DNA of 64,000 nucleotides, from positions 3,552,001 to 3,616,000 of the forward strand of contig OZ252098.1 in the NCBI GenBank assembly GCA_965248355.1, read 5' to 3'. The translations under genes and the position numbers were made by a program. Below are positions 1-64,000 of this stretch, piece after piece. Origin of the DNA: Candidatus Latescibacterota bacterium (GTDB taxonomy: Bacteria > Latescibacterota > UBA2968 > UBA8231). The stretch's first letter is position 1, and every line of letters starts with the position of its first letter. The notes beneath the pieces are model-generated. The model was given only the letters and a program-made list of their open reading frames with translations, did not search any database and was not told the DNA's origin.

Positions 1-21
1 CCGGCAGGCCCGCAGCCCGGC

Positions 22-978
22 TCAGCCCGGGCCACCGGTCTCCCCCCCGCCCAGGCGCTCTCCGGGGCACAGTGGATAGCCCCGGGCAAAGGCCTGTCCC
101 GACATCCGCGGCCGGCCGGCCGGCTGCACCTCGGTCAGACGCAGGGAGCCGTCAGCGCAGGCCACGACCACGCCGTCCTCCGAGCTGCAGCGGAGCACCT
201 GGCCCGGCGGCGCCCCGCCCGGGGCCGGCTCCGCCGACTCGACGCGATGCACCTTGAGCACGCCCCCGGCCCACTCGGTGAAGGCCCCCGGCACCGGGTT
301 GGCGCCGCGCACCCGGTTGCGCACACGCAGAGCCGGCCACCCCCAGTCGAGGCGGCCGTCCTCGCGGGTCAGCCGGGGAGCTCTCGACACTCCCTCTCCC
401 GCCTGGGGCCGCGGCTGCAGGCGGCCTTCCTCCATCCCGTCGAGGGACTGGACCAGCAGCCGGGCGCCTTCGACGGCCAGCCGCGCTTCGAGCTCGCCGC
501 CGGTCTCGACCTCGCCGATGGCCACCCTCTCCTGCAGCAGGATGTCGCCGGCATCGACGCGCCGGTTCAGCAGGAAGGTGGTGACGCCGGTCTCGGTACA
601 GCCGTCGAAGAGGGCCCAGACGATGGGCGCGGCCCCCCGGTAGGCGGGCAGCAGGGACGGGTGCACGTTGACCGAGCCCAGCCGGGGCACGCGGAGCAGC
701 CGGTCCGGAAGGATGGAGTAGGCGACCACGGCCAGGACGTCCGGGGCGAGGGCTCTCAACTCTTCGGCCAGTTTCGCGTCACGGGGGGAAGCCGGCTGCA
801 TGACCGCGAGGCCGAGATCGATGGCCGCGGTCTTGACCGGAGGGGGCCGGATCCGGCGCCCTCGGCCGGCGGCGCGATCGGGATTGGTGACCACGGCGGC
901 CACCTCGTGGCGGCTGGCGGCCAGCCGCCGCAGGGAGGGAACCGCGAAGTCGGGATTGCCGAGGAAAACGACCTTCAG
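22..978 (-). CDS. fmt: methionyl-tRNA formyltransferase
   Basis: LKVVFLGNPDFA N-terminus, VVTNPDR, NVHPSLLPAYRGAAPI, GVTTF, DAGDIL motifs. Start placed at CTG 978 overlapping the yajC stop; the longer ORF in the track is read-through of yajC. Confidence 0.93.
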   Translation of the reverse strand: MKVVFLGNPDFAVPSLRRLAASRHEVAAVVTNPDRAAGRGRRIRPPPVKTAAIDLGLAVMQPASPRDAKLAEELRALAPDVLAVVAYSILPDRLLRVPRLGSVNVHPSLLPAYRGAAPIVWALFDGCTETGVTTFLLNRRVDAGDILLQERVAIGEVETGGELEARLAVEGARLLVQSLDGMEEGRLQPRPQAGEGVSRAPRLTREDGRLDWGWPALRVRNRVRGANPVPGAFTEWAGGVLKVHRVESAEPAPGGAPPGQVLRCSSEDGVVVACADGSLRLTEVQPAGRPRMSGQAFARGYPLCPGERLGGGETGGPG

Positions 979-1313
979 GACTTGGACTCGCCCTCGTCGC
1001 GCACGCGCGACACGGCGGAGCGGGACATCTCCACGCGGACATTCTCGGCGATCTTCACCGCGATGACCTCGTCCTTCAGGCTGAGTATCACGCCGTGGAG
1101 GCCGCCGCTGGTGACGATCTTGTCCCCTTTTTTCAACTCGGAGATCATCTTCTGCTGCGCCTTCTGCTTCTTGATCTGCGGCCTCAGGATCAGGAAGTAG
1201 AGGACCACGAACATCAGCACGTAGGGGAGAATGACCAGAGGCGTGCCGCCTTGGCCTTCGCCGCCGCCGCCCATGGCGTGGGCGGGCTCCGCAAGGAGGA
1301 AGAGCAGGGTCAC
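975..1313 (-). CDS. yajC: preprotein translocase subunit YajC
   Basis: TM helix then YFLILRPQ..QK, LKKGDKIVTSGGLHG; classic tgt-yajC synteny. Confidence 0.95.
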   Translation of the reverse strand: MTLLFLLAEPAHAMGGGGEGQGGTPLVILPYVLMFVVLYFLILRPQIKKQKAQQKMISELKKGDKIVTSGGLHGVILSLKDEVIAVKIAENVRVEMSRSAVSRVRDEGESKS

Positions 1314-1358
1314 TTCGGGCCTTTCGTGAGGGAGGACTCTTGAGGAAAATAGACCGTC

Positions 1359-3398
<2,040 letters not shown>

Positions 3399-4055
3399 CT
3401 AGGAGCGGGCTCCCCCGTAGGCTGCCTTGATCGAGGACCAGGTCGTTCCGCCGGCCGGCTTGGGGCTCTCGTTCTCGCCGCAGTCCGTGGAGAGGGGATC
3501 GTCCAGCCAGCGCACGATTCGCCAGAGGTCGTCGTCGCCGCGGCGCATCTTGAAGGTCATCACCTGGTCGACCGCGAAGCCAACGTCCGGCTGCTCGAGC
3601 AGCCGGATCACCACCCGACCCCGGAAGACCTCCCAGTCCTCGTCGGGGTGCCCGTCCGGATCGTCCTCGTGGCTCTTTGGATGATCGCGGCCCAGCTCGG
3701 TGGAGCGCCGGGACTGGTGGAAGGTCCACTCGATGGTGCGGTAGATGTCGAAGATCCCCTGGGACGAGCCGTCCCGCGGGCCCATGATCCGCAGCTCCTC
3801 CTCCTTGCCGTAGGCGAACTCCAGATCTCCCCTGCAGTCGATCTCGGTGAACCAGAAGCCATCGTCGAGGAGGGTCTCGTAGAGATCCTTGTCGCGTTCG
3901 TTGAAGGCTCTCTCCAGGTTCGACATCACCACCTGGGCGGTGGTCGCCTCGGGCGCCGGCGGCTCTTTGTCCCCCGGTCTCACAGGCGGCGCGAAGGGGT
4001 TGTCGCAGCCGGCCAGGAGAATCCCGGTCAGGGCGATCACGAGTCGGGGTGCCAT
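3399..4055 (-). CDS. lipoprotein, probable NTF2/SnoaL-like fold, with C-terminal TTWSSIK tail
   Basis: Lipobox LLAGC followed by DNPFAP; RBS AGGAG upstream; similar to the neighbouring gene. Confidence 0.7.
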   Translation of the reverse strand: MAPRLVIALTGILLAGCDNPFAPPVRPGDKEPPAPEATTAQVVMSNLERAFNERDKDLYETLLDDGFWFTEIDCRGDLEFAYGKEEELRIMGPRDGSSQGIFDIYRTIEWTFHQSRRSTELGRDHPKSHEDDPDGHPDEDWEVFRGRVVIRLLEQPDVGFAVDQVMTFKMRRGDDDLWRIVRWLDDPLSTDCGENESPKPAGGTTWSSIKAAYGGARS

Positions 4056-4071
4056 GGGTCTCCTCCTCTTC

Positions 4072-4833
4072 CTACTGGGCGAACTCGCCGCGCAACTCGG
4101 TGAAGGTGCGCTCCGAGGACGGCTCGCGGAAGTCCTGCCAGCGACGGATGGACCATTCGGGGTTCTCGTCGCTCTTCGTCGCCAGGTCGATCTGCATGCG
4201 GCCCCGCACCTCGAAGACGCGCGCCACCTGCTCCTCGCCCGGCTGGGTGGTGAAGTCGATGATGTACGGGAAAATATACGTCTCCTCTTGGGAATCGTCC
4301 GGGTCCAGCCTCTGCTCGTCGCGGTTGGCATCGTACCAGCGGCTGATTCTGATACGCTGGAAGTTCTTGCGGTCGAGGAGGTTGAAGGCGAAGCGGCGCT
4401 CCTCCTCGCGGGTCCACAAGGTGTCCGTATCCGGAGGATCGGGATCGTACCCCGAGGGCAGGTCGTAGACCTCCCTGTAGAGTTCCAGGCCGGCGAGTTC
4501 CGGCGCGAAGAGGAAGTCCTCCGAAAGCTGATCCACGTACTGGAGCGGACTGAAGCCCTCGAAGGCTTGGCGCAGGTTGAGGACGACGGCCACCGACGTC
4601 GTCGGCTCCCGGAGGAACAACCGGTCGCCGCTCGGGCACTCCGGAAGACGCGTCGAGAATGGACTCGATGGATCCGCGGCGGCCTCGTCGCCGGCGTCGT
4701 TGCAGCGGGGGAAGGCGGTCAGATCCGTGTCCTCCGCGCAGAGGCACTCCACCTCGGCGCCCTCCTCGAGGCTGCAGGCGGCCAGGACCCACACGGACCC
4801 GAGCACCAGGAGGAACCGTATGCCGCAGCTCAT
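4072..4833 (-). CDS. lipoprotein, paralog of 3399..4055
   Basis: Lipobox VLAAC; shares a TT..VV.NL..AF......Y...L...F.F segment and a W.I.RW.D end with its neighbour; ATGA overlap with the upstream gene. Confidence 0.7.
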   Translation of the reverse strand: MSCGIRFLLVLGSVWVLAACSLEEGAEVECLCAEDTDLTAFPRCNDAGDEAAADPSSPFSTRLPECPSGDRLFLREPTTSVAVVLNLRQAFEGFSPLQYVDQLSEDFLFAPELAGLELYREVYDLPSGYDPDPPDTDTLWTREEERRFAFNLLDRKNFQRIRISRWYDANRDEQRLDPDDSQEETYIFPYIIDFTTQPGEEQVARVFEVRGRMQIDLATKSDENPEWSIRRWQDFREPSSERTFTELRGEFAQ

Positions 4834-5876
4834 CCCGGCAACTCGGACAGCGGCACCAGGGTGAAGCACAGGGCCAGAAGGATGAAGCACAGGATCCCTA
4901 TCATCCGCCGGCGCCTGTCGAGGGGGAGGCCGGGGTGGTACGGAGGCGGGTGCCGGCGGCCGACGAGGGCCAGCAGCAGGGCGATCAGCAGCCACCCGGG
5001 CCAGCCCCTGGGCAGGTCCCAGACGACCGACATCACTCCGTAGACGCCCATGGCCAGCAGGGTGGCGAAGCACAGCCGGCTCAGGCCGCGGTGACGGTCT
5101 CCGAGCAGGGCGTAGGCGATGTGTCCCCCGTCGAGCTGGCCCACGGGCAGCAGGTTGAAGGCGGTGATCACGAGGCCCACCCAGCCGGCGAAGGCGACCG
5201 GGCTGAGGAGGACGATCCGGTCGTCGCCGGCGGCCGGCAGCAGCCAGGCCGAGAGCCCCTCGAAGAGCAGCGGCGAGCCCAGCTGCAGAACGCCGGGGCG
5301 CAGATTCCCCGGCAGCTCGAGGAAGTAGCCGGGCTCCACGACCCGGGACATGGGCAGCCCCACGAGGCAGGCGGCGACGGCGACCACGAGACCCGCCAGG
5401 GGCCCGGAGGCGCCGATGTCGAGGAGGGCGCGCTTGTGCGGGATCGGCGAGCGGATTCGGATCACGGCGCCGAGCGTCCCCAGGGGAGACAGGTACGGCA
5501 GGGGGATGAAATAGGGCAGGGAGGCCTTCACGCCCCAGCGCCGGGCGGCGAAGTAGTGCCCGAACTCGTGCACGGTGAGAATGCCGAGGAGGGTTGCCGC
5601 GAAGGGCCAGCCCTCCACGAGGTGAACGAGCTGGTCGAGCTCCGTCAACGGATCGACACCCTGCTGCATGGCGCCGGCGACCATCATGGAGAACAAGGTC
5701 AGCAGGAACAGCAGCACGTGAGTGGAGGGCCGGTGAGAGGTCGGGGACGGTCGTCGCCTCTCCTCGGGCCAGACCGCACCGGCCCCATGGCCGGGGAAGT
5801 ACCGGGACGTTCCGTGCCAGTCCGGGGAGCGCTCCGGCCGGGGGGGCGGGGTCGGCTCCCTCCGCCACCACCTCAT
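4830..5876 (-). CDS. site-2 protease, peptidase M50 family
   Basis: HEFGH zinc motif, GPLAG, NLLPVGQLDGGH, multiple TM helices. Confidence 0.92.
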   Translation of the reverse strand: MRWWRREPTPPPRPERSPDWHGTSRYFPGHGAGAVWPEERRRPSPTSHRPSTHVLLFLLTLFSMMVAGAMQQGVDPLTELDQLVHLVEGWPFAATLLGILTVHEFGHYFAARRWGVKASLPYFIPLPYLSPLGTLGAVIRIRSPIPHKRALLDIGASGPLAGLVVAVAACLVGLPMSRVVEPGYFLELPGNLRPGVLQLGSPLLFEGLSAWLLPAAGDDRIVLLSPVAFAGWVGLVITAFNLLPVGQLDGGHIAYALLGDRHRGLSRLCFATLLAMGVYGVMSVVWDLPRGWPGWLLIALLLALVGRRHPPPYHPGLPLDRRRRMIGILCFILLALCFTLVPLSELPG

Positions 5877-5878
5877 CC

Positions 5879-6796
5879 TCAGGACCCCCTCCTGACCAGG
5901 CTCACCCGGTGGGCCTCCCCGAGTCCGTCCCCGAAGGGCAGGAAGGCGTAGTCCAGCCGCCAGAGGCGGGCCGACAGGCCCACCCCGAAGGCCAGGTTCC
6001 CCGTGCCGGCGGTGCCGTATCCGGTGCGCACCACCAGGCGCGGCGACAGGCTCCACTCGGCTCCCAGGTGCAGACTCGCGTCGGCGTCGCGGCTGGTCCC
6101 GATGTCGGCGGCGGCGGTCAGGGGCCCCCGCGCCAGGGCCGCGCCAACGCGGGCCTGCAGAGGCAGCTCCGTCGCCTCCCGGTCCAGCTCGTTCATCCGG
6201 CCCAGATTGCGCAACGCCGCCCCGAACGACCACGGACCCCTCCCGTACAGCAGACCCAGATCGACGGCCAGGCCCGAGGCGGCCTCGACGTCGATGGACT
6301 GGCGCACGAGCTTGCCGCCGATGCCCAGCCGCAGGCGCTCGCCCCACGGCCGGGACCAGGCGGCCCCCGCCGTCCACTCGTAGAGGCCGAACTCTCCGAG
6401 AGGCTCCCGGGTCGGGCCCAGGCGCCGCTCCAGGCCCCCTGCATGGGCCATGCGCACGTCGAGGGCCAGCACGTCGCCCGCGGCTCTCGGCCACAAGGCC
6501 GCGGCCTGCTCGTGGCGCATGCCTCCGATCCACTCGGTGTGGCTCAGCACCGCCGACCGCACCGGCGCCAGGGCCGCGGGGTTGAGGCTGGCCGCCGCCG
6601 GATCGGAGAGGGCCGTCGCCGCTCCCCCGAGAGCCGCGGCCCGGGCCCCGGCGCCCTGGCGGAGGAATCCCAGGCCGCTGTCGGCGTCGATGCCCCCGGG
6701 CAGCCAGCAGGCGCAGGCCGCGATCAGGACCGCCCGGCCGCCCCGGGCCGGAAGGGGCTCCGGCCTGGGAAGACGTCTCGCCGGCGAAGGCTTCAA
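5879..6796 (-). CDS. PorV/PorQ-family outer-membrane beta-barrel
   Basis: FL..GAGARAAALGGA..A......NPA.LA signature, DYAF.P...LG..HRVSL end; TTG start overlaps the upstream stop. Confidence 0.82.
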   Translation of the reverse strand: MKPSPARRLPRPEPLPARGGRAVLIAACACWLPGGIDADSGLGFLRQGAGARAAALGGAATALSDPAAASLNPAALAPVRSAVLSHTEWIGGMRHEQAAALWPRAAGDVLALDVRMAHAGGLERRLGPTREPLGEFGLYEWTAGAAWSRPWGERLRLGIGGKLVRQSIDVEAASGLAVDLGLLYGRGPWSFGAALRNLGRMNELDREATELPLQARVGAALARGPLTAAADIGTSRDADASLHLGAEWSLSPRLVVRTGYGTAGTGNLAFGVGLSARLWRLDYAFLPFGDGLGEAHRVSLVRRGS

Positions 6797-7755
6797 GGCA
6801 GTTGACCCACGAGGGTGAGCACGGTCCGGGCGCCGGCGCCGATCTCGTCCGCCACGTACGCGTAGTGGACCTGGAAGGCCTCGATGCGCATGGGCCGGAC
6901 GGTGGCGCCGAAGGCGGGCCGCCCCAGGCCGCCGCCCTCGCCGGCGCGGTGCAGTCCGCCGCGCAGGGTGAGCAGATCGCTCACCCGCCATTCGAGACCG
7001 AGGTGGCCGCGCAACTCCCGGCCTCCCGCCGGATCGAGGATCTCGGCATCCACGGCGGCCGTCGACCCGGGGCGGAAGGTGTGCGACACCCCGACGAGGA
7101 GAGCCGATCGCAGGGCCTCCTCGGAGACGCTGGTCTGATCGGAGGGTTGCTTCACCGTCCAGGAGAGCTTGTCCAGCAGGTTTCTCGCGGTCGCGCCCAG
7201 GGCCGTCCGGGAGGACAGCCGCCAGCGAAGGCCGAGGTCGACGCCGCGGCCGCTGGCGGTCGAGGTACCGCTCCCCGGCACCTCGATGCGATGTCTGAGG
7301 ATCTTCAGGCTCGCACCGAGCTGCAGCGGCGCGAGGGGGCGCAGTCCGAGGCCGAAGATCACCGCGTCTTCGGCGTTGTCCAGGTCCCCGGCGATGACCT
7401 CCCCGGAACCGCTGCGCGCCTGCAGCCCGCCGACCCCGGCGTGCAGCCACGCCAGGCCGAAGGCCAGGCCGCCGCGCGGATTCATGGCGGCCGCAAGTCC
7501 GGACCGGGTGCGATCCAGGGACATGGGCTGGTACGAGGCCAGCATCCCCTTGCCGGTCGAGGTGGCCAGTCCCGCGGGGTTGTAGAGCACGGCCGCGGGC
7601 CCCTCGGCGGCCGCCGCCTGGGCGCCGCCCAAGCCGAGGGCGCGGGCCCCGAGGCCGGTGTCGAGGAAGGCGCCCCCGAGGCGCCCGGCGCCGGCCGGGG
7701 CCGCCGCCAGGCACAGGATCAGAACCCCGAGAGGAAAGCGGGAGCCGCGCGGCAT
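6793..7755 (-). CDS. PorV/PorQ-family outer-membrane beta-barrel (second copy)
   Basis: Signal peptide, then AFLDTGLGARALGLGGA...YNPAGLA; alternating beta-strand pattern. Confidence 0.82.
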   Translation of the reverse strand: MPRGSRFPLGVLILCLAAAPAGAGRLGGAFLDTGLGARALGLGGAQAAAAEGPAAVLYNPAGLATSTGKGMLASYQPMSLDRTRSGLAAAMNPRGGLAFGLAWLHAGVGGLQARSGSGEVIAGDLDNAEDAVIFGLGLRPLAPLQLGASLKILRHRIEVPGSGTSTASGRGVDLGLRWRLSSRTALGATARNLLDKLSWTVKQPSDQTSVSEEALRSALLVGVSHTFRPGSTAAVDAEILDPAGGRELRGHLGLEWRVSDLLTLRGGLHRAGEGGGLGRPAFGATVRPMRIEAFQVHYAYVADEIGAGARTVLTLVGQLP

Positions 7756-9440
7756 CAGTCCAGGACCACCACGTTGCCGAAGGCCCGGCTGCCGGCCCCG
7801 GTCTCGACTCGAAAGAAGTAGACCCCGTTGGCCACCGGGTCGCCGTCGTCGTCGCGGCCGTCCCACGACTCCCGGTGGTGACGCCCGCCGGGGCGGGGTT
7901 CGCCGTCGACGAGGGTGCGCACCTTGCGGCTGGAGAAATCGAAGATGTCGACGCTCACCCGGTCCTCCTCGGCCAGGCTGTAGACCACCGTGCACCTCTG
8001 CCCGCGGGACGGGGCGAAGGGGTTCGGGGCGGCGTAGGTCCTGGCCCCTCCGGCGTCCACCAGACCGCCCTCTCCGATCACCTCCCCGGAGTCCACGGAG
8101 CGCGTGCGCACCGGGAAGCTGAGTATCGTCCAGGTCCGGCCGCCGTCGAGGGAGCGGCCCAGACCGTTGTCGGCGCCGGCCCAGAGGGCGACCCTCCCGT
8201 CGGGGAGGGCGAAGCGCTCGACGCCGACGAAAGGGGCCAGCAGAAGCTCCTGGTTGAGGAAGTCCTCCACCGGCACCTCCACCCAGCTCTCCCCGTGGTC
8301 GGGGCTCAGGAGCAGGCCCTCGTCGGTACCCGCCCAGACCGAGTCGGCGGCGAAGGCGAAGTCCCAGGCGAAGGTGGGCCCGGAGAAGGCCCAGGTGGCG
8401 CCGTCGTCCTCGGTGCGGTTGATGGCCCTGAGCTGTCCGGGGCCCTGGGTGACGTCGGCACCCACCCAGACGACGGAGCTCCCGTCGGGCCGGATCTCGC
8501 GCTCCACCGCCAGGCCCCAGTTGCCGGAGAGGTTGTCCGGGAGGGGTTCGCCGGAGGCGTCCAGCCGGGGCCGGTGGACCGTCCAGGTGCGGCCGAAGTC
8601 GAAGCTGGAGGCCACGCCGTAGGCGGTGCCGATCCACACGGTGTCGCCGTAGGCCGCGACGGAGAAGGTGCGGTGGAGCCGCGCCAGGGCGCCGACGCTG
8701 TCGGCTTCGGCCTGGGCCCTGGCGACCGCGTCCTCGGGAGCACCGGCCTCTCTCAGGCTGTCGAGGCGAACCCGGAAGCGGGTGTTGTTGTAGACGATGC
8801 TGTCCTGCCCGCCCGGGAGCACCCGCTCCCAGGTGCGGCCGAAGTCGGTGGAACGCACCGAGGCGCCCGCAAAGAAGGTGGCCCAGACGGTGTCGCCCTC
8901 GACGGCCAGGCCGAAGCAGGCGTTCTGGATCGGTGTCCGCGGGCCCCGCTCGAATCCGGGGCGCAGGGTGTCGAAGAGGGCCTCGTTCGAGATCCGCTGC
9001 CACCTGGCTCCGCCGTCCGTGGACCAGGACAGGCCGCTGCCAGTCTGCTGGCGCACCCCGCCGGCCAGCACGGAATCGAAGAGGGTGGCCGCCCACACCG
9101 TGTCTCCGTGCGCGGCCAGGGCGCTCACGGGGCCCCGGCCGAGGCCGTGCTCCTCCGTGAAGGTGACCCAGTGCCCGGCCTCGAGCCCGTCCCCCCGGGC
9201 CGGGTCCAGGCGTGCCAGGCCGCTCTCCGTGGCCACCCACAGGTAGCTCCCGCTCCAGACGACGTCGGTGATGCTGTTGCCGAGCATGCCCGTCGACGGG
9301 GGTGGCTCGGCCTCCTGAAGAAAGCCTGCGGGAACGCCGCCGTGGCCGGGCGTCGAGGCCAAGGCCAGGGCGCACAGGCACGGGAGCGTGGTGGATCGGA
9401 GAAGGCGGACGGGTGAAGGCCCCGGGCGGGCGTCAGGCAT
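7755..9440 (-). CDS. exported Asp-box beta-propeller protein with C-terminal FlgD-Ig / T9SS-like sorting domain
   Basis: Signal peptide; six Asp-box repeats (STDGGARW, STDFGRTW, SFDFGRTW, TEDDGATW, SPDHGESW, SLDGGRTW); C-terminal PNPF...WDGRDDDG.PVANGVYFFRV. Confidence 0.82.
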   Translation of the reverse strand: MPDARPGPSPVRLLRSTTLPCLCALALASTPGHGGVPAGFLQEAEPPPSTGMLGNSITDVVWSGSYLWVATESGLARLDPARGDGLEAGHWVTFTEEHGLGRGPVSALAAHGDTVWAATLFDSVLAGGVRQQTGSGLSWSTDGGARWQRISNEALFDTLRPGFERGPRTPIQNACFGLAVEGDTVWATFFAGASVRSTDFGRTWERVLPGGQDSIVYNNTRFRVRLDSLREAGAPEDAVARAQAEADSVGALARLHRTFSVAAYGDTVWIGTAYGVASSFDFGRTWTVHRPRLDASGEPLPDNLSGNWGLAVEREIRPDGSSVVWVGADVTQGPGQLRAINRTEDDGATWAFSGPTFAWDFAFAADSVWAGTDEGLLLSPDHGESWVEVPVEDFLNQELLLAPFVGVERFALPDGRVALWAGADNGLGRSLDGGRTWTILSFPVRTRSVDSGEVIGEGGLVDAGGARTYAAPNPFAPSRGQRCTVVYSLAEEDRVSVDIFDFSSRKVRTLVDGEPRPGGRHHRESWDGRDDDGDPVANGVYFFRVETGAGSRAFGNVVVLD

Positions 9441-10263
9441 AGGTGGCGGAGCGTTCGTTCAGCGCGTCCACGGCCTCGCAGCCGATGCCGCAGTCGCCGA
9501 TCCGCGGCCCCTTCGGTTCGCCGTGGCTGTCGGAACCTCCGGACATGAGCAGGCCGTAGCGCCTGGCGATGTCCCGGTAGTGCTCGATCTGGGGCGGCTG
9601 GTGGGAGGGGTGGTAGACCTCGACGCCATCGAGGCCGGTATCGACCAGCTCGGCGATCACGGTCTCCGGCACCGCCAGGCCGGGATGGGCGAGAACGATG
9701 ACGCCGCCGAGCTCGTGAACGAGGCCGATCACCTCGGCGGCCGGGCTGCGCGGCTTCGGCACGTCTGCGGGGCGGCGGTCACCGATGAAGCGCTGGAAGG
9801 CCTCCTCCTTCGTCGGCACCGCCCCGCTGGCGACAATCGCCGCGGCGATGTGGGGGCGTCCCAGCGGCCCGCCGGCGGCCCTCAGCAGCACCTCCTCGAA
9901 GGTGACCTCCACCCCGAGCTGGTTGAGACGCCGGACGATGGCCTCCCCGCGGTCCAGGCGGCGCTGGTGGAGGAGCTCGACGTAGGAGCCCAGGCGTTCG
10001 TCGCGGTAGTCGATGAAATAGGCCAGCAGGTGCAGCTCGCGGTCGTTGACGTGGGCGCTGAGCTCCGTTCCCGGAACGATCTGCACCCCGAGTTCCCGGC
10101 CGGCCGCAGCGGCCTCCGCGATCCCCTCGACGGTGTCGTGGTCGGTCAGACTCAGCACCCGGACCCCGGAGGCGGCCGCCTCCTCCACCACTTTGCGGGG
10201 TGAGCGCAGCCCATCGGAGCAGGTCGAATGGGTGTGCAGGTCGGCGAGATTGTACTGGACCAC
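9433..10263 (-). CDS. PHP-domain metal-dependent phosphoesterase (TrpH/YciV-like)
   Basis: DLHTHSTCSDG, LTDHDT, HLLAY, GRPHIA, LAHP, GGSDSHG. Confidence 0.92.
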   Translation of the reverse strand: MVQYNLADLHTHSTCSDGLRSPRKVVEEAAASGVRVLSLTDHDTVEGIAEAAAAGRELGVQIVPGTELSAHVNDRELHLLAYFIDYRDERLGSYVELLHQRRLDRGEAIVRRLNQLGVEVTFEEVLLRAAGGPLGRPHIAAAIVASGAVPTKEEAFQRFIGDRRPADVPKPRSPAAEVIGLVHELGGVIVLAHPGLAVPETVIAELVDTGLDGVEVYHPSHQPPQIEHYRDIARRYGLLMSGGSDSHGEPKGPRIGDCGIGCEAVDALNERSATYA

Positions 10264-10427
10264 GAGGGCATCCTCGCATGAATTCAGGCGGGCGGGAGGG
10301 GCCGGGGATCCTCGCGCGGGCGAGCAGAGGAAGATAGCGTCCCGGCTGGTCGCGCGCGCGGGGCGCCCACTCCGTCACGGACTGCCCCGGGGCCGGACGG
10401 TTCCCCGTTCCTGGAACCCGCGCCCGC

Positions 10428-12266
10428 TCAGCTTCCGGGGTGCAACGGCAGTACGACGTGCGATGGATGGGCGGGGCTGTGCAGGATGGTCTGCTGGGCG
10501 ATCTCCCAGCGGCGCTCGAGGCCGAGGGCCCCCCCGGTGTTGGGGTTCACGTCGAAGCGCGGCCAGTTGCTGCTGCTCATGTCCAGGCGGATGCGGTGGC
10601 CCCGGCGAAAGACGTTGGAGGTCGGATACAGGTGGAACACGAACTCGTACGGGGTCTCCGGCTCCATCAGCTCCGGCCGCGTCCAGCCGTTGCGGTAGCG
10701 GGCTCGGATGATGGAGTCGGTGATGTTCATGGCGTAGCCGTCGGGGTAGTCGCAGGACGGCGGATGGACGTCGATGAGCTTGGCGGCGAAGTCGGTGTCC
10801 CGCGCCGACGAAGCCGCCCAGAGATGCATGACGATGTGGCCGGTGACCTCCGTGTCCTCTCCCAGCTCCGGCGTCTGGAAGGTGACCACGTCCGGCCGGG
10901 TGTTCAGCGGCAACTCGTTCACGCACCCGAAGAAATCGGGCCGCCCCCGCTGGTCGAAGGCGCCGGGCCGGATGATCGTGTCGGCGGCCGAGATGCCGCC
11001 GCCCATGGTGGGCACGGGATCCCGGGGATCGAAGGTGTAGCCCGTCGAGGGCGCTTCCTGCGCTGTGGGCTCCTCGAGGGACAGCCCGCCGCCGGCGCGC
11101 AGGAACCAGGGCGTCTCCACCGTCCCGGGCAGGGGCCAGTCCGGCTCGCTCCGCCAGTAGCCGCCGTGATCCAGGCGGCGGTCGTAGTCGTGCTTGTTCA
11201 TCCGCTGGCTGCCGGTGCCCATGGTGAAGATGCGCACCGGAGACCAGTCGGCGAACTCGGTCTTCAGACCCTTGAGGTAGTGGTCGAACCAGGCCAGGCG
11301 CAGGTCGTTCTGGTTGATCTGCGAGTGGGTCCCGAAGTCGACGTCCCCCGCGTGGGTCACCTCGTACCCGCCGTGCGTCCAGGGGCCCATGAGCAGGACC
11401 TGCGGGGAGCGCTTGATGGCGCTGAGCTTCCTGTAGCTCGCGGGGGTGTTGCGGGCGTAGGAATCGTACCAGCCGCCGAGGTAGAGGGTCGGCACGTCGG
11501 AGTGCTCGTCGTAGTACTCGTCCATGGCATAGCCCCGCTGCCGCCAGTAGTCGTCGAACTCCCCGTGGGTCAGGATGTCGATGGCCCACTGCTCGTAGGA
11601 CGGCAGCCTGCGCAGCACCGTGGCCCCCTTCCTGAGCGGAAACTGGCGAACGATGTCGGGCATGTCCCGGGTGAAGGCCTTCATGATCTCGGCCTGAAGG
11701 CCCGGATCGGCCATGGCCTCCTTGCTGGTCATGGCCATGCGGAAGGCGTAGACGTGGAAGCGCTGCTCCAGGGCGCCGTTCTGGCGCATCGAGCCGTGGT
11801 AGTAGTTGGAGGCGCCCACCGCCACGATCATGGTCGACAGGTGCGAGGGCGCCAGGGTCGCCAGGGCGCTCTGATCGCTGCCGGCGTACGAGCCTCCCAT
11901 GGTGCCGACCTGGCCGTCGCTCCACTCCTGGACTCCGAGCCACTGGACGGTGTCGTGACCGTCCGGCGCCTCCCGGGCGAAGGCGTACCACTCGCCCTCC
12001 GAGGCGAAGCGGCCGCGAACGTCCTGGATCACGGTCACGTATCCCCGGCGTGCGAAGTACTCCGCATTGCTCACCTGCCGGGGCGCCGCCTTGTCATAGG
12101 GAGTCCGCTCGAGGAGGACGGGAAAGGACCCGGCCGCGGCCTCGCCGCCCACCGAGGGAAGGTAGATGTCGGCAGCGAGCCCCACGCCGTCGCGCATGGG
12201 GACCATGACATTCCTCCGGCAGGTCACGTCGTAGGCGATGGGGGAACCATGATATGGAGCCGTCAC
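10428..12266 (-). CDS. CocE/NonD family alpha/beta hydrolase
   Basis: VPMRDGV.LAADIY.P, RTPY, QDVRGRFASEG, GGSYAG nucleophile, GPWTHG, SSSNWPRFDVNPN; GTG start behind AGGAG. Confidence 0.92.
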   Translation of the reverse strand: MTAPYHGSPIAYDVTCRRNVMVPMRDGVGLAADIYLPSVGGEAAAGSFPVLLERTPYDKAAPRQVSNAEYFARRGYVTVIQDVRGRFASEGEWYAFAREAPDGHDTVQWLGVQEWSDGQVGTMGGSYAGSDQSALATLAPSHLSTMIVAVGASNYYHGSMRQNGALEQRFHVYAFRMAMTSKEAMADPGLQAEIMKAFTRDMPDIVRQFPLRKGATVLRRLPSYEQWAIDILTHGEFDDYWRQRGYAMDEYYDEHSDVPTLYLGGWYDSYARNTPASYRKLSAIKRSPQVLLMGPWTHGGYEVTHAGDVDFGTHSQINQNDLRLAWFDHYLKGLKTEFADWSPVRIFTMGTGSQRMNKHDYDRRLDHGGYWRSEPDWPLPGTVETPWFLRAGGGLSLEEPTAQEAPSTGYTFDPRDPVPTMGGGISAADTIIRPGAFDQRGRPDFFGCVNELPLNTRPDVVTFQTPELGEDTEVTGHIVMHLWAASSARDTDFAAKLIDVHPPSCDYPDGYAMNITDSIIRARYRNGWTRPELMEPETPYEFVFHLYPTSNVFRRGHRIRLDMSSSNWPRFDVNPNTGGALGLERRWEIAQQTILHSPAHPSHVVLPLHPGS

Positions 12267-12339
12267 TGTGCGCTCTCCTGTGGACGGGTGGTCCCGGATC
12301 GTGGCGCTCCCCACGGACCCGGGAGGCGGTACCGGGGGA

Positions 12340-13836
12340 TCAGCCCCCGGCGGCCGCCGGGTCTTCGGGCCGCAGGGCGCGGAACCGACCGTAGGCCTCG
12401 TCCCAGCGGCCGTCGTCTCCGGACGGGGTGAAGGTCCGGGGCTCGAAGGAGGCGCGCACCACGGCACGGATGTCGCCGGCCGAGCCGAGCCGGCCGAGAC
12501 CGAGGGCCTGCACGAGGAGGTTGCCGATCGCCGTGGCTTCCGCCGGCCCGGCGACGACCGGACGGCCGGTGGCGTCGGCGGTCAGCTGGCAGAGCAAGGT
12601 GTTGCGGATGCCTCCGCCCACCACGTGGACCGGCTCCAGGCGCCGGCCCAGGACCTCCTCGAGGCGCTCGAGGACCCAGCGGTACTTCAGGGCCAGGCTC
12701 TCGAGCAGACAGCGGATGACGGCGCCCTCGCCGGCGGGCTCGGGCTGTCCCGTCTCCCGGCAGAACGCGGCCACCCGGCCGGGCATGTCCCCCGGCGGCA
12801 GGAAGCGCCCGTCGTCCGGATCGACGAGGGGACCGAACCCCGCGGCCTCCTCCGCGGCCCGGGCGAGCTCGCCGTAGGAGAGATTGCGGCCGGCCGCCGC
12901 CCAGGTCCGGCGGCACTCCTGCACCAGCCAGAGGCCCATGATGTTCTTCAGGAACCGGAAGGTGCCGCCCACGCCGCCCTCGTTGGTGAAGTTGTACCGC
13001 AGGGCTCCCGCCGAGAGCTCGGGGGCCCCCAGCTCGGCCCCCATGAGGGACCAGGTTCCGGAGCTGATGTAGGCGAAGTCCGGACCTTCGGCGGGGACCG
13101 CCGCCACCGCGGCGCCGGTGTCGTGGGTGGCCGGCGCCACCACGGGGATCCCCGAGGCCAGGCCGCAGTCGCGGGCGACCGTGCCCAGCAACGGTCCGAT
13201 CCGCGTGCCCGGGGGAACGATCTCGGGCAGGATGCGGTGCGGGAGGCCGAGGGCCTCGAAAAGCTCCGTGGACCAGCGTCCCCGGCGCGGGTCGTAGAAC
13301 TGGGTCGTGGTGGCGTTGGTGAACTCGCAGACCCGCTCCCCGGTGAGGAAGTAGTGCAGCAGGTCGGCCATCATCAGCAGGCCGTGGGCGGCGCCCAGCT
13401 GCGGAGCGGACTCCTCCTGCATGGCCAGCAGCTGGAAGAGGGTGTTGATCGGCAGCAGCTGCACGCCCGTGGCTGCGAACAGCCGCTCCCGGGAAACGCG
13501 CTCCAGGGCCCGCTCCAGCACCCCCTCCGTGCGCGGGTCCCGGTAGTGGCGGGGGTTGTCGAGCAGGGATCCGTCGGCGGCCAGCAGGCCGAAGTCGACG
13601 CCCCAGGTGTCGACGCCCACCGAGGAGATCCCGGCGCCCGCCGCCGCGGTCAGCCCGCGTTTGATCTCCTCGTGCAGGCGCAGCACGTCCCAGTAGAGCC
13701 GGTCGAAGACGGCGGTAGCCCCCGTGGGAAACCGGTGCAGCTCCTCCAGCTCCAGGCGCCCGCCGTCGAAGCGGCCGAGGATGGCGCGGCCGCTCTCGGC
13801 GCCGAGATCGAAGGCCAGGAGCGGATCGCCGGTCAC
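12340..13836 (-). CDS. rhaB: rhamnulokinase-family carbohydrate kinase (FGGY)
   Basis: LAFDLGAESGR, DTWGVDFGL, HDT, SSGTWSL, TNEGG, FLKNIMGLW. Confidence 0.88.
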   Translation of the reverse strand: MTGDPLLAFDLGAESGRAILGRFDGGRLELEELHRFPTGATAVFDRLYWDVLRLHEEIKRGLTAAAGAGISSVGVDTWGVDFGLLAADGSLLDNPRHYRDPRTEGVLERALERVSRERLFAATGVQLLPINTLFQLLAMQEESAPQLGAAHGLLMMADLLHYFLTGERVCEFTNATTTQFYDPRRGRWSTELFEALGLPHRILPEIVPPGTRIGPLLGTVARDCGLASGIPVVAPATHDTGAAVAAVPAEGPDFAYISSGTWSLMGAELGAPELSAGALRYNFTNEGGVGGTFRFLKNIMGLWLVQECRRTWAAAGRNLSYGELARAAEEAAGFGPLVDPDDGRFLPPGDMPGRVAAFCRETGQPEPAGEGAVIRCLLESLALKYRWVLERLEEVLGRRLEPVHVVGGGIRNTLLCQLTADATGRPVVAGPAEATAIGNLLVQALGLGRLGSAGDIRAVVRASFEPRTFTPSGDDGRWDEAYGRFRALRPEDPAAAGG

Positions 13837-13891
13837 GGGCGGTCCGGATCCCGGCGCCGGTCTCGTGGCACGATGCGTGCACCGGGCGACA

Positions 13892-14170
13892 CTAGAGGTA
13901 GTTCAGGCCGAGTTCGGCGATCAGCTGGCGGGTGGGGTTGTGCAGCAGGGAGCAGATGAGGGCGACGCCGAACTCTCGCTGCAGCCCGGCGGCGTAGGAG
14001 GACTGCTCGTCGCGGTAGTTGAGCCGCTGGAAGCCCAGGACGGTGTCCTTGAACTGGTCGGTGCGCTCACAGATCACCAGCTCGGCCAGCTCGGAATGGC
14101 GGAGGGCTTCCTCGACGTAGTCCTCGCCGAAGATCTCCTCCAGGGCCGTGCGCAGCTGACGGTGAAGCAT
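13892..14170 (-). CDS. hypothetical protein (92 aa)
   Basis: ATG start, host-like codon usage, protein-like helical composition. Confidence 0.7.
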   Translation of the reverse strand: MLHRQLRTALEEIFGEDYVEEALRHSELAELVICERTDQFKDTVLGFQRLNYRDEQSSYAAGLQREFGVALICSLLHNPTRQLIAELGLNYL

Positions 14171-14179
14171 CGGTGCCCC

Positions 14180-14452
14180 TCAGAAGGGGTAGACTTCGTC
14201 CAGGCGGCGGAGGGTGCGGCTGCGGGCCTGGCTCTCGGCAGACTTGCCGGCCACGCCTGACTCCGGGACCCGCGCCCGGTCCACGGGCATCTGGATCACC
14301 GGGCGCCGCAGCCAGGCCAGCAGGACGAGACCGGCGTCGAGGGGCGCCGGCGGCCGCAGCTCCAGGCGGAAGACGAGGACGGCGCCCAGGAACCGCCCGA
14401 GCACCGAGCGGCGGGCGGGAGCGCTCCGGAGCTCCGCGGCGGCGGTGCTCAC
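14180..14452 (-). CDS. small hypothetical protein (90 aa)
   Basis: GTG overlapping the purC stop (GTGA); fills the gap to the next gene; no motif recognised. Confidence 0.45.
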   Translation of the reverse strand: MSTAAAELRSAPARRSVLGRFLGAVLVFRLELRPPAPLDAGLVLLAWLRRPVIQMPVDRARVPESGVAGKSAESQARSRTLRRLDEVYPF

Positions 14453-15438
14453 GCCGGCTCCCCCTCGAGGGCGAAGAACGGCTCGATCGCCCTTTCGATG
14501 CGGTCCTTCACGCTGCCGTCCTCCCCCACGTCGGGCTCGAAGGTCTGTCCCGTGACCCGCTCGAAGAGGTCTAGGTAGCGCTCGGCGACCTCGATGCGGA
14601 TCTCGTCGTCGAGGGTTGGAATGTGGCCGTCGGAGATCCCCTTGTCCTTCAGCCACAGGCGGAGGAACTCCTTGTCCAGGCTCTCCGGCTCGTCGCCGCG
14701 TCCATGGCGCTCCTCGTAGCTCTCCAGGATCCAGTAGCGGGAGGAGTCGGGCGTGTGAATCTCGTCGGCCACCGCGATCCGCCCCTCGGGGGTGCGGCCC
14801 ATCTCGTACTTGGTGTCCACCAGGATCAGCCCCTGCTCGGCCGCCAGCTGCTGCCCGCGGGCGAAGAGCTCCAGGGCGATCCCCTCGATCCGGCGCCAGG
14901 TCACCTCGTCGACGAGGCCGCCCTCGACGATCTGCTCCGGCGAGATCGGCTCGTCGTGGTCCTCGGACTTGGTGGTGGGAGTGATGATGGGCTCCTCGAA
15001 GGGCTGGTTCTTGGCCATGCCGTCGGGGAGCCGGTTGCCGCAGAGTTCGCGCACGCCGCGCGCGTAGTGGGTCCAGGCCGAGGTCTCGGTGCTGCCCGTC
15101 AGGTACCCGCGCACGACGACCTCCACGGGGAACATGTCCAGCTCCCGGGCCACGGTGACGCTGGCGTGCGGCACCTGGAGCACGTGGTTGGGCACGATGT
15201 CGGCGGTGCGCTCGAACCAGTACTGGGCGATCCGGTTGAGGACCTGGCCCTTCAGGGGAATCGTGCCCAGGACGTGATCGAAGGCGCTCTGCCGGTCGGT
15301 GGTGATCAGGATGCGGCGGTCCGCCAGCCGGTAGATGTCCCGAACCTTGCCCTTGTGGTAGGAGTCGGACCAGCGCTCGAAGCGGGCCTCGATCAGGCAA
15401 TCGTCAAGCAGGTTGCGGAGCTGTTCGCGGCTGACCAC
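14449..15438 (-). CDS. purC: SAICAR synthase
   Basis: GKVRDIY, TDRQSAFD, KGQVLN, VEVVVRGYLTGS, TPTTK, LVDTKYEMG, DEIHTPDSSRYW, DKEFLR. Confidence 0.96.
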   Translation of the reverse strand: MVSREQLRNLLDDCLIEARFERWSDSYHKGKVRDIYRLADRRILITTDRQSAFDHVLGTIPLKGQVLNRIAQYWFERTADIVPNHVLQVPHASVTVARELDMFPVEVVVRGYLTGSTETSAWTHYARGVRELCGNRLPDGMAKNQPFEEPIITPTTKSEDHDEPISPEQIVEGGLVDEVTWRRIEGIALELFARGQQLAAEQGLILVDTKYEMGRTPEGRIAVADEIHTPDSSRYWILESYEERHGRGDEPESLDKEFLRLWLKDKGISDGHIPTLDDEIRIEVAERYLDLFERVTGQTFEPDVGEDGSVKDRIERAIEPFFALEGEPA

Positions 15439-15629
15439 CAGGGGGCCTCCGTCGGGTGCGGGTGAGCGGGTTCGGTGAAGGTATCCCGGCCCCTGAAGCC
15501 CGTCAACGAGGGCATCTTGCCTTTCGCTTTCGGGGCGTCGTATGTTACCCCGCGAGCCCGTCGGCGGCGGCGCCCAGGCGCTTCCGGACGGGCTTTCCGC
15601 AACTGCACCACCTACGCCTGGAGGCCGAA

Positions 15630-16112
15630 ATGGTACGGGGGCTGCTGCTCACACTCACGCTGGCGGCGGGGTTGACGGGATGCGGCAGGGAGGCGGAGAT
15701 CGCCGAGCTGAAGCAGTACGTCAAATCGATCCAGAAGTTCCACTCCTTCAACGAGCGCGTGGAGCGGACGATCCTGCGTTTCGACGATCCAAGCCTGGCG
15801 GTGACCGATGTCGACATCGAGGCGGCGCGAGCCATGCTCGACGAGTACGCCGACGCCGTGAATGCCATTCCGGAGCTCGACGACCGTACCATCCGAAACA
15901 TCCACGACCTCTACGAGCGCGCCTTCCAGAGCGCCCGGCTGCTGGCGCGGGACGAGACCGGTGACACCCGGCGGCAGGCCCACTCGGTCGCCATCGGCCT
16001 GCGCAACCTGCGCCGCGACATCGAGCAACGTTTCTACCCGTCGTTGATCGTGCTGCTGGCCCGGGAGAAGCTGGAGGGCGGGGAGTACGAACTGAGTTGG
16101 CCGGACCTTTGA
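15630..16112 (+). CDS. helical lipoprotein of unknown function
   Basis: GGAGG RBS, lipobox LTGC, amphipathic helical mature region. Confidence 0.7.
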   Translation: MVRGLLLTLTLAAGLTGCGREAEIAELKQYVKSIQKFHSFNERVERTILRFDDPSLAVTDVDIEAARAMLDEYADAVNAIPELDDRTIRNIHDLYERAFQSARLLARDETGDTRRQAHSVAIGLRNLRRDIEQRFYPSLIVLLAREKLEGGEYELSWPDL

Positions 16113-16403
16113 TCCTGGCCGAATCCGCCGACGTCGAAGACTACCGGCCGCTCAGGGCCGGGATAGAGGGGATCCGGATTCCGGGACATTGACATTGAGT
16201 CTCCCGTGGCCGGGAGTCCCCCCCCACGGCGCCCCCGCACCCATCTCGATCTCTTCACCGGGCGCGTCCCCGGTCCGGCCATCCGCGCCGACCCGGTGAG
16301 GACAGTCCGCCCCCCCTCCGCGCCAGTTGCGCCAATCTGTCTGGGTGAGACCAGGATTCCGGGAATGGAAACCCGCCGCTGAGGTGGAAGTGGCCGCCGC
16401 GGG

Positions 16404-17957
16404 TCAGGCGCCGGCGGCTGAGCGAAGTCCCCTTCCATCCCTGGGCCTCGTGCCGAGCCGCCGCAGGCTCGAGAGACCCAGCCACGGCTGCAGGCCGGAG
16501 AGGATTCCGGTGTACAGGAATCCCGCGTGGAACAGCACCAGGAAGGGGATCCCCAGGTAGAGCTCCACCTCCCAGGCGCGGAGGATGACGAACACGAAGT
16601 AGCCCGCCATCCCCAACTCCGCCAGGGCCACGATGGTCTTCGAGCCGGCATACTTCGCGCCGGGAAGGGAACCAGTGCCGACCCCGTACTTGGGCGTCCG
16701 CTGGAACCCGGTCCTGTATCCCAGCAATCCCTCGAGCACGGCGCGGGCGTTGTTGAGGCACAAGCTGATGCCGATGGCCATCAGCAGCGGCAGGTACTTG
16801 ATGGAGCTCTTCCAGTCCTCGTACAGGGCCCGCTGGGAGACCAGGTAGTAGCTCCCGATGGCCATGGTCGCCATGGAGAACAGGGGCAGGTCGATGAGGA
16901 ACAGGCGGTGCTCCCAGGGCATGGACTTGCGGATTTCCAGAACCGGCAGCATCAGCACCGCCATGAGCAGCATCAGCACGTAGCAGATGTTCGCTGTCAG
17001 GTGCACGGTCGCCTCCACCTTGACCTTCAGGGGCAGGCGCGCCCGCCACACACGGGGCAGGATCTTGCGGGCGGTCTGCACCGCGCCCTTGGTCCAGCGG
17101 TGCTGCTGGGACTTGAAGGCGTTGATCTCCACCGGCAGCTCAGCCGGCACCTCGATGTCGGGCAGGTACAGGAACCTCCAACCGGCGAGTTGCGCGCGGA
17201 AGCTCAGATCGAGGTCCTCGGTGAGGGTGTCATGCTGCCAGCCGCCAGCGTCGACGATCGCCTGGCGCCGCCAGAGTCCGGCGGTGCCGTTGAAGTTGAA
17301 GAACCGGCCCGACCGGTTCCGCGCCGTATGCTCGATGACGAGATGGCCGTCGAGGAAGATCGACTGGATGCGGGTGAGCACGGAGAAGCGGCGGTTGAGA
17401 TGACCCCAGCGCATCTGCACCATGCCGATCCGTTCGTCGGCGAAGTGGTGGATCGTCTTCTTCAGGACGTCGGCGGGCGGCACGAAGTCGGCGTCGAGGA
17501 GGAAGATGAAGTCCTTGCGGGTCCGGGACAGGCCGGCGGCCAGGGCGCCGGCCTTGTATCCCTCGCGGTTGTCCCGGTGCAGGTAGCGCGCGTCCACCCC
17601 CTGCTCCCGCAGGCGCTCGACGGCGGCCACGGCCCGCTCCCGGGTCTCGTCCGTGGAATCGTCGAGGACCTGGACCTCGAGCCGGTCCTTTGGATAGTCG
17701 AGCCGGCCGATGCTGTCCACCAGACGGTCGACGACGTGATACTCGTTGTAGATGGGCAACTGCACCGTCACCCCGGGCAGCTCCTCGAAGCGCCGCTCCG
17801 GCGCCGGGATCTCCCGGCGGTGGCGGTAGTAGAGGCGCAGCATGAACCACCGGTGAAATCCGTACAGGCTCAGCAGGGCGACGGTGCCGCAATAGAGGGC
17901 GAGGATGGCGATCTGAGCCGCCGTCAAGGCGCCCGGTCCGTGAATCGTCTCTGCCAT
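16404..17957 (-). CDS. processive GT2 glycosyltransferase (cellulose-synthase-like / CslA-like)
   Basis: [35 protein letters not shown]- and C-terminal TM helices. Confidence 0.9.
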
Positions 17958-18031
17958 GGTCTCCCCTCAGGGGCCGTGCGGGAGCGTGGGCCGACCGCGA
18001 TCAGAAGGATCGCTCGCCCCTCGGCATCGCC

Positions 18032-21000
18032 TCAGGGCCGGGCCCTTTCAGGCCTCCCGTGGCAATGCTTGAACTTCTTGCCGCTGCCACAGGGACAGGG
18101 CTGGTTGCGCCCCACCTTCGGTTCGGCCCGCACCGGCGTCTTCCTCGCCGGTCCGCCGCCCTCGCTGCCGGCCGTTGCCAGCCCCTGGTCCCGGGGCCCG
18201 CCTGACGGACGTCCCAGGGGAAGCCCGTCGGCCACGGGCTCGCCCTGCTCCGGGGGAGCCGCGGGACCGGCCGGAAGACCGCGGAAACCGAGGTTGGTCG
18301 CCTCGCGGTGGATGTCGCTGAGCTGACCGCGCCCGACCCGCCCTCGCCGCTCCGGCACCGGTCCGGCATCGAAGCGCAGCTGGAACAGATTGCTCAACGA
18401 CTCGGTATCGATCCGCCCGATGAGGCTCTCGAACATCTCGAAGGCCTCCTTCTGGTAGACCAGCAGCGGATCCTTGCCGCCCACGCCGGCAAACCCGACC
18501 CCTTCCTTCAGCTCGTCCATCTCGTAGAGGTGTTCCTGCCAGCAGGTGTCGATGGTGTGCAGCAGGATGGCCTTCTCCACCTCGTTGAAGGTCCTCTCGT
18601 CGACGACCTGGCGGCGGTGCTCGTACGCGTCCCTGGCGGTCTCGAGCAGCCGCGCCTTCAGGTCGGCGGCCTCGACGCCGTCGCGCTCGGCGACCTCCAC
18701 CGGGAAGGGCGTGTAGAACCGGCTCGAGAAGTCGGCGGCCAGGTCTTCCCAGGTCCATTCGGAGGAGTGCTCGTTGGGCTGCGCGTGGGCGGCGGCCAGG
18801 CCGGAGACCGTCTCGGCGATGATGTCCAGCACCTGGTCCCGGGCGGAGTCCCGCTCGAGGATGTCGCGGCGGCGGTTGTAGATCACCTGGCGCTGCTGGT
18901 TCATCACGTCGTCGTACTTCAGCAGGTGCTTGCGGATCTCGAAGTTGCGCGCCTCCACCTTCTTCTGGGCCCGCTCGATGGAGCGCGTCACCATGCGGTG
19001 CTCGATGACCTCGCCCTCCTCGGCGCCGAGGCGGTCCATCACCGAGGCGATGCGCTCCGAGCCGAAGAGCCTCATCAGGTCGTCCTCGAGGGACAGGTAG
19101 AACCGCGAGCCTCCGGGGTCGCCCTGGCGTCCCCCGCGGCCCCGCAGCTGCCGGTCGATGCGCCGCGCGTCGTGCCGCTCGGTGCCGATCACCTGCAGGC
19201 CGCTCGGATTCTCGGTGAGCTCCTCGGCCAGCGGCCGGCCTCCCACCGGATCCTCCAGGGTCGTCTCCGACTCGATGATGCTGCGATCGATGTGCACGAC
19301 CCCGGGATTCAGCTTGATATCGGTACCCCGCCCGGCCATGTTGGTGGCGATGGTCACCGTGCCCGGCTGGCCGGCATCGGCCACGACCTGCGCCTCCTTG
19401 TCGTGGAAGCGGGCGTTGAGCAGCTGGTGCCTGATCCCCTTGCTCTTCAGCATGCGCGACAGCAGCTCGGAGATCTCCACCGAGATCGTGCCCACGAGCA
19501 CCGGCAACCCGCGCTCGTGAAGCCAGCCGATCTCCTCGATGATGGCGTTGTACTTCTCGCGCTTGGTGCGGAAGATCTGGTCCTCGTGGTCGACGCGGCG
19601 GATCGGCCGGTGGGTGGGAATGACGACCACGTCGAGCTTGTAGATCTCCCACAACTCGGCCGATTCGGTCTCGGCCGTGCCGGTCATGCCGGCCAGCTTG
19701 CGATACATGCGGAACAGGTTCTGCAGGGTGATGGTGGCCACCGTCTGCGTCTCCTGCTCGACCCTGACGCCCTCCTTGGCCTCCAGGGCCTGGTGCAGCC
19801 CGTCGGCGAACCGCCGCCCGGGCTGGGGGCGACCGGTGGACTCATCGACGATGACGACCTTCCTGTCCTCGGTCACCATGTACTGCACGTCGCGCTCGAA
19901 GAGGGTGTAGGCGCGCATCAACTGGTTGATGTTGTGCACCGCCTCGGTGCGCTGCTGATGGTCGCGATAGGCCTCGTCCTCGGCCGTGCGCCGCTCCTCC
20001 TCGCCCAGCGATTCGTCCTTTCGGATGCGGCCGATCTCCTCGCTCACGTCGGGCAGCACGAAGACGGCCTGCTCGTCCGGCGACAACAGGTCGCGGCCCT
20101 TGTCCATCAGGTCGAGGGTGTGGCCCTTCTCGTCGACCGCGTAGTACAACTCGTCGTCGATCTCGGTCATGCGCTTGTCGCGCATGAAGTCGGCCTCGAC
20201 GCGGCCGATGAGGCGCTTTGACCCCTCCTCCTGCAGCAGCTTCATGAGACGCCGGTTCTTCGGGGCGCCGCGCACGGCGCGCAGCAGGGCGATACCCGCC
20301 TCGTACTCGTCCCCGCCTTCCTTGCGCTTGCTCTCGGCCTCGGCCACGAGCTTGTTCACGAGGTTCGTCTGGGCCCGCAGCAGCCTCTCCACCATCGGCT
20401 TGAACTCGGCGTAGCGGCTCGTCGCCTCGGGCACCGGGCCGGAGATGATCAACGGCGTGCGGGCGTCGTCGATGAGGTTGGAGTCGGCCTCGTCGACGAT
20501 GGCGTAGTTGAACTCCCGCTGCACCATGTGCTCGCGGCGGGTGGCCATGTTGTCGTAGAGATAGTCGAACCCCACCTGGTCCTTGGTGGCATATAGGATG
20601 TCGGCCCGGTACGCCTCGTACCGGGTGGCCGGCCGCCAGACGAAGTCCTCGGGGGCGGACTCCGGCGCCGGCAGCAGGTAGGCCTCGGCGCCGCCGGTCT
20701 GGCGCTGGTCCTGGATCACCCCCACGGACAGGCCGAGGAAGCTGAAGACCCCGCCCATCCACATGGCGTCGCGCTTGGCCAGGTAGTTGTTGTGGGTGAT
20801 CAGGTGCACGCCGCGGCCCGGCAGCGCGTTGAGGTACAGGGGCATGGTGGCCACCAGGGTCTTGCCCTCGCCGGTGGCCATCTCGGCGATCTTGCCCTGG
20901 TGCAGCACGGTGCCGCCGAAGAGCTGCACGTCGTAGGGCACCATGAACCACTCCTCGAGCCCCGCGACACCCTCCCAACTGCGCCCCGCGAGCCGGCGGC

Positions 21001-21349
21001 AGGCCTCCCTGACCACGGCGAAGGCCTCGGCCTGGATCTCGTTCAGGGCCTCTTCCTCGACCGAGTGGATCTCCTCGTTGAGGGCCTGGTGGCGATCGTT
21101 GCGGTCTTCGCGCTCCTCCGGCTCCAGGTCGCCGCGAAGCCGCTGCTCGATCTCCTCGATCTCGACGGCCCGGGCCCCGACGCGATCGCGGATCACCTCG
21201 CGGAACCGCACCGTACAGGCGAACAGCTCGGCGTCGGACCGCGATTGCAGCCGCGCCACCTCGTCGTTGATCTCGCCGATGGCCGGCGCGGCCTTCCTGA
21301 ACTCCCGCTCGCCCTGGGAGCCCAGAAGTCTTTTCAGTGAACCCAGCAT
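18032..21349 (-). CDS. secA: preprotein translocase ATPase SecA
   Basis: [50 protein letters not shown]-terminal [17 protein letters not shown]. Confidence 0.98.
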
Positions 21350-21535
21350 GTGTCTATGGGCCGGCTCGGTGTGGTCGGGACGGGGATCGGGATGCTCGCT
21401 GCCGGGCGCCCGGCGAGGAATCGGGAAAGATACTCGGCGCTGCGGGCGCCGGCCACCGACCGTTCTTCGGCGGCCCTGCGGGACGGACCGGGCCGGGTGG
21501 ACCGTGCTGCCGGCCGCCAGGTTCCACCAGGCGGG

Positions 21536-21994
21536 TCACAACCGGATGCCGCGGGCCCTCGCGATCCCGTCCAGCACGCCGTTGACGAAGGCGTGGGACT
21601 TGCCGCCGCCGTACGTGCGCGCCAGTTCGACCGCCTCGTCGATGGCCACGCGAGGGGGAACGTCATCGAAGTAGAGCAACTCGGCGGCCCCGAGTCGGAG
21701 CACGAGCCCGTCGAGGCGGGCGATGCGGTCGCTGTGCCAGTTGGTGGCGGTGGTCGAGATCAGGTCATCGAGCTCCCGGGCGTGCTCGACGGCCGTCCGC
21801 GCCAGGCGGCTGGCGAACTCGACGTTCTCCCGCCGCAGAGCGGCGGCCGTGGCGCGCTGGTGGAAGGCCTCGTCGAGCTGCCCCGGTGACGCCAGTTCCC
21901 AGTAGAGAACCTCGAGGGCCAGCCGCCGGGCACCGGTGCGGCTGTCCGGCAGCGCCTCCTCTTCGACCCCCCACTCGGCGTCGGCGCCGGTCAA
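21536..21994 (-). CDS. nusB: transcription antitermination factor NusB
   Basis: RRLALEVLY, PPRVAIDEAVELAR, FVNGVLD; ribH-nusB synteny. Confidence 0.93.
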   Translation of the reverse strand: MTGADAEWGVEEEALPDSRTGARRLALEVLYWELASPGQLDEAFHQRATAAALRRENVEFASRLARTAVEHARELDDLISTTATNWHSDRIARLDGLVLRLGAAELLYFDDVPPRVAIDEAVELARTYGGGKSHAFVNGVLDGIARARGIRL

Positions 21995-22000
21995 GGCCTC

Positions 22001-22468
22001 TCAGTCCAGACCGGCCATCAGATCGGCCATTTCGATGGCGTTCATCGCGGCGTCCCACCCCCGGTTGCCGGAGCGCACGCCGGCGCGGTTGACGGCCTGC
22101 TCCACGTCGTCGGCGGTGATCACCCCGAAGGTCACCGGCGTGCCGCTGTCGAGACCAACCCGGGCGATGCCGCGAGCGGCTTCGCCCGCGACGAAGTCGA
22201 AGTGGGGGGTCTCGGAGCGTATCACGGCGCCGAGGCAGATGATCACGTCGAAGCGCCCGGTCCCCGCCAGCCTGCGCGCCACCAGGGGCAGCTCGAAGGA
22301 TCCGGGGACCCAGGCGATCTCGACGTTGTCCTCGGGACAGCCGTGGCGCCGCAGGCAATCCAGGGCGCCGTCGAGCAGCTTGCCCGTGATCAGGCTGTTG
22401 AAACGGGCCACGACGATGGCAAAGCGCCGGCTGCCGGCCTCGAGCTTGCCCTCATGCACTCTCGGCAT
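22001..22468 (-). CDS. ribH: 6,7-dimethyl-8-ribityllumazine synthase
   Basis: [33 protein letters not shown]. Confidence 0.96.
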
Positions 22469-23714
22469 CGGGATCCTCTCGTTCGGAGAGCAAGTTGACG
22501 TGCCCCATGCGGTCTCGCTTGGTGCGCAGGTAGCGGATGTTGTGCCGGTTGGGCTCCGCCGCCAGCGGCACCTGCTCGACCACGGTCAGCCCGTAGCCGT
22601 CGAGGCCGACGCGCTTGCGCGGGTTGTTGGTCAGCAGGCGCAGCTGCCGCAGGCCGAGATCGTACAGGACCTGGGCGCCGATGCCGTAGTCCCGGACATC
22701 GGCGGGCAGGCCCAGGGCATGGTTGGCCTCGACCGTGTCGAGACCCTGGCTCTGCTGCAGCTCGTAGGCCTTCAGCTTGTGGATCAGCCCGATGCCGCGG
22801 CCCTCGTGACTCTGGATATAGACGATCACGCCCCGGCCCTCGGCGGCGATCAGCGACATGGCCCGCTGCAGCTGCTCGCCGCAGTCACACAGATGCGACC
22901 CGAGGGCGTCGCCGGTGACGCAGCAGGAGTGCATGCGCACCAGGGTCGGGCCGCCGTCGGAGACATCTCCCATGGCGAGGGCGATGTACGGACTGCCGTC
23001 GACCAGGGAGCGGTAGGCATAGGCGGTGAACTCGCCGTGCCGGGTCGGCATGGAGGCGCGAGCCTGCAGCTCGATCAGCTTCTCGGACCGCCGCCGGTGG
23101 GCGATCAGATCGCGGATGGTGGCGATCTTGAGACCGTGCCGAGCGGCGAACTCGAGCAGGTAGGGTGTGGAGGCCAGCTCCCCGTCGGTGTCGAGGACCG
23201 AGGCCAGGACCGCCACCGGCTGAAAGCCGGACACCCGGGCCAGATCGACGGAGGCCTCGGTGTGACCGGCCCGCCGCAATACGCCGCCAGGTTGCGCGGC
23301 GATCGGCGTCACGTGGCCCGGCTGCACGAAGTCCGCCCCCCGGCTGCTCGGATCGGCCAGACGACGGATGGTGAGCGTGCGCTCCTGGACGGAGACGCCG
23401 GTGCCCGCCACCTCGCGGGCGTTGACCGAGGTCATGTAGGCGGCGCCCCGGGGGCCGGCCCCCCCTGGACGCGCCAGCTCCAGACCCGAGGCCTCGAGAC
23501 GCTCGCGATCGGCGGCGACGTAGACCGGCCCCCCGGCGTGGCGGGCGATGAAGTTGACCGAAGCGGAGTCGGCGAGCTCGGCGATCATGACCAGCTCCCC
23601 CTCGCCGACGAGATCGGAGCCGTCCACGTCGACGGCGCGCTCGTCCACCAGCACCACCATGCGGCCGGCGGCCAGCTCCTCGATGATCTCCTCGATGGTG
23701 TTGAAATCAGGCAC
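22452..23714 (-). CDS. ribBA: RibBA-type fusion: degenerate DHBP-synthase domain plus GTP cyclohydrolase II
   Basis: [12 protein letters not shown] in the N-domain; HSCCVTGD...[19 protein letters not shown] in the C-domain. Start approximate (GTG). Confidence 0.88.
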
Positions 23715-23748
23715 GGTCAAAAAAGCCCGGCACGAGGCCGGGCCAGGA

Positions 23749-24402
23749 TCAGGTGTATCCCAGGTCCCGGAGAGCATCGAGGGTGAGGCCGCCCCGGCCG
23801 GGGGATCGGCCGGCCTCCAGAAGGCGCTCCACGTAGCGGGCGACCACGTCGATCTCGAGGTTCACCCGGGCGCCGGCGCGGATCTGCGAAAGGTTCGTAT
23901 GTACTAATGTATGCGGTATGATAGCGACGGTAAAGGTGCCGTCTGGTGCGACCCCGGCGAGGGTCAGGCTGATCCCGTCGACGGCGATGCATCCCTTGGC
24001 CGCGAGATAGCGTGCGAGCTCCGCCGGGGGAGCCGCCTCGAGGACCGTGTCGCCGCCCGCCAGGTCGAGTCGGCGCACGGTGCCGACACCGTCGACGTGA
24101 CCCAGGACCAGATGTCCGCCCAGCCGGTCGGAGGAGCGCAGGGAGCGTTCCAGGTTCACGGGCGATCCCGGCCGCAGCTGTCCCAGGGTCGTACGCCGCA
24201 AGGTCTCGGCCACGGACTCGACGCGGAAGCTTCCCTCCTTCAGGTCCACCACGGTTTGGCAGGCCCCGTTGATGTTGACGCTGTCGCCGGGCTTCAGGTC
24301 CTCGCAGACCCTCGGGGCGGCGATCTCCAGGCGCTGCAGATCCTCCCCCGGGCGCTCGACCCGGCGGACGGTGCCCACTTCCTCGATCAGCCCGGTGAAC
24401 AC
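23749..24402 (-). CDS. ribE: riboflavin synthase (alpha chain)
   Basis: (M)FTGLIEE N-terminus, VNLERSL, GGHLVLGHVDG, VDGISLT, VNLEID. Confidence 0.95.
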   Translation of the reverse strand: MFTGLIEEVGTVRRVERPGEDLQRLEIAAPRVCEDLKPGDSVNINGACQTVVDLKEGSFRVESVAETLRRTTLGQLRPGSPVNLERSLRSSDRLGGHLVLGHVDGVGTVRRLDLAGGDTVLEAAPPAELARYLAAKGCIAVDGISLTLAGVAPDGTFTVAIIPHTLVHTNLSQIRAGARVNLEIDVVARYVERLLEAGRSPGRGGLTLDALRDLGYT

Positions 24403-25484
24403 GGGTAGACCACCCTCCCGGTATAGAGCAGGTCCTCTCCAAGGCGGCGGGTACGCACCTGCTCGAGAGCAGGCGTCTCCTCCAGGGTCTTCACGCCCAG
24501 ATCCCCGACTCCGGCCAGGGCATCGCCCCCCAGCAGGCGGGGGGCGATGTAGATCATCACGCGGTCCACGGCCCGGGCCCTCAGGGCCGCACCCGCCAGC
24601 GTGCGTCCACCCTCGAGAAGAACGCTGGTGAGCCCCGCCTGGCCCGCCCGTGCCCACAGGTCGGACAACCCGACGACCCCCTCCTCGTCCGGCAGCGTCC
24701 AGACCTCCACGCCCCGCTCGGAGAATCGCCGGCGAGCCGGCTCCGGTGCCGATGCCGCCGTGGCCAGGATCGGTTCCCGGCCGCCGAAGACCTTCGCCGA
24801 TGGCCGGCAGCGCAGGCCTCCGTCCACGACGAGGGGCCGTGGGTCGCGGCCCCTCGTGTGGCGCACCGTCAGGGCCGGATCGTCGGCAAGCACCGTGCCG
24901 GCGCCCACGGCCACGGCGTCCACCCAGGAACGCCAACGGTGGGCGTGGCGCCGCGCCGGCTCGCCGGTGATCCACCGCGAGGCCCCCGAGGCGGTGGCGA
25001 TGCGCCCGTCGAGGGACTGGCCCAGCTTGAGCACCACCAGCGGCCGTCCGGTGCGGCGGTGGTGCAGGTAGGCGGCGTTCTGCTCCTCCGCCTCGGCCGC
25101 GCGGGAGCCCACCTCGACCCCGATGCCGGCCTCCCGGAGCCGGGAGAAACCCCGGCCGTTGACCCGCGGGTCGGGATCCTGCAGGGAGCAGACCACCCGC
25201 CGGATCCCGGCGGCGGCCACCGCCTCGGCGCACGGCGGAGTGCGGCCCTGAAAGGAGCACGGTTCCAGGTTGCAGAACAGGGTGCCGCCGAGGGCCCCCT
25301 CGCCGGCGGCCCTCAGGGCCTCGATCTCGGCATGGGGCCCCCCGAGCCGTCGGTGCCAGCCCTCGCCGGCGACGGCGCCTGACGCGTCGACGACGACGGC
25401 GCCCACCATGGGATTCGGGCTCACCTTGCCGCGGCCACGGGCGGCCAGGGCCAGGGCCCGGCCGAGTGCCTTGGCCTCATCCAA
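24387..25484 (-). CDS. ribD: bifunctional riboflavin deaminase/reductase
   Basis: PNPMVGAVVV, HAE, LEPC...GRTPPC, SLDG, SRWIT, LLEGG. Start (TTG) approximate. Confidence 0.94.
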   Translation of the reverse strand: MDEAKALGRALALAARGRGKVSPNPMVGAVVVDASGAVAGEGWHRRLGGPHAEIEALRAAGEGALGGTLFCNLEPCSFQGRTPPCAEAVAAAGIRRVVCSLQDPDPRVNGRGFSRLREAGIGVEVGSRAAEAEEQNAAYLHHRRTGRPLVVLKLGQSLDGRIATASGASRWITGEPARRHAHRWRSWVDAVAVGAGTVLADDPALTVRHTRGRDPRPLVVDGGLRCRPSAKVFGGREPILATAASAPEPARRRFSERGVEVWTLPDEEGVVGLSDLWARAGQAGLTSVLLEGGRTLAGAALRARAVDRVMIYIAPRLLGGDALAGVGDLGVKTLEETPALEQVRTRRLGEDLLYTGRVVYPCSPG

Positions 25485-25492
25485 CCGGGGAA

Positions 25493-27541
25493 CTACTCGA
25501 CTTCCACGAGAACGCGGGCCACGCCCACGTTGTCGAGGGCGTCCCAGGCCTGCACCGAGATGACGTGCTCTCCAGGCTCCAGGTCCTGCTCCCGGAAGGT
25601 GGCCGCCTCCCGCCGGCCGTCGAAGACCCCGTCGTCGGGGGCCAGACGGATGCCCGCGTCGTCGTAGTCGACGCTGTAGCGGGCTCCGTGGACTGCGGTG
25701 ACGGCGTCCTCGATCTCCGCGTGGAGGAGGATCCCGCCGTTCTCCCGGCTCGCCCTCAGACGGACGCGGGGCGGGGTGTTGTCGATCGGGAAGGGATGAC
25801 TCACGTAGTCGTCCTCGAGGGCCAGCTCCAGGGGGTTGTCCGGGGCGTCCGAAGCGACCACCCGCAGCTGCGTCGTGCCCTCGGGCATGCTCTCCGTGTC
25901 CCAGAACAGGGTGGTCTGGGCGATCCGGTCCTCCACCAGCTTCCACTCCCGTTGATCCTCGCCGCGCAGGTAGACACGGTAGCTGAGCTCGTCCCCGTTC
26001 GGATCCTGCGCCTGCCAGCGCACGAGGCGCAGGCTCTTGCTCCGAGGCAGTCCCCGGTTGCCGTCCCGGGGGCCGTTCTGCGGCGGCGGCGGCGGGCCCT
26101 GGCCCTGGGGATTGCCGCGATAGGCGAAGGTGGTCACCTCGGAGATGCGGGGAGGCAGGTTGGTCGGCCGGGCCGCCATCGACACTCGTCTCACCCGGGG
26201 CGTGCGCTCGGGGTCCCGGGACGACAGGACCAGACGGTATTGCAGGTAGCGCGCCGGGGGGCTGGATATGGCCGTGCCGGATTCGGTGACCGTCTCGGAC
26301 CACTCGCTCCAGGTCTCGTCCGGCGTGGCCGTGTTGCCCGAGCGGGTTCGGAGAAAGAGTCGGGTGCGCTCGGGGACCGAGGCCTCCCACTCCACGGTCC
26401 CCCAGTGTCCGTGGCTGCCGAGGTCTTCCACCGGGGCGTCGAAGAACCCGCTGTCGGCGGCGCTCGGGGTCAGGCGGGACAGGCGTCCCGTGAGCCCGTC
26501 GCCGACGATCCAGTCGCCGTCCCGCAGCAGAAGCGCGTTCGGCGACAGGGAATCGGCCGCGGCGAGGCGCTCTCCGAGCCGTCCCTCGGTGTGCACGCGC
26601 AACAACTGCGCCGGCTCCCGCAGGACCGCCGCCAGCCAGCCGTCCCCGCCGTCGGCGAGACCGGCCCAGACCCCCGGTCCGCGCCAAAGGGGGTAGGAGC
26701 CCCCGCCCGGATCGACTCGGAGCAGGGTCGCCAGCGACTCCGGGCTCCCGCCCTGCGCCTCCGGGGGCGTGGTGACCAGGGCCGCGAAGAGGGTGTCGCC
26801 CATGGCGACCAGGTGGGTGACCTCTTCGGCGTCGGTCTCAATCACGAGGCGGGCTCCGGATCCGGTGAGCTCGTAGATGCGGGCCCGGGCCTGGGGGCTG
26901 GGGGAGTCCTCTCCCGTACCGGAGACGGCGGTGCCGGCGTACCAGCGCGAGCCGGCGACGGCCAGGGCGCGCACGTGATCGCCGGTACGGCCCTGAAACA
27001 GGGTGTCCACCTGGTCGCCGGCGATGCGCAGCACGCGGGCCGGTCCGCCGGCGGCGACGAGCAGGCGGCCCCGGCGATCGAGGGCCAGGTCCCAGACATA
27101 GCGGCTCCCCGAGGCCGTCTCCGAAGCCACCTCGCCGTTCGGGGCCAGGCGGTAGACGAGACCGTCGGGAGAGGTGCCGGCGAAGAGCCCGCCAGCCACC
27201 GGCTCGAGGGCGTGCACGCCGACCTCGGGCGAGTCGAAGAGCAGCCGGGGCGTCGCCTCCTTGCCCGATAGACGGAAGATGCGCCCCTCGTCCCCGGTGC
27301 CGACCCACAGATCGGCATCGTCGGTCGCCAAGGTCCAGATCCGGCGGGCATCGACCTCGGCCAGCGGGGTCAGGACCGGTCCGAGAGCCAGCTCACCGTC
27401 GGAGCTCAGGGAGATGCCGACACCGGTGCCGGACTCGAAGTCGGCGAAACGGGCCTGATGGCGGATGACCGGATCGACGCTCCAAACAGGGACGGCCAGC
27501 AGGCAGACCAGCAAGTGGGTTCGACGGATCAGTGGACTCAC
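25493..27541 (-). CDS. exported beta-propeller protein with C-terminal FN3/Ig-like domains
   Basis: Signal peptide, repeated W.L......L.(V/A)GT...G.(I/V)(F/Y)R blades, RTRSGNT..PD.TWS.W, C-terminal IDNTPP and AWDALDN; GTGA-coupled to the S55 gene. Confidence 0.72.
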   Translation of the reverse strand: MSPLIRRTHLLVCLLAVPVWSVDPVIRHQARFADFESGTGVGISLSSDGELALGPVLTPLAEVDARRIWTLATDDADLWVGTGDEGRIFRLSGKEATPRLLFDSPEVGVHALEPVAGGLFAGTSPDGLVYRLAPNGEVASETASGSRYVWDLALDRRGRLLVAAGGPARVLRIAGDQVDTLFQGRTGDHVRALAVAGSRWYAGTAVSGTGEDSPSPQARARIYELTGSGARLVIETDAEEVTHLVAMGDTLFAALVTTPPEAQGGSPESLATLLRVDPGGGSYPLWRGPGVWAGLADGGDGWLAAVLREPAQLLRVHTEGRLGERLAAADSLSPNALLLRDGDWIVGDGLTGRLSRLTPSAADSGFFDAPVEDLGSHGHWGTVEWEASVPERTRLFLRTRSGNTATPDETWSEWSETVTESGTAISSPPARYLQYRLVLSSRDPERTPRVRRVSMAARPTNLPPRISEVTTFAYRGNPQGQGPPPPPQNGPRDGNRGLPRSKSLRLVRWQAQDPNGDELSYRVYLRGEDQREWKLVEDRIAQTTLFWDTESMPEGTTQLRVVASDAPDNPLELALEDDYVSHPFPIDNTPPRVRLRASRENGGILLHAEIEDAVTAVHGARYSVDYDDAGIRLAPDDGVFDGRREAATFREQDLEPGEHVISVQAWDALDNVGVARVLVEVE

Positions 27542-29241
27542 TGGCGGACCTTCGGATGCACCTCGAGGGTGAGGGCCTGCTCGCCGCGCAGCACCAAGCC
27601 AGCGGGCACCCGTCGTTCCGTCAGCACCCGCGAGGCCACGGGGCGGGTCGCGCCCGCCACCGGCGACTGCGACAGCAGCCGGCGGACGGAAGGGGGCGGC
27701 GCGGGCAGCTCGCGGCCGTCGACGCTCAGACCGGCCTCCGCAACCGTCAGCTGCACCACGAGCTCGTCCACCCGTCGAGGCCGGTTCAGACGCCGCAGCA
27801 GCTCCTGGGAGGTCGCCGGCGGGCCGGCTCCCAATCGGTCCTCCTCCCAGCCGTTGGCCGAGCGCGCCGAGCCGATCCGCACCCGCACTTCCCCGGCCGC
27901 GCCAGCGGGAACCCGCACGGGCACATCGAGGATCCGCTCGGGGCCGCGGTACGGGGTCAGCCGCACCGAGACGGTGACCTCGTCCCCGGCGTGGACACGG
28001 GGACGCTGCAGACTCGCCCCGGCGAGGCGGGCGACGCGGACCTCCTCCTCCCGCACCTCGGCCCGGACCCGCACTGCGGCCAGACCGATGTCCTCGAAGG
28101 AAGAGCGCGCCAGGGCCCGCAAGGGCAGACCGGCGTCGATGGCGGCGCCGATGGTCGCGTCGATCCCGCTGTACATCTGGTCCCAGGTCACCTTGCGGCC
28201 GTCGCTCAGCTCCATGTCGAGGGTCAACTCGATCGAGGTCTCGCCCACCGCCTTGGACGTGGACTCGAGGGCTCCCATCAGCGCCGACTGGATCAGACCG
28301 GCGGTGAAGAACCGGTGCCGGGCCACCTTGAACCGGAACTCCCGCTCCGGGCCTTCCGGGGCTACGGCCACCTCCACGGGCAGCACGTCGGCCCGCTCGC
28401 CCGTGAGCCCGGCGATCCCGCCGAAGCGATCCTGGCGCACGGCGCCGACGGTGCTCGTGGCCGCGGCGAGCTTGAAGGAGCGGAACCGGTGGTCGAGGAC
28501 GCCGAAGATGTGCGCGCCCGTCATCGGCAGGTCGATGGCGCCGCTGCCGACGAAGTCGTGGCCGAAAGCGACGAGGCGGTCTCCCTCCACGTGGGTCACC
28601 GTGCCGATGCCGACGATGCTCAAGTCCCCGCCAACCAGTTGCACCCCCACGGCGCTGCCCGGCTGGAGCGCCGGGGTCTCCCGGGACGAGTCGTCGCCGG
28701 CCGGAGACAGGAAGGGCTCCAGGCCGAGAGGAGCCAGGACCTCCGTCATGCGTTGGGTCGTTCCACGGCCGACGCCCGACACCCACACGGGCGCTGCCAG
28801 ACGGACGAGGCCCCGCGGCCTCTCCGGCGAGGGGGCCCCGGAGGATCCCCGCGCCGGAGGCGACATGTCCCGCTCCATGACCGCGAGCATCTCGTGGATG
28901 GGGGTCAGCAGCCCGACGGGCTCATCGGCCGCGGACCAGCCCCAGGCCACGGCCCCGGCCAGGCGGCCTTCCACGTACACCGGGCTGCCGCTCATGCCGG
29001 CCACCAGACCCGTCTCCTCGAGCCCCAGTCCCGACAGCCGGACGAGGATGAGATCCCGTCCGGGCAGCATGGAGTTGTGCTCCACCCCCAGGATCTCGAC
29101 GCCGAAGGTGTCGATGCGGGTGCCTTCGATGACGGTGAGGCCGTATCCGCGCATTCCCCGGGTCAGCTCCGCCACCGGAGCCAGGTCGACCCCCTGCGCC
29201 GGGGTGTGACACAGGAAGACCGGGGCCAGAGCCGGGAGCAC
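27538..29241 (-). CDS. SpoIVB-like serine peptidase (S55 domain)
   Basis: GM.GYGLTV..G, AGMSGSPVY..GRL.GAV, GTVT...AFGH, QDR..GI.G. Start uncertain. Confidence 0.82.
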   Translation of the reverse strand: MLPALAPVFLCHTPAQGVDLAPVAELTRGMRGYGLTVIEGTRIDTFGVEILGVEHNSMLPGRDLILVRLSGLGLEETGLVAGMSGSPVYVEGRLAGAVAWGWSAADEPVGLLTPIHEMLAVMERDMSPPARGSSGAPSPERPRGLVRLAAPVWVSGVGRGTTQRMTEVLAPLGLEPFLSPAGDDSSRETPALQPGSAVGVQLVGGDLSIVGIGTVTHVEGDRLVAFGHDFVGSGAIDLPMTGAHIFGVLDHRFRSFKLAAATSTVGAVRQDRFGGIAGLTGERADVLPVEVAVAPEGPEREFRFKVARHRFFTAGLIQSALMGALESTSKAVGETSIELTLDMELSDGRKVTWDQMYSGIDATIGAAIDAGLPLRALARSSFEDIGLAAVRVRAEVREEEVRVARLAGASLQRPRVHAGDEVTVSVRLTPYRGPERILDVPVRVPAGAAGEVRVRIGSARSANGWEEDRLGAGPPATSQELLRRLNRPRRVDELVVQLTVAEAGLSVDGRELPAPPPSVRRLLSQSPVAGATRPVASRVLTERRVPAGLVLRGEQALTLEVHPKVRQ

Positions 29242-29549
29242 GCCGCGGAGCAGCCGCCCGAAGGGCTTGGCCGGTTCTCGTAACTGATTGTACCCCAAAG
29301 AGGTGCGCCTTCGAATAGGGAGCCGGTTAATGTACCTGGCCACCCCCGTCGCGTCAATCGCAGGAAGGTCGATTGCGCCGGGGCCCGTTGACACCTCGCG
29401 AGCCCGAAGGGCATTCTGTAGCGCCTTCCGGCTCGCTGCTGCGGACCTCTACGGAGTTGCCGTCCCCTGGAGTGGATCATGCGCCCTGTGGCCGGCCCCG
29501 CCATCGAAGCGGGACATCCCGGGATCCGAGGCTGAGGGGGCCTCCCGCC

Positions 29550-30458
29550 TTGCAGGGGTTCTTTCACCGCATCCGCGCCGGCCTGTCGCGCACGCGCTCG
29601 GCCGTGGTCGAAGCCGTCGCCGAGGCCGTTGGAGACCGCCGGCTCGACGGCGATCTCCTCGACGAAATCGAGGAGATCCTGATCTCGGCCGACGTGGGCA
29701 TCGACACCTCGGCGGCCATCGCCGAGGGGCTGCGCACCCGCGTCCGGGACTCCACCGGGGACGTCTTCGAGCTGTTGGCCGCCGAGCTGGAGGGGATCTT
29801 CGGCCCGGGGGAAGGCTTCGACGCCAGGCACCTTCCGGCCCGCCCCTACGTGATGCTGGTGGCCGGGGTCAACGGCGCCGGCAAGACGACGACCGTCGGC
29901 AAGCTCGCCCAGCGCTACGCGGGCGAGGGCCGCAAGGTGATGGTGGCGGCCTGCGACACCTTCCGCGCCGGCGCCGTGGCCCAGTTGCAGGTGTGGGCCG
30001 AACGCGCCGGCGCCGAGATCGTGTGCTCCCGGCAGGGCGCCGATCCGGCGGCCGTCGCCTTCGACGCGGCCCGGTCGGCCAGGGCGAGGGGCGCGGACGT
30101 GCTCCTCGTCGACACGGCGGGGCGCCTGCACACCCACGTGAACCTGATGGAAGAGCTGAAGAAGATCCGCCGGTCACTGGCCAAGTCACTCGACGGGGCG
30201 CCCCATGAGAGGCTTCTCGTCCTCGACGCGACCACCGGCCAGAACGCCCTGGTACAGGCCCGGGAGTTCCACTCGGCCCTCGACCTGACGGGCCTGGCCC
30301 TGACCAAGCTCGACGGCACCGCCCGCGGCGGCATCGCCTTCGCCCTGCGCCGCGAGCTGGAGGTGCCGATCCGTCTGCTGGGCGTGGGCGAAGGCCTCGA
30401 GGACATGCAGCCCTTCCACGGTCCGGAATTCGTCCGCGCCCTCCTCGATCGTGATTGA
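29550..30458 (+). CDS. ftsY: SRP receptor FtsY
   Basis: GVNGAGKTTT, DTFRAGA, DTAGRLH, DATTGQN, TKLDGTARGG; TTG start after a GAGGG RBS. Confidence 0.96.
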   Translation: MQGFFHRIRAGLSRTRSAVVEAVAEAVGDRRLDGDLLDEIEEILISADVGIDTSAAIAEGLRTRVRDSTGDVFELLAAELEGIFGPGEGFDARHLPARPYVMLVAGVNGAGKTTTVGKLAQRYAGEGRKVMVAACDTFRAGAVAQLQVWAERAGAEIVCSRQGADPAAVAFDAARSARARGADVLLVDTAGRLHTHVNLMEELKKIRRSLAKSLDGAPHERLLVLDATTGQNALVQAREFHSALDLTGLALTKLDGTARGGIAFALRRELEVPIRLLGVGEGLEDMQPFHGPEFVRALLDRD

Positions 30459-30510
30459 GCCGGCCGCCGAATGGCCCTCGCGACGGCGCGGCCCCGGAAC
30501 GGTGGAACGA

Positions 30511-30540
30511 TTGACAGGTTTTGCAGTGCAAAGTTAGACT
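30511..30540 (+). promoter_or_regulatory. sigma70-like promoter of gltA
   Basis: TTGACA(30511)-18 bp-TAGACT(30535); palindrome TTTGCA-G-TGCAAA inside the spacer. Confidence 0.6.
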
Positions 30541-30580
30541 GGTATCCGACTCCCCCCTACCACCACCAGAAGAGGCTCCG

Positions 30581-31867
30581 ATGCCGGAAACGGTCAACCT
30601 GCAACTGGGCGAACAGAAGATCGATCTTCCCGTCGTCGTCGGCAGCGAGAACGAGCACGCCATCGACATCAGCAAGCTGCGCGCTCAGACCGGTTACATC
30701 ACCCTCGACGAAGGCTACGGCAACACCGGCTCCTGCCAGAGTTCCATCACCTTCATCGATGGCGACCAGGGCATCCTCCGCTACCGCGGCATCCCCATCG
30801 AGAATCTGGCCGAGCAGAGCTCCTTCATCGAGACAGCCCACCTGCTGATCTGGGGCCGGCTGCCCACCCGGGAGCAACTCGACAGCTTCAGCAGCCACCT
30901 GACCCATCACCAGTTCCTGCGCGAGCAGCTCCGCCAGCACTTCGAGGTCTTCCCCCCGGGCTCGCCGCCCATGGCGGTGCTGTCCGCGGTGCTCAACTCC
31001 CTGGCCTGCTTCTATCCCGAGCTCCTCGACGCCGAGGACGAGAAGGTCTTCGACGAGGCGGCGGCGAGGCTGATCTCGAAGGTGCGCACCATCGCCGCCT
31101 ACTCCTACAAGCACGACATGGGCCACTACCTCGTTTACCCGCACCCGGAGAAGAACTTCTGCGAGAACTTCCTGCACATGATGTTCTCCGAGCCCTACCG
31201 GGACTACGAGCCCGACCCGGCCCTGGTCCGGGCCCTGGACGTGCTGCTGCTGCTGCACGCCGACCACGAGCAGAACTGCTCCACCTCGACGGTGCGCATG
31301 GTGGGCAGCTCCGGGGCCAACCTCTTCGCCTCGGTGGCGGCGGGCGTCTCGGCCCTGTGGGGCCGCCTTCACGGCGGGGCCAACGTGGCCGTAGTGAGCA
31401 TGCTCGAGTCGATTCTCGAGCAGGGGATCCCGGTGAAGGACTACGTGCAGCAGGTGAAGGACAAGAAGGCGGGGATCCGGCTCATGGGCTTCGGGCACCG
31501 GGTCTATAAGAACTTTGACCCGAGGGCCCGGATCATAAAGGAGCAGGCGGAATCGGTGCTGGCCAAGATCCACCGGGACGATCCGCTGCTGGGGCTGGCC
31601 GAGGAGCTGGAGGGAGCCGCCCTGGCGGACGACTACTTCAAGGAGCGCAGCCTCTATCCGAACGTCGACTTCTACTCGGGCGTGATCCTCCGCGCCCTGG
31701 GCATTCCGACGAGCATGTTCACGGTGATGTTCGCCATGGGCCGCATGCCCGGCTGGATCGCCCAGTGGTACGAGGACCGTTTCGTCACCAAGGGTCGTCT
31801 CCACCGGCCGCGGCAGGTCTACACCGGCCCCAGGGAGGTCTGCTACGTGCCCCTGAGCCAGCGCTAG
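30581..31867 (+). CDS. gltA: citrate synthase
   Basis: ITFIDG..GILRYRG, HADHEQNCST, LHGGAN, GFGHRVYKNFDPRA, YPNVDFYSG, RPRQVY. Confidence 0.97.
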   Translation: MPETVNLQLGEQKIDLPVVVGSENEHAIDISKLRAQTGYITLDEGYGNTGSCQSSITFIDGDQGILRYRGIPIENLAEQSSFIETAHLLIWGRLPTREQLDSFSSHLTHHQFLREQLRQHFEVFPPGSPPMAVLSAVLNSLACFYPELLDAEDEKVFDEAAARLISKVRTIAAYSYKHDMGHYLVYPHPEKNFCENFLHMMFSEPYRDYEPDPALVRALDVLLLLHADHEQNCSTSTVRMVGSSGANLFASVAAGVSALWGRLHGGANVAVVSMLESILEQGIPVKDYVQQVKDKKAGIRLMGFGHRVYKNFDPRARIIKEQAESVLAKIHRDDPLLGLAEELEGAALADDYFKERSLYPNVDFYSGVILRALGIPTSMFTVMFAMGRMPGWIAQWYEDRFVTKGRLHRPRQVYTGPREVCYVPLSQR

Positions 31868-31910
31868 CCCGGCCGCCGGCAACGGCCATCCCAGTCCAGG
31901 AGCGCCACCG

Positions 31911-32888
31911 ATGCGCACCAAGAAGCTCGGACGGACCGGCCTCGAGGTCTCCATCGTCGGCCTCGGCACCGCCTTTCTCGGTATTCCCCAGGCCAACGAG
32001 GCGGCCCGTGCCTATTCCATGCCCGGCCAGCCTTTCGACGTGAAGGCCGATCCGGAGATGGGCGCGCAAGCCGTGATCGCGGCCATCGAAGGGGGCTGCA
32101 CCCTCGTCGACACGGCGCCCCTGTACCTGGCGGCGGAGTCGGAGAGGATGATCGGCGACGCCCTCCGCCAGCGGCCGGATCTGAAGTCGCGGGTCACCGT
32201 GACCACGAAGGTGGGCCAGCTCTACGAGGATATCGATCATTCCAGGGACGCCGTGCTGCGGCACGTGGAGGGGAGCCTTCGCCGGCTTGGGCTCGAGCGC
32301 TTCGACCTCCTCTACATCCACGACGCCATGGACGTGCCCATGGCCCGGGTCATGGCCGACGACGGCGCCCTCGGGGCGCTGCGCCGGTTGCAGGACGAGG
32401 GCGTGGTCACCTGGGTGGGCACGGCATCCAACGTACCGGCCACGAACGTGGAGTACATCGAGACCGGGGCCTTCGACGCCGCAGTGATTCCCGAGTGCTG
32501 GAGCCTGCTCAACCAGAGGGCCGCGGAGCGTATCCTCCCGGCGGCGGAGAAGCACGACGTGGGCCTGGTGGGAGCCACGCCCCTGGAGCGCGGCCTCCTG
32601 GCCACCGGGCGGGTGCCGGGGCGCAGCTACCTGGCCCGGCGCTTCACCCCCGAGGTGATGGATCACGTCACCCGCATCCAGGGGCTGTGCGCCGATCACG
32701 GGGTGGCCATGAACGCCGTGGCCCTGCAGTGGTGCACCCGCCATCCCCAGGTGGCGTCCACCATCCCGGGGGCGCGCACGCCCGCCGAGGCCGAGGCCAA
32801 CGCCGAGGCCGGCTCCGCCCCGATTCCGGAGGCCCTCTGGCAGGATCTGGAGCCGCTCGTCCGGCACTGGCCCGTGAGCGAGGTGTGA
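31911..32888 (+). CDS. aldo/keto reductase
   Basis: LGRTGLEVS..GLG, DTAPLY, TTKVG, SLRRLG..D...IH, IPGART. Confidence 0.9.
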   Translation: MRTKKLGRTGLEVSIVGLGTAFLGIPQANEAARAYSMPGQPFDVKADPEMGAQAVIAAIEGGCTLVDTAPLYLAAESERMIGDALRQRPDLKSRVTVTTKVGQLYEDIDHSRDAVLRHVEGSLRRLGLERFDLLYIHDAMDVPMARVMADDGALGALRRLQDEGVVTWVGTASNVPATNVEYIETGAFDAAVIPECWSLLNQRAAERILPAAEKHDVGLVGATPLERGLLATGRVPGRSYLARRFTPEVMDHVTRIQGLCADHGVAMNAVALQWCTRHPQVASTIPGARTPAEAEANAEAGSAPIPEALWQDLEPLVRHWPVSEV

Positions 32889-32966
32889 ACCGGCGGGGCC
32901 GATCTCCGGCCCCCGGACTTCCCGAACCCCGGCGGCTCAAGAGCCGCCAACCTCGAGGAGGGCGAC

Positions 32967-33272
32967 ATGGCGGTGCGAATCGACGCTAAGAGCACGAGGC
33001 TGTCCGAGTCGACGAAGGAGCACATCGAGGGGGTCTGCGCCAAGTTCGACCAGTTCTTCGACCGCATCGTCGACACCGAGGTCATCCTCGACCTGCAGGA
33101 CAAGCACAGGCACGCCACCTCGGTGGAGATCATCGTCAAGGTCCCGAACCAGCGGATCGTGGGCAAGGGGGAGACGGCGGACAACAATCTCTTCAAGGCC
33201 GTCGACGATGCCGCCCACCGGGTGGAGTCGCAGCTCAGGAAGTACCACGACAAGCTCGTAACGCACCGCTGA
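32967..33272 (+). CDS. hpf: ribosome hibernation promoting factor (short HPF/RaiA)
   Basis: GGAGG RBS; HPF fold pattern ending N.FKAVD.A...VESQLRKYHDK. Confidence 0.85.
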   Translation: MAVRIDAKSTRLSESTKEHIEGVCAKFDQFFDRIVDTEVILDLQDKHRHATSVEIIVKVPNQRIVGKGETADNNLFKAVDDAAHRVESQLRKYHDKLVTHR

Positions 33273-33397
33273 CGGACCGGCCGGGTCCGCAGGCAGGGGG
33301 CGCGCCAGGTGGGGCCGACCCTCTGGATCCTCAGCGCCCTGTTCGTCATTCGCTATCTCTTCGCCTGACAGCGGAGGGGCTCGGGGGGATGCGCCCC

Positions 33398-33973
33398 TCA
33401 CCCCACGAAGATGGCCTCGTCCGGCCAGTCGGCGGCCAGCTGGGCTCCGTCCATGTTGACCGTTGGCAGGTAGTTGTGCTCGCGGCGGATCAGCCCGAGG
33501 ACGCGCATGGTCCGCACCTCCTGGATGCAGTCCTCTCCGTGGTTGTTCCGGATCGAGGGGATGATCTGGGCCTGGAGGCTGTCGGTCACGTCGGAATCCG
33601 AAGCTCCCTCGACGACCATGACCAGGGCGATGTGACCGTCGGTCTCGGCCAGGTAGCTGTCGCGGATGAGCTCGGAGAACACGTTGGCCACGTTGGGCTC
33701 CTCGCGGATCTCCCGCTCGACCTGGGCCCGGGTCACGCCCAGCCGGAACTTGATGATGACCATGTGCTGGGTGGTGCCCCCGGCGCCCTGGGAACGCTCC
33801 CTGTCGATGGCGGCGTAGTACTTCAGGATCCCCTGCTCCTCCAGCCGCTGACGCTTGCGGCGCACCGAGCGCACCGGGACTCCGGTCTCCCTGGCGATGC
33901 GGTTTTCCGGGGCGCGGGGACTGCGGATCAGGGCACGGAGGATGCTGCGCTCCTGATCGTCGAGATCATGCAT
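33398..33973 (-). CDS. Lrp/AsnC-family transcriptional regulator
   Basis: LDDQERSILRAL...PR.....IARETGV....VRRKRQRLEEQGIL HTH, then a RAM-like domain; divergent from gltB. Confidence 0.8.
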   Translation of the reverse strand: MHDLDDQERSILRALIRSPRAPENRIARETGVPVRSVRRKRQRLEEQGILKYYAAIDRERSQGAGGTTQHMVIIKFRLGVTRAQVEREIREEPNVANVFSELIRDSYLAETDGHIALVMVVEGASDSDVTDSLQAQIIPSIRNNHGEDCIQEVRTMRVLGLIRREHNYLPTVNMDGAQLAADWPDEAIFVG

Positions 33974-34081
33974 GGCCGCATTTATGCCTCCGAAAGGGTT
34001 CCAGTGTCAATTTAGGCCATTTGTCCGGGTATGGATAGGCCTATACAAGCGCTTCAGGCCCGAATCCTGGCAGTCGTTTCG

Positions 34082-34110
34082 TTGACATTTTCTCCTCCCC
34101 GTTCTATAGT
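34082..34110 (+). promoter_or_regulatory. sigma70-like promoter of gltBD
   Basis: TTGACA(34082)-17 bp-TATAGT(34105). Confidence 0.75.
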
Positions 34111-34183
34111 TAGTCGCTCACTTGTGATTCGACGCGAGGTTCAGCGCCCTCCTCACCCCTGGGCGCCTCCCCAAAGGATCCCC

Positions 34184-38785
<4,602 letters not shown>

Positions 38786-38803
38786 CGAGAGAGATCCCGG
38801 TCC

Positions 38804-40294
38804 ATGGCCAAACCCACCGGATTCATGGAGTTCGAGCGCGAGCTGCCCGCCGAGCGCGACCCCGTGGAGCGCCTGCAGGACTTCGACGAGTTCCACCGGC
38901 ACCTCAGCGACGAGCGCATGCGCGACCAGGGGGCCCGGTGCATGGACTGCGGGATCCCCTTCTGCCACACGGGGACCACCCTGCCGGAGGACTCGCCCTT
39001 CGCCTCGGGCTGTCCCATCAACAACCTGATCCCGGAGTGGAACGACCTCGTCTACCGGGGGATGTGGCAGGAGGCGCTCGAGCGCCTGCACAAGACCAAC
39101 AACTTCCCCGAGTTCACCGGGCGGGTCTGTCCGGCCCCTTGCGAGGGCTCGTGCGTGCTGGGGATCAACGAGCCGGCCGTGACGATCAAGAACATCGAGG
39201 TCTCCATCATCGACAAGGCCTGGGACGAGGGCTGGGTGGTGCCGGAGCCCCCGGACCGGCGCACGGGGAAGCGGGTGGCCGTCGTCGGCTCCGGTCCCGC
39301 GGGGCTCTGCTGCGCCATGCAGCTGAACCGCGCCGGCCACCGCGTGACCGTGTACGAGCGCTCCGACCGGGCCGGCGGCCTGCTGATGTACGGCATCCCC
39401 AACATGAAGCTGGACAAGCGCCTCGTGCAGCGCCGGGTCGACCAGATGGCCGCCGAGGGCGTGACCTTCGTGACCAACACCGAGGTCGGTGTCGACCTGG
39501 AGGTGCAACAGCTCGTGGACGCCTTCGACGCCGCGGTGCTGTGCACGGGGGCGCTGAAACCGCGCGACCTCGATGTGCCGGGCCGCGGGCTTCGGGGGGT
39601 GCATCAGGCCCTGGACTACCTGCACGTCAACACCAAGTCCCTCCTCGACTCGGGGCTCGAGGACGGGGACTACATCTCGGCGAAGGACAGGAACGTGATC
39701 GTCCTCGGGGGCGGCGACACCGGCACCGACTGCGTCGGCACGGCCCTGCGCCACGGGTGCCGGAGCCTCTTCCAGTTCGACATCATCCCGGCCCCGCCGG
39801 ACGAGCGCACCACCGGCAACCCCTGGCCGGAGTGGCCCAAGGTCTACAAACTCGACTACGGCCAGGAAGAGGCCGCCGCCCTGTACGGCGACGACCCCCG
39901 GGAGTACCTGCTGAGCACGGTGGAGTTCCTCGACGACGGCGGCGGCCACCTCCGCGGCCTGGTGACCCGCGCGGTGGAGTGGGTACCGGCCGGGGACGGT
40001 CCTCCCTTCCGGGAAGTGCCCGGCACCGAGAAGGAGTGGCCGGCGGAGCTGGTGCTGCTGTCCATGGGCTGGCTGGGTCCGCAGGATACCCTGCCCGACG
40101 CCCTGGCCCTGGTGCGGGACCGCCGCTCGAACGTCCAGGCGGAGGAGGGCAAGTACGCCACCAGCATCCCCGGCGTCTTCGCCGCCGGCGACGTGCGCCG
40201 CGGCATGAGCCTGGTGGTCTGGGCCTTCAAGGAGGGGCGCGAGGCCGCCCGCGAGTGCGACCGCTACCTGATGGGCACCACGAGCCTGCCCTGA
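38804..40294 (+). CDS. gltD: glutamate synthase small subunit
   Basis: [55 protein letters not shown]. Confidence 0.97.
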
Positions 40295-40312
40295 GGGCCT
40301 CTCCCAATTCTC

Positions 40313-40756
<444 letters not shown>

Positions 40757-40786
40757 GCCCCGCCCGGCCCCACGCGGGCCCGTTCC

Positions 40787-40861
40787 GTAACATGGTTCAC
40801 CGCAGGCCCCCCGGGATCCTCCCGTTGACGGTTTGGGATCCTCTGGTTAACATCGTTCACC
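40787..40861 (+). promoter_or_regulatory. promoter with two putative TetR operators
   Basis: TTGACG(40825)-17 bp-TAACAT(40848); near-identical boxes GTAACATGGTTCACC (40787-40801) and TTAACATCGTTCACC (40847-40861). Confidence 0.7.
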
Positions 40862-40862
40862 C

Positions 40863-42935
40863 ATGGACCGAACGGATATTCTCACCCGGGCCTGCGAGCT
40901 CTATCTGGAGGGCGGCGCCGAAGCCGTCTCCATGCGCCGGTTGGCCCGCGATCTCGGGGTCACCGCCCCGGCCCTCTACCGTCACTACGACAGCCGCGAG
41001 GAGATGCTCCTCGACGTCGTCGCCGAGGCCTACCGGCGGCTGAGCGAGCGGCTCTACGGCGCCCTCTCCGGCCGCACCCCCGCCGAGCGGCTCTACCTGG
41101 CCGGCCAGGCCTATCTCGATTTCGCCCTCGATCAGCCGAAGTACTATGAGATGCTCTACACGCCCGCCCACACCCTCGGGGCGGAAGAACTCCCCGATCA
41201 GGTGACGGAGCAGGTCGCCAGCGTCGGCCGGTTCTTCAACGACCGCGTGCGCGAGTGCATCGACGCCGGCCTCTTCCAGCCCCTCGACCCCGCCGACGTG
41301 TCCGGCACCCTGTGGGCCCACGCCCACGGCCTGATCTCCATCTACCTGCGCGGCTGTCTGGACATGGAGGCCGACGAGTTCCGCCGCCACTACGGGGCCT
41401 CGAGCCGGCGGGCGATCACCGGCATGGCCACCCCCGCCTACGAGGTTGAGATGGACCGCGCCATCGAGGACCTCTCCCGGGCGGAGGCCCGCCGGGAATC
41501 CGGGGGCAAGGGCCGCCTGCGCTCCCAGGCCGCGACCTGGCTGACCTGGGTGCTGACGGCTTTCGGCGGCGCCCCTGTGGCCGCGGAGACCACACCCGGC
41601 CAGGAGTTGGTCCTGAGCATCGACGAGGCCGTGAATCTGGCCCTGGACCGCGGCCGGGCGCTGACGGAGGCGCGCCTGCTCCTGACCGAGGCCGAGGAGC
41701 GGGTCTCCGAGGCCTGGGGAGAGGTCTTTCCGCGCCTCGACTTCTCCGCCAGCTACGTGCGCAACATCTCGCCGCCCGTCTCCTTCGTGCCGGCGAGAAT
41801 CTTCAATCCCGCGGCCCCGGAAGGTGAGTTCCTCTCCCTGGAGTTCGGGGCCGACAACAGCTGGCAGAGCGCCCTCACCTTGCGGCAGCCCCTGTTCGAC
41901 CCGAAGGCCCTGGTCGGCCTCGGTGCGGCCGAAAACTACCGGCGCCTCCAGCGGGAGATGGTCCGCGGCCACTCCCAGCAGGTGGCCACACGGGTGCGCC
42001 TCCTCTGCTACGACCTGCTGCTGCGCGGCGAGGAGGTGCGCCTCATCGAGCGCTCCCTGGATCGCCTGCGGCAGGCCCTCGAGGAGACGCGCGCGCGGGC
42101 CCGGGCGGGCCTGGCCTCCGACTACGACGTGCTGCGGCTCGAGGTCGAGCTGGCCACCCTCGAGCCGCGCCTGCTGCTCGCCGGCAACGCCAGGGCTTCG
42201 GGGCGCCGCCGGCTGGGTCTGGAGCTGGCCGTCGACGACCCCGGACGCCTGCGGTTGTCCGAGAGGGGAACCCTCACCACGGCCAGGCCCGGCCTCGAGC
42301 TTCCGGCCGGAGATCTCGTGCAGACGGCGCTGGCCCGCCGCTCCGACGTGCGCCAGCTCGAGCAGAACGCCGCGCTGCGCCGGAGACTCCTGCGGCGGGA
42401 GCAGGCGGAGTACCTGCCCAGGGTTTCCCTGTTCGCCACGTGGGACGTGCAGGCGCAGCAGGACGGAAGACCCGACTTCTTCGGCAGCGCCAACAACCGC
42501 GCCACCAGCAAGATCGCCGGCCTGTCCGTGGAGCTGCCCCTGTTCAGCGGCCTGCAGCGGGACGCCCGCATCGATCGGGAGCGGGCCGTCCTGCGCCAGG
42601 GCCAGGTGCGGGCGCAGATGGCGCGGGACGAGGCGGCGGTCCAGGTCCAGGACCTGAAGGAGGCCCTGGCCGAGGCCGCCCAGCGCGAGGGCGGCCAGCG
42701 CCTCGCCGTGTCCCAGGCGCGGCGGGGATTCGAGATCGCCAGCGCCCGCTACCGCGAGGGTCTCGGCAGCCGGCTCGATGTGACCGACGCCGAGGTCGCC
42801 CTGCGGCAGAGTGAGTTCAACATGGCCCAGGCGGCCCACGACCGGCTCGCCAGGCGGGCCCAGCTCGACCTCGCCATCGGCCGGGTGCCTCCCGTCGACG
42901 GCGAGGCCGCAACCGATTCGGAGGAGATGGAGTGA
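40863..42935 (+). CDS. TetR-family regulator fused in frame to a TolC-family outer-membrane efflux protein
   Basis: aa ~1-190: SMRRLARDLGVTAPALYRHY HTH and LWAHAHG (WHG-type) domain; aa ~220-241 signal-peptide-like; remainder has two OEP repeats (FPRLDFSASY, LRQPLFD, YLPRVSL, VELPLFSG, RYREGL...LDV.DAE). No stop between the domains. Confidence 0.88.
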   Translation: MDRTDILTRACELYLEGGAEAVSMRRLARDLGVTAPALYRHYDSREEMLLDVVAEAYRRLSERLYGALSGRTPAERLYLAGQAYLDFALDQPKYYEMLYTPAHTLGAEELPDQVTEQVASVGRFFNDRVRECIDAGLFQPLDPADVSGTLWAHAHGLISIYLRGCLDMEADEFRRHYGASSRRAITGMATPAYEVEMDRAIEDLSRAEARRESGGKGRLRSQAATWLTWVLTAFGGAPVAAETTPGQELVLSIDEAVNLALDRGRALTEARLLLTEAEERVSEAWGEVFPRLDFSASYVRNISPPVSFVPARIFNPAAPEGEFLSLEFGADNSWQSALTLRQPLFDPKALVGLGAAENYRRLQREMVRGHSQQVATRVRLLCYDLLLRGEEVRLIERSLDRLRQALEETRARARAGLASDYDVLRLEVELATLEPRLLLAGNARASGRRRLGLELAVDDPGRLRLSERGTLTTARPGLELPAGDLVQTALARRSDVRQLEQNAALRRRLLRREQAEYLPRVSLFATWDVQAQQDGRPDFFGSANNRATSKIAGLSVELPLFSGLQRDARIDRERAVLRQGQVRAQMARDEAAVQVQDLKEALAEAAQREGGQRLAVSQARRGFEIASARYREGLGSRLDVTDAEVALRQSEFNMAQAAHDRLARRAQLDLAIGRVPPVDGEAATDSEEME

Positions 42936-44014
42936 GCAAGCCCTTCCACCCAGCGCGCCTCATCCAGGGCGCCCCCCTCCTCGCAACCGCGGCTCTGTTC
43001 CTGGGCGGCTGCGGCGGCGAGTCCGAGGCCCTCGACGAGGCGCCGGCCGCCGACACGCACCGCATCATCAACGTCGAGGTCATGACCCTGACCCCGCGGA
43101 CCTTCACCGACAGGATCCGTCTCACCGGCACGGTCCGCGCCGACCGCGAGGTGACGGTGAGCACCGAGGAAGGCGGCACCGTGGCGGCGATCCTGGCCGA
43201 CAAGGGCGAGAGGGTGCGCCGTGGGCAGGCCCTGGTGCGGCTGGACGACGAGTTGCTGCGCGCCCAGCGCGACGAGGCCGAGGCCCAGGCGGCCCTGGCG
43301 GCGGATCTGTGGGGGCGCAAGAAGCGGCTTTTCGAAGAGGAACGCATCGGCACCGAGGGGGACTACCTCGAGGCCCGCTACACCGCCGAGCAGACCCGGG
43401 CCCGTCTCGACCTGATCCAAGCGCGGCTCCGGCGCACCGTCGTGCGGGCGCCCTTCGACGGCCTCCTCGACCAGCGCCTGCTGGAGGTCGGCTCGGTCAT
43501 CGCCCCGGGCCAGGCGGTGGGCCGCATCCTCGACCTGGAGCCGCTGAGGGTGACCACCGGCGTTCCCGAGCGCTACGCGGCCAAAGTGGCCCCCGGCGAC
43601 CAGGCGGTCGTCGCCTTCGCCGCCCTCGCGGACACCTGCGGGGCCACGGTGACCTACGTGGGGGCCGCCGTCGACGGCCGCCATCGCACCTTTCTCGTCG
43701 AGCTCGACCTCGAGCGTCCGGTGGCCGGGGCCAAGCCGGCCATGGTCGCCGAGGTGACCCTCGACCTCGAGGTCCATCCGCAGGCCATCATGGTGCCCCA
43801 CGAGGCCCTGGTGCGCACCGAGGAAGGCTTCACCGCCTTCGTCGCCGCCGGCGGAGAGGAGGGCCCCGTGGCCCGGGCGCGCCCGGTCACTCTCGGCGCC
43901 TCCGGCGGCGACCAGGTGGTGGCCACCTCCGGACTGGAGCCCGCGGACCGCCTCATCGTCGTCGGCCAGCAGCAGGTGGCGGACGGCGACCGCCTGCGCA
44001 TCGTCACCAGATGA
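42932..44014 (+). CDS. RND efflux periplasmic adaptor (membrane fusion protein)
   Basis: Lipobox FLGGC, G.V..ILADKGERV..GQ.LV.LD, VRAPFDG, GL..ADRLIVVGQ. Confidence 0.92.
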   Translation: MSKPFHPARLIQGAPLLATAALFLGGCGGESEALDEAPAADTHRIINVEVMTLTPRTFTDRIRLTGTVRADREVTVSTEEGGTVAAILADKGERVRRGQALVRLDDELLRAQRDEAEAQAALAADLWGRKKRLFEEERIGTEGDYLEARYTAEQTRARLDLIQARLRRTVVRAPFDGLLDQRLLEVGSVIAPGQAVGRILDLEPLRVTTGVPERYAAKVAPGDQAVVAFAALADTCGATVTYVGAAVDGRHRTFLVELDLERPVAGAKPAMVAEVTLDLEVHPQAIMVPHEALVRTEEGFTAFVAAGGEEGPVARARPVTLGASGGDQVVATSGLEPADRLIVVGQQQVADGDRLRIVTR

Positions 44015-47000
44015 CCGATCGTCCCGGCGGCCTCGACGCCTTCAAGGAGTTGCCCGTCACCTCGTGGGCGGTGCGTCACGGCACCAGCATGCTGATGCTG
44101 TTCGCCATCATCGCCCTGGCCGGGGTCCTGGCCTACCGCAGCGTCCCCAAGGAATCCTTCCCCGAGATCGAGATCCCCGTTGTCGCGGTGAACACCATCT
44201 ACCCGGGGGTGTCGCCCAGGGACATGGAGTCCCTGGTGACGCGGGTGATGGAGCAGGAGCTGAGGACCCTCCCGGACCTGAAGGAGCTGACCTCCACCTC
44301 CGTCGAGGGCTATTCGAGCGTGGTGGCCGAGTTCAGCACCGAGGTCGATCTCCAGGAGGCCCTGCGGCAGGTGCGGGAGAAGGTCGACCTGGCCAAGGGC
44401 GAGCTCCCCGCCGACGCCGAGGAGCCCCGGATCTTCGAGTTCGACTTCCAGGACGTTCCGATCCTGCAGGTGAACCTGTCCGGACTGTACGGGCTGGTTC
44501 GCCTCAAGCAGGTTGGCGAGGAGCTGGAGGACCGCCTCGAGCAGATCCCGTCGGTGCTGCGAGTCGACTTGCGGGGGGGCCGCGAGCGCGAGGTCCAGAT
44601 CGACGTGTCCCTGCCGCGCCTGCTCTACTACGGCCTGACCCTGAAGGACGTGGTCGAGACGGTGCGCAACGAGAACGTCAACATCCCCGGCGGCTCGATC
44701 GACGTGGGCGAGCTGAAGTTCCTGGTCCGCGTCGACGGCGAGATCGACGACCCCCTGGCGATCGGCGACCTCGTGGTGGACGCGCCGGAGGGCCGCCCGG
44801 TGTACGTGCGCGACGTGGCCGACGTCGACTTCGGCTTCGCCGAGCGCCAGAGCTACGCCCGCCTCGACGGCCGGCCGGTGGTGACCCTCGACGTGATCAA
44901 GCGCACGGGCGAGAACATCATCGAGACCTCCGACGCGGTGCACGCCGCGATCGCCGGGATGGAGGCCGAGTTCCCTCCCGGCACCGTGGTGAAGACCACC
45001 TCGGACATGTCCCGGGACATCCGCATGATGGTCAGCAGCCTGGAGAACAACATCCTCTCCGGCCTGCTGCTGATCGTGGCCGTCCTCCTGTTCTTCCTCG
45101 GCGTGCGCACCTCGGTCTTCGTGGGCCTCGCCATCCCCACGTCGATGCTGCTCTCCTTCCTCGTTCTCGGGCTGCTCGGCGTGACCATGAACATGGTGGT
45201 CCTGTTCTCGCTGATCCTGGCCCTCGGCATGCTGGTGGACAACGCCATCGTGATCGTGGAGAACACCTACCGCTACGTGGAGGAGGGCTGGGACCGGGCC
45301 GTGGCCGCCCGCAAGGCCACGGGCGAGGTGGCCCTGCCCGTCATCGCCTCGACCCTCACGACCGTGGCCGCCTTCGGTCCGCTCCTGTTCTGGCCCGGCA
45401 TCGTCGGGGAGTTCATGAAATACCTGCCCACGACGCTGATCGTGACCCTCTCCAGCTCCCTCTTCGTGGCTCTCGTGATCGTCCCGGTGCTGTGCAGCCG
45501 GTGGCTGCGGGTGGAGGGAGACCGCGGCCACAGGCTGCCGTCGACCGGGCGCTGGGTCCTGACCGGCCTGGCCCTGGCGGCCGCCGCCGGGCTGGCCGCG
45601 GTCAACGCCGTGACCCTGGCCCTTCTGGCGGGCACGGCCCTGGCCGCCCTGCTTGCCCACCGATGGATCCTCGGTCCCCTGGCCCGGCGGTTCCAGGGGA
45701 CGGGCTTGCCATGGCTCCTCGACCGTTACGAGGGGGCCCTGGGCTGGGCCCTCGGCCACCGCCTCATCGTCGTGGCGGGATCCTTCGCCGTGCTGGTGGC
45801 CACGGCCGCCGCCTTCTCCAAGTTCAACCACGGCATCGAGTTCTTCCCCGAGGACATCCCGCCGCGGCAGGTCTGGGTCGACGTGGAGACCCCGGTGGGC
45901 ACGCGCGTCGAGTTCCTCGACGGCATCGCCCGCGAGCTGGAGCTGCAGGTGCGGGACGTGGAGGGCTTCGAAGACGCCGAATCGGAGGTGACCACGGTAG
46001 GCGCCGGCGGCAACCCGCTCATGGGCGGCACCCGGGGAGCCAACAACGCCCGCCTCATGGTGAACTTCGCCGACTACCAGGAGCGGCGGTTCGACACCTT
46101 CCTGACCCTGGCCCGCATGCAGCAGGGGGTGGGGCGCGAGATCGCCGGCGCCGAGATCTCCGTGGACATGCCGGTGGACGGGCCGCCCCAGGGAGCGCCC
46201 GTGAACATCGAGATCGTCGGCAGGGATCCCACGGTGCTCAAGGACCTGTCCGATCGCGTCCTGCAAGTCCTGAGGAACGCTCCCGTGGGCCAGAAGCTCA
46301 GCGGCCTGGAGAGCGATCTCGACGAGGCCCGCCCCGAGCTGGCCGTCCACGTGGACCGCGAGAAGGCCGCCCTCTACGGCTTGTCGACGGCGCAGGTGGC
46401 CGGCGTCGTGCGCACCGCCATCCAGGGCACGGAGGCGAGCCGGTACCGCACCGGCAACGACGAGTACGACGTCGTCGTCCGTCTCGCCGAGCCGTGGCGG
46501 CGCGATCTGGAGTCCCTGCGCGACCTGGTTCTGGAGAACGATCCGGGCGAGCAGATCCCGCTGGTCTCCGTGGCCGACTGGACGGTGGGGGAGGGGCTCG
46601 GCTCGATCCGCCGCAAGGACATGGACCGCATGGCCACGATCAGCTCGGACGTGCGCGCCGGACTCAACAAGAACGCCGTGCTCGCCGAGGTGAAGCAGAG
46701 CCTGGAGCCCTTCGTCGAGCAGGAGCTGCCGCCGGGTTACAAGGTGCGGTACACCGGCCAGTCGGAGGACCAGGCCGAGGCCGAGGGCTTCCTGACCACG
46801 GCCTTCCTCGCCGCCCTGGGCCTGATCGCCTTCATCCTCGTGACCCAGTTCAACTCGGTGATCAAGCCCGTCATCATCCTCACCTCGGTGATCATGTCCA
46901 CCGCCGGGGTCCTCCTCGGGCTCATGGTCTTCCAGATGCCCTTCGGGATCATCATGACCGGCGTCGGCATCATCTCCCTGGCCGGGATCGTGGTCAACAA

Positions 47001-47412
47001 CGCCATCGTCCTCGTCGACTACATCGACGTACTGCGCCGCCGCGACGGCCTCGAGCGCCAGGCCGCCCTCATCCGGGCCGGGCGCACGCGCCTGCGTCCC
47101 GTCATCCTGACGGCGATCACCACCGCCCTCGGCCTGGTGCCCCTGGCCATCGGCCTCAACTTCGACTTCTTCGGCCTCTACGGCCGCCTCGACCCGGACC
47201 TCTTCTGGGGCGGCGAGCAGGCGGCCTGGTGGGGACCGATGGCGATCGCCGTGATCGTGGGGATCCTCTTCGCCACCTTCCTGACCCTGTTCCTCGTGCC
47301 GGTCATGTACTCGCTCACCGACGACATGGGGCGCTTCCTCGGCCGTCACTTCTCGCCAGGCGGCGGGGAGGTGGAAACGCCTGGGGAAAGCGTCCCGGTT
47401 CCAGGCGGTTGA
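44011..47412 (+). CDS. RND efflux permease (AcrB/AcrD/AcrF family)
   Basis: KESFPEIEIP, YPGVSP, ALGMLVDNAIVIVEN, GIVVNNAIVLVD, RLRPVILTAITT..GLVPLA; ATGA overlap. Confidence 0.95.
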   Translation: MTDRPGGLDAFKELPVTSWAVRHGTSMLMLFAIIALAGVLAYRSVPKESFPEIEIPVVAVNTIYPGVSPRDMESLVTRVMEQELRTLPDLKELTSTSVEGYSSVVAEFSTEVDLQEALRQVREKVDLAKGELPADAEEPRIFEFDFQDVPILQVNLSGLYGLVRLKQVGEELEDRLEQIPSVLRVDLRGGREREVQIDVSLPRLLYYGLTLKDVVETVRNENVNIPGGSIDVGELKFLVRVDGEIDDPLAIGDLVVDAPEGRPVYVRDVADVDFGFAERQSYARLDGRPVVTLDVIKRTGENIIETSDAVHAAIAGMEAEFPPGTVVKTTSDMSRDIRMMVSSLENNILSGLLLIVAVLLFFLGVRTSVFVGLAIPTSMLLSFLVLGLLGVTMNMVVLFSLILALGMLVDNAIVIVENTYRYVEEGWDRAVAARKATGEVALPVIASTLTTVAAFGPLLFWPGIVGEFMKYLPTTLIVTLSSSLFVALVIVPVLCSRWLRVEGDRGHRLPSTGRWVLTGLALAAAAGLAAVNAVTLALLAGTALAALLAHRWILGPLARRFQGTGLPWLLDRYEGALGWALGHRLIVVAGSFAVLVATAAAFSKFNHGIEFFPEDIPPRQVWVDVETPVGTRVEFLDGIARELELQVRDVEGFEDAESEVTTVGAGGNPLMGGTRGANNARLMVNFADYQERRFDTFLTLARMQQGVGREIAGAEISVDMPVDGPPQGAPVNIEIVGRDPTVLKDLSDRVLQVLRNAPVGQKLSGLESDLDEARPELAVHVDREKAALYGLSTAQVAGVVRTAIQGTEASRYRTGNDEYDVVVRLAEPWRRDLESLRDLVLENDPGEQIPLVSVADWTVGEGLGSIRRKDMDRMATISSDVRAGLNKNAVLAEVKQSLEPFVEQELPPGYKVRYTGQSEDQAEAEGFLTTAFLAALGLIAFILVTQFNSVIKPVIILTSVIMSTAGVLLGLMVFQMPFGIIMTGVGIISLAGIVVNNAIVLVDYIDVLRRRDGLERQAALIRAGRTRLRPVILTAITTALGLVPLAIGLNFDFFGLYGRLDPDLFWGGEQAAWWGPMAIAVIVGILFATFLTLFLVPVMYSLTDDMGRFLGRHFSPGGGEVETPGESVPVPGG

Positions 47413-47605
47413 CCGTGGACGGGCCTCGCCTACAGGCCCGGTCCCAGACTCGGATCCAGCTCGCGGACGAGGTCCTTCACCTCTCCGACCCGATTCTCAC
47501 CTCCGGCAGCAGTCCCTCAGCGTGCACCGACCCGCGCACCGCGCCGTCCCCGGGAGGAAACGGTCTTGAAATGAGACGGAAACGAGGAACCCCTTTGCCT
47601 ACACC

Positions 47606-47633
47606 TTGACATGAAAAAACAATGACTTAGGAT
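47606..47633 (+). promoter_or_regulatory. sigma70-like promoter of the fic gene
   Basis: TTGACA(47606)-16 bp-TAGGAT(47628) in an AT-rich patch. Confidence 0.55.
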
Positions 47634-47669
47634 GAATCGATCCCGCAACGGGTCGGAAATGAGCCGCAA

Positions 47670-48917
47670 ATGGAGACGCCGGCCGTCAACAGCTACACGA
47701 TACCGCAGCGGTGGATACGCTACGACCCCACGACCGTTTTCGAGTCGCTGGTTCAGGCCAAGGCCACCGCCGGGGTCCTGAATCGAATGCCGTATCTGCC
47801 CCAGTGGATCGAGCAGGTCCACGAGGAACAGCTGCGGCTGGAGGCCGCCGGCACCTCGCGCATCGAAGGCGCCGAGTTCACCCAGGGGGAGCAGGAAGAA
47901 GCCCTCGCTCCGGACCCTCCCGCGCACACCGGGCTGACCCATTCCCAACGGCAACTGCGCGCCGCCGACGCCACCTACCGCTGGATGCGCTCACAGCCGG
48001 CCGACCGATGGGTCTCGACCGACTTCATCCTGGAGACCCACCGGCGCATCGTGACCGGCTGTGACGACGATCAATGCGAGCCCGGAGCACTGCGCCCCCA
48101 AGGCTGGAACGTCACCTTCGGCACGCCGCCCTGCCGGGGGGCCGAAGGCGGCAACGAGTGCCGCATCGCCTTCGATTCTCTCTGTTCCGCCATCGCCGGC
48201 GAGTTCCGGCAACACGACCGGATCATTCAGGCCATCGCCACCCACTACCACGTGGGATCGATGCACCCCTTCGGCGACGGCAACGGCCGCACCGCCCGCG
48301 CCCTGGAGGCGTTCATGCTGCGGCAGGCCGGTGTCAACGACATGGTGATGGTCAGCCTTTCCAATTACTACTACGAGCGCAAGGATGAGTACCTGGCGGC
48401 GCTTTTCGCCTCCCGGCGCGAGGGACACGACCTGACTCCTTTCCTCCGATTCGCCCTCGGGGCCGTCACCGAACGGAGCAACGCAGTCGCCACGCACCTC
48501 GCCGCCAACCATCAGCGCACCCTGTTCCGGGAATTCGCCAGATCGTTGTTCGGGCAGCTCCGCAGTCCGCGCCGCCGGGTCCTGGCGGACAGGCAGCTGA
48601 GAGTCGTGGAGGTTCTGCTTGACGTCGGTTCCCTCAGCCTGAATGGACTTGCGAGCAGGGTATTGGGCGATTACGACGGCCTCAAATTCCCTGAGCGGGC
48701 GTTTGCGCGGGATCTGGTTGGGTTGCTCGAGTTGTCCGCGATCACGCTTGACGACGACCGGGTCGCCGTCAACCTGGACTGGCCGATGCAGTCTTCGGAG
48801 TCGGAATTGCTGCAACGGTTGGAGAGCATGCCCGCTACCGCATCGGCCAGAAATCCGGCCATGGCGAAGTTGTCCCAGCTGTTGGGCCGCGACCGCGGGC
48901 GCGGCATTCCCAGGTGA
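47670..48917 (+). CDS. Fic-family protein (class II-like, with N-terminal inhibitory motif)
   Basis: Canonical HPFGDGNGRTAR motif; TSRIEG matches (S/T)xxxE(G/N); possible C-terminal winged HTH. Confidence 0.92.
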   Translation: METPAVNSYTIPQRWIRYDPTTVFESLVQAKATAGVLNRMPYLPQWIEQVHEEQLRLEAAGTSRIEGAEFTQGEQEEALAPDPPAHTGLTHSQRQLRAADATYRWMRSQPADRWVSTDFILETHRRIVTGCDDDQCEPGALRPQGWNVTFGTPPCRGAEGGNECRIAFDSLCSAIAGEFRQHDRIIQAIATHYHVGSMHPFGDGNGRTARALEAFMLRQAGVNDMVMVSLSNYYYERKDEYLAALFASRREGHDLTPFLRFALGAVTERSNAVATHLAANHQRTLFREFARSLFGQLRSPRRRVLADRQLRVVEVLLDVGSLSLNGLASRVLGDYDGLKFPERAFARDLVGLLELSAITLDDDRVAVNLDWPMQSSESELLQRLESMPATASARNPAMAKLSQLLGRDRGRGIPR

Positions 48918-48918
48918 G

Positions 48919-49288
48919 GTGGCAGAGGGCTATCCCCCCTCCAGCGCCTTCAGCTCCGCCACCGCCCGTTGATGGGCGAACCCGTCGTAGGCATCCCGCA
49001 CCGGTAGTCCGACCGCCTTCTTCAGCAGTTCCCTCGCGCGCTCCCTGCCGGCCTTGCCGGCGAGCTTCGGCAGCCTGAGCGCATAGTCCAGCAGCACCAC
49101 CTTCGACTCCGGGGCCAGCTCCAGGGCGCGCTCGAAGTGGGCGACCGCTTCCTTCCCGGTTGCCCCGTACATGACCCGGGCCATCATGCCTCCGGCACGA
49201 CTGACGATGTCGGCGTTCCACCCGCCGAGGGCCAGGTGCGCCAGGGCGTGGCCGGACTGGAAGTACGCCTCCGGGTTGGCCGTATCGG
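48919..49288. repeat. direct repeat copy 1 (partner 50109..50589)
   Basis: 130 bp identical core 49008-49137 = 50201-50330, with high similarity on both sides. Confidence 0.95.
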
Positions 49289-49372
49289 CGCGCACCGCCT
49301 GCTCGCCCAACCCCAGCGCGCGTTCGGAGCCGCATAGTGCCCGTACACCGCGAGCGAGCGCGCCGCCGCGGT
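48930..49372 (-). pseudogene. 3' remnant of a TPR-like helical-repeat gene, copy 1 (internal deletion, 5' part out of frame)
   Basis: NPEAYFQSGHAL / AHLALGGW / HFERALELAP TPR-like helices; no convincing start; 111 bp shorter than copy 2. Confidence 0.7.
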
Positions 49373-49415
49373 GATATAGCGGAACTGACCCATCTTCTGC
49401 CTAGGTAAGGCTTCA

Positions 49416-49475
49416 TTGACAAGAAGAGACGTGTGGCTTTAATATGGTCATGTGAAAAGACTATATAGTCAGGAG
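49416..49475 (+). promoter_or_regulatory. TA promoter/operator
   Basis: TTGACA(49416)-18 bp-TAATAT(49440); perfect palindrome GACTATATAGTC (49459-49470) abutting the RBS AGGAG. Confidence 0.7.
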
Positions 49476-49483
49476 TTGAGACC

Positions 49484-49723
49484 ATGCGGATGCCCATCAG
49501 CGAGTTCAAAGCCAAATGCACCCAGGTCGTGCGCGAAGTTGGCACCAAATACAGAACTGTGGAGTTGACCAATCGCGGCAAGGTCGTAGCGCAAGTCGTC
49601 CCGCCTGAGCCGGAGACCAAACCCGATCCCCAATCCTTCTTCGGCTCGCTCCGAGGTACTGTCGCGTACCAGCCCGGTTGGGATGAGCCTCTCGGCGAGG
49701 ATGATTGGGAAGCTTGTCAGTGA
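49484..49723 (+). CDS. Phd/YefM-family antitoxin
   Basis: MPISEFKAKC..VV..V......V.LTNRGKVVAQVVP; GTGA overlap with the PIN gene. Confidence 0.9.
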   Translation: MRMPISEFKAKCTQVVREVGTKYRTVELTNRGKVVAQVVPPEPETKPDPQSFFGSLRGTVAYQPGWDEPLGEDDWEACQ

Positions 49724-50118
49724 AGTACTTGCTCGACACCAATGCGTGGATCTGGGCCTTGGAGGCACCGGAAAAACTGCCCGACCCGACAAGAGCAGTG
49801 CTGATGGAGCCGGATCACCTGCCTTTTGGGCTAGCGGCGATCAGTCCTTGGGAAGTAGCAAAAAAAGAGTCCAAGGGGCTTCTGCATTTATCTATGCCCG
49901 TGCGCCAGTGGGTAGCGCACGCCACCCAAGCCCCGTTCATAGAGGTTCTGCCCCTTTCGGTGGATATAGCCCTCGAATCGGCGCATTTGCCTGCTCCATG
50001 CCACAAAGACCCAGCCGACCACATGATCGTCGCCACAGCGCGGATGCACAATCTGGTGCTGATCAGTGCCGACCAACGGCTGCGCGCCTATCCACACGTG
50101 CAAACAAAGTGGCAATAG
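49720..50118 (+). CDS. vapC: VapC-family PIN-domain toxin
   Basis: YLLDTNAWIW, ISPWEVA.K, HKDPAD.MIVATA, LISAD: acidic PIN active-site residues present. Confidence 0.92.
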   Translation: MKYLLDTNAWIWALEAPEKLPDPTRAVLMEPDHLPFGLAAISPWEVAKKESKGLLHLSMPVRQWVAHATQAPFIEVLPLSVDIALESAHLPAPCHKDPADHMIVATARMHNLVLISADQRLRAYPHVQTKWQ

Positions 50119-50589
50119 GGGACTACCCCCCCTCCAGCCCCTTCAGCTCGGCCACCGCCCGTTCGTGGACGAACCCGCCGTAGACATCCCCCACCGGCAA
50201 TCCGACCGCCTTCTTCAGCAGTTCCCTCGCGCGCTCCCTGCCGGCCTTGCCGGCGAGCTTCGGCAGCCTGAGCGCATAGTCCAGCAGCACCACCTTCGAC
50301 TCCGGGGCCAGCTCCAGGGCGCGCTCGAAGGCGACCGCTTCCTTCCTGGTTGCCCCGTACTTGACCCGGGCCATCATGCGCCCGGCGCGACTGACGATGT
50401 CGGCGTTCCAGCCGCCGAGGGCCAGGTGCGCCAGGGCGTGGTGGGGATCGATGGCGAGCGTCGCTTCGAACATTTCGCGGGTCTTGCCCCCGAGGCCTTT
50501 CCGAAGCGCCGTCATCGTGCCCATGCTCTGCGCGTACCGGCCGAGGGCGTGGCCGGACTGGAAGTACGCCTCCGGGTTGGCCGTATCGG
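50109..50589. repeat. direct repeat copy 2 (partner 48919..49288)
   Basis: Direct sequence comparison with copy 1. Confidence 0.95.
50123..50589 (-). pseudogene. 3' remnant of a TPR-like helical-repeat gene, copy 2 (5'-truncated)
   Basis: DTANPEAYFQSGHALGRYAQ...IDPHHALAHLALGGW...FERALELAP; homology to copy 1 stops abruptly at 50589. Confidence 0.7.
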
Positions 50590-50705
50590 TAGTTCATTTC
50601 AGCCTCCGTTGTGCAGCAGTTCAGCGCCCTCCTCAGGACCATCGCCTGAGGCCGGGCACCGGGTCGGTGCGGCCGAGCGAGCGGCGCCGCCCCGCGCCTC
50701 CCTTC

Positions 50706-51749
50706 TCAGCGGCGGGCGCCCTCGAAGGGAGACGGATGCGACAGGGTATCCAGCAACACGTCCGCCGGGGGGGTGAGCCACGAGGCCCGCCCACCGGTGA
50801 GGACGGCCGTCAGCCGGGCCCCGGAGTTGCGCACGTAGCGCTCCCCCTCGCCGGCGGCTCCCCCCACCTCGAGCAAGTCGCGCACACCCTTCTCATCGGT
50901 CAGCTCCACCCGGGCGGAGCCGAAGCCGTAGCCGGCCGAAGCCGCCGGGTCCACGAGGCGCTCCACCCTCACCTGCCGCAGGTAGGTCAGGTAGGCGTAG
51001 ACGCTGGCGTCGACGCAGTTGTCCTCCACGCCCGACTCCCGCTGCAGCAGCCACCGGTAGCGCTCCCGTTCCCCCGCGGGCAGGGGCAGGGCCGGCGCGT
51101 CCTCGGGCAGGGGAGCCAGCACCCGCCGCAGCCGGTAGGCTTCCCCGGGAGCCGTCACCTGCACCTCCACCACGGAACCCCGGCGCTCGTCGCGCGGCAT
51201 CAGGTGCGGGTCGAGCATGGGAGGCCTGGCGGCCCCCAGTTGGAGCAGGGGGTTGGCGTGCAGGTGGAGGACGGTGTCGGAGCCGGCCCTCCGGACATAG
51301 CTCTCCGGTCCGGCCGGCCCCGGGACACCCTTGCCGATCCAGATCTCCCCGAGGGACTCCCCGGCGGTGCCGGCGAGGGTCAGCCGCACGGCCTGCCCCC
51401 CGGTGACGCCGAGGTCGTCGAAGTCGTCCTCGTCGGTGGTGGCCAGGGTGCCGGAGGCGCCGAGCACCTCGTGGAGGAGCCGGTCCACGCGCCCGGAGTG
51501 GGCGTAGGCGCCGAAGTAGGCGGGGAAGCGCCAGGTGTCCCCGCGGCGCTCGTAGACCCAGGGGGACGAGCCCGGGACCTGCAGGGAGAAGCTGCGGACG
51601 CGCTCGGGCTCGACCTGCCCGGAGGGCGGCAGGACCCCCCGCAGGACCGCCGCCTCGTCGCGGGCGGTCTCCCGGGCCCGGCGCACCCAGCCGTCCGTGG
51701 CGACGACGGCCGCCAGAACCCCGGCCAGCAGCAGCAGGTGCCGGGTCAC
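50706..51749 (-). CDS. DUF4340-like membrane-anchored periplasmic protein
   Basis: N-terminal TM; two repeats of the LG/YG....V.LT..G....L.(I/V)G......YVR pattern; usual position after gldG-like genes. Confidence 0.7.
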   Translation of the reverse strand: MTRHLLLLAGVLAAVVATDGWVRRARETARDEAAVLRGVLPPSGQVEPERVRSFSLQVPGSSPWVYERRGDTWRFPAYFGAYAHSGRVDRLLHEVLGASGTLATTDEDDFDDLGVTGGQAVRLTLAGTAGESLGEIWIGKGVPGPAGPESYVRRAGSDTVLHLHANPLLQLGAARPPMLDPHLMPRDERRGSVVEVQVTAPGEAYRLRRVLAPLPEDAPALPLPAGERERYRWLLQRESGVEDNCVDASVYAYLTYLRQVRVERLVDPAASAGYGFGSARVELTDEKGVRDLLEVGGAAGEGERYVRNSGARLTAVLTGGRASWLTPPADVLLDTLSHPSPFEGARR

Positions 51750-54700
51750 GGGCGGGGCCGCCGGTGGATGGACCGCCGCCAGCGCCAGAGCCCCACGAGG
51801 GCGAGAGCCAGCGGAGCACCGCCGATCACGGCGAGACGCCAGGTGGCGCGCGCCTCCGCGCCCGGCGCCGGGAAGCCCCTGGCGGGCGCCCGGGCGCGCC
51901 CCTGCAGCTCGGTCATCCGCGGGCCGAGGGCGACCATGGCCGCGGCGTTGAGCAGCAGCTGGTCGTGGGCGAAGCCGGCGCTGAAGAGACGGTGGTTCTT
52001 GAACATCTCCGAGGAGCCGAGCAGCAGCATCCAGCCGTCCCGGGCCCCGTCGACGGGTTGCCGCTGAAGGCGGGTGCCGCCGCCCTCGGTGTCCACGGTC
52101 TCCACGGCGGGGAAGCGTCCTTCCAGGGTCAGGGCCAGACTCTGGGGGCCGGACAGGTAGCCGCCGCCACGAAGCGTCTCGGGCGGCAGCCAGCCGCCGC
52201 TCCAGTCGTAGGACCAGGCGCGATCCGTCGTCGTCGCCAGCACCTCGGCGCGCAGGCCGGCCTCCCCCAGGGCGGCGGCGTCGACGCGGAAGCGGTTGCC
52301 CCAGATGAACAGCAGATCGCCGAGACGACCGGTCACCGGCGAGGTGCTGGAGTGGTTGGAGCCGAGGGCCCGGATCAGAAAAGGCAGGGCCACACGCTGC
52401 GGGTCGTACTCGCGCACGGCGGCGCGGTTCACCTGGGTGTCGAGCTCAAGGTGATGGCGGCTGCGGTCCATGAGCACCTCGCGCACCTGCTCGACGCCGA
52501 AGAGCCTCAGGTAGCGGTCGAAGTCCTGGAACTGGGGCTGCGGCCAGTGCACGGTCCCGAAGCCGGTGCCGCGGTACTGGCGCTGCTGGATGTTGAAGTG
52601 CTGCATGGCCACCACGGCCCGCCCCCCGCGTGCCAGGTGCCGGCTCAGCCAGGTCAGGACCGGTGTCGAGTCCCTCCGCGGCTGGAACCAGATGACGGCC
52701 CCGGGGTGCTCCGGGAACACGGGCTCGCGCAGCGGCACGTGACGCACGTCGTATCCGTACTCCCTCAGCAACTGCTTGGCGCGGGCATGGACATCCACGC
52801 CCTGGGGAGCGCTCAGGCCCTTCTTCTGGTAGTCCTCGTGGGCCTCGGCCGGCGACAGGCGCGGCAGGTCCGAGATCACCGTGATCACAGGGGCGCGCCC
52901 CTCGTCGAGCCGCTTCAGGGCCGCGGCGAGGAGGAAGTCCAGGTGGGCGCCGGTGTGGCCGTCGAGGCGGGGAATCGAGGTCGAACGGCCGCCCTGGCGC
53001 AGCACCAGCCCGCTGTGGATCTCGGTGGTGACGCTCGTGTCCTGCCAGACGCGCTCCACCTCGAAGGCCGGCACTGCGGGGGCGCGGCCCTCCACGGGAT
53101 GGTGCACTTCGACCACAATTCCCGCGTCTGACAGCACCCCCCGGAGGCGGTCGGCGACGGCTCCCACACTCGACGGCAGCTGCGACCGAGGGGACAGGAT
53201 GAGCTCGGCCCTCAGCTCCCCCGCCCGGTTCCGCAGGGCGTCCACGACCGAGGCGTCCGGCGTGTGCACGCCCGCGGCCGTCAGGTCCCAACGCACCTGC
53301 CCCAGGGGTCCGCGCAGCGCCAGGAAGAGGAGGGCCACAGCCACCACCCCCGCCCCGGCTGCGAGGGCCGGTCCAGGCGCAGGACGGTATCGCCCGCCCG
53401 GGCGGACGCTCCCACGCAGGGTCCGAAAGGCCAGCCCCGCCCACAGGAGCGGCACGAGACCCGCCACGGCCAGGCGCCAGCCCACTCGGGAGGCCCCGGA
53501 CAGGACCGGCAGGCTCGCCGGCCGGCCGCGATCGACCCGCTGCCGCGCCAGCCGCTCCGGGTCGGCGAAGGTGCGCGCCAGGTCGCGGACGAAGACGGCG
53601 TGTCCGTACCCGGCCTGTTCGAGGATCTCGTCGCGGAAGGGGCTGGCCGAGGCCAGCACCAGCAGCTGACCCGCCCACGGGTCCTCCGGGGTGAGCAGGA
53701 CCATCAGGTTCTGCTTGGGCACCGGCAGGGCCTTGGGCAGGTCCTCCAGGCCGAACTCGCCCTCGGGCAGGGCCCGCACCCAGGCGTGCTCGGTGGTGGT
53801 GGCGGCCACGTGGGCCTGGTAGCCGGCCGCGGCCACCCGCCGCGGGTCGACCCGCAGGGGACTGGCGGCGGTGAAGCTCAGGCCGCCCCGCGCCGGCGTC
53901 CGGAAGGGACGGAAGTCGCGGAAGGCGGGCAGATTGCGCAGGTGGAAGGGGGCTTCCACCTCACGCTCCACCCCGTCCACGGAGACCGTCACCGGGCCGG
54001 CGTTGCGGTCCATGACCAGATCCGCCACCGGCTCCAGGCCGAAAGGCTCCAGGAGACGTTCCCAGGCGCTGTCCATCCCCTCGACGCGGAAGCGGACCTC
54101 GCCCTCCTCGCCGGCGGCGTAGCGCACCCGGTAGGCGCTGCCGGCCAGGACGGCGGTCCGTCCCGAGGCCAGGAAGCGGCGCAGCTCGGCGATGTGCTGC
54201 CGCGTCACCCGCCGCGGCTCCAGCCAGAACAGGACGTCCACGTCCCGGGGGATGAAGCCCCCGGCGTCGACGTCGATCTCGAGGACGGGGCCGTGCTGGC
54301 TCAGGTAGCGGGGGAAGCGCCCGTAGCCCGTCGGGGCCGACACGGCGAAGGCGGCCTGGGGCGCCGACTCGCCCGCCGCCAGGCGCGCCGACACCAGGCG
54401 GGCCAGGTGCGGCAGATGGGCGTTCTCGATCCCCTGGATGAGGATGTCCTCCCGCCGGGGGCGCCCCTGCCGGGAGAACACCAGGGAGGACCAGATCTCC
54501 GCCTGGCTCTCGGCGTCGTCGACGACGCGGCGCACCCGGATGGGACTCGCGCGGCGGGAGGCGGCGTAGCGGGCGCCCGCCGGCCCGGAGAGGCCGGGAT
54601 CGACGACGCGGTAGCTGAAGCGCCCGCCGGCGGCCGCCTCCATCTCCTCGAGCAGGGCCCTGGCCGTGGCCTCCACCTCCTTCAAGTGGGAGGGCATGCG

Positions 54701-54913
54701 CTCCCGGCCGCTGACGAAGAGGGTGGCCGCCAGCTCCCCGTCCAGGCCGCGCAGGAGTCTCCGCAACTCGGCCGGCACGGTGGCCGGATGGCGCCCCCCG
54801 GGATCGAGGTGGGCGGCCGGCCCCGCGGCGCCGAGCAGCCGGCCCGCGTAGACCGTGATCCCGAAGAGGAGGACAGCGGCGAGGAGGGCCTGGACCAGGA
54901 AGGTTCGCTTCAA
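51746..54913 (-). CDS. GldG-like ABC auxiliary protein with two tandem GldG modules
   Basis: TM, periplasmic module (FSYRVVDP, LRRFLASG.TAVL), two central TMs, then RWDLT start of a second module (LSRHLARGGRAVV), C-terminal TM. Confidence 0.72.
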   Translation of the reverse strand: MKRTFLVQALLAAVLLFGITVYAGRLLGAAGPAAHLDPGGRHPATVPAELRRLLRGLDGELAATLFVSGRERMPSHLKEVEATARALLEEMEAAAGGRFSYRVVDPGLSGPAGARYAASRRASPIRVRRVVDDAESQAEIWSSLVFSRQGRPRREDILIQGIENAHLPHLARLVSARLAAGESAPQAAFAVSAPTGYGRFPRYLSQHGPVLEIDVDAGGFIPRDVDVLFWLEPRRVTRQHIAELRRFLASGRTAVLAGSAYRVRYAAGEEGEVRFRVEGMDSAWERLLEPFGLEPVADLVMDRNAGPVTVSVDGVEREVEAPFHLRNLPAFRDFRPFRTPARGGLSFTAASPLRVDPRRVAAAGYQAHVAATTTEHAWVRALPEGEFGLEDLPKALPVPKQNLMVLLTPEDPWAGQLLVLASASPFRDEILEQAGYGHAVFVRDLARTFADPERLARQRVDRGRPASLPVLSGASRVGWRLAVAGLVPLLWAGLAFRTLRGSVRPGGRYRPAPGPALAAGAGVVAVALLFLALRGPLGQVRWDLTAAGVHTPDASVVDALRNRAGELRAELILSPRSQLPSSVGAVADRLRGVLSDAGIVVEVHHPVEGRAPAVPAFEVERVWQDTSVTTEIHSGLVLRQGGRSTSIPRLDGHTGAHLDFLLAAALKRLDEGRAPVITVISDLPRLSPAEAHEDYQKKGLSAPQGVDVHARAKQLLREYGYDVRHVPLREPVFPEHPGAVIWFQPRRDSTPVLTWLSRHLARGGRAVVAMQHFNIQQRQYRGTGFGTVHWPQPQFQDFDRYLRLFGVEQVREVLMDRSRHHLELDTQVNRAAVREYDPQRVALPFLIRALGSNHSSTSPVTGRLGDLLFIWGNRFRVDAAALGEAGLRAEVLATTTDRAWSYDWSGGWLPPETLRGGGYLSGPQSLALTLEGRFPAVETVDTEGGGTRLQRQPVDGARDGWMLLLGSSEMFKNHRLFSAGFAHDQLLLNAAAMVALGPRMTELQGRARAPARGFPAPGAEARATWRLAVIGGAPLALALVGLWRWRRSIHRRPRP

Positions 54914-54923
54914 TGCGGCCTCG

Positions 54924-55706
54924 TCAGTACTTGAGGCGCTGCAGGCCGATCCGGGTCATCCACAGGAAGAACGCGCACAGGAGGGCGAAGTAGAGGAGGT
55001 GGTCGAGGCCGACGAGCCCGTTGACGAAGGCCTGGTAGTGGGGCAGACAGGAGACGGACTCGGCCAGCCAGGTCCCCGGCTGCCAGGCCGGGGCCAGACC
55101 GTCGAGGATCTCCACCACCTGCGGATGGCCGCTGAAGACGAGCAGAAAGGCCGTCATGGCCGCGAGCACGAAAGCGACGATCTGATTGTGGGTGAGGCTG
55201 GACAGGAACTGGCCGAAGGCGAGGAACAGGGCGCCCAGGAGCAGGGCCCCCAGGTAGCCGGCCAGGATCATGCCAAGGTCGGGCTCTCCCAGCCACACCA
55301 GCATGACCACGATCGGCAGCGACCCGGCGATCACCACCAGGAAGTAGACGAGGGCGGCCACATACTTGCCGGCCACCACCTGCAGGGGCTCCAGGGGCAG
55401 GGTCAGGAGCAGCTCCACCGTCCCCTGGGCGTGCTCCTCCGACCAGGAGCGCATGGTGATGGCGGGCACGAAGGGGATCAGCAGGAAGGGCAGCACCTCG
55501 AAGTAGGGGGACATGTCGACGACGCCCTCGAGGAAGAAGGCGTTCATGAAGATGGTCCCCGAGAGCACGAGGAAGACGGCGGCGTAGATGTAGGCGATGG
55601 CCGAGTCGAAGATGGCGATCAGCTCGCGGCCGGCGACCAGGCGCGTCCCGGCGGCGAACTCGCGGAGGGCGCGCGACCTTCCGCGAGCCTCAGCCTCCGC
55701 GGCCAT
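54924..55706 (-). CDS. ABC-2 type permease (GldF-like)
   Basis: REL...FDS.IAY, PAITMRSWSEE..QGTVELLLTLP....VV.GKY, SSLTHNQIVAF. Confidence 0.9.
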   Translation of the reverse strand: MAAEAEARGRSRALREFAAGTRLVAGRELIAIFDSAIAYIYAAVFLVLSGTIFMNAFFLEGVVDMSPYFEVLPFLLIPFVPAITMRSWSEEHAQGTVELLLTLPLEPLQVVAGKYVAALVYFLVVIAGSLPIVVMLVWLGEPDLGMILAGYLGALLLGALFLAFGQFLSSLTHNQIVAFVLAAMTAFLLVFSGHPQVVEILDGLAPAWQPGTWLAESVSCLPHYQAFVNGLVGLDHLLYFALLCAFFLWMTRIGLQRLKY

Positions 55707-56448
55707 GATATTCTCCGGAGGTGGACACGAGGTGGGCGAAGAGCGTTTCCAGGTCGGCCCCGGGAAGGCCGGCGGCCTGGGCCTGCGCCGCCAGGGGGCC
55801 GTCGCCGAGGAGGCGCCCCTGGTGAATGATGAGCACGCGGTCGCTGACCGCCTCCACGTCGGGGATGATGTGGGTGGAGAACAGGATCGCCCGGTCCTGC
55901 TTGAGGCCGGAGAGCTGCTGGCGGAAGGCCATCACCTGCAGCGGATCGAAGCCGTGGGTCGGCTCGTCGAGCAGCAGCACCGGCGGGTCGTGCACAAGGG
56001 CGATGGAAAGCCCCACGCGCTGGCGGAAACCGGTCGAGCACTGGCGCACCCGCAGGCTCCGGACCGGGCCGAGACCGCACAGGTCGACGGTGCGCTCCAG
56101 GGCCTCCTCGAGCCGGCTCCCGCGCAGACCGTGAGCGCGGGCCACGAAGCGCAGCAGGTCGTCGACCACCATGTCGGCGTAGAGGGGGGTGTCCCCCGGC
56201 AGGTAGCCGATGCGGCGGCGCACTTCCAGGGGGTCCTCGGCGATGTCGTGCCCAGCGACCGAGACGCGCCCCGAGGTGGGCAGCAGGTAGGTGGCCAGCA
56301 TCTTCAGCATCGTCGACTTGCCGGCGCCGTTGGGCCCCACGAAGCCGACGATCTCCCCCCGCTCGACGTGGAAGGAGACGTCGTCCACGGCGGTGATCGC
56401 TCCGGCGCCCGACCCGAAGACGCGGGTGACCGCCTCCACCGCGATCAC
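55690..56448 (-). CDS. ABC transporter ATP-binding protein (GldA-like)
   Basis: GPNGAGKST, STGFRQRVG signature, LLLDEPT.G.DP, STHI; GTGA overlap with the upstream ATPase. Confidence 0.93.
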   Translation of the reverse strand: MIAVEAVTRVFGSGAGAITAVDDVSFHVERGEIVGFVGPNGAGKSTMLKMLATYLLPTSGRVSVAGHDIAEDPLEVRRRIGYLPGDTPLYADMVVDDLLRFVARAHGLRGSRLEEALERTVDLCGLGPVRSLRVRQCSTGFRQRVGLSIALVHDPPVLLLDEPTHGFDPLQVMAFRQQLSGLKQDRAILFSTHIIPDVEAVSDRVLIIHQGRLLGDGPLAAQAQAAGLPGADLETLFAHLVSTSGEYHGRGG

Positions 56449-58199
56449 GCGGGAACCTCCCCCGGGTTGTGCACCCGCAGCGTGCGCAGGCGGTTGAGGG
56501 CGGCGGCCAGCTCGAAGCGGCGGAAGCCGGCCAGGTCGCCCGAGGGCCGGCAGGACAGGGCGTCGAGCCCGCCGGCGGCGACGTCGGCCATGAGCCGGTC
56601 GAGGATCTCGGCCAGGCTGCGGCGGCCGTCGATGTAGCGCTCCCGCCCGCGAAGGATGGCCTCGGCGATGGCCCGCGTCTGGCCGGCGTCGACCAGCTGC
56701 GCCACGGCGGACAGGTCGATGCTCTCCTCCCCGAAGCGCAGCTCGAAGGGCCCTCTCGCCTTCCAGCTGACCTCGCGGCGCCCGCGCCTCGGGTCGATGC
56801 TGTCCGGCAGGGGCACTCGGGAGGGGCCCCCGGCCACCGGGCCCGTCGTCTCCCGGGTGCGGTCCCCCTCGTGGGCGCGGGCGATGGCGTGGGCCCGGAC
56901 CGTCACGTCCACAGGCTGATAGCGCTCCATGGCGATCACCGTGTCGGCGACGCCGAAGTAGTCGCCGCTGCCGCCCATGACCAGGACCGTGGAGACCCCG
57001 GCCTCCTCGTAGAGCTGGCGCACGCGGTCGATGTAGGGCCGCACCGGCTCCTGCTCCCGGGCCACGAGCTGCTGCATGCGGCCGTCGCGGATCATGAAGT
57101 TGGTCGCCGCCGTGTCCTCGTCGATCAGCAGACACCGGGTCCCCGCTTCCAGGGCCTCGACGATGGCCGCCGCCTGGGACGTCGAGCCCGAGGCGTGGCC
57201 GGTGCAGAAGAAGGAGTTGTCGTGCTCGAAGGGAAGCTCGCCGATGAAGGGGCTCAGGTCGACGCCGGCGGTGCTGCGGCCGTCCTCGGCGCGCACGGCT
57301 ACCGCGGTCGGATCGGTGACCACGCGCTCGCGGCCGTCGTGGGGACGGTGGTCGTAGACGCCGCGGGCCAGGGCCGACAGCAGCGTCGACTTGCCGTGGA
57401 ACCCGCCCCCGACGATCAGGGTCACGCCCTCCGGCACGGCCATGCCGGACACCGGACCGGCGTTGGGCGTGGGCAGCTCCACCCGCAGCGACGAAGGCGA
57501 GCGGAAGGGGACGGCGCCGCCCAGCGGCCGGTCGTCGACCCCGGACCGGCGGGGCAGCACGGCCCCGTCGGCGACGAAGCCGACCCAGCCGCCCCCGGCC
57601 AGGGCCGAGCGCAGGGCGGCGGCGTCCTCGGCGGTGCGCGTCCATTCGTCGATCTCGCGCCCGTCGCAACTCTCATGGCGCAGGGCCCGGGCGACGATCC
57701 CGGGGAGGCGGCGGCAGAGCAGGTCGGCGGCGGCCCTTCCCAGGACTCGGCGTCCAGCCGCCGGCAGCCCGACGACGAAACGGGCCTCCACCGAGCCCTC
57801 GTCGTCGACGAGGACACAGGTCCGCTCCAGCAGCTGCTGCCCCGGGCGGTCGATGGCGATCAGGCCCGAGGTGCCCGAGCCGGAGCCTCCCCGGGTCTCT
57901 CCAGCCTCATCGGCGAAGCGCAGCGCCAGGTACGAGCACAAGGCCCGCCGCCGGGGTTCCGGGGCGAAGGTGTGACCGGGGAAGCCGGCGGCGGACCGGT
58001 CGACCTGGACGCGCATCCGGCTCGGGGCGGCAAAGGGATCGGCCTGGACGTGATCGACGCACAGACGGAAGGGGATTTCCGTCTCGTCGAAGTCCCAGAC
58101 GCCGTGAAGCTCGCGGTAGGCCCGGTAGCCGCGGCCGTCGATGCGCTCGAGGAGGGGGCCCAGACGTCCGGCGTCACGCGTATCGCACTCGGAAGACAC
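56445..58199 (-). CDS. predicted ABC-class P-loop ATPase (standalone ABC_ATPase family)
   Basis: IDGRGY.AY, DHVQADPFA.PSR, GGGFHGKST, RAEDGR, ASGSTSQAA, LLIDEDT.ATNFM.RD, RRFELAAALNRLR. Confidence 0.88.
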   Translation of the reverse strand: MSSECDTRDAGRLGPLLERIDGRGYRAYRELHGVWDFDETEIPFRLCVDHVQADPFAAPSRMRVQVDRSAAGFPGHTFAPEPRRRALCSYLALRFADEAGETRGGSGSGTSGLIAIDRPGQQLLERTCVLVDDEGSVEARFVVGLPAAGRRVLGRAAADLLCRRLPGIVARALRHESCDGREIDEWTRTAEDAAALRSALAGGGWVGFVADGAVLPRRSGVDDRPLGGAVPFRSPSSLRVELPTPNAGPVSGMAVPEGVTLIVGGGFHGKSTLLSALARGVYDHRPHDGRERVVTDPTAVAVRAEDGRSTAGVDLSPFIGELPFEHDNSFFCTGHASGSTSQAAAIVEALEAGTRCLLIDEDTAATNFMIRDGRMQQLVAREQEPVRPYIDRVRQLYEEAGVSTVLVMGGSGDYFGVADTVIAMERYQPVDVTVRAHAIARAHEGDRTRETTGPVAGGPSRVPLPDSIDPRRGRREVSWKARGPFELRFGEESIDLSAVAQLVDAGQTRAIAEAILRGRERYIDGRRSLAEILDRLMADVAAGGLDALSCRPSGDLAGFRRFELAAALNRLRTLRVHNPGEVPA

Positions 58200-58214
58200 G
58201 GTTATATTCTACCC
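58200..58214. promoter_or_regulatory. putative bidirectional leaderless promoter
   Basis: 15 bp spacer with overlapping -10-like hexamers TATATT (+, 58203-58208) and TAGAAT (-, 58211-58206), each 6 bp from a start codon. Confidence 0.6.
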
Positions 58215-58880
58215 ATGGCGGACGACGACGGCAGGGACAGTGAGAAGCTCAGCGGTCTGCAGTGGCTGTCGCGGGAGCGCCCCGAGGCCATGGGCCACCT
58301 GCTCGCCTTCTTCCGCGAGTCCGGACGCCACCTCGACCCCAAGACCCGCTTCCTCATCTCCATAGTCACCAAGGTCGTGCGCCTGTCGCCGCGCGGGCTG
58401 CGCCAGTACATCCCGCGGGCCATGCGCGAGGGCGCCACCCGCGACGAGGTGCTCGACGCCATCCTCTGCGCCTACCCCGCGGCGGGGCTCACGAACGTGC
58501 TCGAGGCCGTGCAGGTGCTGCGCTCCCTCGACCTGCCTCCCGGCCCCGACGACAAGGCGGCCGAGCCCGAGGGCGATCCCGAGTGGACGACCGTTGCCCG
58601 GGCCGGCGATCTGCTGCCCGGCAGCGCCTCCGTCGTCGAGGCCCGGGGCCGCTCCCTGGCCCTGTTCAACGTGGACGGCGCCTTCCACGCCACCTCCAAC
58701 ACCTGCCTGCACGAAGGAAGCGAGCTGGGCTGCGGCTCTCTCGAAGGCCGCGTCGTCACCTGCTACCGCCACGGCTGGACCTTCGACGTCACCAGCGGCG
58801 CCTGCCTCACCCGCCCCGGACGGAGCGTGGCCAGCTACCCGGTGCGCGTCGAGGACGGCGAGGTGCGCGTCCTGGCCTGA
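58215..58880 (+). CDS. CMD/AhpD-like domain fused to a Rieske [2Fe-2S] ferredoxin domain
   Basis: LDPKTRFLIS...AMREGATRDEV.DAI CMD pattern; CLH...CYRHGWTFD Rieske ligands. Confidence 0.85.
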   Translation: MADDDGRDSEKLSGLQWLSRERPEAMGHLLAFFRESGRHLDPKTRFLISIVTKVVRLSPRGLRQYIPRAMREGATRDEVLDAILCAYPAAGLTNVLEAVQVLRSLDLPPGPDDKAAEPEGDPEWTTVARAGDLLPGSASVVEARGRSLALFNVDGAFHATSNTCLHEGSELGCGSLEGRVVTCYRHGWTFDVTSGACLTRPGRSVASYPVRVEDGEVRVLA

Positions 58881-58918
58881 GGCTGCCCCGGCGGAGCCCC
58901 GCCGCGCCCGGCGCCCCG

Positions 58919-59587
58919 TTACGCCGCGAAACAACCCGGATCGATCCGCCCGGTGCGGGCCCAGCCCCGGATGGCGGCGAGGCTGCGCCGGAAGGTGTCC
59001 AGGATCTCGTCCGGATAGCCGGTCACCGCGGACCTCGGCAGCTCCTGCTCGACGATCCGCCCGTCCGAGCTCCCCCCGGCGAAGCGGACCCGCCCTCGCA
59101 GGCTCGCCCGCCGCCCGAGGATCAGCTCCGAGAACTCCTCCAGATCGACCTCGGCCAGTCCGTCCACCTCGTCGCTGAACCGCAGCCGCGACAGGTCCAG
59201 GGGCACCGGGTAGAGCAGGAGGTGCTGCAGGATGCTGCGGCAATCGCCGGTGGGCCGCTCCTTGCGGCTCGACCCCAGGTACAGGAGATCGGCGGCGGCG
59301 GCCGTCACCCCCACCTCTTCCAGCAGCTCCCGGCGACCGGCGTCCACGGCGGTCTCGCCGGCGAGGATGTGCCCCCCCGCGAGGGCGTCGACCTGGCCGG
59401 CGTAGGGGTCGCCCGGGCGTCCCCGGCGTTGCAGGACCATCACCGGCCGCTCCCCGGAGACGAAGGCGGACCACACGAAGACGAGCCCGTGCAGGTCGTG
59501 GTCCCGGTGCACGAGGTGGCGCGGCTTCCGGCCCACGACGCGGCCGTCCTCGGCCAGCACGTCGAGCAGCTCGGGGGCGGTGCTCAA
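58919..59587 (-). CDS. NUDIX hydrolase (IPP isomerase-like subfamily)
   Basis: ELLDVL..DG..VG...R..VH....H, GGHILAGET...AGRRELLEEVG Nudix box; TTG overlaps the upstream stop. Confidence 0.85.
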   Translation of the reverse strand: MSTAPELLDVLAEDGRVVGRKPRHLVHRDHDLHGLVFVWSAFVSGERPVMVLQRRGRPGDPYAGQVDALAGGHILAGETAVDAGRRELLEEVGVTAAAADLLYLGSSRKERPTGDCRSILQHLLLYPVPLDLSRLRFSDEVDGLAEVDLEEFSELILGRRASLRGRVRFAGGSSDGRIVEQELPRSAVTGYPDEILDTFRRSLAAIRGWARTGRIDPGCFAA

Positions 59588-60387
59588 GAGATGGCGGCGA
59601 GGAACTGGAAGAGGAAGGCGAGTACCGTGGCCACGGCGCAGAGCCCGGCCAGGACGTAGGTGCCGATGCCCTCGCGCTCGTCCGGCGAGCGGCTGAACAT
59701 CCAGGCCGCGGCATAACCGCCGGCGAAGCCGCCGCCGTGGGCCCAGTTGTCGATGTTCGGCATGAGCAGGCCGAAGATGAAGAGGAGCACCGCCCACTGC
59801 AGGTACTGGCGGGTGAACATGCCGGCGCCCCGGCGGCGGCCGTAGGCGATGGCGGCGGCCAGGAGGCCGAAGATCGACCCCGAGGCCCCCAGGGTGGCGG
59901 CGCTGCCCATGGCCACGGAGGCGATGAACCCCGCCACGCCCGAGATGGTGAAGATGACGAACAGCCGCCACGGGCCGAAGAGCTCGCTCACCAGCGGCCC
60001 GAGCTGGCGCACCCACATGAGGTTGAAGAAGATGTGGAGCAGGCTGCCGTGCAGGTAGATGGCGGTGATCACCGTCCACCAGCGGCCGAGGAGAAGCACC
60101 GCGTAGCCGCCTGTCATGCCCGCCTCCAGGCTGGCCCTCGACGATGGCGCCAGGATGCTCATCAACCCCCGCGGTTGCAGGACGGCGCCCGGGTCCAGGG
60201 CCAGGCACAACACGTACAGGCCCACGCAGACCATGGTGATCACCTGGGGGAAGTCGAGGCTCAGGCCGAGCTGCCGCATGCGGCTGGCCAGCCCGAACAT
60301 GCCGGGCCGGATCTGCCCGCAGTAGGGACAGCGAGCCTCGTCGGCGCTGATCAGCTTGTGACAGCGGGGGCACAGGATGGCGGCCAT
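59584..60387 (-). CDS. rhomboid intramembrane serine protease with N-terminal zinc ribbon
   Basis: CPRC..CPYC; LHGSLLHIFFN, GASG, AHGGG. Confidence 0.92.
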   Translation of the reverse strand: MAAILCPRCHKLISADEARCPYCGQIRPGMFGLASRMRQLGLSLDFPQVITMVCVGLYVLCLALDPGAVLQPRGLMSILAPSSRASLEAGMTGGYAVLLLGRWWTVITAIYLHGSLLHIFFNLMWVRQLGPLVSELFGPWRLFVIFTISGVAGFIASVAMGSAATLGASGSIFGLLAAAIAYGRRRGAGMFTRQYLQWAVLLFIFGLLMPNIDNWAHGGGFAGGYAAAWMFSRSPDEREGIGTYVLAGLCAVATVLAFLFQFLAAIS

Positions 60388-61664
60388 CAGATTCCGAGAC
60401 TCTCGTTGATATCGGCCTGGTACTCGTGCAGCCGGTCCTGCAGGACCTCGTCCACCGAGACCGCCCGCCCCGCCGCCTGCGACTCCATCCAGGCGTAGGC
60501 CAGGGCCACCGAGCGAGCCCCCTGCCCGCCGTCGACCTCCGGACGGCCGGGCTCGCCGGCGATGGCGGCGCCGAAGTCGGCGTACTCCACGGCGATGATC
60601 TTGCGGTCGATCACCGCGAACTCGAAGCCGTACTCGCCCAGCCGGTCGCCGCCGAAGAGGACCGCCGTGGGCTCGTCGAGGCGGAACTCGGGCACCAGGT
60701 CGAGCAACGGGGCGCCGCTCACCGGGTCCTGCCCCGGAAGGTGCAGGGTGAGGGGCCGGCCGCTGCGGTCTCCCGGCAGGTCCAGGGAGCCGAGAGCGCC
60801 GTAGATCGCCCGCTTCCGCATCTCCTCGCCGCGGCCGGCGTGGTCCTCGATGTACGAGGCCACCGCGCCGGAGAGGAACCCGATCGTCGCATAGGCGGCG
60901 TCATCGGCCGTGGCCTCGAACTCGGCGGGCATCTCCCTCTGCCAGCGCCCGTACACGCCGGCGGGCCCACCATCGCCGGAGGAATCCCTGCCGGCGGCCG
61001 GGTTCCTGCGCACTCTCTCGTGCAGCCGCGTCTGGGCGTACACGGTGGCCGCCGGACCCAGGTAGTACTCGAGGATGTCGGCGAAGTGGACGCCCACGTC
61101 CAGCAGCACGCCGCTGGCGTCCTTGCGGTGACGCCAGACCGAGATCAGCATGCGGTCGCCGCCCCCGAGGGAGTGCTGCACCATGAGCCGGGGCTCGCCG
61201 ATGACGCCGGCGTCGAGCAGCGCCTTGCCGAGGCGGTTCATCGGGTCGCGGCGGTAGTTCTCGGCCGTGGACAGGACCCGCCCCGACGCCTCCGAGGCGT
61301 CGAGCATGAGCCGGCAGGCGCGCGCCGTCAGCCCCAGGGGCTTCTCGCACATGACGTGCCACCCCCGGTCGAGGGCCTCCACGGCCACGGTGTGGTGGGC
61401 CCGCGGGGTCGTCGTCAGGTCGATGGCATGGACCTCGGCGGCGGCGGCCAGGGCCTCCAGCGAGCCGGCTGTCGCCGGGCGCCGGCCGAGCAGCTTCGCG
61501 GCCTGATCGGCCAGGGAGGCGGCGTTGTCCTCCTCCGGATCGCAGGCCCCCACCAGCTCGAAGGGGGACAGACCGGCGCGGGCCAGCTCGGCGAGTCCGT
61601 AGAGGTGCCGGTGGCCCATGCCGCCGCAGCCGACGATGGCGAGATGGATTCGGGAGTCGGACAT
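60387..61664 (-). CDS. Gfo/Idh/MocA family oxidoreductase
   Basis: AIVGCGGMG, HVMCEKP, AENYR, GVLLDVGVHFAD. Confidence 0.92.
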   Translation of the reverse strand: MSDSRIHLAIVGCGGMGHRHLYGLAELARAGLSPFELVGACDPEEDNAASLADQAAKLLGRRPATAGSLEALAAAAEVHAIDLTTTPRAHHTVAVEALDRGWHVMCEKPLGLTARACRLMLDASEASGRVLSTAENYRRDPMNRLGKALLDAGVIGEPRLMVQHSLGGGDRMLISVWRHRKDASGVLLDVGVHFADILEYYLGPAATVYAQTRLHERVRRNPAAGRDSSGDGGPAGVYGRWQREMPAEFEATADDAAYATIGFLSGAVASYIEDHAGRGEEMRKRAIYGALGSLDLPGDRSGRPLTLHLPGQDPVSGAPLLDLVPEFRLDEPTAVLFGGDRLGEYGFEFAVIDRKIIAVEYADFGAAIAGEPGRPEVDGGQGARSVALAYAWMESQAAGRAVSVDEVLQDRLHEYQADINESLGI

Positions 61665-61676
61665 GCTCGATCCGGG

Positions 61677-61719
61677 AATAGAGAAACAGCCCTGCTCACC
61701 GGGTGGGTGAGAAGGGCTG
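61677..61719 (-). terminator. hairpin plus T-rich tail (terminator/attenuator-like) just upstream of the Gfo/Idh/MocA start
   Basis: Minus strand CAGCCCTTCTCACC-CACCC-GGTGAGCAGGGCTG followed by TTTCTCTATT. Confidence 0.4.
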
Positions 61720-61957
61720 CCGACCTGCGCGTCTCAATATAGGCGGCCGGGATGGTTCCCTCCACCCGAGGGCCGCGGGCGCCGCGGCCATCCCGGGAAC
61801 CGCTGGGCGACCTCCGGGCGTGGCCCCCTTTGCGGCCACGTCGAGGACCCGAAAGCTGCGCGGTTTTGCCTATACTCTATCGACCCGACCGCTGGCACAT
61901 CCCGAACACTTCGACCCGCCCCAGGTCTTTCACGTGGGGCACGTCTGAGGCTCCGCC

Positions 61958-64000
61958 ATGGCCCTCGCCCCCGGCCACATGCCTGATCTGACGCTCCTGG
62001 TCGGGGGTCCCGGCAGCGGAAAGACAGACCAGGTCATCTCGAGGCTGTCTGCGCGCTACGAGGCCGACCCGTTCTCGGAAGCGATCGTGCTGGTGCCGAC
62101 GGTACGCCACGGAGACCAGTTTCGCCGCCGTCTGGTCGGTCGATGCGGGGTGGCTCTGCGCCTGCGTGTCGAGACCATTGCCCAGTTCAGCCGGACGCTG
62201 GCCTCCAATGCGAGGGTCCCGTCCCACTCCTTGTCCGAGGAACTCCTGCAACGAACCATACGCCTCGGCGTCGAGAGTGGGTCTGCCGCCTACTTCAAGC
62301 CTGTTGTCGGGACCAAAGGACTGGGGAACCTCCTTGGCGGCGCCATCGGTGATCTGCTGGCGGAAGGCGTGGATCCCGAGGCCCTGTCGGAAGCCGCCGG
62401 GAGGTCGGGATCACGGAGCCTGGAGGCACTGGGTGCCATCTACAAGGAGTACCGCTTTGCACTCGGACAGGGGAACTGGACTCATCCGATGCAGATCGGC
62501 GCGGCGGCGGCGGATGTCGTCAAGGCAGGTGCGGATCTGCCCGGCACGATCATGCTGGATGGCTTCCATCTCTTTCGGGAGACGGAGATGGACCTGCTCG
62601 AAGCCCTCGCTGAAAGAGTCGCCATTGTTGTCACGCTGGACCCGGGTGCGGGAGTTCGCGCCGGGCACGACTACGAGCGGCTGTGTCGTCGATTCCCGAA
62701 TGCGAAGGTCCTGGAGCTCGAGTGCGATGTTGCATCGCCCACAAACGTGGTGGCAGGCGATGCGGCCGACCGGGAAGGCCAATTGCGTGCGATAGCGCGC
62801 CAGATCAAGCAGCGCCTGACCGATAAGCCGTCGCTTCGCCCGTCCGACTTCGCCGTCGCATTCCGGCAGGTAACGCCGCATCTGGGCCTGGCCCGGCAGG
62901 TTTTCTCCGAGTATGACCTGCCACTCGACCCGGCCGCAGGAGAGCGGCTGAGCGCCCGTCCCCTGGGGGCCTGGCTCCGTCGCCTGATGCACCTGGCCCG
63001 GGACGGCTGGCATCTGCGTGACGTTGTCGCAGTGCTGTCCAGCGGATTCGTCGATCTCGGCCGCTGGGGGCTGTCCCGCAACGATGTCGCCGTCTTTGCC
63101 CGGCGAGCGCGGGAGCACAACCTCTGGGCGGGACTCGACGCTCTTGGCCGTGTCGTGGAGGGTCTGCGCAGTGGCGGGGACGACCCGGAAAAGAGCGACC
63201 GTGCCCGCCAGAGACTGGGCGGGATTGCGTCGGGAATGTCAACCGCCCTCGAGGATCTGCGCGCCCTGCTGGTGCGGTCATCCGGGACGACCGCGGAGCA
63301 TGCGCGACACTTCGACGAGGCGCTGTTCGGCGGTCAGGCCCTGGTGGATCCCCGGTCCAGGGCGCAGCCCGGCGTGGACGTGGAGCTCGATGCCCTGCGA
63401 GGCCAGCTTCAGGACCTGATCCATACACACGAGGTACTGGGAGGCGGGCCCGAGCCCTTCGAGTCATTCATGGCTCGGCTCGAAGCGAAGTTCGACGCTG
63501 CGACGGTGTTGCTGCGCGAGCCCGGCGGCGTCCTCCTCGCGCCGATGCATACCCTCCACGGCCTGCGCTTCGACTTCGTTGCAGTGGGGGGGTTGGTGGA
63601 GGGAGAGTTCCCCGCGCCGCGCGGCTACCACTCGCTTCTCGATAGCGACGCCATGGACGAGCTCAATCGATGGGGGCTCGGGATTCCGCCGGAGGCCCGG
63701 CTGTCCGAAGATGAGTTGTGGGCGTCGGCATCCACCCGTGCGGACCGCACACTCTCACTGTGGAAGACCAGGCTCAACGAGCGAGGCCGTCCCGTGTCGG
63801 CTTCCTACTACTACGGCAAGCTGCAGCCCGGCGAGTGCATCGAGGCGGGGATGTCCATGCCCGAAGAAGCCACCTCGGCGCGCGAGCTGGCGATCGCCTG
63901 CACCTGGCAGTGGCCGAGCCATGGCCGGCTTCGGCCGCGTGGAGAGTCGGCCTGGCCCATCGTGCGCTCCGCGGTCACGGTCGAGCAGCGCCGCCGTTCC
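61958..64000 (+). CDS. AddB/RexB-like helicase-nuclease subunit (partial, runs off the window)
   Basis: Not in the ORF track (no stop in window). My translation gives LLVGGPGSGKT, IVLVPT, LDGFHLF, IARQIK, DFAVAFR, HGLRFDFVAVGGLVEGEFP, typical of the inactive SF1 helicase body of AddB. Confidence 0.78.
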   Translation, partial: MALAPGHMPDLTLLVGGPGSGKTDQVISRLSARYEADPFSEAIVLVPTVRHGDQFRRRLVGRCGVALRLRVETIAQFSRTLASNARVPSHSLSEELLQRTIRLGVESGSAAYFKPVVGTKGLGNLLGGAIGDLLAEGVDPEALSEAAGRSGSRSLEALGAIYKEYRFALGQGNWTHPMQIGAAAADVVKAGADLPGTIMLDGFHLFRETEMDLLEALAERVAIVVTLDPGAGVRAGHDYERLCRRFPNAKVLELECDVASPTNVVAGDAADREGQLRAIARQIKQRLTDKPSLRPSDFAVAFRQVTPHLGLARQVFSEYDLPLDPAAGERLSARPLGAWLRRLMHLARDGWHLRDVVAVLSSGFVDLGRWGLSRNDVAVFARRAREHNLWAGLDALGRVVEGLRSGGDDPEKSDRARQRLGGIASGMSTALEDLRALLVRSSGTTAEHARHFDEALFGGQALVDPRSRAQPGVDVELDALRGQLQDLIHTHEVLGGGPEPFESFMARLEAKFDAATVLLREPGGVLLAPMHTLHGLRFDFVAVGGLVEGEFPAPRGYHSLLDSDAMDELNRWGLGIPPEARLSEDELWASASTRADRTLSLWKTRLNERGRPVSASYYYGKLQPGECIEAGMSMPEEATSARELAIACTWQWPSHGRLRPRGESAWPIVRSAVTVEQRRRS

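Follow-up and report, generated by a model that had tools for sequence, protein, structure and literature searches.

The window, the whole stretch of 64,000 nucleotides analysed here, contains a forward-strand open reading frame that encodes a transcription regulator and an outer-membrane channel as one protein of 690 residues, with no stop codon inside the frame (Table 1). Its modules follow one another in the order TetR_N and TetR_C_33 domains, a 40-aa tail, a signal-peptide-like segment and a complete TolC/OEP protein; Pfam and a check of the frame agree on this layout, which the initial annotation had already read from the sequence as a TetR repressor joined through a linker and a buried signal to a full TolC. 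The same annotation had seen adaptor and RND genes following with overlaps, and Pfam identifies both, each with an overlap of 4 nt: the adaptor gene begins with a GTG at 42932 that overlaps the tolC stop (GTGA), and the RND gene with an ATG at 44011 that overlaps the adaptor stop (ATGA).

Table 1. Coordinates of the features at the tetR-tolC locus, numbered within the window
Feature	Position	Strand	Basis or remark
Upstream operator-like site O1, TAACATGGTTCACC	40788..40801	+	Direct repeat of the promoter-proximal O2
Sigma-70-like promoter, TTGACG-17 nt-TAACAT	40825..40853	+	Promoter-site scan
Operator-like imperfect palindrome O2, GTTAACATCGTTCAC	40846..40860	+	Overlaps the -10 element; ends 2 nt before ATG1
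Fused tetR-tolC open reading frame	40863..42935	+	690 aa plus stop; ATG start
TetR repressor core	40878..41375	+	Pfam TetR_N (aa 6-51) and TetR_C_33 (aa 80-171)
TetR C-terminal tail and linker, aa 176-215	41388..41507	+	Contains Met187 and Met197
Internal signal-peptide-like segment, aa 216-241	41508..41585	+	Predicted cut after Ala241
Mature TolC-type outer membrane factor, aa 242-690	41586..42932	+	Pfam, AF2, Foldseek
Periplasmic adaptor (membrane fusion protein)	42932..44014	+	Pfam HlyD_D23, HlyD_3
RND inner-membrane transporter	44011..47412	+	Pfam ACR_tran, 674.9 bits

The TetR part has both the N-terminal helix-turn-helix and the C-terminal ligand/dimerisation domain of the TetR/AcrR family, with Pfam scores of 44.3 bits for TetR_N (cut-off 24) and 49.6 bits for TetR_C_33 (cut-off 26.8). 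A sequence search of the PDB with this part matched TetR chains, of which 2oi8 is the closest solved chain, and AF2 modelled its C-terminal region as helical, with moderate confidence only. In the tail that follows, a helix was predicted at aa 191-212 with low confidence; a tail about as long, which extends 24 aa beyond the AY motif and ends at an ATGA overlap, is carried by the separate TetR of a relative with split genes (G014). The channel part shows the two tandem OEP repeats, the TolC fold and the operon with adaptor and transporter that characterize outer membrane factors. Its OEP match scores 155.3 bits (cut-off 22) in two stretches reaching aa 673, the AF2 model has a pLDDT above 90 over most of aa 250-680, and Foldseek matched it to E. 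coli TolC (1ek9, E 1.3e-18, target-normalised TM 0.77) and also to OprM, CusC and VceC chains. Among seven fused genes, dN/dS is 0.12 for TetR aa 1-175, 0.20 for aa 176-205 and 0.52 for aa 206-221 of the tail, 0.82 for the signal segment, which is almost neutral evolution, and 0.36 for the TolC part. Judged by its sequence, the TetR part is functional, and no second copy matching the 690-aa query was found in its genome (G000) at E<=1e-20. Four other OEP genes of this genome were inspected by eye as further fusions and rejected; their long open frames of 573-889 aa consist of Arg/Pro-rich read-through before ordinary Met-initiated hydrophobic N-termini.

The buried signal-like segment and the promoter

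Between the two halves lies a segment that reads KGRLRSQAATWLTWVLTAFGGAPVAA followed by ETT. Its last residue, Ala241, is encoded by nt 41583-41585, exactly where the initial annotation had placed the end of a signal-like segment. By inspection of the sequence, the segment divides into an n-region (KGRLRSQ), an h-region (AATWLTWVLTAF) and a c-region (GGAPVAA), with the site between VAA and E; KGRLR, AATWLTWVLTAF and VAA/E thus provide the positive n-region, the hydrophobic stretch of about 10-15 residues and the small residues at -3 and -1 that make up a tripartite Sec signal. Its location is not the N-terminal one of a Sec signal, as 215 residues, including the TetR domain, precede it. Conservation of linker and internal signal in several genomes had been proposed as a touchstone for the fusion, and the signal features are indeed kept in all 22 fused sequences (19 distinct junctions), with a net charge of +2 to +4 ahead of the hydrophobic core and [A/V]-x-A followed by E, D or Q. 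The core itself is weaker when buried, the best 12-residue Kyte-Doolittle mean being 1.24-2.26 as against 2.29-2.84 in the four split TolCs measured. AF2 placed a helix at 218-234 and coil at 235-248, so that the cut site falls in coil before the confidently folded TolC. Position 216 aligns with Met1 of the split TolCs; it is Met in one fused sequence only (P0017) and otherwise Lys or Arg, and its codon is AAG or AGG in seven of seven fused genomes, one step from ATG. The original tolC start seems, from this alignment, to have been abandoned in the fused genes.

A scan of 40300-43200 found the promoter listed in Table 1 as its sole promoter-like site (shuffled sequences gave a mean of 0.0) and none within the reading frame. 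The -10 element ends 9 nt before the first ATG (ATG1), so that the leader would be very short or missing, and no Shine-Dalgarno motif is present. TTGACA and TAAC-type -10 elements are conserved at 12 loci and at two further split loci. The site O2 has the palindromic form of a TetR/AcrR operator, on sequence alone, and the strict pattern GTKAA-N5-TTMAC lies 15-17 nt before ATG1 at 11 of the 12 loci (L003 has one mismatch); an O2-type pattern occurs also at the two further split loci, with one mismatch in L010. O1 lies 60 nt upstream of O2, and by eye a similar site stands at equal distance in fused and split relatives. The locus is thus predicted to have one promoter with two TetR-type operator-like sites and an almost leaderless mRNA; fused and split loci have both retained the predicted operator across this leaderless-type promoter.

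Origin and integrity of the fused frame

An intact fusion is found in 7 of 76 family genomes, belonging to two genera (5 of 10 genomes in g1, including G000, and 2 of 3 in g22); in one further g22 genome (G045) the fused gene is broken at about aa 345. The search for TetR_N plus OEP architectures that the initial annotation had suggested gave 16 clusters at 90% identity with TetR_N, TetR_C_33 and OEP. Independent TetR-OEP fusions were sought in two ways, both of which reach TetRs related to the query TetR rather than other regulator-TolC fusions. A word-based search (aa 1-225; proteins of 379-1208 aa) returned 21 proteins, 16 of the same clade and five without OEP, and hence no fusion outside the clade; in an exhaustive phmmer search of aa 1-259 against 1.84 billion representatives, only P0006, again of the same clade, was longer than 258 aa among the best 150. 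The clade with the fusion is narrow and consists of a few Gemmatimonadota-like bacteria.

Two genes might have been joined through an error of sequencing or assembly, or through a recent inactivating mutation, and the broken gene of G045 and the frameshift-like C-terminal part of P0016 would suit such an origin; it is nevertheless hardly conceivable here. The frame is open in the seven species genomes and the 16 protein clusters, and dN/dS is well under 1 in the TetR half and the TolC half alike. Mapping across the junction had been named as a check, and DNA contigs from two separate outside studies span it with 0 gaps (X5 record 20, 40687-41577; X6 record 26, 41405-41754). With these contigs and six other species genomes, the junction is independent of the assembly GCA_965248355.1, and the sequence data, as far as they go, already rule out the reading as artefact or pseudogene. 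The four contig runs aligned to the window list no insertions or deletions inside the reading frame; a joint from 40719 to 42660 in X5 and X6 was set aside as a chance or repeat match, its shorter side being just 20 letters. RNA-library contigs also cover 40824-41489 (X17 record 7) and parts of the TetR and TolC regions (X18 records 11 and 13-15); these come from relatives at 90-99% likeness and may include DNA, and starts or translation cannot be read from them.

The split relatives have the gene order tetR/tolC-adaptor-RND and the TetR tail of the fused locus, and they share its TTGACA promoter and a GTTAAC-N3-GTTMAC operator whose end lies 0-2 nt ahead of the tetR ATG; their TolC proteins are 58-60% and their TetR proteins 59-70% identical to the query. 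Their TolC carries an ordinary N-terminal signal whose hydrophobic core is stronger, whereas the fused genes lack both that stop and that ATG and have the signal inside the protein. At all six split loci (G001, G005, G008, G009, G014 and G091) the tetR stop and the tolC start form an ATGA. The fused genes form one clade with 100/100 support in the tree, and a sister pair, G019 and G079, carries decayed TetR C-terminal remnants in frame with TolC. These comparisons indicate that the fusion is a derived state that arose once from an ancestor with the ATGA overlap; in a DNA alignment of fused and split junctions, the sequences are too divergent for the exact fusing mutation to be visible. Given the overlap in the ancestor, the fusion swapped translational coupling for covalent coupling. 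The initial annotation had seen in the fusion a device for making repressor and channel 1:1. Since tetR and tolC are already ATGA-coupled in all six split relatives, 1:1 stoichiometry is less innovative than proposed. Two sister lineages have moreover retained TolC after losing the TetR part; the fusion can therefore be dispensed with and may be close to neutral.

Probable processing of the fused protein

A natural gene fusion has here placed the autorepressor of a tripartite RND efflux operon, as a 215-residue cytoplasmic extension, before the signal of the channel. Translation from ATG1 can yield nothing but the 690-aa precursor of TetR, tail, signal and TolC, and since both halves are under purifying selection, this full-length precursor must be made to supply TetR. 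To have the regulator inside and the channel outside, the cell probably must cut it. The architecture is that of an internal-signal polyprotein, one open reading frame with two modules and a signal plus peptidase site between them, and the purifying selection on both modules agrees with this. We lean, with some reserve, towards export of the full-length precursor from its internal signal and cleavage by signal peptidase I. The buried signal would engage the Sec translocon while TetR remains cytoplasmic, and signal peptidase I would cut after Ala241; TolC from Glu242 onward would then move to the outer membrane and operate together with the adaptor and RND proteins. A short, weakly hydrophobic C-terminal tail would stay on the 241-residue TetR product, which might leave the membrane unaided or be freed once S2P/SppA-type proteases degrade the leftover signal; the freed TetR would then repress the operon at its operators. 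G000 encodes two Peptidase_S26, two Peptidase_M50 and tandem Peptidase_S49 proteins (signal peptidase I, S2P-type and SppA-type, respectively), and RseP is described in two reports as clearing signal peptides from the membrane (PMC8144685, PMC10470546). That TetR is in effect a released remnant of the TolC signal, free to repress only after the Sec machinery, signal peptidase I and an S2P/SppA-type protease have all acted, we consider improbable. If true, the pump operon's repression would serve as a readout of successful channel export, and a constitutive form of regulated intramembrane proteolysis would be built into a structural gene; such an export-dependent layer of regulation is hypothetical.

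A rather unlikely alternative is that functional TolC comes for the most part from separate initiation at Met197 (or Met187), which would give it a long charged n-region; the full-length product would then only be the source of TetR activity or be partly wasted, and the loss of the stop would have no mechanistic meaning. Met197 is encoded by nt 41451-41453 and preceded by GAGGTTGAG; both Met187 and Met197 occur in all 12 fused rows of the alignment (A1) and in seven of seven fused genomes, and GAGG stands 5 nt before ATG-197 in the five genomes inspected. CCTCC is present in the 16S tail, gene starts show an enrichment of SD-like motifs (34% of 2513 first starts), and in the decayed lineages TolC must begin at a Met inherited from the TetR C-terminus. 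However, 15% of the 16046 internal in-frame ATGs of this genome also have an SD-like 4-mer before them, so that one is expected before Met197 by chance about once in seven cases, and GAGG follows automatically from the residues E-[V/A/G]-E; the motif is weak evidence for an internal start. Met197 is moreover ancestral, being present in the TetR tails of split G014 and G091, whose TolC has its own ATG, whereas the position of the ancestral tolC start is now Lys or Arg. Synonymous divergence over aa 176-205 is 0.234, compared with 0.205-0.215 elsewhere, and this lack of a dip gives no sign of a selected embedded initiation signal. The promoter scan likewise gave no promoter-like site inside the frame, and ribosomes starting at ATG1 would still make a 690-aa protein whose fate needs explaining.

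The whole protein could also act uncut, as a transmembrane transcription regulator of the ToxR/CadC kind in which the TolC-like part is a sensor or docking domain rather than a channel. The topology is the same, a DNA-binding domain at the N-terminus being followed by a single hydrophobic segment and a C-terminal domain in the periplasm, and such regulators can act while anchored, according to one account (PMC11856585). We regard this as highly improbable, however, as the TolC part is a complete two-repeat outer membrane factor with a high-confidence TolC fold under purifying selection, encoded in a gene coupled in an operon with adaptor and RND genes. In the AF2 model the TolC fold starts only about seven residues after the hydrophobic segment, and from the known geometry of TolC so short a stretch would not let an anchored protein span the distance to the outer membrane. 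The [A/V]-x-A site kept in all the fused sequences, and a core of about 12 residues followed by GGAP, fit a cleavable signal better than an anchor; a stable anchor with an attached periplasmic sensor, as in ToxR or CadC, is thus not what the sequence presents. Processing of the precursor is likely.

Relation to known systems

Pumps of the AcrR-AcrAB-TolC and MexR/NalC-MexAB-OprM type likewise combine a local TetR-family repressor with an outer membrane factor, an adaptor and an RND transporter. In the TetR/AcrR-regulated RND pumps described so far, the repressor is a separate, soluble protein, usually divergently transcribed, and we know of no described RND pump whose repressor is covalently part of the channel precursor; a shallow search of the literature found no description of a TetR-TolC fusion. 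A precedent for two products separated at an internal signal is FbcH of Bradyrhizobium japonicum, the cytochrome b/c1 precursor that Thony-Meyer and co-workers reportedly found, around 1991, to be split at an internal signal peptide. There, one open reading frame gives two products separated at the internal signal by signal peptidase, as we propose for the fusion; the FbcH products are both membrane- or periplasm-facing respiratory subunits, whereas those of the fusion would be a cytoplasmic repressor and an outer-membrane protein. In arrangement, the fusion also resembles ToxR, TcpP, CadC and the RseA/RseP system, with a cytoplasmic N-terminal domain for DNA binding or regulation, then a single hydrophobic segment and a C-terminal part in the periplasm. 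By analogy with RseA and RseP (PMC11856585, PMC8144685), a first cut on the periplasmic side could be followed by release of the cytoplasmic part by an S2P protease. Proteins of the ToxR/RseA type differ in keeping a sensor domain and in being cut in response to a signal, while in the fusion the cut by signal peptidase would be constitutive and the periplasmic part is a component of the pump.

If the protein is processed as proposed, one translation product in a bacterium would give rise to both a cytoplasmic DNA-binding regulator and an outer-membrane protein, the regulator being carried along as an extension of the signal peptide, and Sec signals would work naturally behind a folded domain of 215 residues. 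What becomes of signal-peptide remnants could then be studied in a simple natural setting at this locus, and the arrangement would point to a means of linking gene regulation with export. Were the fusion a merely tolerated accident, it would still mark the limits of what the export machinery tolerates. The clade itself displays a stepwise path from ATGA coupling through fusion to loss of the repressor, and so bears on how gene fusions arise and decay.

The fused gene and its operon

A single open reading frame encodes a TetR repressor, a charged linker, an internal signal-like segment and a TolC-type outer-membrane factor (OMF), and is followed by overlapping adaptor (MFP) and RND genes, as the initial annotation had described; the predicted cut residue, Ala241, also falls where it had been placed, at nt 41585. 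The TetR and OMF parts are ordinary family members in an ordinary RND operon; the unusual point is that they are covalently joined across a buried signal. The query genome G000 (contig G000:C1) carries 16 OEP half-domain matches at eight loci, or about eight OMF genes, and the four other OEP genes examined have ordinary Met-initiated hydrophobic N-termini. The adaptor protein begins with VSKPFHPARLIQGAPLLATAALFLGGCGG (42932–43030), a lipoprotein-type signal with the lipobox LGGC. The end of the SEC-C gene also precedes the fused gene at loci L002–L005; a SEC-C-like gene end lies upstream of the decayed locus of G019, and a small-subunit-like gene end directly upstream of the split genes of G014.

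Features of the fused gene and its surroundings (nt, window; aa, fused protein)
Feature	Position	Strand	Basis or remark
Large ORF resembling glutamate synthase large subunit	34031–38785	+	by eye
Large ORF resembling glutamate synthase small subunit	38804–40294	+	by eye
Upstream neighbour, 147-aa protein	40313–40756	+	SEC-C motif at its end (Pfam)
Sigma-70-like promoter TTGACG-17-TAACAT	40825–40853		sole one in 40300–43200 (shuffle mean 0.0)
Imperfect palindrome GTTAACATCGTTCAC	40846–40860		overlaps −10 element, ends 2 nt before ATG1
Fused ORF	40863–42935	+	ATG start (ATG1), 690 codons, 0 internal stops
TetR_N	aa 6–51	+	Pfam, above curated cut-off
TetR_C_33	aa 80–171	+	Pfam, above curated cut-off
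Charged tail	aa 176–215	+	between TetR and signal-like segment
Signal-like segment	KGRLRSQ-AATWLTWVLTAF-GGAPVAA/ETT; Ala241 = nt 41583–41585	+	sequence
OEP, two repeats	reaching aa 673	+	Pfam, above curated cut-off
HlyD-type adaptor gene	GTG start 42932	+	GTGA overlap with tolC stop; Pfam, sequence
RND transporter gene	ATG start 44011	+	ATGA overlap with adaptor stop; ACR_tran, 674.9 bits

The TetR_N+OEP architecture was found in other genomes as well. Among 76 family genomes, 16 matched at E ≤ 1e-60, and an uninterrupted match over residues 1–690 was present in seven (G000, G002, G004, G006 and G007 of genus g1; G046 and G047 of genus g22). In G045 (g22), a single-contig genome, the fused gene lies in two pieces with a break at about aa 345; these pieces (L024/L026; aa 1–346 and 343–690) are in different frames, which may be a true frameshift or an indel from sequencing. 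TetR_N, TetR_C_33 and OEP occur together in 16 protein clusters at 90% identity (P0001–P0016; 80–100% identical, 640–691 aa), and the remaining 104 of the 120 listed protein matches are without TetR domains. Logan contigs from two further studies span the junction without any gap (X5 record 20, 40687–41577; X6 record 26, 41405–41754), and no insertions or deletions within the ORF are listed across the four runs compared. An assembly artefact is ruled out by the intact ORF in seven genomes and these gap-free contigs. The closest named homologues among the listed matches are labelled Gemmatimonadota/Gemmatimonadetes, Longimicrobiales or Latescibacterota, and the organism is therefore termed Gemmatimonadota-like. 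Over the SEC-C motif (40684–40767), contig depth reaches ~800 in X5 and X6 and 17–60 in the RNA-library runs X17 and X18, with many loose contig ends on both flanks; this motif is common to many organisms in the sampled material.

In an AlphaFold2 model (mean pLDDT 76.5; alignment of 74 rows) the TetR part is helical and moderately confident; it is followed by a low-confidence helix at 191–212, a helix at 218–234 that spans the hydrophobic core, a coil at 235–248 and, from residue 249, a TolC part with pLDDT mostly above 90. In Foldseek, the TolC part matched TolC of E. coli (1ek9, E 1.3e-18, target TM 0.77), OprM, CusC and VceC, while matches of the N-terminal part to TetR chains were weak. 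When this TetR was used as the query, no other long fusion joining it to OEP came up, and a limited literature search found no published description of a TetR–TolC fusion. A further long fusion from this TetR lineage is P0121 (461 aa, on a 2.9-kb contig), in which a TetR 47% identical to that of the window is joined to Amidohydro_3 (PF07969).

Promoter, selection and the buried signal

The palindrome at ATG1 has a second copy 60 nt upstream. The strict operator pattern occupies the same place at 11 of 12 fused and split loci (tetR and tolC in one ORF or as separate genes), the twelfth having one mismatch, and is also present at the two remaining split loci, in one case with a mismatch. The distance from the end of the −10 element to the start is 9 nt at ATG1 and 7–9 nt across fused and split loci (L002–L010, L021, L022, L024, L025), while the putative operator ends 0–2 nt before the start codon in all loci, with no Shine-Dalgarno motif. 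Because both elements end so close to the ATG, the mRNA should be nearly leaderless and lack a Shine-Dalgarno sequence, which suggests that a leaderless design is conserved for the operon, fused and split alike.

Both halves are under selection. Pairwise Nei-Gojobori comparison of the seven intact fused genes gave dN/dS of 0.12 for TetR (aa 1–175), 0.20 for the tail (aa 176–205), 0.52 for the variable linker (aa 206–221), 0.82 for the signal segment (aa 222–241) and 0.36 for TolC (aa 251–690), with synonymous differences of ~0.2–0.26 per site across all regions tested. No second copy matching the 690-aa query was found in G000 at E ≤ 1e-20, so the fused TetR is the sole copy of its repressor lineage there; this TetR is maintained and is translatable only within the 690-aa chain, which means that the cell must make the full-length precursor.

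Features of the internal signal are kept across genomes: the 22 fused sequences surveyed, comprising 16 proteins and 6 translated loci with 19 distinct junctions, all have a net charge of +2 to +4 over the 12 residues that lead up to the most hydrophobic window, and all have [A/V]-x-A with E, D or Q next at the aligned position. The best 12-residue Kyte-Doolittle mean, 1.24–2.26, is below that of the four split TolC signal peptides measured (2.29–2.84). With its hydrophobic core of ~12 residues followed by GGAP and A-x-A, the buried segment looks more like a cleavable signal than a stable anchor. A lipobox-like Cys (LLSC or LLAC, then G) lies in the core of P0004, P0011, P0019 and P0020 (columns ~227–240 of protein alignment A1) and of L011 and L023, and the window sequence and some other members have no Cys there; in part of the clade the protein might thus carry a lipid and be processed by signal peptidase II instead. 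The proteases of G000 include two Peptidase_S26 (signal peptidase I), two Peptidase_M50 (S2P type) and tandem Peptidase_S49 (SppA type) proteins. One of the Peptidase_M50 matches is inside the window, at 5082–5603 (−) (G000:C1:3557082-3557603), within a 716-aa open frame. That RseP clears signal peptides out of the membrane is described in excerpts of PMC8144685 and PMC10470546.

Origin and decay of the fusion

Adjacent, co-directional tetR and tolC genes are present in six family genomes (G001, G005, G008 and G009 of g1; G014 and G091 of genus g6), in all six with an ATGA overlap of tetR stop and tolC start, the classic arrangement for translational coupling. The C-terminal tail is already present in the split TetRs; in G014 the stretch between the AY motif and its stop is 24 residues long, and the fusion has 24 between AY and Lys216, which aligns with Met1 of split TolC. 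Codon 216 is AAG in four and AGG in three of the seven fused genomes, each one step from ATG, and one fused-type protein (P0017) has Met at this position. These alignments point to Lys/Arg216 as the former tolC start codon; the exact fusing mutation was not recoverable from comparison of fused and split junction DNA.

In a maximum-likelihood tree of the TolC part (26 rows: 15 loci and 11 chosen TolC-only proteins; G045 left out), the seven fused genes form one clade (100/100), sister to G019 and G079 (99/94; both groups together 100/100), with the split genes placed elsewhere. G019 and G079 keep TetR C-terminal remnants (equivalents of aa 154–187) in frame with TolC, with aa 188–221 deleted and the helix-turn-helix part absent, and the TolC frame of G019 stops early, at ~aa 537; these loci are decayed fusions. 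Just upstream of the remnant, L011 (G019, ~1240–2472) and L023 (G079, ~1372–2895) have a common motif, TTGACAC-GTTCAATCA, which suggests a single ancestral deletion of the operator and helix-turn-helix part. The motif is followed immediately in G019 by an ATG, from which a frame runs through ~100 remnant residues into the TolC signal. The ATGA overlaps, the tree and the remnants therefore trace a path from coupled genes to fusion, once, and then to loss of the repressor part in some lineages.

Proposed processing and possible meaning of the fusion

The polyprotein split by signal peptidase that the initial annotation proposed is partly supported: the fused architecture and its conservation, selection acting on the two halves, the conserved promoter and putative operator and the occurrence of the proteases are established, and the processing steps can be put forward as a model. 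The buried signal would insert with the N-terminus in the cytoplasm, signal peptidase I would cleave after Ala241, TolC would mature in the outer membrane, and TetR(1–241), released spontaneously or once the signal remnant is degraded, would repress at the two putative operators. Given known TolC geometry, the uncleaved protein would be unable to put TolC in the outer membrane because the hydrophobic segment and the TolC fold have only ~7 residues between them in the AlphaFold2 model.

Internal initiation within the ORF, the alternative raised initially, could supplement TolC, with the full-length chain still to be dealt with. Met187 and Met197 are kept in every fused sequence, and the GAGG 5 nt before ATG-197 is indeed present, but this motif follows necessarily from the residues E-[V/A/G]-E, and the split genomes G014 and G091 also have Met197 in their TetR tails. 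The 16S tail of the genome carries CCTCC, and SD-like 4-mers stand before 34% of 2513 first-start candidates, an enrichment at gene starts, yet also before 15% of 16046 internal in-frame ATGs. Synonymous divergence in aa 176–205 is not reduced, and no internal promoter-like site was found in 40300–43200.

The nearest nameable precedent is FbcH, the cytochrome b/c1 precursor of Bradyrhizobium japonicum, reportedly a cleaved polyprotein. Transmembrane transcription regulators, as portrayed in an excerpt of PMC11856585, have the same topology as the fusion but retain a periplasmic domain of their own. That processing ties repression to export is an attractive proposal; the fusion may instead be a tolerated, nearly neutral event, since the ancestral ATGA already linked both syntheses and two lineages dropped TetR.
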